Below, piece after piece: positions 1-51,508 of a stretch of DNA of 51,508 bases. The notes under the pieces are model-generated. The model was not told the DNA's origin, searched no databases, and worked only from the letters and a program-made list of their open reading frames with translations. The DNA is taken from contig JBCCQQ010000046.1 in assembly GCA_039024555.1 (NCBI GenBank), positions 1-51,508 of the forward strand, given 5' to 3'. Source of the DNA: Cyanobacteria bacterium P01_D01_bin.156 (GTDB taxonomy: Bacteria > Cyanobacteriota > Cyanobacteriia > Phormidesmidales > Phormidesmidaceae). The position numbers were made by a program, and so were the translations under genes. How positions within the stretch are numbered: position 1 is the stretch's first letter; each line of letters starts with the position of its first letter.

Positions 1-1605
1 AGACCCCAGTAGAAGAGTACCATTGCTAACATCGTCGACTAGGCTTACAGAGAGAGAATCACCATCGGCATCACTATCATTACTCAGAATGCCAGGTGCC
101 TTGATTGAAAAAGTAGTGCCAGTATCTAGGGTAAAGCTGTCGTCGTTTGCCACTGGAGCCGTATTAACGGTGAAGGTTACCGTAGCAAGCGCTGAATCAT
201 CTATTCCATCACTGGCAATATAGGTAAACCTATCTGTACCTGAAAACCCTTCATCAGGAATGTAGGCCAATAAACCATTAAGCCCCAGTAGAAGAGTACC
301 GTTGCTAACATCTTCGACTAGACTTACAGAAAGAGAATCACCATCGGCATCACTGTCATTGCCTAAAATGCCGGGTATCTCAGTTACAAAAGTGGTGCTA
401 GTGTCTAGAGTAAAGCTGTCATCATTTGCGACTGGAGCATTATTATCAAACCCAATGGCAAGATCCAGGCCTCGAATATCTCCCCTGGCAATGCCTAGTG
501 CAGAACCATCAAAAAATAAATCTGAATCAAATGTACCTTTGGTATTAGAGCCAGTAGTGGTAGGAGTGAAAACAAAAACATCTTCATCTACCCCTGACAC
601 CTCAGGAACTTCGAAGGAATTGTATGTTGACCAGTAGAGATTTTCGTCCGCATCGATAGCAACTGCTGAAATGTTTTCTCCACCGGAACTATCTAATGAG
701 ATGTCACTACCGTCAGTATAAATTGACCATGTGCCAATACTGGTATTTCCCCAACTTTTTGGGGTAAAGCGAATTAAGTCCTCGTCAGCACCACGAACTC
801 CAGGCACGTTAAATCCACCTTGGGTGGATACTAGCAAGCTGCCATCTTTAAGTAGCTGCAGCCCGTCAATGTCTTCACTATTATTGCCTAAGCCCACATC
901 ACTGCCATCTAAATACAGTGACCAGCTGCCTGATGTATTGTCACCAAGCTCACTTGCAGTAAAAAGAACAATGTCAGAATCATCTACGACTATGCCTTCT
1001 ATGGTTGCTGAAGTGTTAAAGGAGAATAAAATCTCAGTATCACTGATGATGTCAAACCCATCAATTTCTGAGGAATTTAAACCCACGTCAGAGCCGTCAA
1101 AATATAGATTGAAGGATTGGCTTTCACTATCGAATTTTATAATGTCCTCATCTCGAAAGGTAATCCCATTAAGATTGGCTGTAGATTCAAGAGAGAAGTA
1201 AAAATCTGTTGCGTTGCTAACCGACACTGCATCATCATCAATTGATGTGGAGCTAGCTGACTCGCTTACGGCTAAAGAGAGCCCATTATTGACAATGAAG
1301 CTACTGTTAGGAAAATTTCCTGTGTATGTCTGAGCTGTACGAGTGGACCGAAGAACGGTTCCAAACATTTGAGAAGAATATTGTCCGATGCCACCAAATT
1401 GCAGTTCATCAAAACGGCTTAAGGCTTGGTCAAGTGAAGACTTGTTAAAGGGCTGAATCACACTCTGATAATCAATTCTTCTTGCCGCAGTCTGCACTCC
1501 AGCCATCTCGAAATAGGAACCCTTTGAGTCTAGTTCCAGATCTAGATAACTCTCTTTGAGTAAGTCGTTAATTAACTGCTCAAGCCAGCCAGCTCCAGTC
1601 GGCAT
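1..1605 (-). CDS. Large extracellular repeat protein, N-terminal part (3' end runs off the window): 'FDGSDVGL'-type repeats followed by tandem cadherin-like/Ig-like (~93 aa) repeats
   Basis: Manual translation from ATG at 1605 is open to position 1 (not in the ORF track because there is no stop in the window). Four LYFDGSDVGL-like repeats are followed by 'NAPVANDDSFTLD...ILGNDSDADGDSLSV...FSGTDRFTY' units with a 279-nt period (compare 23 and 302). Confidence 0.85.
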   Translation of the reverse strand, partial: MPTGAGWLEQLINDLLKESYLDLELDSKGSYFEMAGVQTAARRIDYQSVIQPFNKSSLDQALSRFDELQFGGIGQYSSQMFGTVLRSTRTAQTYTGNFPNSSFIVNNGLSLAVSESASSTSIDDDAVSVSNATDFYFSLESTANLNGITFRDEDIIKFDSESQSFNLYFDGSDVGLNSSEIDGFDIISDTEILFSFNTSATIEGIVVDDSDIVLFTASELGDNTSGSWSLYLDGSDVGLGNNSEDIDGLQLLKDGSLLVSTQGGFNVPGVRGADEDLIRFTPKSWGNTSIGTWSIYTDGSDISLDSSGGENISAVAIDADENLYWSTYNSFEVPEVSGVDEDVFVFTPTTTGSNTKGTFDSDLFFDGSALGIARGDIRGLDLAIGFDNNAPVANDDSFTLDTSTTFVTEIPGILGNDSDADGDSLSVSLVEDVSNGTLLLGLNGLLAYIPDEGFSGTDRFTYIASDGIDDSALATVTFTVNTAPVANDDSFTLDTGTTFSIKAPGILSNDSDADGDSLSVSLVDDVSNGTLLLGS

Positions 1606-2076
1606 TATGAATAGTTTCCTCAGAAAAAATAGGGAAGCGCAATCCTTTGAATTCCGATTCTTCCTTTGAAGTCTTGACTAGAGTAAATGTTCCTAGATGC
1701 CCTTGTATATATTTTATCAGAATGAATTTCAGAGTCTTTGAAGAACAGTAAGCTTCACACGTTCTAGTCAGATTATTATCTGAAAATTACTATACAAATG
1801 CTGTTGATATGGTAATGCTCAATAACTTTTGTGCGATCGCTACTATTTTTGCGGCAGTGTCGATCCTCGTAAGGGTTTTATTGATCAACATCCATAACCC
1901 TGACCAATTTTACCAATCGTTTTGTCCCCTAAATCAGCAATGACATTTTTGAAGCTCTCGACCGCTCAGTCCTGATAACCGTGTAAGACCAAAACGCAAG
2001 AGTCAACTAGCCGGGATTAAGTTCGTCGTGATTACCCCCGGCTAGCGGCCAGCGGCTAACCGCTAGCTCAAGTTTA

Positions 2077-2173
2077 GGATCTGTTAAGAAACTATTTCAC
2101 AGTTTAAGCCTGAAAAGCTTGTTAAGCCCTGATTTAAATGCGTAAGGCCATGATTCTAATGTTTAACAAGCCC
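2077..2173. mobile_element. ~97-bp MITE-like dispersed repeat, family A copy 1
   Basis: About 89% identical to 8205..8302. Imperfect TIRs (GGATCTGTTAA / TTAACAAGCCC), flanked by TTA on both sides. Confidence 0.75.
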
Positions 2174-3028
2174 TTAGCTCACCGTCATGGCAATAACAGT
2201 TTCAACAGTTTCTCGGGGAGCTGCAGTCAACAAAAAGGCTCCTGTATTAATGGCATTGCGAGGACCACTCCAGGGTTCTAGACAGTAAAAATCTTTGCCT
2301 TTTACAGTCCAGAATACCAGGGTGGAATAGTTCTCATCATAGGAGATAGTCAGCGTGCTGTCTCCATCTTTAACGGTAGCTGTCTGACCATTCAAGTTAA
2401 TAAAAGCAAAGTCAATTTCATCTTGGTCAAAATCAAACTGACCGTTAAAGGCAAACACCTCTGTGCCCCCTTTGATTTTGTATTCGGTAGAGGGTAGCTC
2501 AAATACAAGGTTGGCCTTGTCTGCTACAGCAAAGTAGGGGTGGGTGCCTGTGGAAAACGGCATGGGATTATCGGACAGATTGGTATGGCGAAAACGCTGT
2601 TCTAATGTATTGCCCTTGAGGGTGTAGATATAGTCCAGCTGAAAATCAAACGGATAAACAGCGCGGGTTTCTTCATTACTCTTAAGGCTAATGGTAATGC
2701 TAGCTCCATCTTCAGTAGATTGTTGAGTAACTTCCCAGGGGAGAGTGCGCCCAAAACCGTGCTGTTTTAGTTGGTAGGTTGTTGTCCCAGCCAGGGTATA
2801 GGTATCGTCCACCAGGTTGCCGCAGATAGGAAACAGCAGTGGAATCCCTCCCCGTACCGATAGGCTAGGGTCTTTAAAGCGTTCTGTATCTAAGTAAAAG
2901 ACATCGTTATCCTTAATCTTCCACTGGGTAACGATGCCGCCCCGTTCCGGTACGACGGCTACTTGAGAATCGCCGTCAGTGAGAATATAGGTCAAATATT
3001 GCTGCTGTTCAGTGGTGATGGTGCTCAT
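2174..3028 (-). CDS. Aldose 1-epimerase / galactose mutarotase-like protein
   Basis: Motifs RGGIPLLFP, QHGFGR, HPYF and FYCLEPW. Confidence 0.9.
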   Translation of the reverse strand: MSTITTEQQQYLTYILTDGDSQVAVVPERGGIVTQWKIKDNDVFYLDTERFKDPSLSVRGGIPLLFPICGNLVDDTYTLAGTTTYQLKQHGFGRTLPWEVTQQSTEDGASITISLKSNEETRAVYPFDFQLDYIYTLKGNTLEQRFRHTNLSDNPMPFSTGTHPYFAVADKANLVFELPSTEYKIKGGTEVFAFNGQFDFDQDEIDFAFINLNGQTATVKDGDSTLTISYDENYSTLVFWTVKGKDFYCLEPWSGPRNAINTGAFLLTAAPRETVETVIAMTVS

Positions 3029-3315
3029 GCAATCGTTCCTTTAGGGAGTTTCCTTGGGGCATTTCCGTTAAAACCCTGCCACAGAATAGTCGCTTCCCTG
3101 TGCAATGTGGGACACCACTATGGAATCTTTATGGTTCAGCACTGGCTATGCATCTGCTGAATTCGGAGGTCGGAATTTGGAAGTCGGAAAGGGAGAGCAT
3201 TTTGAACGTTCAAATTTCGTAGAGTTTTGCTCTTCTTACAGATCATTTCATCACTCAATCAGCAACGGCCTTAGGTTACTATCTGGCTGACCTGACTACC
3301 GAGGTTTCGTTTTCC

Positions 3316-4221
3316 ATGTCCGTACCCTATCCCCGCGATCTGATTGGCTACGGCCAAATGCCTCTTAATCCCCAATGGCCAAACAATGCTCGCTTAGCCC
3401 TGCAGTTTGTCATCAACTATGAAGAAGGTGGAGAAAACTGTATTCTCCATGGTGACTCCGCCTCCGAAGCTTTTTTATCGGAAACGGTCGGTGCCGCACC
3501 ATTACCAGGGGTGCGCAACATCAATATGGAATCCATGTATGAATATGGCAGCCGGGCAGGGTTTTGGCGTTTACATCGCACGTTTACCCAGCGCCAGCTG
3601 CCAGTAACCGTCTACGCGGTGGCCATGGCCCTAGACCGTAATCCCGATGCCGGTAAAGCTATGGTCGCCGCCGACTGGGAAGTGGCTAGCCACGGCTATC
3701 GCTGGATTGACTATCAATACGTAGGAGAAGACACGGAACGAGAACATATTCGTAAAGCCATTGAAATCCATACCCAGGTGATTGGCAGTCGCCCCCTAGG
3801 CTTTTACCAGGGACGGCTCAGTCCGAATACGCGACGACTGGTGGTAGAAGAAGGCGGCTTTCTCTACGATGCCGATAGCTATGCCGACGACCTGCCCTAC
3901 TGGAACACGGACTATGGTCGCGCCCATTTGGTGATTCCCTACACCTTAGACAACAACGACATGCGGTTTGCCACCTACCAGGGGTTTAACTCGGGAGACC
4001 AGTTTTTTACGTATCTAAAGGATGCGTTTGACGTGTTGTACGCTGAGGGAGAAACGGCCCCAAAAATGATGAGTGTAGGGTTGCACTGTCGTTTGTCCGG
4101 GCGTCCGGGGCGGGCCGCATCGTTAGCTCGTTTTCTGGATTATGTCATGGGCCATGAGGATGTGTGGGTGTGTCGTCGAGTGGATATTGCTCGCCATTGG
4201 CACCAGCACCATGCTCCTTAG
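3316..4221 (+). CDS. puuE: Allantoinase PuuE (polysaccharide deacetylase fold)
   Basis: YPRDLIGYG, NYEEGGENCILHGD, ESMYEYGSRAGFWR, SHGYRWIDY, KMMSVGLHCRL. Confidence 0.93.
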   Translation: MSVPYPRDLIGYGQMPLNPQWPNNARLALQFVINYEEGGENCILHGDSASEAFLSETVGAAPLPGVRNINMESMYEYGSRAGFWRLHRTFTQRQLPVTVYAVAMALDRNPDAGKAMVAADWEVASHGYRWIDYQYVGEDTEREHIRKAIEIHTQVIGSRPLGFYQGRLSPNTRRLVVEEGGFLYDADSYADDLPYWNTDYGRAHLVIPYTLDNNDMRFATYQGFNSGDQFFTYLKDAFDVLYAEGETAPKMMSVGLHCRLSGRPGRAASLARFLDYVMGHEDVWVCRRVDIARHWHQHHAP

Positions 4222-4418
4222 GCGATTGCACAAAAATAAAATTCCAAGCAGGATTTTATTAAGCAACGTCCTCCCCTTAACAAGGGGAGGTGCCTTAGGC
4301 GGAGGGGTCTTCGGCCATTTGCGCCAGTTTTCCAGACCCCTCCCTGACGGTTCCTCTTGCCAAGGGGAACCAGGTATCGCCAAGCTTTATTAAGGTGTCT
4401 TATTTTCACGCACTTCCC
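4221..4418. mobile_element. 198-bp MITE, family B copy 1
   Basis: 7 substitutions versus 48974..49171. Imperfect TIRs GGCGATTGCACAAAAATAA / TTATTTTCACGCACTTCCC, TTA target duplication, internal GC hairpins (CCTCCCCTT-AAC-AAGGGGAGG). Confidence 0.88.
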
Positions 4419-4452
4419 TTAGTTTGTGGTTCTTAACAAAAACGCCTCCATG

Positions 4453-4494
4453 CTCAAATCATGATTAGTATATTTGTATTAATCATGATTTGAG
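4453..4494. promoter_or_regulatory. Long inverted repeat directly upstream of the VOC gene RBS
   Basis: CTCAAATCATGATTA-N12-TAATCATGATTTGAG (perfect 15-bp arms). Each arm contains the palindrome AATCATGATT. Confidence 0.55.
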
Positions 4495-4510
4495 TGTGGA
4501 GGTGACACCA

Positions 4511-5293
4511 ATGGGGATTCGAGATAGCTACGAAAATGGTGTGTTCAGCTGGGTAGACCTGATGACCAGTGAGCAGGAGGTGGCCAAACAGTTCTATGGG
4601 GAGCTGTTTGGCTGGATCTATGAAGATCAACCGATGGAACAGGGTGGACTGTATTCCATGGCGTTTAAGGGCGATCGCACCGTTGCCGCGATCGCAGCCA
4701 CCCCCCCAGATATGGATATGCCCCCCAGCTGGCAAACCTACATTACGGTTACGGATGTGGATGCTACTGTGCAAAGCTGTCAGGAAAATGGTGGCACTGT
4801 CGAAATGGCCCCCTTTGATGTGATGGATGCGGGCCGTATGGCGGTGATTAAGGACCCCACTGGAGCGGTGGTGAGTCTTTGGCAGGCCAAGGGGCACATT
4901 GGTGCGGGCCGGGTAAACGAGGTTAATACATTTTGTTGGGCTGAGCTGCAAACCCGAGGTGTGGAGAAGGCTGCAGACTTTTATAAAACTGTTTTTAGCT
5001 GGGAGCTAGAAGTGGATGAAAGGCCGCCCAACTATGTTACCTCTAGGGTAAAGGGGCACATGAACTGTGGCATGTTTGATATGGCCAAAGCCCCGATGCC
5101 TGAGGGAGTGCCACCGCGCTGGGTGGTGTACTTTAATGTGGCCGATTTGGATAAATCGTTAGAGGTAGTCAATCGGTTGGGGGGGAGCGTGCTAATGGAC
5201 CCCATGGAGATTGAACCGGGGCGATTTACAACCATTATGGACCCTCAAGGAGCCATGGTTGTTTTGATGCAGGTTAATGATCCAGATGATTGA
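4511..5293 (+). CDS. Two-domain VOC/glyoxalase family protein (CFP32-like)
   Basis: GVFSWVDL...AKQFYGELFGW, GRMAVIKDPTGA, second domain FCWAEL...DPQGA. ATG at 4511 follows a GGAGG RBS. Confidence 0.88.
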   Translation: MGIRDSYENGVFSWVDLMTSEQEVAKQFYGELFGWIYEDQPMEQGGLYSMAFKGDRTVAAIAATPPDMDMPPSWQTYITVTDVDATVQSCQENGGTVEMAPFDVMDAGRMAVIKDPTGAVVSLWQAKGHIGAGRVNEVNTFCWAELQTRGVEKAADFYKTVFSWELEVDERPPNYVTSRVKGHMNCGMFDMAKAPMPEGVPPRWVVYFNVADLDKSLEVVNRLGGSVLMDPMEIEPGRFTTIMDPQGAMVVLMQVNDPDD

Positions 5294-5557
5294 TTTGTAG
5301 AGGGTGTTTAAGCAGGCTGTGGGAAACTGTTGTTGAAGGATAAATGTTAGCACAGTGGGCTGTCTGGGGTTATGAAAGATAATCAGACACAGCGTTTAGC
5401 TTACATGAGGCTAGCAACGGTGACAACAACAACAACACAGTTCTCCTGTTGATGCGTGATTTGAGACCAAAGGAATCACCAAGAACGACTTTATTTGAAT
5501 GGCATTGGTAAAACCTATTTGAGAAGGTCTCAATCTACTGGAGGCAGACGCCTAGAT

Positions 5558-6040
5558 ATGGAGAGGTACACTTTAAAAAATAAGCTCCCTGTACTGTGTC
5601 ACGACGAGAATGCTTGGCGAGAATTCATGCGAGATGAAGACAATATCCTTTTGGCCCGCGACGAGGTTGGTCAATTCTCGATTGTGACTGTTTTTTTAGG
5701 GTTCAATAACGGTAGCGTAGAGAATCCTCAGTTTTTCCAAACAACCTGCTTTGGAAGCGATACCGGCTCCCCAAAATATACAAAAGATTGGGATTGGGCC
5801 ATGGCTCATCATCAAGGTAAAATTGCCTGCGCGAAAGCATGGATCAAGTTTTCCGAGGAAAAGGCAGCTGGTATTGATCGATCGTTTAGGTTTGTAGATT
5901 GTCAGGTTCACCCCCCTGGAGAGATCCATTTTTTACTGGAATCAGAAGCGGAGGCGAAAAGGGTGATGCCGTTTAATAAGAGGCACTGGGAGCGCCGGGG
6001 AAGGACCATTGTATTTTTGGTGCGGCCTTGTGTTGAGTAG
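5558..6040 (+). CDS. Hypothetical protein
   Basis: 160-aa ORF from ATG 5558 with GGAGG upstream. No family recognised with confidence. Confidence 0.65.
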   Translation: MERYTLKNKLPVLCHDENAWREFMRDEDNILLARDEVGQFSIVTVFLGFNNGSVENPQFFQTTCFGSDTGSPKYTKDWDWAMAHHQGKIACAKAWIKFSEEKAAGIDRSFRFVDCQVHPPGEIHFLLESEAEAKRVMPFNKRHWERRGRTIVFLVRPCVE

Positions 6041-6143
6041 GAGCCCTAAAATGATGAGTGTCTGATAGCGACACTTTGGTTACTGATAGAGTATCTGCTA
6101 TTTGAATTCATCATTCCGCATTCCTAATTCTGACTTTTCTTCT

Positions 6144-6398
6144 GTTTCCGTCCCCTTGCGGGGTTTTGGGAATGAAAGCTGCTGCCCGTGATCGTTTAGC
6201 ACAGATGTCTATTGAGGTTTCCGTCCCCTTGCGGGGTTTTGAGAATGAAAGAACTTTGGAGTACTTGTTGCAGGCGCAGGTAGGTGAAACGTTTCCGTCC
6301 CCTTGCGGGGTTTTGGGAATGAAAGAAGCTTATGTAGCTTTAACACGTATAAACCGACAGATCGTTTCCGTCCCCTTGCGGGGTTTTGGGAATGAAAG
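6144..6398 (-). CRISPR. Orphan CRISPR array: 4 x 35-nt repeats, 3 spacers (38, 39, 38 nt)
   Basis: Repeat (+) GTTTCCGTCCCCTTGCGGGGTTTTGGGAATGAAAG at 6144, 6217 (one mismatch), 6291 and 6364. On the minus strand it ends CCCCGCAAGGGGACGGAAAC, typical of cyanobacterial I-D/III-type repeats. Confidence 0.95.
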
Positions 6399-6590
6399 GC
6401 ACCTTTTCAGAAGCCTTATCCTGAAAGCAATTCATAGGACAAATACACACTTCAGCTTTTAGCCTTACGCATACATTATCCAAAAGGAACTCACCACTGT
6501 ATTAGGGTACATGTAAGCCATACGGAACAAGGCCTACACACTTCATAACGAAACTATGCGGTTTTCAAGGATCTGACTGAAGTATGTATC
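6399..6590 (-). promoter_or_regulatory. Probable CRISPR leader
   Basis: Non-coding stretch adjoining the repeat at 6364. TACACACTTCA is directly repeated (6444, 6535) and inverted (6578), with a CCTTGAAAAC motif on the minus strand. Confidence 0.65.
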
Positions 6591-6785
6591 ACCTACAGTT
6601 GGGCACAACGATAGCACCCCTCAAACAAAGGCGCTACCCCTTGTCAAATAATGTAAGACTCCAGCGGTGGCTCGGGCAGAGGACTATCAATCGTAAGCGT
6701 TCTAGGTAACGCATCCACCGGCACTCAATACAGTCCGATATCGTCACAGCTCAAACACCCTGTGCAGGGACCTCATCGTCTGGTA

Positions 6786-8162
6786 TCACATTAAGATCTT
6801 CTCGCACTGGATGCGAAAATCATCGCCGCGAGCTTCAAAATTGGCATACTGGTCAAAGCTGGCACAGGCAGGAGACAGCAAAACCACCTTTGCCTTTAAA
6901 CCCAGCGCAATCTCTTTACTGCGCTTCACCGCATTTTCCATGGTACCAACATCTTCAAAACGACCATAGCCAACATCTAATAACCGTTTGCCAAACTTCT
7001 CTGCCGCATCACCAATCAGTAATACCTGAACAACTTTTTCCTGAATACGTTCTAACCAGGCAGTATCATCCCCCTCTTTAGCCGCCCCACCGGCAATTAA
7101 AATGGTTGGACTATTGACGGAGCTAAGACCCACTTCAGCTGCATCATAATTGGTGGCTTTGCTGTCGTTAATAAAATCAACACCTTCCCAGGTGGTGATG
7201 TGTTCTAACCGGTGGGCCACACCAGAGAAATTCTCTATAGCCGTTGCAATGGCTGCGTTGGGAATATTGGCTAGCTTGGCTGCCGCAACCGCCATCAACA
7301 GATTTTGCAAGTTGTGGCGACCCACCATTTTTAGACTGCTGGCTTCGAGTATTTTTTCGCCTGCGTGCACAACCCAGCCCTGCTGGTCGATGTAGGTGCT
7401 GGGTACCAAAGGGCTAATGGCGTTGGGACCATCAATGCTGGTCCAGTAGCTGTTTTCCCAACGGTCGGCTAGGGTTTTTCGCAGATAGGGATCGTCTCCA
7501 TTGAGAATACGTTTGTCACTGTGTTCTAGGAGAGCTGTTTTGATGGCGTAGTAGTTCTCAATGGTTTTGTGACGGCTGAGATGATCTGGGGTAAAGGTGG
7601 TCCAAATGCCAATTTTGGGTTTAGGGCCGATGGAGGCTTCAATTTGGTAGCTGCTACATTCGGCAATTACCCAGTCGGGCTCTGGGTCTAGCGCTACCTG
7701 ACAGGCGGCATAACCAATGTTGCCACAGGCGGGGGCATTGAGGTTAGCGGCCTTAAAAATGGCGGCGACTAATTCTGTGGTGGTGGTTTTGCCATTGGTG
7801 CCGGTAATGCCCAGCCAGGGTAGATGGCTGAGGGCTCGCCAGGCCAGCTCCATTTCACCGATGGTACTAATGCCGTTTTCTCTAGCCGCTACCAAACTGG
7901 GCAAGTCCCAGGGGACACCGGGGCTGACAACGGCCAGATTCATGGAATCTTCAGCGGAAAAGCTGTGACCCAGTTTAACGTCGATACCTTCGGTTGCTAG
8001 GAGCTTTTGCTGGGCGATCTGACGGTCGCCATTGTTGCGATCGCTCACCACCACCTGCCAATCTTGCTTATTTAAGAGCCGAGCCGCTGCCACACCCGAT
8101 AATCCCAGGCCAATCACATAGGCAATAGGCTTTGCTTTTAGCTGACCGTTGGCTGATTCCAT
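6786..8162 (-). CDS. murD: UDP-N-acetylmuramoyl-L-alanine--D-glutamate ligase
   Basis: [52 protein letters not shown]. Confidence 0.97.
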
Positions 8163-8204
8163 GGTGCATGTCCTATCCCTCAAGTCAGATACTGTAGCAG
8201 CTTA

Positions 8205-8302
8205 GGAGCTGTTAAGAAACTACCTCACGGTTTAAGCCTGAAAAGCTTGTTAAGCCATGATCTTAAATGCGTAAGGCTATGGTTCTAAGTTTTAATAAGC
8301 CC
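8205..8302. mobile_element. ~98-bp MITE-like dispersed repeat, family A copy 2
   Basis: Homologous to 2077..2173, flanked by TTA / TGA, between glyS and murD. Confidence 0.75.
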
Positions 8303-8319
8303 TGATGGGACGTTACTCC

Positions 8320-10461
8320 CTATCCTTTGACGATGGCTCCAAAGTCGGCCAGTACCCGAGCATGGTTACGTAATAGTCCCAATAAATTAAGGCGATTTTT
8401 ACGAATGGCGGCATCGTCATCCATCACCATGACGCTGTTTTCGCCATCAAAGAATTCAGCCACAATGGGCGATGCCTGCTTCAGACCGTCGATCAGTTTT
8501 TGATAGTTGCGTTCTGCCTGGGCTGCCTTGGTTTGGGGCACCAGCTGCTGCAAGCTTTTGTAAAAGGCGTTTTCTGCAGGAGACTTGAACAAACTGGAAT
8601 CCACCAACCCTGCTGGGTCTAGGCTGGCGGTATCTAGGTCCCCTTTGGCGGCTAGTTTAGAAGCTCGATTGACGGTTTCATACACGCTGGCCAAGGTGCC
8701 ATTGGTGCGAATCTCTCGAAGGAAACGGGCGCGATCGCGGGCATCTAACAGATTGCTTAGCACCCGAGCCCGGTAGTCCAAGTCTTCCTCTCCGACTACA
8801 GCATTAATTAAGTCGTAGTCAATGGCTTCATCATCCTGGAGCAGGGTGCGTACCCGCTGCTCAAAGAAGAATTCTAGGTCCTGCTGTAGCTCAGAGGCAT
8901 TCACTCCGTCACGACCGGTGGCAAATGTGGTCGTAATCTCTTGCAACAGTGCCGCTAGATTCAGATCCAACCCACCGGCCCAGATGATGCTCACTACCGC
9001 ATTAGCGGCTCGACGGAGGGCAAAGGGGTCAGAGGAGCCAGTGGGCTTCATGCCCAGACTAAAGATGCTGACCAAGGTATCCAGGCGATCCGCCAAGCCG
9101 ACCACCTGGCCCGTCAAACTCTGGGGCAAACTGTCTCCGGCCCCCTTCGGCAAATAATGCTCAGAAATTGCCGTGGCCACGGCTTCTGGTTCCTGGCTAT
9201 GGCGAGCGTACTTTTCCCCCATGATGCCTTGCAGCTCTGGAAATTCGCCCACCATCTGGGTGACCAAGTCGGCTTTGCACAGTAATGCGGCCCGGTTAGC
9301 CAGGTCGGTTTGGGTGCTATCTAGGTTTAGCTGGGTTGCGATCGCGCCTGCTACCGCCACAATCCGGTCCACCTTTTGACGCATGGACCCCAACCGTTCC
9401 TCAAAGGTAACCATGTCCAGCTTGGGCAAATAGTCCGCCAGCGGCTGAGTACGGTCTGCATTAAAGAAAAACATGCCGTCGGACAGTCGCGCCCGAATCA
9501 CCCGACCGTTGCCCTCGGCAATGATGTCAGACTTCGCTGGGTCACCGTTGGAGATGGTAATAAAGTTGGGCAGTAGAGTCTCACCGGACTTGAGGGGAAA
9601 ATACCGCTGATGGCTTTCCATTTCCGTAATGGCGACTTCCAAAGGCAGCTCTAGAAACTCATCGTCGTACTTGCCCACCACCGCCGTGGGCCATTCCACC
9701 AGGTTGATGACTTCCTCTAGCAGGTCAGAATTAACAATTGCTTCGCCCTTAACAGATTTAGCCGCGTTCTCTACCTGTTTCGTAATAATTTTGCGCCGCT
9801 CGTCAGGGTCCACCTCTACATAGATAGACTTCATCGCCTCGACATACCCTGTCGCATCTTTAAGGGTTATGGGCTCAGGATGCAGCACGCGATGGCCTTG
9901 GGACACCCGACCACTTTCACAGGTTTCTGAACCACTAACTAGGGTAATGGGCAGTACCTGATCATTCATCAACGTCACCAACCAGCGCACCGGTCTAGGA
10001 AACCGCAGGTCACCATCCCCCCAGCGCATAAAGCGTTTACCTTCTAGACCCAAAATCCATTGGGGGATGAGTTCAGTCAAAATGTCCGTTGCTGGACGAC
10101 CTGCAATCTTCTGGGTAACAAAAACGAATTCGCCCTTCTTCGTTTCGCGAATTTCAAAGTCGTCTACGCTCACGCCACGGGACCGGGCAAACCCTTCCGC
10201 TGCTTTGGTGGGTTTACCATCCTTAAATGCCGCCTTTACCGAGGGGCCTTTCGCTTCTTCTTCTCGGTCGGGCTGGCGTTCTGGCAATCCATTTAGCACT
10301 AAAGACAGCCGACGAGGAGTGCCGTAGAATTCAATGCGCTCCGGCGTCAGCAGCTGCTCTTTTAGCTCTGCTGGTATTTTAGATTTCCACTGACTGAGGG
10401 CATCACTGACAAAGCTGGCTGGTAGGTCTTCGGTGCCGACTTCAAGTAGAAAGGTCGCCAT
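8320..10461 (-). CDS. glyS: Glycine--tRNA ligase beta subunit
   Basis: [20 protein letters not shown]...[38 protein letters not shown] at 10461. Confidence 0.97.
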
Positions 10462-10573
10462 GGGTGCGCTAAAAAAGGTCGAGTCAAAAACCTTAGTATT
10501 ATGGCAGGAATAAGGTTCTATGGAACGTTGGCTTATAGGGAAATCAAAGTTACTGCCACATGACTCCACATGA

Positions 10574-10918
10574 CTATTCTTTATCAGGTGGTTTTAGCAT
10601 TTGCCAAATGGCTGCATCGATCTCGACTAAATAATCTGATTCCAAATGTCCAATTTTTCGTAACAGTCGTTTGCGGTCAATCGACCGCAGTTGGAAAACC
10701 ATAGCAACGGATACTTTTGTTAAACCATTTTGTGCAGATGGTTCTATTTTGACAGTAAATGCAAAACGCATCGCCCGTAACGAGGATGTTACTGGGACAA
10801 CCATTAGCATTGGAGAGGAAACATCATCAGTTTGTACAGCAATGGCTGGGCGTTTACCTTTTTCTTCTCGCTGATCGGAAACCGGTAGTTAAACCAGAAA
10901 AATATCACCTCTAGCCAT
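10574..10918 (-). pseudogene. PemK/MazF-family toxin with in-frame nonsense codon
   Basis: ATG 10918 reads MARGDIFLV*LPVSDQREEKGKRPAIAVQ...VVPVTS...QLRSIDRKRL. TAA at 10889-10891 is codon 10. Confidence 0.85.
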
Positions 10919-11180
10919 TTTCTTTAGTCACTAGTTGCTCTTCAGTTGCTATCCAATCTTCATCGCTCGCAGCTTCCCAAAGGGCAATTTCTTCATCTAA
11001 ATCATCTTGCTCAGACTGATGAACACTCTCTGACAGTTGATGCCGATGCAGCAGAAACTCCACAAAATCCAATACCTGACGTTGTGTTTGCAAGGGAAGT
11101 CGTTGCAGCAACTGAACGATCGCATCGATTGTGGTTGAAGGTCCTACTCCTTGCACTGAGTTAAGAAGTCTATCGTCCAT
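10911..11180 (-). CDS. Putative antitoxin (DUF2281-like)
   Basis: LP...QRQVLDFVEFL motif, acidic tail, 8-nt overlap with the toxin start. Confidence 0.75.
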   Translation of the reverse strand: MDDRLLNSVQGVGPSTTIDAIVQLLQRLPLQTQRQVLDFVEFLLHRHQLSESVHQSEQDDLDEEIALWEAASDEDWIATEEQLVTKENG

Positions 11181-11266
11181 AACAGAAAACTACTAGCTCG
11201 GCATGTTTATCATTATGTCAGTTTTGGATTAGCTCACAGCTCTTTCCATTGAGCGTACACGTTTCC

Positions 11267-11461
11267 CTAGTCGGGAAATTTATCTAAGCAAAGCTGTCCA
11301 CCGACGCCCCAGTTTTCTTTTTTCACGTCTTCGATAACGACATAGATCGACGCCTCACTGCAGCCAGCAATGCGGGCTGTTTCGCGAGTCAGCACCTCTA
11401 CGAGCTCCCGTTTTTGTTCAACAGTGCGGCCAGGCAAAATTTCAACACGGATAATGGGCAT
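11267..11461 (-). CDS. 4-oxalocrotonate tautomerase family protein
   Basis: N-terminal catalytic Pro (MPII), GRTVEQKRELV, ENWGVGG, 64 aa. Confidence 0.92.
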   Translation of the reverse strand: MPIIRVEILPGRTVEQKRELVEVLTRETARIAGCSEASIYVVIEDVKKENWGVGGQLCLDKFPD

Positions 11462-11508
11462 GGTCCTTGACTCTGGGTAATAAGAAGTAAGAGGTTTGTC
11501 ACAGTTGG

Positions 11509-12165
11509 CTACGACTTCACCGCATTTTGTCTGATGGCTTGAATAAACTCCAGAATCTTGCTGGGGATATCTGGAAAGAGTGAGTTGACCTTTTTGAAAA
11601 TGTTGTGGACTCCTTCACTACCTCCGGCAATCAAGCCCGCTGTGAGGATAATGTCTAACCCTCGGAAAAGGTATAGCCGAAAGATTTCGAAAATTGAATT
11701 GGGTGTGGGAAAAACAATGACGGACTCTAGCGATCGCATCCCGACCAAACCAATTAAAACTCCAAATACAATAGCTGTCTGCAACAGACGTTGACGAGTA
11801 TTATTTCTATACACCCGAAGACTTGCTTCGGACTCAAAGAGACGGCTTTGTATGCTTTGAATATTGTCGGTTGAAGATATATTGTCGCCTTTCTCAAGCA
11901 GTGTTTGCAATTCCAGCTGAGAATACTCTACCTGTGTTACCAAACGTTCTTTTTCTGGCGAAAAATAGAAGAGTTTATAGACCTCTAAGGCACGCTCTAG
12001 AAAAAGAGCAACAACAATTAAGACCGTAAGCTGTTGTAGGATAAGCTCAACAACTGAAGATTTCAATGTAGGGGGAGCCATCGGCAGCAATATATAAGCC
12101 AAGCTGCCTCCCAACACGGTATATGTCCCATAACCTACAAACTTTAATAGGGATTCATGCCCCAT
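11509..12165 (-). CDS. Hypothetical membrane protein
   Basis: 218-aa ORF with about 4 hydrophobic segments and an 'LTAGLIAGGSEGVH' motif. Confidence 0.7.
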   Translation of the reverse strand: MGHESLLKFVGYGTYTVLGGSLAYILLPMAPPTLKSSVVELILQQLTVLIVVALFLERALEVYKLFYFSPEKERLVTQVEYSQLELQTLLEKGDNISSTDNIQSIQSRLFESEASLRVYRNNTRQRLLQTAIVFGVLIGLVGMRSLESVIVFPTPNSIFEIFRLYLFRGLDIILTAGLIAGGSEGVHNIFKKVNSLFPDIPSKILEFIQAIRQNAVKS

Positions 12166-12300
12166 AGACTTCCCCCCAAATAAAATGCTTTCTAGAGCAT
12201 TCCATTTTTATTTCTAAGTGTCCATATTTGCTGTTAATTATTCACTTTACAGAGCAGCAATAACTCTTAGTAAATCGGCATCTTTGTTTCTATGAAGCAC

Positions 12301-13278
12301 CTAATTGATATAGCCATCACCCCAGGCTGTCTGACCGGCGGCAGTTTCTTTAGGGGCATTTGCTTTGGGTGCGGCTTCCCTCGCTTCGGTAAAGCGATTG
12401 GTAGAGATACAATCCACCCCTTTAGGTAGAACAACATTGGATTTGTAGTAGCAAACAAACTGTCCATTAATCAGGCCAGAAATCTGACTAAAGTTTGTAT
12501 TAGATACCTCAATTCGCCTATCTCCATCGGCAAAGATAGCGCCTTGAAAATCTCCCCTATAGGCAAAATTTTCACCCCGGAGACAATGAAACTTTGCACC
12601 GACCAAATAACTATGGTTAAAGTTACTGTTCTTAGCGGTAATGGTAGAACTTAAGTCACAGCCTGCTAAATTAGCTCCTATAAAACTCGCACCGGAGACA
12701 TCAGCGCCATTAAAATTGCATTTAGCTAGGTTGGCTCCTGTAAAGTTACAGCCCTTCAGGTCAGCGGCTATAAAACTGGAACCTTGCAAATTACAGCCGG
12801 TAAAGTCAGTGCCGCTTAGATCTGCCTGCTTAAAACTACTGCCGGAAAGATTGGGTCCCTGGCCGACGGTATCTGGTGAGTATTGGGTTACTGGTTGTGC
12901 AATGGTCTGTATCACCTGGAACTTGTAGCCCCGCTGTTGTTCTCCTACCAAAATAAATTGGCTATTGTGAATACGTGTGGGGTGGGCATCATCCGATGCA
13001 TCGGCATTTAACCCAGGGTAGTGACCAATAAAGGTTACCTCAGTGGCATTAGCCCCTGAAATCACAACGTTTTGATGTGCTCCATCGGGAGCAAATGACG
13101 TATATAGAGGATCGCGATCAATGTGTCCTCCCAGAACGAAGTTTTGAGTAAGGGCAGCCCCGGCTAAACTCACACCGCTATTTTCCAAAACGATTAATTT
13201 CTTAGGGCCATAGTCAGCCTGAGCCTGGGGTTGAACTACATTAATAGGATTTAATTTTAGTGATTCAGGGGTTTGCAC
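12301..13278 (-). CDS. Pentapeptide repeat-containing protein
   Basis: A(D/N)LxG pentapeptide repeats from about aa 140-260, with an unrecognised N-terminal region. GTG start. Confidence 0.85.
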   Translation of the reverse strand: MQTPESLKLNPINVVQPQAQADYGPKKLIVLENSGVSLAGAALTQNFVLGGHIDRDPLYTSFAPDGAHQNVVISGANATEVTFIGHYPGLNADASDDAHPTRIHNSQFILVGEQQRGYKFQVIQTIAQPVTQYSPDTVGQGPNLSGSSFKQADLSGTDFTGCNLQGSSFIAADLKGCNFTGANLAKCNFNGADVSGASFIGANLAGCDLSSTITAKNSNFNHSYLVGAKFHCLRGENFAYRGDFQGAIFADGDRRIEVSNTNFSQISGLINGQFVCYYKSNVVLPKGVDCISTNRFTEAREAAPKANAPKETAAGQTAWGDGYIN

Positions 13279-13610
13279 CTACTTGAACTCCAATTTCTGT
13301 GACTGCAAAAGAGCATTGCTGAGTAAGCATCTGAGCACAGAACAGTCAGCAACACCGAAGAATATCGGGCCTCACACATACGGCGATGATACCGATATAT
13401 TTGGGATTGTAACCATAGATTTACGGATTCTTACCCCGGCTCAATATAAAATCTCAGAAACATTGACTACATAAAACTTTCGGGAGCTACGGTTCTCAAA
13501 GGCCAAGCTCGTGTGCTAAGCAATGTGTCGCGCGATTGAGTCGTTAGCCTAAAGTTCTTAAAGACAGACGTTTGAATGAGTTCAGATCTGATTGTTTGCA
13601 GCACCACAGG

Positions 13611-16535
13611 CTAGATAACAGCAAACTGAACAACCATATCGTTAAAGTCTCGGTCTCCTAAATTGCCCAGGTCTTCAAATCCAAAGATATTGTCGCCTAG
13701 GAGCTTGGCATGGTCGTTGTTGTTGTTATTGGCACCAGCGTGGCTAAAGAATACGTCGCCAGTATTTGGATCATTGCCGCCTGCCACCAAAAACATACTT
13801 AAGAAGTTGCCACTTTCTAGCGTCGCAGTAACCGTATTAACCTGACTATTTTCTCCACTCAGCTGCACACCTTCTACACGATTGGCAAGGGCAGCTTCTC
13901 TATAGCCTGCATCTCCAGGACGCAAAATAGTATCTGTTAAGGGGTCTCGAATACCGCCATCGGCAAAGGTAGTGGTGTAAAGCCCTACGGTACTATCCAT
14001 GGCTGCACTACGGTACACCTGAAATTCCACATTTACTAATCCTGTTTGGCCAGTGAGGTCAATGGTTGTGGCATCCCCTACTAATAAATTTGTAGTATTG
14101 GTTTGGGTAAATGTCTCGGCGATCAGCTGAGTGCCGTCACCAAAATCAAGGGCAATTTGAGTATCGCTAACGGCTCTGGGGGTGGCTTGTCGGATTGTTC
14201 CGTCTACCACCAGTTCAAATTCTAAAAACTGTCCTTCCGTCACTCGGCTGTTGTCGATGCTAAAGGTGGGAGCATAGGCATCTGGCAGTTGACCTCCCTC
14301 CAGAATTGAAAAGTTAGCAATCTGTTCACGACCGGTGGCATCGACACTAAAGATGCGAATCTCTCCTACCGCATCGATATTGACCTGTTCTATCTGTAAA
14401 CGTACCGTATTGGCGTTACCTAAGCCGGTTACCTCTAACCCTGACACAGGGGTAAGTTTAGCCGGATTGCTAGATGAGATAGCATCGTTGTCAAGGGTGT
14501 AGGTCTCATCGATATCGGGCTCTTGGAAAGGTAACGAATTTCCTACCGTATCCTCAATGTTTTGGTTACTGGCCAGGTCCAGACCAACGGTACCCTCAAA
14601 ATTGGCAAGATTTCCACCGGCGACGGTAATGTCATAGGCTGTGGACCCAACGGGGGTGATATCAGTGATGGTAGCGGTTGTACCCCCCGTTACTTCAAAG
14701 TCAGCGGCATCAATATTGAGGATACTCTTATCAAACGTAATTCTAAAGACCACACTGTCGGCGGATGTGGTTTCTGCTGTGGGTGTTTGTCGAGTAATAC
14801 TTAATAAATTGGGAGCCAGATCTCGATCAAAGGCAGTAACAGCCCCATCCTCAAACCCGGTAACAAACACCTTTTGCTGGTTGGGGCTAGCGGCTGCACT
14901 CACGGCCACACCCAAAGCTCCAGCTAGCTCATTGGCACCATTCCCGTCTTGGTCCTGAATCACCTGGCGAAAGGTTAAGCGCCCAGCGGTATTGCGATCA
15001 AAGACTGTAATACCATTTTCAGCAAAGCTGGCTACAAACACTTGTGTCCCATCGGGGCTAATGGTGACCTCACTAAACCCATTGATGGCAGGCACGCCGG
15101 TAATACCAGTACCGGCGAAGATATCGCTATCTCCACCGAAGAGTTCAGCACCATTTTCCCCATCACGAATGACTTGAGCAAAGCTGAGGGTGCCATCGGC
15201 TAAGCGATCAAACACAGTGATGGCGGCATCGGTAGCACTGGCCACATATACCTGGTTGCCATCGGGGCTAACGGCTACGCTGGAGGCTCCAAATAGGTCT
15301 TGAGCATCGCCGTCACCGTCCTTAATGGCTTGGCGAAAGGTGAGATTGCCAAACTCATCTCGATCAAAAACAGTAATGGCTCCGCTTTGGCTGGCGACAA
15401 ATACCTGATCCCCGCTGGGACTGACGGCCACACCGGCTGCACCTTCTAGCTGATCTACACTGCCTTCGCCGTTTTTAATCACCCGTCTTTGGGTTAGGCT
15501 GCCAGACTCGTCCCGGTCAAAAACAGTGAGGGCCTGATCCGTCAGACTGACTACAAATACCTGGGAGCCATCGGCACTAACGGCAACATCAACGGCTCCA
15601 TTGAGGCCATCGACCTCTCTATCATTGGGATCAAGACGGGTATTTCTCAGCAGCTGTTGTTCTTCTAAATCACCGGCATCATCGAAACCAAAAACACTGA
15701 GGCTGCTATCTCCGGTGCTGGCGACAAATACCTGAGAGCCATCGGGGCTAACGGTAATGCCAAAGGCCCCTGCCAATAGCTCTGAGCCTGAAATCTCTCC
15801 GACATCCGACCCATCGCGAATGGTCTGGCTAAAGGTAAGATTGCCAGCACCATTGTGGTCAAATACAGTGACGGCTGACTCCACCGCACTGGCGACAAAT
15901 ACCTGGGAACCATTGGGGCTAACGGCTACACCCGCCGCTCCAAACAGTCGATTGGAGTCTTCATTTTGTCCATCAAAGGTGCCGTCTTTAATATCGTCTT
16001 TAAAGGTGAGTACCAGGGTGGACGCATACTGTTCTAGCATCGCTGGCTGAAATGTTTGCACAGCGATGGGGGGCCATTGTCCATTACCCACCGCTGTGGC
16101 TGCAGCGGTAACAACGGTGCCTGTCACCTTTGCCAAGGTTTCTATAAATTCTGCTCCGGCATCCCCTGCAGCCACATGACAGGCCAACAAATTGAGCTGG
16201 GGAACATCGGTATTTCTGAACCAGCTGGCAAGGTGAGGCCTATAGCTATCGAGATTACCCAGCTCCAGATTGTTCGCCCCTAGCTGCAGCCCACCAGGAA
16301 ATCCATGGGCTACTAAAGTCAGCGATACGGTTGGCTGTTGGTATAGAAGCTCGCTAATTTGCTCAATGCCATCTCGGTTAGGCTCCAAAATATGAGCGGT
16401 GATACCGGGACGCAGCCCTGCTAGCAACAGGGGTAAATTGTCCAAACGACTGTCAAAAATGACTAAGGCTGTTTCGTCAACGGGGGACTTATGCTCAAAG
16501 GGTGGCCGATTTGCCGACATAGCAGGAGTGGACAT
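13611..16535 (-). CDS. DUF4347 + lactonase-type beta-propeller + Ig-like + DUF4114 protein
   Basis: N-terminal LVAHGFPG...LLACHVAAGDAG (DUF4347), about 7 'VAVSPDGSQVFVAS' blades, C-terminal FGFEDL...DRDFNDMVV (DUF4114). Confidence 0.85.
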   Translation of the reverse strand: MSTPAMSANRPPFEHKSPVDETALVIFDSRLDNLPLLLAGLRPGITAHILEPNRDGIEQISELLYQQPTVSLTLVAHGFPGGLQLGANNLELGNLDSYRPHLASWFRNTDVPQLNLLACHVAAGDAGAEFIETLAKVTGTVVTAAATAVGNGQWPPIAVQTFQPAMLEQYASTLVLTFKDDIKDGTFDGQNEDSNRLFGAAGVAVSPNGSQVFVASAVESAVTVFDHNGAGNLTFSQTIRDGSDVGEISGSELLAGAFGITVSPDGSQVFVASTGDSSLSVFGFDDAGDLEEQQLLRNTRLDPNDREVDGLNGAVDVAVSADGSQVFVVSLTDQALTVFDRDESGSLTQRRVIKNGEGSVDQLEGAAGVAVSPSGDQVFVASQSGAITVFDRDEFGNLTFRQAIKDGDGDAQDLFGASSVAVSPDGNQVYVASATDAAITVFDRLADGTLSFAQVIRDGENGAELFGGDSDIFAGTGITGVPAINGFSEVTISPDGTQVFVASFAENGITVFDRNTAGRLTFRQVIQDQDGNGANELAGALGVAVSAAASPNQQKVFVTGFEDGAVTAFDRDLAPNLLSITRQTPTAETTSADSVVFRITFDKSILNIDAADFEVTGGTTATITDITPVGSTAYDITVAGGNLANFEGTVGLDLASNQNIEDTVGNSLPFQEPDIDETYTLDNDAISSSNPAKLTPVSGLEVTGLGNANTVRLQIEQVNIDAVGEIRIFSVDATGREQIANFSILEGGQLPDAYAPTFSIDNSRVTEGQFLEFELVVDGTIRQATPRAVSDTQIALDFGDGTQLIAETFTQTNTTNLLVGDATTIDLTGQTGLVNVEFQVYRSAAMDSTVGLYTTTFADGGIRDPLTDTILRPGDAGYREAALANRVEGVQLSGENSQVNTVTATLESGNFLSMFLVAGGNDPNTGDVFFSHAGANNNNNDHAKLLGDNIFGFEDLGNLGDRDFNDMVVQFAVI

Positions 16536-16922
16536 AGGAGCTTCTATAGGAGGATGAATATAGTGGTGGATTTACCTATTCACCTGTCCAAGTCCCTGGG
16601 AAAGTATCCGTATGCGGTTTGGGTAATCGGGCAAACAATACTAAACGTTTATTTATCTTTATAGGACCCACAAGATTGCTATAGCACTGCCGCTAGCAAA
16701 CGCTATAGCGGCAACAATAAGGGGCTAGTCGATGGTGGAGAGTGGGATATCAACAACGGCTATGGTTAATGCTAAGTAAAAATGCTTAATTCCCCATAGT
16801 TAACTAGAGAGAGCTTGGACAACAGCGTTTTGTTTTTGTGAAGGAGATTTTGACATTCTTTTAGGCTCAGAGTGCCTGAGTATTTGCTATATGATGTAGC
16901 CTGACCACGGTATTTGTTCACT

Positions 16923-18536
16923 ATGCATAGCGTTCTATCTCACTACCACGGGTTTTTGCCAAGCGTTTTGGCTGCCGCTGCTGAAACAGCGATGGAAAAT
17001 GACGCCATCGAAGAAAATTTACGTCAGTTTTTGTTGGTGCTGTCGGTTTCTCTAGGGGTGGCCACTCTATCGCGGGTGGTAAGCTGGCTGCGCAACATTC
17101 CCTATACCCTACTGCTATTGCTGGTAGGGCTCGGTCTGGCGGTGCTCAATGTGCGCTTAGTCAATCTGTCGCCGGAGCTGATTTTATTTATCTTTTTGCC
17201 GCCCTTACTCTTTGAGGCAGCCTGGAATATTAAGTGGTCAAATCTTAAACGAGATTGGATACCAATTGTCCTCTACGCGGTGATCGGGGTTGTCATCTGT
17301 ATTGGTGGCCTGCTGTGGGGGTTAATCAACATAGCAGGAGCTTCTCTAGCAACGGCACTGTTGGTGGGGGCCAGTCTATCGGCGACAGACCCGGTCTCGG
17401 TGGTGGCCTTGTTCCGAGAGCTGGGGGTAAATAAACGACTGACCACCCTAATGGAGGGAGAAAGTTTATTTAATGATGGGGTGGCGGTTGTTGCTTTTAA
17501 TCTGGTGCTGGGGATTGCCCTGGGTCTAGAACAGTTTGATCTATCCGTGACGGTGGCCCAGTTTTTAGTGTTTACCGGTATCGGGGTGAGTGTGGGAGCC
17601 CTGATTGGATTTGGTATTTCGTTTTTGACCCAGCGGTTTGATTTACCGCTGGTGGAACAGTCGCTGACCCTGGTATCCGCCTATGGCACATACATTGTGG
17701 CGGAGGAATTAGGAGGCTCAGGGGTAATTGCTGTGGTAACGACTGCCCTAATTTTAGGAAACTTTGGATCGCGTATTGGTATGAATCCGCGTACGCGGCT
17801 GGTGGTGTCAGAATTTTGGGAGTTTTTGGCCTTTTTTGTTAACTCCATTGTGTTTTTGCTGATTGGCGACCAGGTGCAGTTTAGTAGCCTGAGCAATTAC
17901 ACAACCTCCATTGCTATTGCGATCGCAACCATGTTGCTGGCCCGTCTAGTGAGCGTGTTTGGACTTAGTTTCTTTAGCAACATGATCACCCCCGACAACG
18001 AAGACATTAGCTGGCAAGGCCAGACCGTACTTTGGTGGGGCGGTCTACGGGGATCGGTCTCTGTTGCCCTGGCCCTGAGTGTGCCAGCGGCGTTAGCCGA
18101 GCGAGAAGAGATTATTGCCACCGTCTTTGGCGTCATGCTCTTTACCCTGTTAGTACAGGGCCTGACCACCAAACCCCTATTAGAAAAACTCGACCTGCTG
18201 GGGGATCAGCCCCTGCGGCAAAAGTATACCCAAGGTATTGCTCGACGGGTGGCCCTAAACCGAGTGATTACCCGCATCAAAGAACTCATGGACCGCCAGG
18301 AAGTCGATGCTGAATTTGGCCGTTATCAGCTAGCCCTCGTAGAAGGTCAGGTGAAAAAGCTACAGGAAGAAATGCAAAAAATGCAGACTAATAATCCTGA
18401 GGTACAGTCATTTGCAGCAGAACAAATCAAAGAGGAACTGTTGGCCATCGAGTCGGACACCTATGCCGAATTTATTCGAGCCGGGCAGCTCAAAGACGAG
18501 CTAGCTCCTCTTCTACAGGATGTGTTAACGGATTGA
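16923..18536 (+). CDS. CPA1-family Na+/H+ antiporter (NhaS1/NhaP-like)
   Basis: IFLPPLLFEAA, SATDPVSV, LMEGESLFNDG, WGGLRGSV. The start could alternatively be 16992. Confidence 0.93.
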   Translation: MHSVLSHYHGFLPSVLAAAAETAMENDAIEENLRQFLLVLSVSLGVATLSRVVSWLRNIPYTLLLLLVGLGLAVLNVRLVNLSPELILFIFLPPLLFEAAWNIKWSNLKRDWIPIVLYAVIGVVICIGGLLWGLINIAGASLATALLVGASLSATDPVSVVALFRELGVNKRLTTLMEGESLFNDGVAVVAFNLVLGIALGLEQFDLSVTVAQFLVFTGIGVSVGALIGFGISFLTQRFDLPLVEQSLTLVSAYGTYIVAEELGGSGVIAVVTTALILGNFGSRIGMNPRTRLVVSEFWEFLAFFVNSIVFLLIGDQVQFSSLSNYTTSIAIAIATMLLARLVSVFGLSFFSNMITPDNEDISWQGQTVLWWGGLRGSVSVALALSVPAALAEREEIIATVFGVMLFTLLVQGLTTKPLLEKLDLLGDQPLRQKYTQGIARRVALNRVITRIKELMDRQEVDAEFGRYQLALVEGQVKKLQEEMQKMQTNNPEVQSFAAEQIKEELLAIESDTYAEFIRAGQLKDELAPLLQDVLTD

Positions 18537-19162
18537 CCCTTCAAATTAGCCGTCGCTGATTGGGCGTATGAAACGATCTACAAAACAGGCTGTGGGTCAG
18601 TCTTGTCTGCAGAACATCATATCGAGGATCAGCAACGTCTTCATTGGCTGAGGCCGCCGGAACTCAACCCGGTTATCTATCGTCCATTGTTGTCAACTCT
18701 AAGTGATTGGATGGGCAGTCTATAGATTGTCTTACATCTGCTCCAATGCTGTGTCCCCCAACTAGCCTATGCCGCAAACCTATGCCACGGAACGTTTACA
18801 GTACGTTACTATTACCTCAAAATTCTAAGTATGTTTTTATTCCTAAAGCTCTGACGATATTAATTTCGATTGAGTCAGGATTATCGTTATTTAAGTTTGT
18901 ATATGGTGCTGGTGTGTAGGGCATTGGGACAGTGCTGGTCTGAATATCAGGGCCATTTCTCAGTAATTTAACCTAGGGGTCTGAGAAAGCCTGATACCAG
19001 GGATTAGCAATGTTAGGAATGTTTTGTGACGCACGCTATGGAATTCCATAAGTGCTTTAAACTGATACCGGTTGACCCTAGTTCTTCTAGTTGTGTCGGA
19101 ATGCCTTGCCCACGGTGGCATGATCACTATCCAGCCAGTTGGTCCCAATTGTAGGAGTTTGT

Positions 19163-20179
19163 ATGAAAGCGTTTGTAACTGGCAGTACCGGTCTGCTTGG
19201 TAGCAATCTTACCCAGTTGCTGCTCGAGCAAGGCTTTGAAGTAACTGCGCTGACGCGTGAGTTGACAAAGGCAAGTAAATTGTTAGGGGAGCATCCACAC
19301 CTGAAAATTGTTCGGGGAGACTTGCAAGAGGTTGAGGGCTTTGCCCATCACTTGCAGGGGTGTGATGTTTTATTTCATACTGCGTCTTATTTTCGAGAAT
19401 CTTTTGACTACGGCGACCATTGGAACCAGCTAAAGGCAATCAATGTGGATGCCACGATTCATCTGTTAGAAGCGGCTGAAAAAGCCGGGATTTCTAAGGT
19501 GATCTATGTGAGTAGCGCCTGTGGCTGTGTGGGCATCATCCGGGGCGGTGCGCCCAGCAATGAAACGACACCTTTTCAAGAATTCAACTATAAAAACCCT
19601 TATTTTAAGAGCAAGTTGATGGCAGAAGAGGCCATCTCTAATTTTATAAAAACCCATAATCTACCGGTTGTTTTGATTTTGCCAGCAGGTATGTTGGGTC
19701 CCAACGATGCTGCTCCAACAGAAATGGGACGGTTTGTATTGAATTTTCTAAAGGGGAAAGCGCCACTGGTACCCAGCGGTGGGTTTCCCATTGTCGATGC
19801 CCGTGATGTGGCTATGGCCATGGTGTCAGCAGTGTACTCAGGACAGCCCAACGAACGCTACCTGGTAACCGGTGGGTACTATTCTGTGAAGGAAATTATG
19901 CACAACCTGTCGGAAGCCAGTGGTCAGCCAATTCCTAGTCAGAAACTGCCCCGGTTTGCCGTCCGTATATGGGCGTTTTTCCAAAATCTAATGGGGCGCC
20001 TTCAGAATAAAAAACCCTTTTTGCACAGCCATATGGTGCGAGTCATGCTGTCGCGCCAGTGGTTTGACCCGTCCAAGGCAAATAAGGGGCTAAAGACCAC
20101 CTATCGTCCCTTTAAAGACACTATTAAAGATACGGTGCAGTGGTATCAACAAAATGGCTATACCCGACAGGATACATAG
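19163..20179 (+). CDS. NAD-dependent epimerase/dehydratase (dihydroflavonol reductase-like extended SDR)
   Basis: FVTGSTGLLG, YFKSK (YxxxK), VDARDVA. AGGAG RBS precedes ATG 19163. Confidence 0.9.
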   Translation: MKAFVTGSTGLLGSNLTQLLLEQGFEVTALTRELTKASKLLGEHPHLKIVRGDLQEVEGFAHHLQGCDVLFHTASYFRESFDYGDHWNQLKAINVDATIHLLEAAEKAGISKVIYVSSACGCVGIIRGGAPSNETTPFQEFNYKNPYFKSKLMAEEAISNFIKTHNLPVVLILPAGMLGPNDAAPTEMGRFVLNFLKGKAPLVPSGGFPIVDARDVAMAMVSAVYSGQPNERYLVTGGYYSVKEIMHNLSEASGQPIPSQKLPRFAVRIWAFFQNLMGRLQNKKPFLHSHMVRVMLSRQWFDPSKANKGLKTTYRPFKDTIKDTVQWYQQNGYTRQDT

Positions 20180-20304
20180 CCCTGTTAACGTACTGTCGCG
20201 AGAGTTAGAGACATTACATAGAATTGCTTAGATAATCCGGTAAAATTCCCAATTGCGCTGAAGATAGTTCCATGTGTGGATACCTATCTGTTGGAGGCGC
20301 TCTA

Positions 20305-23300
20305 ATGGTACCAATTAAAAGCTTTGCAGTTATCACCCTGGGAAGTTTGTTCGTCAGTGGAGGTACTGCTTGGGCGCAATCCGTTGTTGGGAATGGGGCC
20401 AATACATCCGTTATCAATGACGGTGGCGACTACCAAATTACTGGGGGAGCGCTTTCCAGCGACAATAATAATCTTTTCCACAGTTTTGAACAGTTTGGGT
20501 TAACCGCCACAGAATCGGCCACATTTATTACCCAGCCTAATGTTGTGAATGTGGTAGGGCGGATCAACGGCGGAGATCCGTCCATTATTGATGGGCAGTT
20601 GGGGTTAACGGGCAGCACAGCCAATCTCTTTTTACTAAACCCGGTGGGGGTGATTTTTGGGGCAGATGCCACATTAGCGCTACCGGGGGATTTACATGTT
20701 TCTACAGCAGATGGGTTAGCTTTTGCCGACAACACTTTTGATGTGGTCGGTACTCCTGACTATGCCAGCTTAGTGGGTAATCCTACGGGAATATTATTCC
20801 GTTTTAGCAACCCTGGCTCGATTATTAACGAGGCCGATCTGTCTCTGGAAGAAGACAGTGCTTTACGATTAACCGGGGGCAATGTGGTGTCCACAGGGAC
20901 GGTAACCGCCGAAGAAATTGCGATCGCAGCGGTACCCCAAGAACAACTGATTCGTCTAAGTCCGAATGGATCTCTTCTCAGCTATGACATCGCTGTTGCT
21001 GATGGCAGTAGCCTATCTCCCTTAACCTTGCCAGAGTTGTTAACCGGTGCTGGAGATAGGGTCAACAGTTTACAGCTTGAAAATGACGGTACCCTGCGTC
21101 TGGTCAGTACTGATCTGGCCTTGCCCGCCACCCCAGGCACCACCTTGGTAAATGGCATTTTTACGGCCTCAGATATTACTCTGCTGGGGAATACGGTGGG
21201 TGTGGTTGAAAGTGTCCTAGACGCCAGTGGCCCTGACGGTGGTGGCACCATCCGCATCGGCGGTAGCTATCAGGGGCAAGGGCCATTGCCCAACGCCCAA
21301 ATCACCTACGTCGATGCTAATTCGGTGATAAATGCTAGCGCCACGGACAATGGCAACGGGGGAGAGATTATTGTCTGGGGAGATCAAACCACCCACGCAT
21401 TGGGACAGTTTTTAGTGCGGGGAGGAGACAGCGGTGGCAACGGTGGCCTGGTGGAAACCAGTGGTTTACAAGGGCTTACCCTAGGCAGCAACAGCCCAGA
21501 TATTACAGCTCCTTCGGGGGTGGCAGGCCAATGGCTAATCGATCCCTTTGATGTTGTTATTGATGATGACTTTGAGGATCAGGGGTTTGACCCAGCCAAT
21601 CCGTTTGTTGCCATTTCTTCCCCGGCTCAGCTGACTACATCCTCTTTAGCCACTGCCCTAGGCGGCGGCGGTACGGTCAGGGTAACGACCGGTAATGCAG
21701 GATCTGAAACCGGTGACATTACGCTGAACAGCGATTTGGGCTTTTTTAACACCGGGGAGGCGACCTTATCCCTGGAAGCTGCAGGCAGCATTCTTCTTAA
21801 TGGGGCTATATTTCCCAGTACTGAAACGGGCTCATTAAATATTAATTTGGAGGCGGATACTGACAATACGGGCAATGGCCAAGTGGTTTTGGGTAACCCA
21901 GACTCTGGGGAAACGCCCGGTGAAATTATCAATACCGCTGGGGGCAATCTGACCGTCACTGCCAACAGTACAGCCCTGGGTACGCCAGCGATTCTTCTGG
22001 TTGAAGACTATCAAATCAACATCGGAGATGGACTGTTAACGTTAACTGGGACGACCAACAGCGAAAATGTTGGCATTCGCCTAACCGAAGATATTTTTGG
22101 CAGTGGGGGTATTAGCTTATCCAGTAATCGTGATATTGAGGTGAATACCCTGGTCTCCGATGGCGATATCACGGTCAATACTCCCCAATTTTTTAGAGCA
22201 TCTGGGATTACGGTGTTGAGTGAGATTGGTCCGGCAGCTAGTGTGGTTAGCCGTGGTGGCCAGGTTACCATTACCCATGGAGGTAACGGCGAGACTCCGT
22301 TTACGGTGGGAGAAGCTGAGGTCAATGGGACCGCTGGTTCGATTATTGCCACAGAGAATCAGCTTGACCCCCCTCAAGAACTTTTTGAGGATTTTGTACA
22401 AGGGGATATTGCAATTTTGACAGGCAGCTCTGAGGAGCCCGATCCTGTAGAGCCCGATCCCATCGAGGACGACCCGGTTGATGCAGATGACTGTACCGCG
22501 GACTGCACCACGAACCGCTCACGTCCTGAGATCACTAAAGAAGATCCAGAGACATTACTCACCGTTGATCCTGATCTTGTTCCCAGTTCTAGCCTTGATG
22601 TAGAAGCGGCGATTCTCCGCAATGAGCGTGACTATACCGAGGAATATCGTCAGTACCTGACCCTAGGCATGGCAGAGCCCGCTAAACCCACATTGCCTCA
22701 GCTGCAGTTTGAGCTATCCCTAGTCGCAGAAGAAACCGGTGCCCCCCCAGCAATTGTCTATGTGTCCTTTGTTCCAGAAGGCACTGCGTCAGGAGAGATG
22801 GCTGCTGCCAAAGAGGAAAACCGCTCTATTCAACCTACGGATGTGTTGGAATTAGTAGTGGTGACTCCAGAAGGGTTGCCAATTCTCAAAACCTTACCGA
22901 TCCAAAATGAGCAGGTACTAAAAACAGCGGATCGCTTTCGTAACAATGTGACTAATCGGGGACGAGTGCGCACGCGCACCTATATCAGTGCAGCCCAGGA
23001 TCTGCATACCTGGCTAATTGAGCCCATTGAAGCAGAGCTTAGGTCGCGAGGTATTACCAATTTGGCCTTTGTGATGCCACCGGGGTTGCGATCGCTACCC
23101 GTTGCCGCCCTCCACGATGGAGAATCTTTTTTAGTAGAACGTTACAGTGTGGGGCTTATGCCCAGCGTGAGTCTGACGGATATGCGCTATGTGGACGTTC
23201 GAGAAACAGAAGTATTGGCCATGGGAGCCTCTAACTTTGAGGACCAGCCGGAACTACCTGCAGTGCCCATTGAGCTGAGAACCATTGCCGAAAATCTCTG

Positions 23301-23871
23301 GGCCGGAGACTTTGTTCTCAACGAAACATTTACGCCAGATGCTCTGGTGGCGAGCCGGGCTCGCAAACCCTACGGCATTGTTCACCTGGCAACCCACGGT
23401 GAATTTAAGTCAGGCAACATAGACAACTCCTATATTCAGTTTTGGGACCGCAAGCTGAGTTTAGACCAGGTACGTCAGCTGGGGTTAAACGACCCTCCGG
23501 TGCAGCTCATGGTGCTCAGTGCCTGCCGTACCGCGTTGGGTAGTGAAGAAGCTGAACTAGGGTTTGCTGGCTTTGCGGTGCAGGCCGGTGTGAAAACCGC
23601 CATGGCCAGCCTATGGAAGGTGGATGATGTGGGAACAGCCGGGCTGATGACCCAGTTTTATACCAGTTTGCAAACCGAACCCGTTAAGGCAGAAGCCCTA
23701 CGCCAGGCGCAGTTGGCCATGATCAATGGCGATATTCGAGTAGACAATGGTCAGCTGGTGTGGTCTGGGGGCACCCTACCCCTGCCGCAGGATCTAGCCC
23801 AGGTAGATAGTAGTTTGTTTGCCCACCCTTATTTTTGGGCGTCGTTTACCACCATTGGTAGCCCTTGGTGA
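20305..23871 (+). CDS. Filamentous haemagglutinin N-terminal (TPS) domain + CHAT domain protein
   Basis: Signal peptide (AWA-Q), NLFHSFEQF, ANLFLLNPVG. CHAT motifs VHLATHGEF, VLSACRTA, ASLWKVDD, HPYFWASF, with the His/Cys dyad intact. Confidence 0.92.
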   Translation: MVPIKSFAVITLGSLFVSGGTAWAQSVVGNGANTSVINDGGDYQITGGALSSDNNNLFHSFEQFGLTATESATFITQPNVVNVVGRINGGDPSIIDGQLGLTGSTANLFLLNPVGVIFGADATLALPGDLHVSTADGLAFADNTFDVVGTPDYASLVGNPTGILFRFSNPGSIINEADLSLEEDSALRLTGGNVVSTGTVTAEEIAIAAVPQEQLIRLSPNGSLLSYDIAVADGSSLSPLTLPELLTGAGDRVNSLQLENDGTLRLVSTDLALPATPGTTLVNGIFTASDITLLGNTVGVVESVLDASGPDGGGTIRIGGSYQGQGPLPNAQITYVDANSVINASATDNGNGGEIIVWGDQTTHALGQFLVRGGDSGGNGGLVETSGLQGLTLGSNSPDITAPSGVAGQWLIDPFDVVIDDDFEDQGFDPANPFVAISSPAQLTTSSLATALGGGGTVRVTTGNAGSETGDITLNSDLGFFNTGEATLSLEAAGSILLNGAIFPSTETGSLNINLEADTDNTGNGQVVLGNPDSGETPGEIINTAGGNLTVTANSTALGTPAILLVEDYQINIGDGLLTLTGTTNSENVGIRLTEDIFGSGGISLSSNRDIEVNTLVSDGDITVNTPQFFRASGITVLSEIGPAASVVSRGGQVTITHGGNGETPFTVGEAEVNGTAGSIIATENQLDPPQELFEDFVQGDIAILTGSSEEPDPVEPDPIEDDPVDADDCTADCTTNRSRPEITKEDPETLLTVDPDLVPSSSLDVEAAILRNERDYTEEYRQYLTLGMAEPAKPTLPQLQFELSLVAEETGAPPAIVYVSFVPEGTASGEMAAAKEENRSIQPTDVLELVVVTPEGLPILKTLPIQNEQVLKTADRFRNNVTNRGRVRTRTYISAAQDLHTWLIEPIEAELRSRGITNLAFVMPPGLRSLPVAALHDGESFLVERYSVGLMPSVSLTDMRYVDVRETEVLAMGASNFEDQPELPAVPIELRTIAENLWAGDFVLNETFTPDALVASRARKPYGIVHLATHGEFKSGNIDNSYIQFWDRKLSLDQVRQLGLNDPPVQLMVLSACRTALGSEEAELGFAGFAVQAGVKTAMASLWKVDDVGTAGLMTQFYTSLQTEPVKAEALRQAQLAMINGDIRVDNGQLVWSGGTLPLPQDLAQVDSSLFAHPYFWASFTTIGSPW

Positions 23872-24090
23872 TGAAATTCTCACAGGCCAGTAGGGTCAGA
23901 GTTGTTGAAAGTGGGTCATGGTAAAAATGCAACTCTTTACACCGCAACAACTGCCTTTACCTTAAACTCACAAACAAGATCAGCATTCACAGCATTATCG
24001 AATGGCTGCATCAGTGCCAGCATAGTGAGCACGGGGGACACAAATACCTTTATCCCGTAAACTGTTCTTCCTGAGAATAAAGTGGCATCT

Positions 24091-24225
24091 ATGGCTAAGC
24101 AGACTAAAACAGAACTCTGGCAACCTCTTTCTGAGAAGCAAACGGCGCTCGTGAAAGGTGGTATGGCGCACAAAAATTACTACAAGGGGCCAATCCCCAA
24201 GCATCCAGGGCATTATCGCGGTTGA
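24091..24225 (+). CDS. Double-glycine-leader peptide precursor (44 aa): MAKQTKTELWQPLSEKQTALVKGG|MAHKNYYKGPIPKHPGHYRG
   Basis: Manual translation. Leader LWxxLSxKQxAxVxGG is shared with the 24439..24630 ORF, and a terminator follows. Confidence 0.78.
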   Translation: MAKQTKTELWQPLSEKQTALVKGGMAHKNYYKGPIPKHPGHYRG

Positions 24226-24281
24226 TAAGTAGGCAACAACTGCAATTAAGATTCAAAGGAACACACTTCAAAGGATAGCTG

Positions 24282-24310
24282 GGACTCCTGTTTTGCAGGG
24301 TCCTTTTTTT
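24282..24310 (+). terminator. Intrinsic terminator after peptide gene 24091..24225
   Basis: GGACTCCTG-TTTTG-CAGGGTCC followed by T7. Confidence 0.75.
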
Positions 24311-24319
24311 GTTTAGGGC

Positions 24320-24348
24320 AAAAAGAAACCCCAGCGGGTAACTGGGGT
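24320..24348 (-). terminator. Intrinsic terminator after peptide gene 24439..24630
   Basis: Minus strand ACCCCAG-TTACCCG-CTGGGGT-TTCTTTTT. Confidence 0.75.
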
Positions 24349-24438
24349 CAAGATATGTTTTTCTAAGCGTATGCTTAAGTTACCCACGTGAAGTAATCGG
24401 GCCAACAAAAAGGCCAGAGCCAGGTAAACCAAGGCACT

Positions 24439-24630
24439 TTAGCACAGGTCAGAATAGTTGTTTATAGCATTGGGTACGGGGCTCTCTCCGCGACCGGCTC
24501 CCGGTCTCCACCAGCCGCCGCCGTTGCCGCCGCCGTTACCAACTGGAAAGAGTTGACCGCCCTGGACGGTTGCTTGCTGCTTTTTACTGAGCTTAGTCCA
24601 AAGTCTTTTGGGGTTATTTTGAAATCGCAT
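24439..24630 (-). CDS. Double-glycine-leader peptide precursor (63 aa): MRFQNNPKRLWTKLSKKQQATVQGG|QLFPVGNGGGNGGGWWRPGAGRGESPVPNAINNYSDLC
   Basis: Leader matches the GG consensus (V at -4, S at -11, L at -12, W at -15). ATG at 24630, own terminator. Confidence 0.78.
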   Translation of the reverse strand: MRFQNNPKRLWTKLSKKQQATVQGGQLFPVGNGGGNGGGWWRPGAGRGESPVPNAINNYSDLC

Positions 24631-24960
24631 CGTAAATTCTCTGTTGATGTCCAATTATTGAAACCTGTAATCCGGTTAAAAACACCTAGGGAATCACGGA
24701 AGGTGGCATGAAGTTCGGGTGAAGGGGCGTTAACGGCATAAATTTTGGGGAACCACCCCATCAACGAAAGGGATGTCGGTTGGCAATAGCCTGATTAATC
24801 GAGCTGTCCTTTGATCTTGGACGTCGTTTATCACCATTGATAGCCTTTGGCAGACTGATGGAGCGCTGATTTGAGGATATAATTAGCGGGTTTGAAGCTA
24901 TGGGTTCGAACCCTTTGTCTGTCAGATTTTTTAGGCGCATTCTGTAGGAGGTATACAGGT

Positions 24961-25464
24961 ATGAAACGGTTTCGATCCCTGACAAGATCGATTGTGGGAG
25001 TCTTTTTGGTTGCGATCGCAACATTACTCGTCAGCTGTGGTGGTGACAACGTTGCCGCTCCCCCCACCTATACAGCCGATCAGCTGGCTCAGATTTCCGT
25101 ATATGCCAAGCGTATTCAAACATCTAAAGATCGTCTGCCCGAATTAGCAGGCTACATCCGTGACGATAACTGGGCTAATATTGACAACTTTATCCACGGT
25201 CCTTTGGGTGAGCTGAGAACCCGGATGAATCGCCTGGCGTTTTCACTATTGCCCGACGATAAAGCTGATGCCCTAAAGCTTTCCGATGAAATTTCGGAAG
25301 ATCTCGAAGCCATGAGTGCCGCTGTGGGCGTGTTTGATAGCAACCGTACCAACCAGGCCTATATTCGCTTTGCAAAGGACCTGAGCCTATTTCTAGATAG
25401 CGTCCCTAAGGCACCTGCTGGAGAGGATACTGCCAGCATCGCTGTGGAAAATGTTAACGTCTAG
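24961..25464 (+). CDS. psbQ: Photosystem II extrinsic lipoprotein PsbQ (CyanoQ)
   Basis: Lipobox LVSC, PPTYT..QL, FIHGPLGELR, LLP.D. AGGAGG RBS. Confidence 0.92.
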   Translation: MKRFRSLTRSIVGVFLVAIATLLVSCGGDNVAAPPTYTADQLAQISVYAKRIQTSKDRLPELAGYIRDDNWANIDNFIHGPLGELRTRMNRLAFSLLPDDKADALKLSDEISEDLEAMSAAVGVFDSNRTNQAYIRFAKDLSLFLDSVPKAPAGEDTASIAVENVNV

Positions 25465-25531
25465 GCGTTACTGATTTAGGGGATGAAGCGATTACAATAA
25501 TCGGTACCCATTTAATCCGTAACTTGAATCG

Positions 25532-26641
25532 ATGACCCGAATTGCAATTGTTGGTTGTGGCATTGTTGGCGCTACCATCGCCTACGAGCTGAGTCGCCAT
25601 AGCCAGTTAGACATTCACCTCATCGAGCAGCAAAATCCTGCCCAAGGCTCTACCCAAGCAGCCTTGGGCGTTTTAATGGGCATCATTAGCCACAAGGTTA
25701 AGGGCCGAAACTGGCGACTACGCCGGGATAGCATTGAGCGCTACAAAACCTTACTGCCTGAACTAGAAGCAGCTTTGGGGCGACAGATTCCCCATGTGCA
25801 AGGTCTTCTCAGTCTGTGTTTTGATTCAGACCAATTGCCCCGCTGGCAGTCTTTGCAAGCAAAGCGAGCGGACCAGGGATATGCGCTAGAAATTTGGTCT
25901 CCCGAGCAGTTACGACAGCAGTGTCCCCAAATTAATGCCCATACCGTTACAGCAGCTATTTTCTCTCCTGAGGACGGTCAGGTGCATCCCCACCAGCTTA
26001 CCCTGGCATTGGTGGAAGCGGCTAAACAGCGAGGGGTAACAACCCACTGGCAAAGTCCTGTCCTGGGACTAAAAACCCAGCCCTGCACCCAGCTACAGCT
26101 GCCAGAAACTACCCTTGATGCAGATTTTGTCGTGATATCGGCGGGACTGGACTCCGCTGATCTAAGCCAAATTGGAACAGAACCCCTACCCATGATTCCA
26201 GTTTTGGGTCAGGCCCTTGAACTAGAGCTAGACCAGCCTCTGGGACATGACAACTTTCAACCGGTGATTAATGGCCATGATGTGCATATTGTACCATTGG
26301 GAGAGAATCGCTACTGGCTAGGGGCAACGGTGGAATTTCCGCCAGGGGGAGAAGCCGTTGAATTACCCTTAGCAGAAGATCTTGAGCTAGCACCAGAAGC
26401 AGAACGGCTAGAGCACATGCGACAGATTGCCACGGATTATTGTCCGGCCCTGATTAAAGCGCGAATTGTGCGTCACTGGAGTGGGTTACGACCGCGCCCC
26501 CAGGGGCAAGGTGCGCCCGTGATTAAGCCCCTAGCTGGCTTGGAAAACGTGATTTTAGCCACAGGGCATTATCGCAATGGTGTATTGTTGGCTCCGGCTA
26601 CCGCAATGACGGTAGAGGCGCTGTTGGGGCTTTTAGATTAG
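25532..26641 (+). CDS. FAD-dependent oxidoreductase (DAO/glycine oxidase-like)
   Basis: IVGCGIVG, ST.AALGVL, WSGLRPRP, ATGHYRNGVLLAP. Confidence 0.9.
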   Translation: MTRIAIVGCGIVGATIAYELSRHSQLDIHLIEQQNPAQGSTQAALGVLMGIISHKVKGRNWRLRRDSIERYKTLLPELEAALGRQIPHVQGLLSLCFDSDQLPRWQSLQAKRADQGYALEIWSPEQLRQQCPQINAHTVTAAIFSPEDGQVHPHQLTLALVEAAKQRGVTTHWQSPVLGLKTQPCTQLQLPETTLDADFVVISAGLDSADLSQIGTEPLPMIPVLGQALELELDQPLGHDNFQPVINGHDVHIVPLGENRYWLGATVEFPPGGEAVELPLAEDLELAPEAERLEHMRQIATDYCPALIKARIVRHWSGLRPRPQGQGAPVIKPLAGLENVILATGHYRNGVLLAPATAMTVEALLGLLD

Positions 26642-27987
26642 CTCCCTAAACTGGCGATGCTTAAACGAGCTTTGCGCAGGAGAAACTGTAAAACAGTCTC
26701 CTGACCCACCTGAATATCTGCTCGTCCTTGCATACCCACACGAACATTACAGCGTTGGCTATGGTTCTCTAAATATAGTCTTTGGGGTTTTATGGTGACC
26801 TCATAGCTACCAGCCACAGAGCTTTCTGGCCCCACTCCTACCAAGGGCAGGTTCGTTGTCGCTGCAGACAAGGTGGCATCGGATAAGATATCTGTTACCG
26901 TCCCCTTAAGGACACCATAGTCTGGGTGGGGACAGCTCTCTAGACGCAGATTCACCAACTGACCAACTTCCACCTGGCTAATATTGGAGTTGGGCACCCA
27001 GGCCTTAATGACAAGAGATTCATCGACAGGGGCAATTTGCAACAACAGCTCACCTGGTTGAACAACTTGATTGAGGTTGCGCAAATTAGTGGTTTGTATT
27101 TGACCAGAGACAGGAGCTTTTAATTCCAGTTGCGATCGCTCCAGGGTCAGCCGCTCCAACAATGCCTGTTGTTGAGAAATTTTACCTTCCAGTACGGTAC
27201 GCTGTTGCCCCAGATGAGTTTGTTCCTGACTCATTTGATCAAGGGTTGCCTGGCGCTCTAATTTTGCCTGGGCAATTTTCTCCACAGCCTGGTCTACCAT
27301 GGCTCGATCCACTTGGTTGGCTGTTTGAGCCTGCAGTAATTGAGCATGGGCCGACTCTAACTGGGCCTCTCTTTCCAACACCGATAGTTGAGATACAGCT
27401 CCTTGGTCCGCAATCTGCCGATACCGATTTAAAGATTGTTCAGCTAGCTGAAACTGAGATGCAGCCACTTGCAGATCGCTATCAGCATCAGCCCGCCGCT
27501 GCTGGAACTGATGTTCCGTAAACTGCAGTTCTGTCTCTGCGATCCGAATCTCACGGTTCCAGCTTTGGGCGTTCGCCTGCCATTGGGATTGCATTAACTG
27601 TTGTTGTTGCTCCAAGCTTTCCCACTGTCGGCGCAGGGCCGTTAGCTCTTGCTGCGCTTGAGCAATGTGGGACTGCAGCTGGATATCGTGTAAAACAGCC
27701 ACCGTATCTCCAGCCTGCACCACATCACCCGATGTAACGACAATGGTTTTAACCAATCCTGTCTGAGGCGCTTGTACATGGCGCAATTCCCCTTGGGCAC
27801 GCACAATAGCCGCCGCTTTAACCTTGACACTGTAGGGGATAAACCAGCATCCGCCAATTGTCGCAACCAGGGTAAACAGGGCCGCTATGCCTCCCCCCCA
27901 TACTAAAGGATGGGGAGACTGTAAAAATTCTTCTTGGGCATTAATCTGAATCGTTTGAGAAACTAACTTTTCCATATTGGATGACAT
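26638..27987 (-). CDS. HlyD-family membrane fusion protein (type I secretion adaptor)
   Basis: N-terminal TM, GELRHVQAP..G.V..I.V..GD.V..GD, long coiled coil, APVSG, L..CP.PDYG.L.G.V, VGMQGRADI. Confidence 0.92.
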   Translation of the reverse strand: MSSNMEKLVSQTIQINAQEEFLQSPHPLVWGGGIAALFTLVATIGGCWFIPYSVKVKAAAIVRAQGELRHVQAPQTGLVKTIVVTSGDVVQAGDTVAVLHDIQLQSHIAQAQQELTALRRQWESLEQQQQLMQSQWQANAQSWNREIRIAETELQFTEHQFQQRRADADSDLQVAASQFQLAEQSLNRYRQIADQGAVSQLSVLEREAQLESAHAQLLQAQTANQVDRAMVDQAVEKIAQAKLERQATLDQMSQEQTHLGQQRTVLEGKISQQQALLERLTLERSQLELKAPVSGQIQTTNLRNLNQVVQPGELLLQIAPVDESLVIKAWVPNSNISQVEVGQLVNLRLESCPHPDYGVLKGTVTDILSDATLSAATTNLPLVGVGPESSVAGSYEVTIKPQRLYLENHSQRCNVRVGMQGRADIQVGQETVLQFLLRKARLSIASLGS

Positions 27988-28262
27988 ATATCACACATAA
28001 AAATACTTCTAAAAATAGATAACATCGAATCAACTATGCTTTAGTCGTAGTGACTTTATTAAAGCTATTAATAAGTTAGTAAGATAATTTTTCATCAACT
28101 CTAAAAATAGCCTTTTAGTATAACAAAAACTCTCCAATGATCTGATTTTAGCCATTAAAAATAATGGGAATATATTCTGAAAAATAACGTAAACCACTGT
28201 TCCTATGAGTCTGAAATGCCATTTACAAAGGGGATCTTTGATTTTATAGGTAAAAATACTCC

Positions 28263-28315
28263 CTAGTAATTAATACTAGATGGCTCTTGACGCACTGGTT
28301 TTGAATCAGTATATT
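28263..28315 (+). promoter_or_regulatory. Sigma70-like promoter with upstream palindrome for the peptide gene 28457..28603
   Basis: TTGACG (28287-92), 17-nt spacer, TATATT (28310-15). Palindrome CTAGTA-ATTAA-TACTAG at 28263-28279. Confidence 0.6.
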
Positions 28316-28456
28316 CCCTAATAGAGTCTTTTAGTGCTCGGTGAATATACGGTTTCAAAAATGTTAGATTCAACGATTTTTATTTGTTTGAGTATTCATT
28401 TTCCGTATATTCACTGAGCTGCTATGTTTATTTTGAGTTTAGGAGATTTTTGAGTT

Positions 28457-28603
28457 ATGTCTAAGTTCTTTTCAAAGCTATTGGGCCGCAAGCAAAACGA
28501 AAACACGACTGTTAAGGACTCCACGCCAGCCGTAACCAAAGATATTCAAGATTCTGAGGCTGATAAAGTCTCCGGTGGTCTTGGCTATGCTTCCTGGTGG
28601 TAA
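28457..28603 (+). CDS. Double-glycine-leader peptide precursor (48 aa): MSKFFSKLLGRKQNENTTVKDSTPAVTKDIQDSEADKVSGG|LGYASWW
   Basis: Manual translation. AGGAG RBS at 28441, IxxxExxxVSGG leader. Lies between HlyD and the C39 ABC transporter. Confidence 0.82.
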   Translation: MSKFFSKLLGRKQNENTTVKDSTPAVTKDIQDSEADKVSGGLGYASWW

Positions 28604-28944
28604 ACAAAACTGGTTCTTGAGGTTTGTTGAATTAGCCAATTCTCGGAGTTGGAGAGCACGAAGCGTCTAAATCTCCTTGTTTGAAGAGGCTGATTTTATC
28701 AACGATATTGGGGCTGCCTTTGTAGCAAATTGCTTACAAAGGTGGCCCTTTTACTATGTCGGCCTATGACATTAGATTTTTGATCCTGTATTTTGGAAAG
28801 TTTTTCGGAGCATTGCGTCCTCTGAATCAGCAGCGGCGCTATCTTTTTAACTATTTTTTTAGAGAGATAATTCACTGAATCGAAAACAAGTTGGCACAAT
28901 AAAAGGGCTCCTCTGGGGGTGATCCCGTTGTTTTCATCGATTAG

Positions 28945-31158
28945 ATGCGGCGAAAAAAATATGAATGCGTCCGGCAGCATGGGTATGAGGATTGTGGCGC
29001 TGCCTGTATGGCCACTGTCGCCAAAAGCTATGGACGTGCCTTAGCCCTATCGGAGGCCAGGGAAGCGGTCGGTGTAGGAGCTTTGGGCACTACCTTACTA
29101 GGACTGCGGCGGGGGGGAGAAGCCCTTGGGTTTAAGGCTCGACAGGTGCGGGCATCTAAGGAACTATTGTCCCAGCTATCAACGGTTCCCCTACCTGCGA
29201 TTATCCATTGGAAAGGGTGCCACTGGGTAGTACTCCACGGTCAGCGGCGGGCTAAATACATTATTGCTGATCCCGCCGTGGGGTTGCGATGGCTCAACCA
29301 ACAGGAGCTTATGGCAGCCTGGGATGGGATCATGTTGTTGCTAGAGCCCGATGAAATTCGGTTCTACAGTCAGGCTAAACAACAAAAAGTAACAGGCGTG
29401 CCATCCCCATTACGTCGGCTGTGGCCCTATCGAAAACTGTTGCTTGAAAGTTTAGGGCTGAATGTGGCAATTGGCCTGATCGCCTTAGTGATCCCGTTTT
29501 TAATCCAGATTCTAACGGACGACATTTTGATCGATGGCGATCGTCGAATGTTAACAATCTTTGCTTTGGGGGCAGGGGTATTGACCCTGTTTAGCACCCT
29601 ACTGGAATGGATTCAGCGCTCCTTAGTTGTTTATGTTGCTCAGCGGTTTGAACTGTCGTTTACCCTAGACTTTGGTCGACAGTTACTGCAGCTGCCCCTA
29701 ACCTATTTTGAGACCCGTAACAGTGGGGAGGTGTCTGCTCGACTTCAGGATATTCAAATTTTTAATCGGCTGTTGCTAAAAACTCTGGTTCTCCTACCTA
29801 GTGAAGGGTTTACGGCTATTGTGGCCTTGATTTTAATGGGGGTGTACAGCCCCATCTTGACCCTGTGGGCCTTAGGGTTAGCCGCTGCTATTTTGGCTCC
29901 GATTGTGATTGCCTGGCCCACCTACCAACAGCGGGCCAGAACCCAATTAGTCATGGCGGGGGAAAATTTGGGACTGTTGGTGGAAACCTTTAAAGGGGCC
30001 ATGACCCTCAAATCGATTAATGCTTACCCCCAGCTTTTGGATGAACTGCAGCGACGGTTAGGACGTTTGGCAAAATATAACTTTGAGACATTGGGGTTTA
30101 ATATGACCCTAAGCCTGATTGCCAAGCTGATGATCGGGTTAGACACCATTGTTATGCTGTGGTTGGGGGGGACTCTCGTTAACAGCCAGCAGATTAGTGT
30201 GGGACAACTGCTAGCGGTTTACAGTCTCAATCGTACACTCACCCTATTTCTTCTTCGCTTGGTAGAGTGGGGGGATGAATTTGCCCAGGTGAGAGCGGTT
30301 ACGGCCCGTATTCTCGACATTATTGAAACTAAACCTGAACAGAGACAGTTTGCGGCTTCTGTGGAACTGTCGGAAGCGACCGATGGGGTCTCTAGAAAGC
30401 AGGGAACGGCATCTCTTCCCTTTGTGGAGTTTCCCATGGATGTGGCAATCACCTGCACAGATGTTTCATTTTGCTATGGGGGGCGCATGGATTTACTCCA
30501 GGACTTTTCTGTGGCAATTCCGGGGGGTAAAACAACGGCGTTAATCGGCGAGTCGGGCTGTGGGAAAAGCACCTTAGTCAAGCTGATTTCCGGCTTATAT
30601 TCTCCTAAAAGTGGCAATATTGCATTTGGCCCTTACAGCTGCGACGATGTAGCTCTGGATTGTTTGCGGCAGCAGGTGCGTTTAGTGCCCCAGGATGCCC
30701 ACTTTTGGCAGCGTTCTATTTTAGAGAATTTTCAGTTGACTAATCCCCATCTCTCATTTGAGGAGATTGTTGATGCCTGTCAGCGAGTCCAGGCCCACGG
30801 GTTTATTTCCCAGTTACCCAACAAATATCAGACGGTGTTGGGTGAATATGGTTCGAACCTGTCAGGGGGACAAAAACAGCGGTTAGCGATCGCACGGGCG
30901 TTAATCAATCAGCCAGCGGTGCTAATTCTAGATGAATCCACCAGTGCATTGGACCCCATTGCTGAAACCAATCTGCTCAATACCCTAGCGGACTATCGCC
31001 AGGGTAAAACCACCCTAATGATTAGCCATCGGCCCCAGGTAATTAGTCGAGCCGACTGGATTATTTTTCTAGAACAGGGCAAAGTTAAGCGGGTGGGACC
31101 ACCCCAGGAGCTATTGAAAACCCCTGGCAGCCATCGCTATTTTCTAGAACATTGTTGA
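28945..31158 (+). CDS. Peptidase-containing ABC transporter (C39 peptidase + TMD + NBD; PCAT)
   Basis: QHGYEDCGAAC, HWVV, IADPA (Cys/His/Asp intact). GESGCGKST, LSGGQKQ, LILDE, ISHR. Confidence 0.95.
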   Translation: MRRKKYECVRQHGYEDCGAACMATVAKSYGRALALSEAREAVGVGALGTTLLGLRRGGEALGFKARQVRASKELLSQLSTVPLPAIIHWKGCHWVVLHGQRRAKYIIADPAVGLRWLNQQELMAAWDGIMLLLEPDEIRFYSQAKQQKVTGVPSPLRRLWPYRKLLLESLGLNVAIGLIALVIPFLIQILTDDILIDGDRRMLTIFALGAGVLTLFSTLLEWIQRSLVVYVAQRFELSFTLDFGRQLLQLPLTYFETRNSGEVSARLQDIQIFNRLLLKTLVLLPSEGFTAIVALILMGVYSPILTLWALGLAAAILAPIVIAWPTYQQRARTQLVMAGENLGLLVETFKGAMTLKSINAYPQLLDELQRRLGRLAKYNFETLGFNMTLSLIAKLMIGLDTIVMLWLGGTLVNSQQISVGQLLAVYSLNRTLTLFLLRLVEWGDEFAQVRAVTARILDIIETKPEQRQFAASVELSEATDGVSRKQGTASLPFVEFPMDVAITCTDVSFCYGGRMDLLQDFSVAIPGGKTTALIGESGCGKSTLVKLISGLYSPKSGNIAFGPYSCDDVALDCLRQQVRLVPQDAHFWQRSILENFQLTNPHLSFEEIVDACQRVQAHGFISQLPNKYQTVLGEYGSNLSGGQKQRLAIARALINQPAVLILDESTSALDPIAETNLLNTLADYRQGKTTLMISHRPQVISRADWIIFLEQGKVKRVGPPQELLKTPGSHRYFLEHC

Positions 31159-31181
31159 TTCAATCTTTACTTAAAAAGTCT

Positions 31182-32060
31182 ATGGGGCGATATGACACTG
31201 CTGAAAAAATTAAAACACTAGATCCGCAACAGGATGCGATCTCAATTTGTCATCTATTGGTGGGTTATGAGTTTCCATGGGATATCACCCGAGCCTTAGA
31301 AATTGCCCTGTTGCGAACATTTTGTGTTCCCACCATTGCCACCTTGCTAGACAATACAGGAGAGTTTCAGCACCATACCCAAAAACGCTACGACGATACC
31401 GGCATTATCGTGTCGGAACTCTTTAAGTGGGGCTATCGCCATCCCCGGGGACAGCAGTTTTTACAGCGGATGAATGCCATTCACAGCCGGTTTCCCATCG
31501 CTAATTCAGACTACCTGTATGTGCTGTCCACATTTATCTATGAGCCCGTGCGCTGGTGCGATCGCTTTGGTTGGCGTTCCCTTAGTCCGCTGGAGCAACA
31601 GGCCATGTACCACTTTTGGGTGGCCGTGGGTGAGCGCATGGGTATCACTGATATTCCCGACACCTATGGGGCCTTTGAAGCATATAACCAAGCTTACGAA
31701 CAGCAACACTTTACCTATGCCGCTGCTAACCAGCGAGTGGCGGATGCCACCCGCGCCATGCTGTTGAGTTGGTTTCCCATGGGGGTGCGATCGTTGGCAA
31801 ATCCTGCCATTCCAGCCCTATTAGACAGACCGTTACTCAATGCCCTGGGCTGGCAGCCTGCCCCAAGCTATCTAACCCAGCTGTTAGAAACCACTCTCAA
31901 AGTCCGTAGTCGTTTGCTTTGTAAACTTCCTCCCCGTACGTTACCAGATTTTTTTGCCGATCAGACCATTCGCAGCTATCCCCAGGGCTACGATGTCAGC
32001 AATATTGGTCCCCCATCTCTTTTAGAGCAGCTTAACGCGCCTCCAGAAACACGCCCCTAA
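31182..32060 (+). CDS. Oxygenase MpaB family / DUF2236 protein
   Basis: ALLRTF.VP.I..LL..TGEF, KRYDDT, MN.IH, DYLYVLSTF, VGERMGI.DIP. Confidence 0.85.
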   Translation: MGRYDTAEKIKTLDPQQDAISICHLLVGYEFPWDITRALEIALLRTFCVPTIATLLDNTGEFQHHTQKRYDDTGIIVSELFKWGYRHPRGQQFLQRMNAIHSRFPIANSDYLYVLSTFIYEPVRWCDRFGWRSLSPLEQQAMYHFWVAVGERMGITDIPDTYGAFEAYNQAYEQQHFTYAAANQRVADATRAMLLSWFPMGVRSLANPAIPALLDRPLLNALGWQPAPSYLTQLLETTLKVRSRLLCKLPPRTLPDFFADQTIRSYPQGYDVSNIGPPSLLEQLNAPPETRP

Positions 32061-32073
32061 AAGGAGAATCTCC

Positions 32074-32757
32074 ATGGCCGTACAGTTAGACAAGGTGGTG
32101 CCCTTTGGGCGATTGTTAGATGAATATGTGCAGATGTTTTCCCTCACCCCGGAAGACCTGGAAAAGTCCATCCTCAGCGTGGCTGACGGACCAGCGGGCT
32201 TTAACGCCCAGGGAACCCGATTAGGGTACCAAATTAAGTCCGTCGATCCGCTGTATTGTTTTAATTCCAGTGAAATTAAACAACAGTTTTACCTAGTGGT
32301 AGACAACATTATTTCCCAGGTGGAAAACTCCATGGAGGACTGGGTGTGGATCTTTCATAAATCCCCCAGCGATCTGCGCAAAAATCGTGAAACCGCCCTC
32401 CAGTATTTTTGTGAAGACTTTGACCAGGGTAAACTCGAAGGCCGTTATGAAATTGGTGAGCTACCTAAACTTAACTATCCAGACGCTAGCTACGATCTGG
32501 GACTGTGTTCTCACTTTTTGTTTTTATATTCAGAACAGTGCGATCGCACCTTTCACCTAGCCTCAATTCGTGAGATGTTGCGGGTGTGTCGAGAAGTTCG
32601 CATTTTTCCATTGCTTAGCCTTAACCTGCAAACATCTCCCCATTTAGGGTTTGTGATGAAAAATCTAACTGCCTTGGGTTACCGTTGTGAAATTGAGTCC
32701 GTTGCCTATGCGTTTCAGCGCAATGGCAACAAGATGCTGAGAATTACCCCTCAATAG
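32074..32757 (+). CDS. Putative SAM-dependent methyltransferase
   Basis: VVPFGR..DEY..MF.L, ILSVADGPAGF, DLGLCSHFLFLYS, EMLRV.REVRIFPL. Confidence 0.8.
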   Translation: MAVQLDKVVPFGRLLDEYVQMFSLTPEDLEKSILSVADGPAGFNAQGTRLGYQIKSVDPLYCFNSSEIKQQFYLVVDNIISQVENSMEDWVWIFHKSPSDLRKNRETALQYFCEDFDQGKLEGRYEIGELPKLNYPDASYDLGLCSHFLFLYSEQCDRTFHLASIREMLRVCREVRIFPLLSLNLQTSPHLGFVMKNLTALGYRCEIESVAYAFQRNGNKMLRITPQ

Positions 32758-32762
32758 GTGCC

Positions 32763-33845
32763 ATGATAACCCGACGACAACTTTTGCAAAATACAGCACT
32801 GTTTACTGGGGGCCTAATGATGGGATGTGCAGTAGCCGGAACAACATGGCGAATGCCGGATGAAGCGATGCCCCACAAACGCACATGGATGGCCTTTGGG
32901 GCTAGTGAACGGATTTGGGGCAAACGTCTGCTACCGGAAGTGCGTCGTAATCTGGTGACCATTGCCCAAACTATTGCTCGGTACGAGCCGGTTTCCATGG
33001 TGGTGAGGGAACAAGAGTATGACCTAGCTCGAACCATGCTGGGGGATGCCGTTGAACTGGTGGTGGCCCCCCTGGATGACCTGTGGATACGGGATACTGG
33101 CCCTGTGTTTGTATTGTCTGATCAGGGAGAAAAAGCAGGTATAGACTTTAACTTTAACGGTTGGGGAGAAAAACAGATCTATCGCAACGATGCGGCGGTG
33201 GCTAGGTTTGTGGCGCAACAGGCAGGAGTGCCTATCATCAATACGGAACTGGTGTTAGAAGGTGGATGTATCGAAGTGGATGGCCGTGGCACTGCCATTA
33301 TTACTGAAAGCTGTGTGCTCAACGACAATCGTAATCCTGGCATGTCTAAAGCCCAGTTTGAGGAGTTGTTGATGCCTCTACTGGGCCTAGAAAAAATTAT
33401 CTGGCTACCGGGGATTAGGGGAAAAGATATTACCGATGGCCACACGGATTTTTATGCTCGGTTTATCGAGCCGGGTGTGGTGGTGGCAGGCTACGAACCT
33501 GACCCGGCCTATGTCGACCATGCTGTGACCAAACAACATATAGATATGCTCAATGCCGCCACTGATGCCCGGGGACAGTCCTTGGAGGTAGTTGTGCTTG
33601 AAGCCCCTAGCAAAATTCGAGACACCTATGAAACATCAGATTTTGCAGCGGGCTATGTGGGGTTTTATGTCTGCAATGGGGCAGTGATTATGCAAGAGTT
33701 TGGTGATGATGTCGCCGACCAAGCCGCCCAGGAGGCACTGCAGCAAGTCTTTCCCGACCGTGATATTGTTGCCCTTAACATTGATGGGATTGCGGCCGGT
33801 GGTGGTAGTATTCACTGCGCTACCCAGCAGGAGCCGCTATTGTAG
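32763..33845 (+). CDS. Agmatine/peptidylarginine deiminase family protein with Tat signal
   Basis: TRRQLL twin-arginine, WIRDTGP, FNGWG, LEGG, DGHTD, GGGSIHCATQQ. Confidence 0.9.
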   Translation: MITRRQLLQNTALFTGGLMMGCAVAGTTWRMPDEAMPHKRTWMAFGASERIWGKRLLPEVRRNLVTIAQTIARYEPVSMVVREQEYDLARTMLGDAVELVVAPLDDLWIRDTGPVFVLSDQGEKAGIDFNFNGWGEKQIYRNDAAVARFVAQQAGVPIINTELVLEGGCIEVDGRGTAIITESCVLNDNRNPGMSKAQFEELLMPLLGLEKIIWLPGIRGKDITDGHTDFYARFIEPGVVVAGYEPDPAYVDHAVTKQHIDMLNAATDARGQSLEVVVLEAPSKIRDTYETSDFAAGYVGFYVCNGAVIMQEFGDDVADQAAQEALQQVFPDRDIVALNIDGIAAGGGSIHCATQQEPLL

Positions 33846-34133
33846 TGACTGATAATATTGAATATCTTGAATAGCGATGTTCAGTCTCTCAGCCATTTGC
33901 TGGAGTTCTTGACCTATGGCATTTGGAAAAAGGGAAAGCTCCATGGCGATGTATGCGGCTGAATTAATACCACAGCTGAAGGTTAAGAAGGTAATTGTGC
34001 TGGCATTTATCAGTTGAGATAGATAGCTAACAAATTCACCCTGCGTCAGAGCAGTCTGACCGTCAAAGCGATAGCCAGCTACCCATTCAAAACTAGCTAA
34101 CAGGACAACCTTTTGTAGATGTAATGGGACCAT
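33837..34133 (-). CDS. Hypothetical protein or gene remnant
   Basis: 98-aa ORF filling the intergenic space. No motif recognised. Confidence 0.3.
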   Translation of the reverse strand: MVPLHLQKVVLLASFEWVAGYRFDGQTALTQGEFVSYLSQLINASTITFLTFSCGINSAAYIAMELSLFPNAIGQELQQMAERLNIAIQDIQYYQSLQ

Positions 34134-34255
34134 GATTACTTGCCTGAGCCACTGCCAAATAAAAGACTTTGAACGGGGGCAATCGGCATAGGCCGATAGT
34201 AGCTATGTGAAACTCAAATGTCTAATCAACACGTTTAATCTAGATGCAGAAATGT

Positions 34256-34651
34256 CTAGAATTCGCTAGGTTTGATGCAGATTCTTTGAATTTGCACCTG
34301 GCGGGCATTATCGTTGGTATTGCGTAAGCGTACTCGCGAGGTCCAAGCATCTTCTGCATAGCTATCAATAACTTTGAAGCCTCTGCCGGATGAGGATTGA
34401 CTGTGAAAACCTCCGCTCACCACAACCCGATCATTGGGACAGCGGGAATAGAGGGAAACAGTCTCCCGTGGACCCACGGTTACCCAGTCAGAATTGGTCC
34501 AGAGCACAGGCGTGGGTCTAGCCATGGCAGGCAGGCAAAGACCTAACACAATGGCTGTCAGCAGGGCGATAATGACAAGGATTTTACGACGTAAGTAATT
34601 CGGAAGCTTAACGTATTGCATGGGTGCTTTTGTTTGGTCTACAGCAGTCAC
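34256..34651 (-). CDS. Small secreted hypothetical protein
   Basis: Signal peptide (RRK, hydrophobic stretch, PAMA) and a 'CP...VVSGG' Cys-containing domain. The start may be 34621. Confidence 0.65.
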   Translation of the reverse strand: MTAVDQTKAPMQYVKLPNYLRRKILVIIALLTAIVLGLCLPAMARPTPVLWTNSDWVTVGPRETVSLYSRCPNDRVVVSGGFHSQSSSGRGFKVIDSYAEDAWTSRVRLRNTNDNARQVQIQRICIKPSEF

Positions 34652-34829
34652 TCAGCAACCAGCAACAAACATTATGCAAATGCCAAAAAACTGTTTGACA
34701 TTGTTGATCTTTAAGGGAATTGTGAACGTTTGATTTGCCGTAAGCAACAGTAAAAAAATCTGTACCGCATCGGTTTGGTCGCGTTTCTTGAGGCATAGTT
34801 AGAGCTATGTCGTGTATCAGCCCCCGCTA

Positions 34830-35327
34830 ATGTATAAGACTAATGTTTTGGGCCTTGGACTAATGACCCTGTTAACTGGTTTTGCCGCAACCTATTTTTT
34901 GCGTACACGGGCTGTAGCCCAGGCAACAGCACCCACGGGTTTAGTGGTTAAGGTCAGCCCCCACAGTGTTGATAAAACCGAAACTCGGTTTAAACAAATT
35001 CTAGAGAAAAAAGGATTGAACCTATTTGCTACGGTTGAGCATGATAAAAATGCGGCGGGCGTAGGGTTGGAGCTGCGACCTACTCGGGTTGTAATTTTTG
35101 GTAATCCTAAGATCGGAACGCCCTTAATGCAATGCGAGCAGACGATGGCGATTGACTTACCCCAAAAGGTATTGATCTGGGAAGATGAGGAGGGACAGAC
35201 CCAGGTTGCCTACAATGATCCGCAATATTTGGGCGGTCGCCATCGCCTTGATGGATGCGGTGTGGAGTCGCTAAAAACCATTGCCGGAGCACTTAATAAT
35301 TTGACCAATGCTGCGATCGCACCGTAA
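34830..35327 (+). CDS. DUF302 domain protein
   Basis: FATVEH..NA, VIFGNPKIGTPLMQ, IDLPQKVLIWED, with an N-terminal signal/TM segment. Confidence 0.9.
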   Translation: MYKTNVLGLGLMTLLTGFAATYFLRTRAVAQATAPTGLVVKVSPHSVDKTETRFKQILEKKGLNLFATVEHDKNAAGVGLELRPTRVVIFGNPKIGTPLMQCEQTMAIDLPQKVLIWEDEEGQTQVAYNDPQYLGGRHRLDGCGVESLKTIAGALNNLTNAAIAP

Positions 35328-35558
35328 TTATCGTAAAGGATCTAAGGGAATAAACCCATTTGGCAACAGTACAGAATATCAAATGTCTTCTATCTTCAGA
35401 TAAAATCGCCTCGATTATTAGTAACGGTAAACGTTTATCCAAAATGTTGTTTCAATGTTTTGAATTTGTTGTCTGATTAATCAGGTGATTTTCTGATGGA
35501 GCGGAATTACCTACACACAAACTGTAGAGATGGAAGTCTTGTATTTACAAAAATCCCT

Positions 35559-36764
35559 ATGATTATCCTGAACTCAAAGTCGTTACGGCGATGGGCCGGA
35601 TTATTTCTGGCGGGTTTGCTGAGTAGCTTAATGGTGTTTAGCCAGCCAGTTGCTGCCCAAACTAACTTTTGTGAAACCCGTGATATTCCTAACAATGTGG
35701 CCCAGGGACGCAGCTATGGTGACCCCCATATTAATACCTATGATGGATTTCACTATACGTTTCAAACCGTGGGTGAATTTATTTTGACTTATTCGGGCAA
35801 TGGTACCCTCGCCTCAACTAACAAATTTGGCGAAGTCGCCAGTGTTCGTAAGTCGGCTAATAACTTTGGCGAAATCGCTAATGCTAATGTGCCAGGTCGT
35901 GACTTCGAAGTGCAGGCCCGGCAGAGCCCGGTACCCAATCGCGACAGCCTTTCCCTAAATACGGCAGTGGCCATGCGGGTATGTGATCAGCGGGTGGGTA
36001 TGTATGTGCAAGATAGCCCCGATGGACGCAGTCTGATGTGGGTGGATGGTACGCCCATCCAGTTTGTGAATGATGTATTTCCCTTGAACAACGGTGGCGA
36101 AATTCAGCGTCAGAACGACCGCAACTACACCGTTATCTGGCCCAGTGGTGACCAGGTCGCGCTGAAGATTATTAACGTTAGCGGCGTTGAGTTTATTAAC
36201 ATCATGCCGATTGTGGGTCGCGATCGCAGAAATACCATGGTTGGCCTGCTAGGAAACTTCAACGGTAACCCTGACGATGATCTAGTAGGTCGTGATGGGA
36301 CCCGACTGGCTACCCGGTCCACCTACAGTGTGGCCACCAATACATTAAGCCGTGCCCTGCCCGCTGCGATTCCTGTTGCTGAACTAGAAACCGCTTACTT
36401 TGAGCAGCTAAACCGACAGTTTGGCGATAGCTGGCGCATTACCCAGGCTGAGTCTCTGTTTGATTACCCTGTGGGGATGACCACCGCTAACTTTAGCGAT
36501 CGCAGCTTTCCTACTCAATACATCTCCCTAAATAATGCTAGCCGTGAAGAGCTGGATGCAGGCGTTACTGCCTGTAGAGAAGCAGAGGTGCCTGAAGACC
36601 AGATGGATGGATGTGTATTTGATACTGTTGCCACTGGAAACAACGGTTTTGCCGATGCAGCTGTGAATGCGGTGGCAAACGTAGCAGCGCAACGAGTACA
36701 GGATCAGATTGAGGATGAAATTGAAAAAATAATTCCTGGTGGTTTTCGCCTTCCGTCGTTTTAG
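35559..36764 (+). CDS. Secreted von Willebrand factor type D (VWD) domain protein
   Basis: Signal peptide, GDPHINTYDG..YTFQTVGEF, GLLGNFNGNPDDD, FGDSWRI...SLF, C.FD. ORF is open from 35496. Confidence 0.85.
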   Translation: MIILNSKSLRRWAGLFLAGLLSSLMVFSQPVAAQTNFCETRDIPNNVAQGRSYGDPHINTYDGFHYTFQTVGEFILTYSGNGTLASTNKFGEVASVRKSANNFGEIANANVPGRDFEVQARQSPVPNRDSLSLNTAVAMRVCDQRVGMYVQDSPDGRSLMWVDGTPIQFVNDVFPLNNGGEIQRQNDRNYTVIWPSGDQVALKIINVSGVEFINIMPIVGRDRRNTMVGLLGNFNGNPDDDLVGRDGTRLATRSTYSVATNTLSRALPAAIPVAELETAYFEQLNRQFGDSWRITQAESLFDYPVGMTTANFSDRSFPTQYISLNNASREELDAGVTACREAEVPEDQMDGCVFDTVATGNNGFADAAVNAVANVAAQRVQDQIEDEIEKIIPGGFRLPSF

Positions 36765-36801
36765 GCAACCTAATATCTCACTTCACCGGTGGGTCTGATG
36801 A

Positions 36802-36841
36802 GACCTGATAAAGACATGCTTTTGCATGCCCTTATCAGGTC
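36802..36841. terminator. Hairpin between convergent VWD and NACHT genes
   Basis: GACCTGATAA..CATGC-TTTT-GCATG..TTATCAGGTC inverted repeat. Confidence 0.5.
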
Positions 36842-36913
36842 CCATGCTGTTCGCCCTCATTTGTTGTTATGGAGTAAGGCAGTACACAACTCTAGATAGG
36901 GAAACCAAGCGTT

Positions 36914-39900
36914 CTAGGCGCTCTTCGACTTTCGCAACATCTGAAACCATTGGTGCAATAACAGCACCCGAATGCGATAACAATCATACCCATTGGGATG
37001 TTCTTTCTGTTCTACAATGCCTAGATTCTCTAATACATGCACGGCATCTAAGCATTGAATTTCCGACAGATTCAACTTACTTGACAGAAATGCTAAGAAT
37101 GTTCTGGCTCTCAGCCACCCATCTACACTATTCGACGCTGTTGTCAGTACACTTGCTGCATTTAGCACCCGATGCACCTTGAGTTGCGAATCGTACTGCC
37201 GCAGCTCGCTAATGATTCCATGTTGCACATAGGCTTTTAGGGACTGATCTCTAAATGTTTTACGCAGCTGCATTTGAGCAAAGGCAAAGGGAATGCGGCG
37301 ATTGGTCAGATAGCCGCTTTGATTAATGGCTTTTTGTACCAAAAAACTAGCCAGCTTACGAATCAAAAATGGATGACCACCGCTCAATTGATGGATCTGC
37401 TGAATCACCTGTTGGTCAAACTCCCAGCGCATCAAACTACCAATGCTGTTGATCAATAGCGATGTTTCTAATACCGAGAATGGCGTTAGAAAAGATTCTT
37501 TGAAAAACCGATGGAGCGGATTTTTGAACGTCTTTGAAAAACGCCACTGCTTGATGCGATTACATTGGGGATGAATTGCGGTGACCACCAATGATAAACA
37601 CTGTTCCTTACGGCTTAACGCTCTCAGGGCACCAAAAACAAAGTTAAATTCTTCTGCCTTTTCGTCAAACTTTTCGTGAGATCTGGGAAATACTCGGTCT
37701 AGGTTGTCTAGAAAACATAGTACAGGTAGTTGATAACCTGCCCCCTCGATAGATTTAACCAACCGTCGAAAGCATCGATAAAACTCATAGGACGATTCCT
37801 TGATGGGCTGTCCCGCTTCAGTCAGTAACGGTGGCTGTTCGAGTAAGGGATTGCGATATTTGCCCAGGGCGTAAAGACTTTGCAAAATGTTATCCAACAG
37901 CTCGATCCCATAGCCGATGCCAATATCGCTGTATTTTTGCATGTCGATGTGGATAATGGCATGGTCTCGACAACGTAGGGCAAGCTGGTGCAGGATAGAA
38001 GACTTGCCAGACTTGCGTAAACCAAACAAGCCTACACTTTGGTTATTGTTGAGGTCCACAATTAGCTGGTCTAACAGCTGTGTGCGGCCAAAAAACAATA
38101 GCGGATCGTGAATAGCTTTTTTGTCTTGAAAGAAATCGACGGTATTGCTGTATTGACTTACTTGTTTGAGCAGTAGCTTTTCGCAGGTATCCCGACTGGG
38201 TAAAGCGGTCTCTACTGCATCTAAAGCTACGGGGACTACGGTAAAACTTTGTTGGAGTCTGAGGTCGGCCATCCGTTCTCGGGCCGCCTTTGTGGGTAAA
38301 TCCTTATATAGGACAATTCCCATCAGCTCTGGGTTGGCATTGCGAATGCTGTCGGAGCTTTCGTATAGCTCATTAACAACATCTTGAGATATCACCTCTG
38401 ACGTAACATTGACCCAAAGTGGTGGCTTAATGCCAAACTGGTCCGGTATGTCTCGAATTAAAAAGCTACCGTTGTCAGATTGTTTAGCAACGGCCCCGAC
38501 CTGGTCTAAAAAGCTTTGGGCCGCCAGTAGTCCTGGACGGTCGCCACCGGCACTTAAGGAAAGAATCTCTTCCTGTACAGATTGCCATTGTTCTAAAGAA
38601 ATGCGCTTAGCCTCTTTGCGACATTTTAACAACAGCAGTGTGACATATAAACAATCTTGACAGGCTTTAGCCTCAGCTTTAGAAAGGGTCAGCCAGGCTT
38701 CTTGGACTTTGAGGATGCCCAAACAAACGTGTTTGAGATCGTCTAAAAACTTCTGGTGAACGTGGCTGGGATACCGAATGCCTGGAATATTTAAGCTCAG
38801 ACGGTTTAGCTGTTCAAATAATGATGGAAAATCGGCATTGGCAAAAATCTCGTTGTTTCTGAGATCCGTATCAATGGTTGCCGGTTGCTCATGGTTTTTG
38901 AGATAGCGCATACTGCGAACGCTGGCGCGTTTACGAAGCTGGCTAGCCAGCGGTTTAGCGAGTGTAACGGCCTTTTTTAGATCGGTCTGGGTGCGCTTTC
39001 TAAAAACAGGATCGCCTAGTTTTTTTGTTGTTTTGACCTGTCGGGATACGGTGTAAAAGGCGTTGATAAGCAGAGTGGTCAGGGTGAGATCACTGGTGGC
39101 ACGTAGGTTGTAGATAAATGGCTGCAGCAAGGTTTGGATAATTTCCAAATCACCCTTAAGCTCAGGGCTTTCGGTGAGAATGCGGCTATAGTGAAACGCT
39201 CTGTATAGGGCATTGGCGCGCTTTTCGATGAGTTTGTCTGGGGTGGGTTCATCAGCGGTTACCTGGGTGGCCCACAGCCATAGGGCACTGAGTTTGTTGG
39301 TATTGATAAATCCTTGGGCGACTTGGTTAAGGTAGCGCAGTAGGTTAATGACGTTGGTTTCGTCATACTTAAGACCGGCAATGAGTAGAAATACCTCTTC
39401 CCATCGTCTGTCGTTGGCATACTGACGCACTATTTCTGACAGGGCGTGGTTGGTGTAGTTTTCATGGATGTATTTAGCCGCCAAAAATTCTTGGAAGGTG
39501 AGGTGCGAAAAGGAGTAAATGCCTTCCGATTGTTCAACCAAGATCCCTTGCTGAATTACGATGGCGTCTAGAATATTTTCTCCGCTGAGGTTGCTGGGGG
39601 CGTTGAGCTCCTGTAGAAGAAACTTGCGAATGTGTTTAACCAGATTTGCTTTGGTCAGTAGCAGGTTGTCTGCTTTGAATGCTTCGTAGGCAATCTCAGC
39701 TAGCAGTTTTTCTTCTAATTCGATGTGCAATCCTTCATAAATGGTATCTTTGGCCACACGCTTTTCTTCAAACCAGCGTTTTAGCAGAATGCGTAAACCC
39801 TGGTGATAGAGCATACTGCGATTGCCCGAAAAGGTGTGGGAACGGCTGTAGACCAGGCAGAGAAATGTGAGTAGCAAGGGGGTTTGGGCCAGCTCGCGGA

Positions 39901-40798
39901 CGGCTACGTTATCGGCTTTCTGCAGGGACTTCCAACAGGTTTCGGCAGCCTCCACATCCCCTGCCTCGCCAGCGGCAAACCAGTTGTAAATAAAGCTTTT
40001 GATTTGTTCTTCCCCATTGCCGGCTAGGGAAATTTCGCGAAAGCTAGGGGACGGAGAACGATAGGCGGCTGTCCGACAGGAGATGACATAGCGATTTTTG
40101 CCATACTGTTCCACCAAAGCTTCAATGCGATCAAGCACCCTGTGGTGGCTGTGGGATGAAACCTCATCTAATCCATCAAACAGAATTAAAAACCATCCTC
40201 TTTTCAGGACATTTTCAGTAATTTTCTCGCTCTCTGGAAAATCAAATGTATCGAGTTCTCGGGTAATGTAGTTCTGAAAACTTAAGTCTGCCTCAGCAAA
40301 CTTTCTCAAATCAATCCAAATTGGTAAACAGAGATATTGATAGTTGGTTTCCTGGGCATCTCTGAGGGCATCTAACCCAATTTTTCGCATTAGGGTAGTT
40401 TTGCCGGCGCCAGGGGGACCAATTATGGATAGACACGGGGTTTCATTGGCGATATCTACAATTGTTTTTTGGGGAGCCGTTGTTGCTAGTTCAGGCTCAC
40501 GCCGGGTGCGACAAGCTTTTTCCATGTCGTCCATGGACATGGGTTGGTTCAGTTCACTGTTTTCTACTAGCTGTAGGGGAACATATACAGACTCTAGGCT
40601 GACGGGCTTACTCATGCCCAATATTTTGAGATTGCCGTGGCGTTCCCGGAATTTGTTGACGTAGGCGTGAATAGCAGTAAAGACGGCGCGTTCTGTCTGT
40701 GGCCCAGGACGTTTTTTGAGTAAGCCGAAGAAACGACCTTGCCTACTCCCCAATGCGTCAATAATAAGGTTCGCTAACGCTTGGGTATGTGGAGACAT
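36914..40798 (-). CDS. NACHT NTPase fused to a second C-terminal STAND/AAA-like ATPase
   Basis: NACHT: GPPGAGKTT, FDGLDEV, ISCR, TPLLL, FSHLTFQEF. Second module: FFGR, GLRKSGKSS, FLDNLD, SGGHPF. Confidence 0.88.
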   Translation of the reverse strand: MSPHTQALANLIIDALGSRQGRFFGLLKKRPGPQTERAVFTAIHAYVNKFRERHGNLKILGMSKPVSLESVYVPLQLVENSELNQPMSMDDMEKACRTRREPELATTAPQKTIVDIANETPCLSIIGPPGAGKTTLMRKIGLDALRDAQETNYQYLCLPIWIDLRKFAEADLSFQNYITRELDTFDFPESEKITENVLKRGWFLILFDGLDEVSSHSHHRVLDRIEALVEQYGKNRYVISCRTAAYRSPSPSFREISLAGNGEEQIKSFIYNWFAAGEAGDVEAAETCWKSLQKADNVAVRELAQTPLLLTFLCLVYSRSHTFSGNRSMLYHQGLRILLKRWFEEKRVAKDTIYEGLHIELEEKLLAEIAYEAFKADNLLLTKANLVKHIRKFLLQELNAPSNLSGENILDAIVIQQGILVEQSEGIYSFSHLTFQEFLAAKYIHENYTNHALSEIVRQYANDRRWEEVFLLIAGLKYDETNVINLLRYLNQVAQGFINTNKLSALWLWATQVTADEPTPDKLIEKRANALYRAFHYSRILTESPELKGDLEIIQTLLQPFIYNLRATSDLTLTTLLINAFYTVSRQVKTTKKLGDPVFRKRTQTDLKKAVTLAKPLASQLRKRASVRSMRYLKNHEQPATIDTDLRNNEIFANADFPSLFEQLNRLSLNIPGIRYPSHVHQKFLDDLKHVCLGILKVQEAWLTLSKAEAKACQDCLYVTLLLLKCRKEAKRISLEQWQSVQEEILSLSAGGDRPGLLAAQSFLDQVGAVAKQSDNGSFLIRDIPDQFGIKPPLWVNVTSEVISQDVVNELYESSDSIRNANPELMGIVLYKDLPTKAARERMADLRLQQSFTVVPVALDAVETALPSRDTCEKLLLKQVSQYSNTVDFFQDKKAIHDPLLFFGRTQLLDQLIVDLNNNQSVGLFGLRKSGKSSILHQLALRCRDHAIIHIDMQKYSDIGIGYGIELLDNILQSLYALGKYRNPLLEQPPLLTEAGQPIKESSYEFYRCFRRLVKSIEGAGYQLPVLCFLDNLDRVFPRSHEKFDEKAEEFNFVFGALRALSRKEQCLSLVVTAIHPQCNRIKQWRFSKTFKNPLHRFFKESFLTPFSVLETSLLINSIGSLMRWEFDQQVIQQIHQLSGGHPFLIRKLASFLVQKAINQSGYLTNRRIPFAFAQMQLRKTFRDQSLKAYVQHGIISELRQYDSQLKVHRVLNAASVLTTASNSVDGWLRARTFLAFLSSKLNLSEIQCLDAVHVLENLGIVEQKEHPNGYDCYRIRVLLLHQWFQMLRKSKSA

Positions 40799-40974
40799 GG
40801 CGAGATGATCATCCCTGGTTAATAACTCGTTAGTAATAATTCTTACATGGGGCTAGGCTACGAGTCTAGTTCAATTCACAGAGGTGATTTGTGTGACAGT
40901 CCGCTGGGGCTGAGGCGATTTCTGTTGCCGCTTAGGCACTTGTGTTTTGGGTCAAGTTGCTAATGGTAGCGTCT

Positions 40975-42666
40975 TTAATCAGTTTGTTTGATATCAACAC
41001 GTTGGGATTTGACCAACGTGTTGAGGCTACTGTCGGAGAGGGTGACGGGCAACGTGCCGTTAGGTAGGTGGATGTCCCGTTGGGGAAAGGGAATGGTAAT
41101 GCCAACTCTGCGAAAGGCGGTGGCGATCGCAAAGTTTAAATCACTCAGAATCTGTGGATACTGCTGTGGTTTACGAATCCACACCAGCAGTTCAAAGTTC
41201 ATGGCATTATCGCCAAAGCCGGTTAAAAATACTTCGGGGGCTGGGGCTGCCATCACCTGGGGATGTTCTCGCCCTACTTCTAGCAGCACACCCTTTACGG
41301 TGTCTGGGTTGCTGTCGTAGGCCACCCCCACTGGAATATGGATGCGGGATAGGGGATTACGATGACTCCAGTTGATCACATCGTGCTCTAGAAACCGCGA
41401 ATTTGGCACAATAATCGATATCTGATCCAGGGTGCGAATGTCGGTACTTCTGGGACCGATGCGGTCCACCATGCCCATCTGGCCGTTTAGCTCAATAAAG
41501 TCTCCCACTTGGATGGGACGCTCAAAGACCAGTACCAGACCGCTGCTAATGTCCTTAGCAATATTCTGCAGACCCAAACCTAGACCTACACCCAGGGCAC
41601 TGGCCAGCAGGGTGAGGGAACTTAGATCGATGCCCCACAGCTGCAAAATGGCGATAATGCCCACAAAGATAATGGCGTAGCGCAGCAAAATGGCAATGGC
41701 GGCCTGCATGCCCAAACTGAGACCGGAGGCTTGGAGTAGGCGCGATCGCAATACATTGGTGGCAATTTTGGCCACCAAGATCAGTCCCCCGAGCCAGCCC
41801 AGCAGCGCCAGAATATCTGCCACCGATAGACTGGTTTCCCCCAGGGGTAGTGCCTGCCCTACAAAGGCTGCCGTCAGACTATCTTGGGCTCGATTTGCCC
41901 AGGAGCGAGTTACCCGAAACTGCCGCACCACAAACCACAGCACCCCTAGCCATAGGGTTAAGCGCAGTACCAGCAAAAGTAACTGTGCACTAAACTGGGC
42001 CAGCGAAAATTCTGTACGGCTAAAGCCTGTAGCCCCCGGCTGGGGCGGTGCAGTGGTTACTGGCAACAGCGGCAGTACGTAGCGCTGCCATAGATACCCC
42101 GATAGGTAATGTAGACCCAAGGCACCCAATAGGACCGCTAGGGAAAGCACCACAGCCCGCAGTAGATAGTCGCTACTGCGCTCTAATCTTGCCTGGGCCA
42201 GCCAATTCTCAATCTCTTTTGCCCAGTCCTTGGCCTGTTGCTCAAGGGATTCCTCGTCTACTAGAGCATCCGGTTGGATAACCTGTAGGTCATTGGCCGT
42301 GACCGATAGGAGCTGCTGTCGTGTTGCCCGTCGCACCCCATTGTAAATAATCGGGGTGTAGCCAGAGGTGTCCACATTAATGGTCAACTGTTCACTGGAG
42401 GTGATTAGGTCCGTTAGCTCTGAATTAATGGCATTGGCCCGCTGTTTGGCTGTAAGGTCCTGGACTTCTGCCACCTCAAACAGCCGTTGACCATCCACAA
42501 CGATCCAGGCCGTATCTAATATCTGTTCTGGATTATCTAAACTATTAATCTCTTGGGCGAGGGGGGCAGGGGCAGACAGTATCAAACTGACCAGTAACCC
42601 CACTAGGAATACATGCGGTCCATATGTGTGCCGTTTTCTATGCCACCAAAATCGCATCAACGCCAT
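40975..42666 (-). CDS. Mechanosensitive channel MscS family protein
   Basis: GVGLGLGLQ, ERPIQVGD, IIVPNS, VGVAY, IPFPQRD, with an N-terminal periplasmic extension. Confidence 0.93.
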   Translation of the reverse strand: MALMRFWWHRKRHTYGPHVFLVGLLVSLILSAPAPLAQEINSLDNPEQILDTAWIVVDGQRLFEVAEVQDLTAKQRANAINSELTDLITSSEQLTINVDTSGYTPIIYNGVRRATRQQLLSVTANDLQVIQPDALVDEESLEQQAKDWAKEIENWLAQARLERSSDYLLRAVVLSLAVLLGALGLHYLSGYLWQRYVLPLLPVTTAPPQPGATGFSRTEFSLAQFSAQLLLLVLRLTLWLGVLWFVVRQFRVTRSWANRAQDSLTAAFVGQALPLGETSLSVADILALLGWLGGLILVAKIATNVLRSRLLQASGLSLGMQAAIAILLRYAIIFVGIIAILQLWGIDLSSLTLLASALGVGLGLGLQNIAKDISSGLVLVFERPIQVGDFIELNGQMGMVDRIGPRSTDIRTLDQISIIVPNSRFLEHDVINWSHRNPLSRIHIPVGVAYDSNPDTVKGVLLEVGREHPQVMAAPAPEVFLTGFGDNAMNFELLVWIRKPQQYPQILSDLNFAIATAFRRVGITIPFPQRDIHLPNGTLPVTLSDSSLNTLVKSQRVDIKQTD

Positions 42667-42755
42667 ATTCCACTCTCTGGGCCTATCCTACAGCGTTTGA
42701 CTAATCCTGTGGATTTGACGGTATAGAATGCTGCATCTAGCGATGCCGTCGCTAT

Positions 42756-43436
42756 TTAGCGACGGCATCGCTGGCAGTATCTTTGCCAATATTTTTGCCC
42801 CACTATGGGTAGCAGTGATAGCACCGTGAGCATCGTTAGGCATAGGGCTAGGGGCCACCAGTCGCCTCCATGCAGTGCATCCATGCCAGTGACGCCCAAC
42901 CAAGTGTAGGCAAGGGTGCCAGGAATAATCCCAACTAGGGTGCCAAGGGCATAGGGAGTCACCTCAATATTGGTTAGCCCAAAACCAAAATTCACCACGT
43001 TAAAGGGTGAGATGGGCGCAAACCTTACGGCCAGTACACAGGCCAGGGCCTGCTTTTCCATCGTATTGTCCAGCCGTTTGAACAAGCCTTGAAATCTGGG
43101 ATGCCCCTTAAACTGCTTTGTAAACCAGTCATAGAGCAAATAACGGGCTAGCCAGAAAGCGACAACGGCACCGGCGGTCGCCCCCAGAATTGACCACAAG
43201 GTGCCCCAAAGTAAGCCAAATACTGCTCCGCCCAAGACCACTAAAACGGTGCCCGGCACTCCCACCGATGCCGCTACAGTATGGGCTCCTATAAAAACCG
43301 CCACCCGCCAATTGCCAGCACTGTGGATCAGTTCTTTTAAGGTGTGATGATCAAATAAAACCTGACTAAACTGCCAAATTATGGGGGCCATGGTAGCCGC
43401 AGCCAACAGACCCCAAAAAAACTTTTTTCGAACCAT
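42756..43436 (-). CDS. TVP38/TMEM64 (DedA-superfamily) membrane protein
   Basis: PGT...GGAVFG, GATAGA, RFAPISPFN..N, GIIPGT. Confidence 0.9.
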   Translation of the reverse strand: MVRKKFFWGLLAAATMAPIIWQFSQVLFDHHTLKELIHSAGNWRVAVFIGAHTVAASVGVPGTVLVVLGGAVFGLLWGTLWSILGATAGAVVAFWLARYLLYDWFTKQFKGHPRFQGLFKRLDNTMEKQALACVLAVRFAPISPFNVVNFGFGLTNIEVTPYALGTLVGIIPGTLAYTWLGVTGMDALHGGDWWPLALCLTMLTVLSLLPIVGQKYWQRYCQRCRR

Positions 43437-43472
43437 TATGCTATGGGCGATCGCAAATGATAAATAAACCCC

Positions 43473-44228
43473 TTAAGACTCGGATGCCGCAGTCTGGGAT
43501 GTCTCTGGAAGAGATTCCTGCAGAGACTTACGCGCAACCTTAGTCACAATAAAGACAACGGCAAAGGTGGCCACTAGACCCACAATTAAAAAGGCCCATT
43601 CAGCGGGACTTCTCTGTTGACCAGCAGCGGCGCTGCCGACAACGCCCCCAAGGTAAACATACAGGATAGTGCCGGGCAAAATACCCACGGTACCAAGAAC
43701 ATAATCCGCTAAAGAGACATTGGTGAGTCCCAGGGCGTAGTTCAACAAGTTAAAGGGAAATGCCGGAGACAGCCGCACCAAAAAGATAATTTTGCGGCCT
43801 TCTTTTTCAATCGCATCGTAAATTGCTTTGAAAATACGGTTACCCGATACCTTATTGGCAACCCAGTCGCGGGCCAAATAGCGACCAATTAAGAAGGCCG
43901 CCGTTGCCCCCAGCATGGCCCCAATAAAGACAAAAATGGTGCCTTTGACAATGCCAAAGACGGCACCAGCCCCCAAAGTAAAGGCCGAGGCAGGAAAGAA
44001 GGACACCGTCACCACGATGTACATCAGGATAAAGACAATGGGCGCAATGGGACCTAAGCCTTCCACCCAACTTAAAGCATTTTGCAAAATGCCCTGAATG
44101 CCACCAGCGGACTCTTGGGCCATGGCAGGGGCGGCTGCCAGTAAAACCATTCCCATACAGGTAAAGGCCATAAACTTCATCGGTAGTTTTGACAGCGGGC
44201 TGCCAAGTTTGTTTCTAGAGCGTTTCAT
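43473..44228 (-). CDS. TVP38/TMEM64 (DedA-superfamily) membrane protein
   Basis: TLGAGAVFG, GATAAFLIGRY, RLSPAFPFNLLNY, GILPGT. Confidence 0.92.
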   Translation of the reverse strand: MKRSRNKLGSPLSKLPMKFMAFTCMGMVLLAAAPAMAQESAGGIQGILQNALSWVEGLGPIAPIVFILMYIVVTVSFFPASAFTLGAGAVFGIVKGTIFVFIGAMLGATAAFLIGRYLARDWVANKVSGNRIFKAIYDAIEKEGRKIIFLVRLSPAFPFNLLNYALGLTNVSLADYVLGTVGILPGTILYVYLGGVVGSAAAGQQRSPAEWAFLIVGLVATFAVVFIVTKVARKSLQESLPETSQTAASES

Positions 44229-44281
44229 TACTAAATAACTCCTAGTGATTTACTCTGACAAGAAAAATGAGGCTGGCCCAA

Positions 44282-45283
44282 CTAAACCAGAGAACCCCCA
44301 CAGCTAGACCCGCTACCAGCGGTACAGCCAAAACAGTAGGGGCGGGTTTGCACCTGTTCGATCAGATCTAGGGTGCCGCGCTCCAACAAAGATTTAACGG
44401 TGACTGGCTGACCTTGGGCATCCATGGCGGGGATACCTTCCATCTGGTTAAAGTCACAGTCGTATACCTGCCCTAAATAGTCAATCGACAGCTCACTGCG
44501 ACACATCAGATGGGCCACCGTACCAGAGTTATGGTGCTCTGACAAAAACTGCAAATAGGGATCGTGCAGTTTGCGATGCTCCAAATGAAACTTGGTACGA
44601 CCAATGGGCAGGTTGGTAATGGTAAACAGGTTATTAAACTCAATCCCAAAATGGTCTTTCAAATAAGCTTTGTAGTCCTTTTCTAGCCCTGCCTGCCCGG
44701 GGGTTAGCGAAAAGTTTTCCGATGTGGGTACCGGTGGGTTATACACCAGATCGACGATCAGATTCGGGTCACGACCATAGCCCTTTTCATTTAATAGCTG
44801 CAATGCCTGGATGGAGTCTTGGTACACTCCTTTACCACGCATTTTGTCCACATTGTCTTCCAGGTAACAGGGTAGTGAGGCCACCACCCTTAGCTGGTGT
44901 TTAGCGAAATAATCGGGCAGATCTTGGTATCCTTCTTCAAAAAAGATTGTTAGGTTAGACCGGACAATGACCTCTTTGCCCTGGGCGCGGGCCGCTTCCA
45001 CAATGGGGCGAAATCCGTAGTTCATTTCCGGTGCCCCGCCAGTCAGGTCCACCGTCCGAATCTGAGGAAAGCGGTTGATCATGTCCACCAGCTGGTCGCA
45101 CACTTCAGGAGATAATTCCTCAGTGCGGGTGGGTCCAGCTTCCACATGGCAGTGACTGCAGCTAAGGTTGCACTTACGGCCTAAATTGATTTGTAAAACG
45201 CTGATGGGCGCTTTGGTCAGTGGTTGACCCAGGGCCGCTTCAAAACTGGGCAATGTCTGTGGAGCAGGAATTGACTGGACCAT
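44282..45283 (-). CDS. arsS: Arsenosugar biosynthesis radical SAM protein ArsS (DUF3641)
   Basis: LQINLG..CNLSCSHCHVEAGP, DLTGGAPE, ASLPCY, YDCDFNQ, C-terminal CFGCTAGSGSSCGG. Confidence 0.85.
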   Translation of the reverse strand: MVQSIPAPQTLPSFEAALGQPLTKAPISVLQINLGRKCNLSCSHCHVEAGPTRTEELSPEVCDQLVDMINRFPQIRTVDLTGGAPEMNYGFRPIVEAARAQGKEVIVRSNLTIFFEEGYQDLPDYFAKHQLRVVASLPCYLEDNVDKMRGKGVYQDSIQALQLLNEKGYGRDPNLIVDLVYNPPVPTSENFSLTPGQAGLEKDYKAYLKDHFGIEFNNLFTITNLPIGRTKFHLEHRKLHDPYLQFLSEHHNSGTVAHLMCRSELSIDYLGQVYDCDFNQMEGIPAMDAQGQPVTVKSLLERGTLDLIEQVQTRPYCFGCTAGSGSSCGGSLV

Positions 45284-45476
45284 AAATCTAGATGAATGGG
45301 GTGAACGGATTGCAGCCAGGAAGCTTGACTTCCACGACTGTCATTGAACGATACCTTGCTGAATATTTCCTTAGAAGTCAGCGGTAATTATCTTAGAACT
45401 GAATATTAAAGATGATTTGACTATTTTGCTTAAGGTGGCAGCCGTTGATTATGCAGAATGGGTGTGGATCTTCCTC

Positions 45477-46451
45477 TTAACGAGACTTTAAACTCAGCAT
45501 GGAGACTCCTAGGGTGACTAACCCAATACCCAGAAGCTGCTGTTGTTGTAATGCTTCTTGCAATATCCACCAGGCGAATAGGGCCGTTAGTGCCGGTGCA
45601 CTGGCGCTGAGTAGTGCCGTTAAGGAGGCACCAATGAGGCCAATGCCAAAGTTGTTTAATACGTAGGCCATTAACGTGAGGCTGGCGGAAAATACTGTCA
45701 TGCTGAGAACGGCTGACCAGGCTGTTGGAGAAATGGTTATTCTCTGAACACTCAGCAATGTCAGGCTGCCTAATAGGGCAACGGTGACAAAGGTATATAG
45801 AGAAAAGGGAATAGGATGCAGTCCTGGGTGGGTTGATTGTGCTTTAAGGGATCGTTCTGCAACAATGCCGTACAGCCCAAAGCTAAGACCGGCTCCCAAC
45901 GCGCATACTCCCCCTAATATTGGATTTGTAGCCAGTTCAGTTGAAGGGGCTAATGTGGTGAGAACAACCCCTATAAAAATAACCACCATCAGCCATAGTT
46001 GATAGGCTTGGGGCGTTTGATCAAAAAGCTGCCATGCCAGGAGAATGGTAATAGCTGGATAGATAAAAAAGGTTGCGATCGCAATCCCAGTGGCAATCTG
46101 ACTCAGGGCCGTATACAGCAGCGTTAACCCCAAAAACAAACAAACACCGCTCGCCGTCACATAGCTCCAAAGCCTGGGAGTTTTTGGCAAGTTTCGCAAT
46201 ACCTTAAACGTATTGGGATAAACCCAGGGAACCAACAGGGTTAACAGTAAGGCCATAGTCGCCATGCGCATGGCTAGCAAAAGCACCACATTACTTAGCT
46301 GCGGAGTTACATATCCACCAAAGGGAATGCGCCCAAATAACCGACTCTCTGAAAAAAAGAGACGTAGGACAACATTTTGAAGCGACAGACCTAGGGCGCT
46401 GAGAAGGACTAAACCAATCCCTAACAGTTTGGTAGATTGGTGGGGCGTCAT
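45477..46451 (-). CDS. DMT/EamA family transporter
   Basis: About 10 TM segments in two repeats; GIA...FFIYP, IGAS. 4-nt overlap with the upstream ATPase gene. Confidence 0.85.
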   Translation of the reverse strand: MTPHQSTKLLGIGLVLLSALGLSLQNVVLRLFFSESRLFGRIPFGGYVTPQLSNVVLLLAMRMATMALLLTLLVPWVYPNTFKVLRNLPKTPRLWSYVTASGVCLFLGLTLLYTALSQIATGIAIATFFIYPAITILLAWQLFDQTPQAYQLWLMVVIFIGVVLTTLAPSTELATNPILGGVCALGAGLSFGLYGIVAERSLKAQSTHPGLHPIPFSLYTFVTVALLGSLTLLSVQRITISPTAWSAVLSMTVFSASLTLMAYVLNNFGIGLIGASLTALLSASAPALTALFAWWILQEALQQQQLLGIGLVTLGVSMLSLKSR

Positions 46452-47434
46452 GGGGTCGGTTGGAGATAATGGCAGGCCACCTGATGATAGTCGTTAACGG
46501 CTTGTAATGTCGGTGCCGTTTGCTGACATTGGTTATCCCCCTTGGGGCACCGACCATAGAGACGACAAATATAGGGGGAAGGATTAATGGGACTGCGGGG
46601 TTCTCCCGTGAGGGGAATTCGGTGAGGATTGGCCTCAAATGCAGGAATGGCGGAAATCAGTGCCTGAGTATAAGGATGGCGGGGATGGTTAAAAATCTCA
46701 TCCGTGGGACCTGTTTCCACCAGCTTGCCAAGGTACATGACCAAGATGCGATCGCACAGCAGCCTCACCACGTTTAAATCATGGGAAATAAACAGATAGC
46801 TCATATTGAGCTGCTTTCGCAGGTCCGCCAGCAAATGTAAAATCACTGCCTGCACTGACACATCCAAGGCCGATGTTGGCTCATCCAAAATCAACAGGGT
46901 GGGATTTAGGGCAATGGCCCGAGCAATCCCCACCCGGGCCTTTTGTCCCCCGGATAATTGATGGGGAAACCGCCCCAACAACTCCGGTGGTAATCCCACC
47001 TGCTGGGCCAGCTCCGTTGCCCGTTGTTTTAACCGTTGCTGATCCTGGTTTGTTCCTAACCGTTTAATCGGCTCTGTAATCGTATCAAAGGCCGTAAACC
47101 GAGGATTCAAGCTATCGCTGGGGTCTTGAAACACCATCTGCAGCTTAGCCCGCTCATGACTTTTGGAAAAATCCCCCACCGACACCTGGCCAATATCTTT
47201 TCCATTAAACACAATCGACCCAGCCGTTGGCTCCAGTAATCGAGAGATTAACCGAATCAGCGTGGATTTACCACAGCCGGACTCCCCCACCAGACCCACA
47301 CTTTCTCCGGGTGCAATGGTGAGATTCAGGCCATCCACCGCATGAAGATACTGTGCCTGTTTAGCTCCGGGCAGCCAGCGAGGGGTTTTAGAAGCAACGG
47401 GAAAGTGTTTGGTGAGGTTAGTGACTTGTAGCAT
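46448..47434 (-). CDS. Oligopeptide/dipeptide ABC transporter ATP-binding protein (DppF/OppF-like)
   Basis: GESGCGKST, LSGGQ, DEPTSALDVS, HPYT, C-terminal Cys motif. ATG at 47434. Confidence 0.92.
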   Translation of the reverse strand: MLQVTNLTKHFPVASKTPRWLPGAKQAQYLHAVDGLNLTIAPGESVGLVGESGCGKSTLIRLISRLLEPTAGSIVFNGKDIGQVSVGDFSKSHERAKLQMVFQDPSDSLNPRFTAFDTITEPIKRLGTNQDQQRLKQRATELAQQVGLPPELLGRFPHQLSGGQKARVGIARAIALNPTLLILDEPTSALDVSVQAVILHLLADLRKQLNMSYLFISHDLNVVRLLCDRILVMYLGKLVETGPTDEIFNHPRHPYTQALISAIPAFEANPHRIPLTGEPRSPINPSPYICRLYGRCPKGDNQCQQTAPTLQAVNDYHQVACHYLQPTP

Positions 47435-47720
47435 GGGAAAATAAATCGAGATATGATCGGAGGGAACTAAAACCGGTTGCTTGGGGTCCCTCCGAGTTCC
47501 CCAAACCCCCATGGCTAGGGCCGGGAGGCTGCCCTAGAACCCAGCCTACTTGGATATCCTCAATTACACTAAATTGGGGTTACGGCGGGGACGATTAATG
47601 AGAGTATCGCACTATTGTTTGTCACGACGTTGCTGGAAAATCTTTGTAGAGCATGCTTTTCTCTTCATCATCATCTACCAATAATCCCATACGCCTTCCT
47701 TCCAAATCATCACAACAAGA

Positions 47721-48737
47721 CTAACTTTCTAGCGGATGCCAGCACCCCACCCAATGATCATCCCCAATCTGTTGATAGGCCAGATCTTCTTTCTGACAAG
47801 TCTCACTAGCCCGGTCGCAGCGGCTAATAAACCGGCAGGGCGGCAAATCTTTCCGCCGTAGGTCCGGTAGGCTGCCTAAAATTGGAATCAGATCGTCAAA
47901 TCCCTTGTGGGGTTCAGGCGTCGCTGCAATGAGCTTGGCCGTGTAGGGATGGCGCGGCTTGCGAAATAGGGGATGGGTGGGAGCACTTTCCACCACATGG
48001 CCCGCATGCATAACAATAATGCGATCGCAATATTCCGACGCTAATGCCAAATCGTGGGTAATCACTACCGTGGCCATCTGTTGTTCTGTCGCCAGGTCCT
48101 TCAGTAAATTCATAACCGTGGCTTGGGTCGTCACATCCAGCCCGGTCGTAGGCTCATCAGCAATCAACAACTTAGGCGAACAGGCTAAGGCTAAAGCAAT
48201 CATAATCCGCTGACACAGCCCCCCTGATAGCTCATAGGGGTAGGCATCGTAGCGCTGCTGCGGGTCTGGAATTTTTACACTAGCCAAAAGTTCTAAGGCC
48301 CGTGCTTTTAGCTGAGTTCCAGACAGCTCCGAATGACAGCGCAGCACATCCACCAGCTGTTTACCCACCTTCCGAATCGGATTTAACGCCACCCGAGGAT
48401 TCTGAAAAATCATCGACAGCTCCTTTCCCCGCAGCTGTCGCAGCTTTTTCTCAGGCATCTTTAGGAGACTATAGGTTTCCCTATCCTGGGTCCAGAGAAC
48501 ATCGCCGTTGGTAACATGACCCGCACGATCCAGAATACCTAAAATAGCTAAGGCAAGAACAGATTTACCTGAACCACTCTCACCAACGATGCCTAGAGTT
48601 TCCCCTTTGCTGATGTGAAAACTAATCTTTTCCAACGCCTTAACAACGCCAGTACGAGTACGAAACTCCACCGACAGATCCCGCACCGAGAGTAGGGAAG
48701 TTCGAACTGTTTGAGATGTGGTGAGTGAAGAGATCAT
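47721..48737 (-). CDS. Oligopeptide/dipeptide ABC transporter ATP-binding protein (DppD/OppD-like)
   Basis: GESGSGKS, YPYELSGG, ADEPTTGLDVTTQ, HPYT. Confidence 0.92.
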   Translation of the reverse strand: MISSLTTSQTVRTSLLSVRDLSVEFRTRTGVVKALEKISFHISKGETLGIVGESGSGKSVLALAILGILDRAGHVTNGDVLWTQDRETYSLLKMPEKKLRQLRGKELSMIFQNPRVALNPIRKVGKQLVDVLRCHSELSGTQLKARALELLASVKIPDPQQRYDAYPYELSGGLCQRIMIALALACSPKLLIADEPTTGLDVTTQATVMNLLKDLATEQQMATVVITHDLALASEYCDRIIVMHAGHVVESAPTHPLFRKPRHPYTAKLIAATPEPHKGFDDLIPILGSLPDLRRKDLPPCRFISRCDRASETCQKEDLAYQQIGDDHWVGCWHPLES

Positions 48738-48973
48738 AGATCACGAGGTCAGTTCAATTATTTATAAGATACGAACAAATTGTTTAACGTCTTAGCTTTT
48801 GCTCCCAAACCCCTAATCCTAGGGGCTTTGAGTTAGTCTTATTTAGAATTGGATACTTCAGTGTCTGATACCTAATTTCAACCATCTACTTAATCCTTAT
48901 ATGTCTAATTTTCTCACAAGTATTTTCTTTTTACAGAAAGGCGACAATTGCCCTTTTACGGTGTGGAGCATAA

Positions 48974-49171
48974 GGCGATTGCACAAAAATAAAGTTCCAA
49001 GCAGGATTTTATTAAGCAACGTCCTCCCCTTAACAAGGGGAGGTGCCCTAGGCGGAGGAGTCTTCGGTCATTTGCGCTAGTTTTCCAGACCCCTCCCTGA
49101 CGGTTCCCCTTGCCAAGGGGAACCAGGTATCGCCAAGCCTTATTAAGGTGTCTTATTTTCACGCACTTCCC
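48974..49171. mobile_element. 198-bp MITE, family B copy 2
   Basis: About 96% identical to 4221..4418, with a TAA target duplication. Confidence 0.88.
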
Positions 49172-49419
49172 TAATGGGTCTCAGCGTAATCACACAACCA
49201 GCTAACCCTTCTCTATCGCTAATAACGTCTGTCTAATATATTTTCGGGGAAACCCCAATTTGCCTAAATGGGACAACATGGTTATTTCCGAAAGGGGAGT
49301 TAGGCCCCCACAAACAGGAGGGTAAGCCCCAATATGCCTATCAGGGATAGCTTTGATGATTTCTAACAAGGGAGGAAAGCCCTGAGCAACCCCTATTATC
49401 ACCAACCGATCACCCCAAA

Positions 49420-50280
49420 CTAAGTCCTCATCCTAGGATCAATCAAATCCCTCAACCCATCCCCCAACAAATTAAAACAAAACACCGCCAACATCAGCAC
49501 CGCCCCCGGAAAAATCGCTAACCACCATTCCCCCGAAATAATATACGTCGCCCCTTCCGCCACCATAATCCCCCATTCCGGTGTCGGTGGCCTCACACCC
49601 AAACCAATAAACGACAACCCTGCCGCATTCAAAATCGCCCAGCCCATATTCAATGAAATATGCACCATCATCACCGGCAACACATTAGGAAACAAGTGAG
49701 TGGCCATAATCCGCAGATGCCCATTGCCCGCCAACCTTGCCGCCTCCACATATCCCGCATCTCGTCGTACCAAAATCTCCGCCCGTACCACCCGGGTATA
49801 GAGGGGAAGATTAATCACCGCCGTGGCATAGATAATATTCTCAACGGTATTACCCAGGGCCGCCACTAGACCCATGGCCAAAATAAATAACGGAAACGCC
49901 ATGAGCGTATCAATGGTACGACTAATAATGCGATCGCACCCCCCACCAAAGTATCCTGCGCAAGTCCCCAAAATACTGCCCAGAGCAAACGACAGTACCA
50001 CAGCAACAACAGCAATTCCTAAATCTAACCGAGTCGCTACCACCACTCGACTAAGCACATCGCGCCCCAGATCATCGGTGCCAAACCAGTGGGCCGCAGA
50101 GGGCGGCGACAGCGCCACGGTGGCATTGCTAGCAACAGGATCGTAGGGAGCAATAATATTGCCAAACACGGCAAACAGAACAAACCCAAAGAACAATACA
50201 AATGCCCCAAAGGTAACCGCATTCTCACTGATGATATAGCGTGCCTGGGCCAGAAAAGACTTTTGAACAGACAAGGTCAT
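49420..50280 (-). CDS. Dipeptide/oligopeptide ABC permease (DppC-like)
   Basis: HWFGTDDLGRDVLSR, YVEAARLAG, LSFIGLG..PPTPEWG, FNLLGDGLRD. Confidence 0.93.
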   Translation of the reverse strand: MTLSVQKSFLAQARYIISENAVTFGAFVLFFGFVLFAVFGNIIAPYDPVASNATVALSPPSAAHWFGTDDLGRDVLSRVVVATRLDLGIAVVAVVLSFALGSILGTCAGYFGGGCDRIISRTIDTLMAFPLFILAMGLVAALGNTVENIIYATAVINLPLYTRVVRAEILVRRDAGYVEAARLAGNGHLRIMATHLFPNVLPVMMVHISLNMGWAILNAAGLSFIGLGVRPPTPEWGIMVAEGATYIISGEWWLAIFPGAVLMLAVFCFNLLGDGLRDLIDPRMRT

Positions 50281-51305
50281 GACTCTACTCCTGCCCGTGG
50301 ATCAATCACGGTGTACAACAAATCAATCAGTAAATTGAGCACTACATAAAGCAGAGCCATCGTCAGCACAAACCCCTGCACCGCCGCATAGTCCGATGCA
50401 ATTAGGGCCGAAACCGCATAGGACCCAATTCCTGGCCAAGCAAACACCTTTTCCACCAGCACATTGGCCCCAAGTAAAAAAGAGAACACCACACCCAGCG
50501 TAGTCACCACCGGCAGCATGGCATTACGAAACGCATAGCCAAACAGAATGGTACTAGGCGCTAATCCGCTAGCTTTTGCGGTACGAATAAAATCACTGGA
50601 TAATACCGCCAACATCGATGCCCGCGTCACCCGTGCTAGAGGTGCCAGCGCAAACAAACCGAGGGTAACTGCCGGTAAAATTAACTGCCCCAGTGCGGCC
50701 CCAAACGTATCCCACTCACCCGCTAGTAAACTATCCACCAGAAATAACCCTGTCACCTGTTCCGGTGCAGAATAGAGAATGGCTAACCGACCCAATGGAG
50801 CAGGCGCAATACCCAGACGAAAGTAAAACACATAAATCAGCAACAGTCCGGTAAAAAATGTGGGTAACGACACCCCTGCTGTAGCTAATACCCTTACACC
50901 ATGGTCGATCCATGAACCAGGTCGGGTAGCGGCAATAATACCCAAGGGTAAGGCTAGCGTCAGTGAAAAGATAAGCCCTGCCAGGGTAAGTTCAAGCGAT
51001 GCAGGCAGTCGTGTAAGTAAATCAGAAACAACCGTCTGCCCCGTAGTTAAAGAACTGCCCAAGTCTCCCCTCAGCAGTTCCCCTACATAGATAACAAATT
51101 GCTCCGGCAGACTACGATTCAGCCCTAACGTTTCTCGAATTTGGTCAATCGCTTCCTGGGTAGCCGCAGGACCAGCAAAGTAGGCCGCCGGATCCCCTGG
51201 CAGAGCACGGGTAAGAATAAACGTTACAATGATGACCCCCAGAATACTAGGAATCGCACCGAAGATACGTTGGACAACAACAGAGGCTGTAGAAGGACGA
51301 GACAT
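50277..51305 (-). CDS. Dipeptide/oligopeptide ABC permease (DppB-like)
   Basis: LPGDPA, GDLGSS, PASLEL, RTAKASGL, VEKVFAWPGIG, IDPR. Confidence 0.93.
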   Translation of the reverse strand: MSRPSTASVVVQRIFGAIPSILGVIIVTFILTRALPGDPAAYFAGPAATQEAIDQIRETLGLNRSLPEQFVIYVGELLRGDLGSSLTTGQTVVSDLLTRLPASLELTLAGLIFSLTLALPLGIIAATRPGSWIDHGVRVLATAGVSLPTFFTGLLLIYVFYFRLGIAPAPLGRLAILYSAPEQVTGLFLVDSLLAGEWDTFGAALGQLILPAVTLGLFALAPLARVTRASMLAVLSSDFIRTAKASGLAPSTILFGYAFRNAMLPVVTTLGVVFSFLLGANVLVEKVFAWPGIGSYAVSALIASDYAAVQGFVLTMALLYVVLNLLIDLLYTVIDPRAGVES

Positions 51306-51353
51306 GGAACTTTATGAATACTTGTAGGGACCTGGTTAGAGGCTTGGAGAAAA

Positions 51354-51488
51354 CTAGTGGAGCGTCAAGACTGAGATTTGGGATCGATGAGAATCGCCTT
51401 TACTACCGCTAGACCTTATCAAGAATGCGATTCACGACTCACTGAATAACTGGGTCAATCCTAATTTTTAGCTTTGACGCTCCACTAG
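51354..51488. mobile_element. ~135-bp MITE with perfect TIRs (family C)
   Basis: CTAGTGGAGCGTCAA (51354) ... TTGACGCTCCACTAG (51488), with the inverted match extending imperfectly inward. TA/CTAG at both ends. Confidence 0.75.
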
Positions 51489-51508
51489 TTCCCCTTATCA
51501 AGGCAGGG

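Follow-up and report, generated by a model that had tools for sequence, protein, structure and literature searches.

P3 is a small double-glycine precursor whose seven-residue core, LGYASWW, is letter for letter the head of 12 of the 13 repeats in an NF038122 metalloprotease-RTX protein encoded on another contig of the same genome (G000:C78:9632-13573, minus strand; here the C78 protein). LGYASWW matches the variable segment, ending in Trp-Trp, that the cell's own metzincin-RTX protein carries in 13 copies, and is best read as its free form; the two are identical in sequence and probably share a function. The best overall explanation, offered tentatively, is a WW-ended extracellular ligand that could be made both free, by the cassette encoding P3, and tethered, in the protease repeats. 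The window, meaning the whole 51,508-nt stretch that was analysed, contains the following features.

24091..24225, plus strand: P1 precursor, 44 aa, of the 'LW' leader family, with a 20-aa basic core; lies between a TPS-CHAT gene and psbQ
24439..24630, minus strand: P2 precursor, 63 aa, of the same leader family as P1, with a 38-aa Gly-rich core; convergent with P1
24892..26641, plus strand: psbQ and ThiO-like oxidase genes of the host, separating the two insertions; outside the peptide system
26638..27987, minus strand: HlyD-type adaptor, 449 aa, forming the left arm of the cassette insertion; runs divergently from P3 and the exporter
27988..28456, no strand: AT-rich divergent intergenic region between HlyD and P3
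28457..28603, plus strand: P3 precursor, 48 aa, with a 41-aa leader ending in Val-Ser-Gly-Gly and the core LGYASWW (28580-28600)
28710..28749, plus strand: 16-pair hairpin followed by a T run, between P3 and the exporter
28945..31158, plus strand: short-type C39 peptidase ABC exporter (PCAT), 737 aa, closest homolog 55% identical

The match between P3 and the repeats lies at the protein level, since the Ser codon is TCC in P3 and AGC or AGT in all 12 repeats, and a blastn comparison of the P3 region with C78, and with C72, the contig of a second NF038122 protein, shows no similarity. Copies of the core expected by chance number 5.3e-4, and none of 2,519 permutations of it is present in the 4,791 ORFs. 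LGYASWW is absent from 218 other homologs, and in 101 other RTX-type homologs none of the 652 heads has Ala at position 4. Ala-4 is not entirely restricted to this genome: a homolog from another sample has the related head LGYAGWW. It is rather improbable that the match is a historical capture, in which a leader gene once took up a repeat head and is now either a relic or the gene of an unremarkable small antimicrobial, the two copies sharing no function. A Gln codon does become a stop by a single base change, the case comes from one genome and the cassette is a lineage-specific insertion; yet the Ser codon box differs and the flanking DNA is dissimilar while the heptamer tracks the genome's rare variant, and similar cores arose in another phylum.

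The link between the P3 core and the protease repeats, which the first-pass annotation could not see, looks undescribed: the literature outside subscription journals yielded nothing on the NF038122 identifier, the motifs, the variable slot, its repeats or a free exported copy. The first-pass annotation had called the locus unannotated; P2 and P3 are present letter for letter in the public protein collection, and P1 is absent from it.

The C78 protein scores 247 bits against the NF038122 (metallo_LGF, NCBIfam) cut-off of 80 and has an intact HExxH (HEIGH at 179-183); the C72 protein is also over the cut-off. Both are family members by a model that spans the catalytic domain only. The C78 protein is predicted to be of the secreted type and contains RTX repeats. 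Its protease domain resembles the metzincins, with structural matches to MMP-2 (Z 11.7, 138 aligned, rmsd 3.3) and to leishmanolysin (Z 10.1), and the repeats have a low-confidence predicted structure with no firm fold. Atlas gave no usable match for the slot region, and its P3 matches were all under 0.9.

The repeat segment occupies the family's hypervariable slot, which directly follows the catalytic domain and precedes a conserved Trp-Gln. Constant flanks are found in the shorter homologs (n=107), counted as alignment columns: Met in 99/107, Tyr in 97/105, Trp in 82/102 and Gln in 88/102. Between these flanks, the 68 proteins of 118 whose slot could be parsed hold 65 different segments, which are Arg-rich, aromatic, Gly-rich or Cys-loop; the majority of the family carries a single charged or Cys-looped segment. 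Such a varied stretch abutting the catalytic domain resembles a bait region, and the tethered segment could be a bait or autoinhibitory loop with which the free heptapeptide competes, tuning the cell's own protease or absorbing foreign ones. The highest-ranking protease in Foldseek, karilysin in complex with the inhibitory peptide SWFP, points the same way, but at E 0.043, with nothing at E 0.001. This decoy or inhibitor role seems unlikely, as thirteen copies exceed an inhibitor's need and a Saprospiraceae genome (see below) has the peptides with no protease detected.

How the repeats vary speaks for the ligand reading. In 16 proteins with 13 units, a set that includes paralogs and close kin, head identity is 0.84 within a protein vs 0.60 when equivalent positions of different proteins are compared, and spacer identity is 0.42 within vs 0.56 between, the spacers keeping their positional identity. 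In 593 of the 638 cases the residue directly after the head is Gln; the Tyr of the head is not conserved, being replaced by His, Pro, Trp or Phe. The likeness of heads within each protease is the pattern that a multicore precursor with cores switching in concert would leave, and repeated near-identical cores with conserved flanks, the mark of such precursors, are present in C78-type proteins. Borosins and BURP peptides are fused enzyme-core precursors with repeated cores. On the other side, short-patch gene conversion can homogenise heads without selection.

HlyD-P3-PCAT forms a cassette of three genes, specific to its lineage, whose architecture is that of a known type, the maturase-less group III, and is PteB/EbfG-like. 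The first-pass annotation had identified a PCAT with an intact triad and a divergent HlyD, and both stand. The exporter matches PF03412, PF00664 and PF00005, all over cut-off, with the C39 domain starting at residue 6 and no N-terminal nucleotide-binding extension; Gln11, Cys17, His93, Asp109, Walker A, LSGGQ and the H-switch are all present. The adaptor (26638-27987, minus strand) matches PF13437 over cut-off and TIGR01843 at 160 bits, under the cut-off of 208.65. The cassette holds neither a second, peptidase-less ABC protein nor a LanM, and TolC-type genes are found in the genome outside it. GC content falls to 30% at 28001-28500, vs about 50% around it, and an AGGAG at 28441-28445 lies 11 nt upstream of the P3 ATG. 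Promoter-like matches in 27988..28456 show no excess over chance (7 observed vs 7.1 expected). The 65-nt stretch with the hairpin between P3 and PCAT folds at -30.5 kcal/mol, and the hairpin may be terminator- or attenuator-like. The AGGAG and the hairpin speak for P3 as more than a chance ORF.

By this anatomy, the C39 domain would cut P3 after Gly-Gly, and unmodified LGYASWW would be exported by way of HlyD and a TolC whose gene lies outside the cassette. Such cleavage and export are established for the family and very likely apply here. The protease, in turn, may well cut itself between Trp and Gln in the repeats, which would release peptides with this heptamer at their C-terminus and WW as the free end. 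Both products could then act as a strain-variable extracellular ligand, a signal or kin cue, for a putative receptor. It is possible, though doubtful, that cyanobacterial NF038122 metzincins in general are fused, self-processing precursors of strain-variable peptides, with the cassette and a Saprospiraceae array making like WW-ended peptides via the double-glycine route. If so, they would represent an undescribed peptide signalling or eavesdropping language common to phyla in biofilms. The N-terminal PVC-metallopeptidases, with autoproteolytic release (PMC3482391), similarly place a constant N-terminal enzyme before variable cargo, but belong to another enzyme family; the cargo here is short peptides and the self-processing putative.

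The 36 window proteins scanned include no sensor, and no receptor gene lies inside the cassette. In ComC-type double-glycine pheromone systems, a PCAT exports a signalling peptide; unlike those systems, this cassette has no two-component receptor beside it. HetC of Nostoc PCC 7120 is also a PCAT proposed to export a signalling peptide (PMC10986499), but is described there as the long type with a nucleotide-binding domain, whereas the cassette PCAT is short.

The architecture had been proposed as an undescribed system, which does not hold. The cassette itself is ordinary: cyanobacterial bacteriocin clusters with a short C39-ABC exporter, HlyD and small double-glycine precursors are already described as group III, for which the paper lists no modifying enzyme (PMC3140520). 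It differs from group III as described there in its single 7-residue core, the adaptor divergent from the exporter and the core held in common with a protease elsewhere. The P3-type motif does not occur in the five supplementary files of PMC3140520 that exist as text, which possibly do not hold all precursor tables. PteB with EbfG1-4 of Synechococcus elongatus PCC 7942 is a further known system, with a catalytic-Cys PCAT, GG-leader peptides and no sign of a maturase (PMC4997328; PMC9981879); it is a tested case of such export, with a social function (PMC4997328). The resemblance is one of description. The EbfG cores, encoded in an operon of four genes, are matrix proteins of 6-7 kDa (PMC4997328), and the cores here have 7, 20 and 38 residues.

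EbfG1-3, the cargo of a similar PCAT, are reported to form amyloid (PMC9981879; PMC4997328), and the C78 protein has RTX repeats. These observations would fit a role in matrix or adhesion, in which the free peptide and the Trp-rich repeats of an adhesin at the cell surface assemble together, EbfG-like, through their matching sequence, and homotypic assembly would explain the matched heads. We consider this role unlikely as well: a core of 7 residues stands against 6-7 kDa for EbfG (PMC4997328), and the single charged or Cys-looped segment in most of the family does not suit it.

The first-pass annotation found no maturase nearby, and no RiPP maturase family is present among the 36 window proteins; the sole radical SAM gene of the window is 13 kb off and carries DUF3641. 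YcaO and Trp halogenase are absent genome-wide in searches whose positive controls did give matches. LanC is absent from the window and gave no match genome-wide, where the search's control was silent too. A trans-modified RiPP, with the Tyr/Trp core cross-linked or otherwise modified and the repeats as further substrates, is weighed as very unlikely. The heptamer is aromatic-rich, and repeated-motif cyclophane precursors and the heptapeptide darobactin are known (PMC12957482); against this, YcaO and Trp halogenase were not found, Tyr varies across heads, and the genome's only SPASM enzyme, on contig C55, is a conserved gene with 86-92% identity in 19 of 21 genus relatives.

Free WW-ended peptides occur elsewhere. 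A Saprospiraceae genome has four double-glycine precursors with similar cores (LGYGQWW, LGYGEWW); searching it with the protease alignment gave no match. WW is the precise end of each of the six free cores found, and two Saprospiraceae-type cores start with EEFD, resembling the spacer start QEFE. A search of 1.84 billion representatives with a profile built from five precursors gave 3 matches, one of them new. The pattern searches need a fixed layout that passes over longer or divergent cores, and within it the genomes covered (172 of the family, 400 of the class and 250 of the Saprospiraceae family) yielded no additional free peptide. The GTDB scan gave 20 loci, one real (L099) and 19 judged chance; the metagenome scan gave 102, 47 with a true stop codon and none with a leader. 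One of these genome scans gave about 85 matches, of which 30 + 3 loci were examined in context. In 22 other repeat-bearing relatives, no double-glycine peptide carries its own genome's head, with match numbers near the reversed control, every listed match inspected by eye and 33 loci viewed in context. A general co-occurrence of free peptide and repeats was looked for in these scans and not found. The pairing comes from a single genome.

The P3 core, a seven-residue peptide predicted to be exported, equals the variable segment of a widespread, little-studied secreted protease family, and it marks the motif's exact ends. The match offers an inexpensive synthetic probe, predicts where the protease would cut and brings natural variants with which specificity could be probed. 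In the literature, cyanobacterial double-glycine precursors that await a function number in the hundreds, and the search continues both for the cargo of HetC and for an inhibitor of biofilm formation that depends on cell density. The exporter architecture and the P1 and P2 peptides alone would be ordinary.

P1, P2 and P3 were originally placed around the HlyD/PCAT pair as one locus. The three ORFs and their cores are borne out by the sequence; the single three-precursor locus is ruled out by synteny. psbQ and thiO intervene and are both present in 18 of 18 relative loci, and relatives show two independent insertions on either side of them, one being HlyD-P3-PCAT and the other P1/P2 between the TPS-CHAT gene and psbQ. 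Neighbourhoods in relatives, a check that the first-pass annotation proposed, gave two results: the thiO loci of the 18 have no HlyD match, and in four relatives the P1/P2 leader family adjoins an exporter of the type that this genome encodes on contig C49.

P1 and P2 are probably separate cargo of the C49 exporter. A leader HMM seeded with both, run as a genome scan as had also been proposed, scores P1 at 40 bits and P2 at 33 (best of 148,375 reversed decoys, 13.3), and the two belong to a dispersed family of 24 members. Export by the cassette's transporter, with no local maturase, is well supported by anatomy for P3; its assignment to P1 and P2 is weak, because their family is dispersed and has the C49-type exporter as its neighbour in relatives. 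The leaders of P1-P3 are hydrophobic at -4 (Val in each) and at -12 (Leu, Leu and Ile), with Thr, Gln and Ala at -7 in place of the usual Leu (reference hydrophobic positions -4, -7 and -12 from PMC6363468). The cores are unrelated among the three, as first noted, but each has kin elsewhere. None of the precursors has an NCBIfam match, and Pfam/NCBIfam on small peptides gave nothing firm. The CTB family bacteriocin NF038167 has similar cyanobacterial double-glycine leaders, and 3 of 30 P1/P2-family members match it weakly (best E 0.0026); the other 27, P1 included, are unmatched at E 0.05, and the family is not assigned to it. The C55 radical SAM/SPASM enzyme, 1.3 kb from two members, was rejected as the family's maturase: it occurs in the 19 genus relatives, most of which lack the family, and is not found in G013 (75% complete), which carries the Cys motif. 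The G017/G050 core with an LLPAVQ motif was dropped as a parallel case because that core occurs just once in the genome that encodes it. P2 has a paralog on contig C90, with 67% aa identity.

The double-glycine (GG) precursor P3 has the core LGYASWW, and this heptamer recurs in a secreted protein encoded on C78, another contig of the genome. The window features concerned are:

24091-24225, forward strand: GG precursor P1
24439-24630, reverse strand: GG precursor P2
25532-26641: ThiO-like oxidase gene, overlapping the stop of the HlyD gene
26638-27987, reverse strand: divergent HlyD-like adaptor gene (449 aa)
28457-28603, forward strand: GG precursor P3
28945-31158, forward strand: PCAT, a C39 peptidase ABC exporter gene (737 aa)

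The C78 protein (1,313 aa) consists of an NF038122 metalloprotease, then repeats, then RTX, and its 16-residue repeats are headed by LGYASWW 12 times, plus one variant. The expected number of chance copies is 5.3e-4, none of 2,519 permutations of the core is present, and 1 of 400 heptamers from the other cores matched anywhere. P3 encodes the Ser of its core by TCC, the repeats by AGC or AGT (12 of 12), and blastn of the P3 region against C78 and contig C72 found no similarity; capture without joint function is considered improbable. Among 151 searched, the LGYASWW-type pattern occurs in this genome only, plus one chance Cys variant. At least three heads (the heptamers opening each repeat) are present in 69 of 101 other homologs, with 30 different dominant heads, and position 4 is Ala in none of the 652 heads in those 101. 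C72 encodes two PEP-CTERM paralogs, each with two heads. One of these heads is LGYAGWW, seen again in a single homolog of another sample. Across the 16 proteins that have 13 units, a set including paralogs and kin, head identity is 0.84 within a protein versus 0.60 at matching positions of different proteins, and spacer identity is 0.56 between proteins by position versus 0.42 within a protein. Short-patch conversion could be the source of this pattern; it cannot be the source of the P3 match.

GG-leader cleavage and export are established for the PCAT family (PMC6363468, PMC4997328), and by analogy P3 would be cut after GG and its core exported. Because each of the six free cores has WW as its C-terminus, Gln directly follows the tethered (within-protease) head in 593 of 638 cases, and two free cores open with EEFD, resembling the spacer start QEFE, a Trp-Gln cut of tethered heads would yield products equivalent to the free cores. 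Our tentative preference is for an extracellular ligand that varies between strains and arises by two routes, free and tethered, over action as a decoy or inhibitor, which seems unlikely, and over co-assembly into a matrix, to which we give the same low weight. Modification in trans is the most doubtful reading; the 36 window proteins include no RiPP maturase family, as the first-pass annotation had it, and no YcaO or Trp halogenase was found in the genome by searches whose controls worked. LanC also had no match in the genome, in a search without a working control.

Free WW-ended peptides were sought in 185,579 species genomes with the pattern GG-x-G-[YH]-x-x-WW-stop, which itself fixes part of the motif. 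Among the 20 loci found is an array in a Saprospiraceae MAG (L099) of four tandem precursors, one without an ATG, with cores LAYGQWW, LGYGQWW, EEFDPLYTGYSQWW and LGYGEWW, and a profile search added one relative from another sample, its core ending YSQWW. Judged by sequence, the pattern-free positions of these cores also fit protease heads: of 218 protease homologs, 7 contain LGYGQWW, 3 contain LGYGEWW, 14 contain GYSQWW and none contains LAYGQWW. The MAG has three C39 exporters, on contigs other than that of the array, and the protease alignment found nothing in it. Duplicated lipoprotein-like genes lie upstream of the array (L099:8-430; L352 in G167), one of them ending in a Cys/Trp-rich bacteriocin-like tail. 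Pattern searches found no free peptide in 22 repeat-bearing relatives or in 172 family, 400 class and 250 Saprospiraceae-family genomes, and there was none among 102 metagenome matches. The free form is rare, or is in layouts outside the search patterns.

The exporter cassette itself is of a known kind. PCAT has C39, membrane and ATPase domains all over the Pfam cut-off, and the claimed C39 triad is intact (Cys17, His93, Asp109), together with Gln11. TolC-type genes are present on contigs other than the window's. The PCAT family is common (among 8,000 proteins scored, 1,919 were better than 1e-150, with 55% identity for the best), and the window exporter is an orphan within it. By gene content the HlyD-P3-PCAT cassette belongs to the maturase-less clusters with short-type exporters described in PMC3140520, and its predicted working mode is that of PteB/EbfG. 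It had been suggested that the system may be undescribed; this does not hold for its architecture, and seems to hold for the link between the P3 core and NF038122 proteases, which was not found in the literature searched.

All three GG ORFs translate as claimed, and they do not form a single locus around HlyD and PCAT as first proposed, since psbQ and the ThiO-like gene lie between P1/P2 and HlyD. thiO is present in 18 of 21 genus relatives, whose loci were compared with 1.5 kb on each side (two stop at thiO). A TPS-CHAT gene directly adjoins psbQ, with P1/P2 absent, in seven loci; thiO directly adjoins mpaB in four, and mpaB or the next gene closely follows thiO in six more. P1, P2, P3, HlyD and PCAT had no match in these 18 loci. 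Because the relatives lack both groups and the neighbours there adjoin, P1+P2 and HlyD-P3-PCAT must have entered separately. The ThiO-like gene encodes 369 aa versus 370-390 aa in intact relatives, and the cassette's insertion may have clipped its end.

P1 and P2 belong to a family of 24 small ORFs with a Leu-Trp...Gly-Gly leader (LW), dispersed across 16 contigs of the genome (e.g. L268, L272, L274); 21 of the ORFs score at least 24 bits against a decoy maximum of 13.3. [WYF]-Cys-x-x-Thr is found in 16 of the 22 cores caught by one pattern; P1 and P2 lack it. The cores mostly have one Cys, the family has no identified maturase, and the CTB bacteriocin model weakly matches 3 of 30 members. Matches occur in 8 of 61 genomes, those in G046 and G050 not being true members, and orthologous cores are kept in G013 (L374, L394). 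Several arrays adjoin TPS/CHAT genes in G000 (the source genome), G013, G016, G020 and G021. On contig C49 of the source genome lies:

C49:19995-27669 (L032): two convergent short PCAT-HlyD pairs, the same double cluster being present in G016 and G021

LW-family members adjoin a C49-type exporter in G016, G018, G020 and G021, and for the exporters in G016, G020 and G021 identity is 74-78% with the C49 exporter versus 51-53% with the window PCAT. P1 and P2 are thus more likely cargo of the C49 exporter, though cross-export is possible; of the proposal that one transporter releases all three cores, the export of P3, predicted from its family, is what stands. The first C49 exporter has Asp-Arg-Trp at the site of the other's catalytic His and may be peptidase-dead. 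An NF038122-RTX protein with mixed heads (L102:6375-10580, G021) lies about 7 kb from the C49-type exporter of that genome; the intervening stretch encodes LW peptides and two TPS proteins.

Other PCAT-linked precursors were also seen, two of them directly upstream of a PCAT:

L002:3645-3824 (G017): GG precursor, core containing LLLPAVQAAREAA
L380:1399-1596 (G050): GG precursor, core containing LLLPAVQAAREAA

This motif, known from planctomycete DUF1559 prepilin-like proteins, has one copy in each of the two genomes. A further conserved type (L011, L013, L019 and L029, in G014, G004, G003 and G015) has His/Ser/Tyr-rich cores and a conserved Gln-Ala-Leu-Phe-Ala-like tail at the end. The window also encodes a 1,294-aa protein with NACHT and a second STAND ATPase (36914-40798, reverse strand), possibly defence-related, adjoined by a gene for a secreted von Willebrand D domain protein (35496-36764, forward strand).

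The NF038122 proteases have a hypervariable slot after the protease domain, which merits separate study. Among 118 shorter homologs, 107 were aligned, and in them a constant helix with Tyr as its last residue is followed by a variable stretch and then by Trp-Gln; the 68 parsed have 65 distinct segments, including Arg/Ser-rich stretches, Cys loops, WGYxGWW and NLGYGQWW. In structure models the leading domain is metzincin-like and confidently predicted, and the segments have low confidence. In the homologs P0228-P0345 and C72:130-2537 (L048) the slot precedes PEP-CTERM or RTX tails, and some segments end Cys-x-Arg-Thr-Trp-Gln, similar to the LW-core motif.

Follow-up and report, generated by a model that had tools for sequence, protein, structure and literature searches.

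What a cyanobacterium might gain from exporting a peptide of only seven residues is the question raised by a small gene in the window analysed here, which is the whole 51,508-nucleotide stretch of contig JBCCQQ010000046.1 from a 99% complete cyanobacterial assembly of marine metagenomic origin. The gene (P0001; 28457..28603, +) has no Pfam or NCBIfam match and encodes a 48-residue precursor whose translation ends KDIQDSEADKVSGG-LGYASWW, followed by the stop codon TAA. The 41-residue double-glycine leader (28457..28579, +) carries Ile at -12, Glu at -8, Ala at -7 and Val at -4 ahead of Gly-Gly, and the core heptapeptide LGYASWW occupies 28580..28600 (+). The ribosome-binding site AGGAGA (28441..28446, +) lies 10 nt 5' of the ATG, and the identical hexamer precedes the orthologue in genome G068. 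A promoter proposed at 28287 by the first-pass annotation is the best of eight promoter-like sites in the region (TTGACG-17-TATATT, 28287..28315, +, 10/12 matches), but eight sites against a shuffle mean of 7.8 place the class no higher than shuffle expectation, and the site is not independently significant. The position of an intrinsic-terminator-like hairpin between the peptide gene and the transporter gene (28710..28749, +; z -5.2, 0/200 shuffles) suggests a short abundant transcript with partial read-through into the latter. Positions 26400-31400 are identical in a second assembly, a Logan contig from the probable source run and hence not an independent sample; the stop codon is therefore no assembly error and is real in the sample. 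The exact precursor protein is present in both NCBI and Logan.

The leader belongs to the double-glycine type. The consensus for such leaders places Gly-Gly or Gly-Ala at -2/-1 and hydrophobic residues at -4, -7 and -12; the precursor has Val-4, Ala-7 (weaker than the usual Leu), Glu-8, Ile-12 and Gly-Gly, all kept in the orthologue. The named leader families (NHLP, N11P, ComC and bacteriocin signal) gave no Pfam or NCBIfam match, and the Atlas scores for ComC (0.82) and lantibiotic (0.84) both fall under the 0.9 mark and serve as leads. An amphipathic N-terminal helix, also proposed earlier, fares less well: the hydrophobic moment of 0.59 is reached by 9.5% of 10,000 shuffles, while the N-terminal KLLxRxK is kept in the single orthologue.

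The peptide gene is flanked by export genes. A gene for a HlyD-family periplasmic adaptor (26638..27987, -; Pfam/NCBIfam) is divergent from it, an orientation absent from the first-pass description, and a peptidase-containing ABC transporter (PCAT), recognised by its C39, membrane and ATPase domains, follows at 28945..31158 (+) with its catalytic Cys17, His93 region, Walker A and B motifs and signature intact. Judging from what is known of these families, the neighbouring PCAT would cut the precursor after Gly-Gly, and export would proceed with HlyD and a TolC-type channel. Directly 3' of the PCAT gene is a gene for an MpaB'/Lcp-like (PF09995, Pfam) putative haem oxygenase (31182..32060, +). 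An open reading frame at 32074-32757, on the same strand as both, has no Pfam match and is presumably methyltransferase-like, by resemblance. The flanks of the locus hold an FAD oxidase, PsbQ, the PF09995 protein and one open reading frame of no assigned family. Translation and domain matches thus bear out the first-pass description of the leader, core, stop, ribosome-binding site and placement between HlyD and PCAT, and the interpretation then attached to them is partly supported.

Cyanobacterial peptides exported by such systems have precedents. EbfG1-4 are GG-peptides exported by a PCAT that serve biofilm formation, according to the accessible part of PMC4997328, and precursors of 28-164 residues near cyanobacterial PCAT-HlyD clusters are described in the accessible part of PMC3140520. 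Like EbfG1-4 and PteB, the present system combines a double-glycine leader, a C39-ABC transporter with a catalytic Cys and a HlyD adaptor; unlike the known cyanobacterial GG systems, it has a seven-residue core, a divergent hlyD, no NHLP or N11P match and a core that equals the repeat of a separate secreted enzyme. Class II bacteriocins have cores of about 25-60 residues, which span the membrane. With cores of 7 residues here and 13 in the orthologue, the earlier exclusion of that class holds. A pheromone of the XIP type had been proposed instead. The peptide is like ComS/XIP in being a C-terminal peptide of ∼7 residues with a double Trp. CSP is exported via a GG leader, a feature that the precursor has in common with ComC/CSP. 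In contrast to both systems, no Rgg/ComR was found, there is no adjacent ComD/E and no sequence homology; XIP, for its part, is not tied to a repeat array. The Rgg/ComR model (TIGR01716) has no match in the 99% complete genome, while the control matched in Lactococcus lactis, and no histidine kinase with response regulator adjoins the peptide gene in the flanks of the locus, though a receptor may be encoded elsewhere. The likeness to XIP amounts to an analogy, confined to size and WW.

The main finding, one that the first-pass annotation could not reach, comes from the genome itself. LGYASWW is found 12 more times in it, all on contig C78 and mostly at 48-nt spacing, equal to 16-residue units. 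These copies lie in P0002, a 1313-residue NF038122 RTX protease (locus L051, G000:C78 9632-13573, -). The strain thus has the motif of the free peptide in tethered form as well: 12 identical copies follow immediately on the catalytic domain of a type-I-secreted metzincin. The array spans residues 349-546 and consists of 13 units, 12 of them LGYASWW and one VSYGSWW, with an acidic spacer, for instance QAFEGQVLE, after each. The order along the protein is NF038122 domain (residues 15-302), array, RTX calcium repeats, three repeated beta-domains and a C-terminal RTX part. The NF038122 HMM scores 247 bits against a cut-off of 80, with HEIGHSLGF at residue 179, and the HEIGH motif, the third His and the Met-turn are conserved. 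A model of the first 310 residues resembles MMP-2 (Z 10.7, rmsd 3.2, 124 aligned), leishmanolysin (Z 9.5) and serralysin (Z 8.3), consistent with a predicted metzincin fold. The protein is therefore a member of NF038122 (metallo_LGF) with an MMP/leishmanolysin/serralysin-like predicted fold, and differs from the described family in the array and the matching free peptide; no Pfam or NCBIfam model and no Atlas match represents an array with a matching free peptide. Foldseek returned no match at E<=0.001, the fold search barely covering the array. The peptide gene (C46) and the protease gene (C78) lie on different MAG contigs, and the compositions of both contigs are ordinary within the bin (ranks 84 and 69 of 99).

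The reading that we favour, tentatively and at somewhat less than an even chance, is that the peptide acts, as a free and unmodified counterpart of the motif tethered in the protease, on the protease's own putative motif-binding site. Peptide and array would be kept identical because one binding site reads both, and the most economical reader would be the protease domain itself, with the array as tethered substrate or bait. On this view the free peptide, matched to its strain, would compete as a decoy or serve as a switch, setting the time and place at which the protease self-processes or acts. A predicted complex of the protease domain with precursor residues 19-48 scored 0.02 and weighs neither way; the single-sequence fold of protease plus five repeats had a pLDDT of 36.

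The array is one member of a widespread and variable family. Array-type proteases occur in 24/151 genomes of the family (two weak, with stops) and in 10/401 genomes of the class, and 41 database proteins carry an array, the query included. By their names the homologous proteins suggest Leptolyngbya-like forms, and P0022 and P0024 are listed under [Leptolyngbya] sp. PCC 7376, a cultured strain. Homogenisation has given each protein a unit of its own, such as LGYGSWW, MGYGQWW, LGYGELW, QGWGTWF or MGFSEWW, and 63 distinct arrays display 33 dominant heptamers in 4-17 copies. Across 401 units, Glu precedes 253, Leu, Met or Ile starts 381 and Gln follows 378, and position 3 varies between Y, W, P, H and F. 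All NF038122 proteins inspected have a short variable motif behind the catalytic domain and a linker hairpin, followed by Gln or Glu; its kinds are LGY..WW arrays, tandem WGYSGYW-type units and Arg/Ser-rich runs. This post-catalytic stretch has the appearance of a variable, tethered module. PEP-CTERM members with WGYSGYW-type or Arg/Ser-rich tethered motifs were seen at L087, L350 and L352 (G430, G424) and at L334-L338 and L341. In the own genome, two tandem PEP-CTERM paralogues (L052; G000:C72 1-906 and 993-2537, +; the first truncated by the contig start) each have two degenerate units, among them LGYAGWW, which also has Ala at position 4. At L279 (G000:C53 39200-43831), two FecR genes and one for a CHASE2-adenylate/guanylate cyclase, a candidate sensor, precede a fourth NF038122 gene, of which only the start lies on the contig before its end.

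Cleavage ahead of a hydrophobic residue is common among metzincins (P1' preference). Units that start with Leu, Met or Ile after Glu fit this preference, and such a cut would give the same N-terminus as PCAT cleavage. The same property would suit a diffusible signal supplied by two routes, in which the protease, as a self-processing polyprotein, releases peptides that start with LGYASWW, the PCAT-linked gene supplies the other source, a receptor reads both and the array variants are pherotypes. This version retains the pheromone proposed at first pass, in a form like that of PatS/HetN. The homogenised unit of each protease, as in pherotypes, and the 4-17 copies, as in a multi-copy precursor, favour this arrangement, and in the portion of PMC7761841 at hand PatS, HetN and PatX provide a cyanobacterial precedent for a short motif that a single organism encodes both in a small peptide and within a larger protein. 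These established regulators also add a qualifier to the earlier remark that peptide signalling in cyanobacteria is not well established. The present pair is unlike PatS/HetN in its motif, in its 12 copies in a secreted protease against the single copy in HetN, and in that HetR is an intracellular target; PatS is described without a GG leader in the part of PMC4997328 consulted. Both WW and, in Streptococcus suis, W-G-T-W are XIP motifs in the accessible text of PMC4072589, which speaks for a signal as well. Against a two-route signal stand the absence of Rgg from the genome and of a sensor gene beside the cassette, the Gln that follows 378/401 units and would call for a second, different cut to end at WW, and the fact that no upstream element common to the peptide gene and its orthologue is evident. 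We regard it as possible but unlikely. Units of the QGWGTWF type (L059, L060, L063, L247, L248) contain the same four residues, W-G-T-W, as S. suis XIP (PMC4072589, accessible part), a likeness that is probably coincidence.

The array may, less plausibly still, be structural or adhesive, its aromatic motif serving helix-turn packing, membrane or surface binding or matrix self-assembly, with the free peptide seeding, capping or dispersing the assembly through its matching sequence. In the model, whose confidence is low here, the repeats form short helices that meet at the LGY turn; the protein has RTX repeats and three repeated beta-domains, and its paralogues are PEP-CTERM surface proteins. 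TPS-domain genes occur near 11/30 repeat-protease loci compared with 21/440 16-kb tiles of the own genome, an enrichment that places these proteases in secreted-protein islands and agrees with a structural role, as does the part of EbfG1-4 in biofilms (PMC4997328, accessible part). Such a role has no need for a separate gene that matches at a single Gly/Ala position, and in some paralogues Arg/Ser-rich motifs take the place of the aromatic one, so that together with the low confidence of the array model it appears rather unlikely.

The favoured reading of a matched decoy or switch depends on whether the identity between core and array could be accidental. LGYASWW has an expected count of 4.4e-4 in the 1.57 million residues of long open reading frames, and among 2520 permutations of the heptamer only the exact one occurs there. 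One of nine other GG-peptide cores also shares a 7-mer with a long open reading frame, but as a single copy and with a shuffle P of 0.34 over 190 windows, compared with one Trp-rich window, the entire core and a 12-fold repeat for LGYASWW. The heptamer is present in 1/63 distinct arrays, that of its own genome only, and Ala at position 4 is found in 1/588 units of the other 62; this set holds arrays of at least four units, among which related arrays are not independent, and the two-unit C72 paralogues fall below the threshold. The closest protease relatives carry Gly at position 4 (35 catalytic domains, truncated proteins left out). At the DNA level, Ser is encoded by TCC in the peptide gene and by AGC (11) or AGT (1) in the 12 array units, and the codon aligned to the peptide Ser is CCC (Pro) in the orthologous gene. 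The differing codon families and the CCC of the orthologue indicate a match at the protein level, by convergence rather than recent copying, and the peptide apparently arrived at the array's residue independently.

Relatives of the free peptide are few. The sole orthologous locus found (L023) is in G068, a genome of another family, with a homologous leader, ribosome-binding site and divergent hlyD, and its contig ends just behind. The leader is 39% identical with the same ending, and the core, WGCWILPWWACRP, has 13 residues (WGCWI...), continuing four residues past WW; the earlier annotation had looked to orthologous cores for a sign of strain-specific truncation if much longer, and this one is longer, but not much longer. 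The G068 hlyD is the closest to that of the window (64% and 52% over two pieces, the middle missing); its reading frame (L276 12618-13268, 216 aa) lacks the whole middle in frame, either through decay or as an assembly artefact. The array unit of G068 is QGWGTWF, so that W-G-x-W is common to core and unit, a loose parallel only.

A second group of relatives belongs to another phylum. A Saprospiraceae MAG (G512) has four tandem GG-leader reading frames with the cores LAYGQWW, LGYGQWW, EEFDPLYTGYSQWW and LGYGEWW, the second copy being without the usual ATG and called from an upstream ATG. Three further database members have the cores LGYGEWW, LGYGQLW and EEFDILYIDYSQWW. The core boundaries, a Leu start and a stop after WW, are the same as here; the short cores, six-plus in number, all keep Y-x-x-W-W as their invariant part, and LGYGQWW, LGYGEWW and LGYGQLW occur verbatim in cyanobacterial arrays. 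The GTDB search pattern was derived from the motif, and the Saprospiraceae match was selected in that respect; chance matches would not bring with them GG leaders, four copies in an array or a stop placed just behind WW. Neither an NF038122 protein nor an array was found in the MAG (completeness not given), while PCATs are present elsewhere in it. The Saprospiraceae peptide array (L169 3721-4425, G512:C241) lies behind a RecQ/UvrD-like helicase gene, and no transporter or maturase is nearby.

These relatives bear on the possibility that the match is historical, a GG-peptide gene having been captured or having drifted to repeat-like sequence, with truncation by a nonsense codon and no present coupling. 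TAA is one change from CAA, the Gln codon behind WW in the array, the orthologue runs four residues past WW next to a possibly decayed hlyD, and few genomes have the cassette, HlyD identity in 390 other class genomes reaching no more than 41%. The DNA behind the peptide stop, however, is no more array-like than shuffles, the Ser codon families differ, and the ribosome-binding site, terminator, PCAT and HlyD are intact here. The L...WW-stop heptamer recurs independently as a precursor core in another phylum, which makes a chance truncation unlikely on comparison of the cores; we consider a historical accident improbable.

A further alternative, to which we give an equally low probability, is that an enzyme with its gene elsewhere takes the heptamer as its substrate, recognises peptide and array alike and introduces a Tyr/Trp cross-link, oxidation or prenylation. 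The invariant Y-x-x-W-W of the short cores, the putative haem oxygenase behind PCAT and four P450s on other contigs of the genome, none of them in the locus, are in its favour. Aromatic cross-linking, as suggested at first pass, loses ground with the lack of a SPASM radical SAM match (TIGR04085) in the 99% complete genome, where the control matched in 9/14; the suggested prenylation finds no LynF/TruF/PatF match in the own genome either, with a control that matched nowhere. No PF09995 homologue lies beside the other PCAT, HlyD or protease loci fetched, inspection of the reading frames around the Saprospiraceae array revealed no candidate enzyme, and position 3 of the array, Tyr here, varies. 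The released product would accordingly be linear, unmodified LGYASWW, as the missing SPASM and LynF/TruF matches (the latter with a silent control), the unlinked P450s and the unconserved PF09995 gene lead us to infer. Enzyme-fused or multi-core RiPP precursors are known, among them multi-core microviridin, burpitides, borosins and WprA/WprP (accessible parts of PMC5934393, PMC10107690, PMC12957482 and 10.1101/2021.12.24.474128). In tandem short cores, acidic spacers, an enzyme fused to cores and 'split' forms, the present system is like those that these partial sources describe, and by its sequence the array architecture fits an enzyme-fused multi-core precursor. Unlike in the precursors described there, the fused enzyme is a metzincin protease followed by RTX export repeats, a carrier that appears in none of these sources, and no modifying enzyme was identified.

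Searches for additional cassettes underline that the peptide is an accessory, rarely present, and the repeat protease the widespread part. The precursor retrieved only itself from 5.8 billion clusters, and peptide-alignment searches retrieved only the Saprospiraceae set (7 and 3 proteins). P0001 matched 30 of 401 class genomes at E<=1; inspection of 6/29 foreign loci gave the one true orthologue, the uninspected matches being mostly inside long reading frames or with stops. The leader profile matched in 5/173 genomes of the family and 1/8 in that of G068, with 0 orthologues among three new loci inspected. With HlyD as the marker, the best foreign full-length identity was 41% in 390 class genomes and 37% in 26 repeat-bearing genomes, and no matching peptide lay beside the loci inspected. 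A Saprospiraceae family profile matched in 8/251 genomes, with YxxWW cores only in G512 among those inspected. GG-x7-stop patterns, run on two overlapping sets of 23 and 20 repeat-bearing genomes, turned up no free peptide, and none was found outside the protease of the near-complete G455. Pattern-scan matches were rejected as chance in 64/65 GTDB, 48/48 metagenome and 5/5 viral cases, and plasmids gave only noise.

Taken as an action of the free copy on the protease, the data weigh on both sides. The exact 7/7 match of the whole core, the rarity of Ala-4 and the restriction of this heptamer to the array of the own genome count for it, together with the Saprospiraceae core boundaries and three verbatim cores, W-G-x-W in the G068 core and unit, the variable motif at the same post-catalytic place in NF038122 proteins, and the conserved catalytic residues in a predicted metzincin fold. 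On the other side, the exact coupling is found in one genome only and the G068 core matches its array only loosely; in most repeat-bearing genomes no free peptide was found, and the Saprospiraceae peptides without their own protease. The repeats, if helical as modelled, would need unwinding by the protease, the genes are on different contigs, and 7-mer matches can arise by chance, as in one of nine control cores. Saprospiraceae can prey on cyanobacteria. In a broader and clearly less probable version, tandem motifs particular to each strain (x-G-aromatic-x-x-W/L-W/F) would serve secreted metzincins as an 'address' that these read or release; some strains would add a matched switch exported by PCAT, and co-occurring, protease-less Saprospiraceae would encode arrays of the same heptamers as mimics that jam the cyanobacterial enzyme or signal or eavesdrop on it.

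The evidence hints at a peptide-protease pairing without earlier description, rather than an ordinary pheromone or bacteriocin. Literature searches for NF038122, metallo_LGF, LGYASWW or four variant heptamers returned nothing (subscription journals and supplements outside scope), and papers on PEP-CTERM or RTX metalloproteases in cyanobacteria show no such arrays in their titles or abstract openings. The pairing joins two orphans, namely the role of very short cyanobacterial GG-peptides and that of NF038122 proteases with their repeat arrays. Should the peptide prove to regulate the protease, or to be released by it, a PCAT peptide would be coupled to a secreted enzyme in a new way and with variants particular to each strain, and marine biofilms might harbour mimicry between phyla. 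A rule for mining is suggested too: short cores can be searched for as repeats within the large secreted proteins that the same genome encodes.

The genome contains other GG-peptides. Two further small reading frames with GG leaders of the LW..LS.KQ...V.GG type (24082-24225, +, and 24439-24630, -) lie beside a TPS-CHAT gene (20272-23871) in the window, and at least seven more of this type occur elsewhere in the genome, several with Y/W-C-x-R/T-T-K-K-like cores. A second conserved cassette, consisting of two convergent PCAT-HlyD pairs beside TPS genes, is present in this genome (L053, G000:C49) and in G021 (L084, G021:C32), where a repeat protease lies ∼7 kb away and the cassette includes two GG-peptides whose cores are unrelated. 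Another GG-peptide of the genome (L274, G000:C51, about 21990-22210, -) has a core that starts WGYAWC, with G-Y-A in common with LGYASWW and W-G-x-x-W in common with the G068 core.
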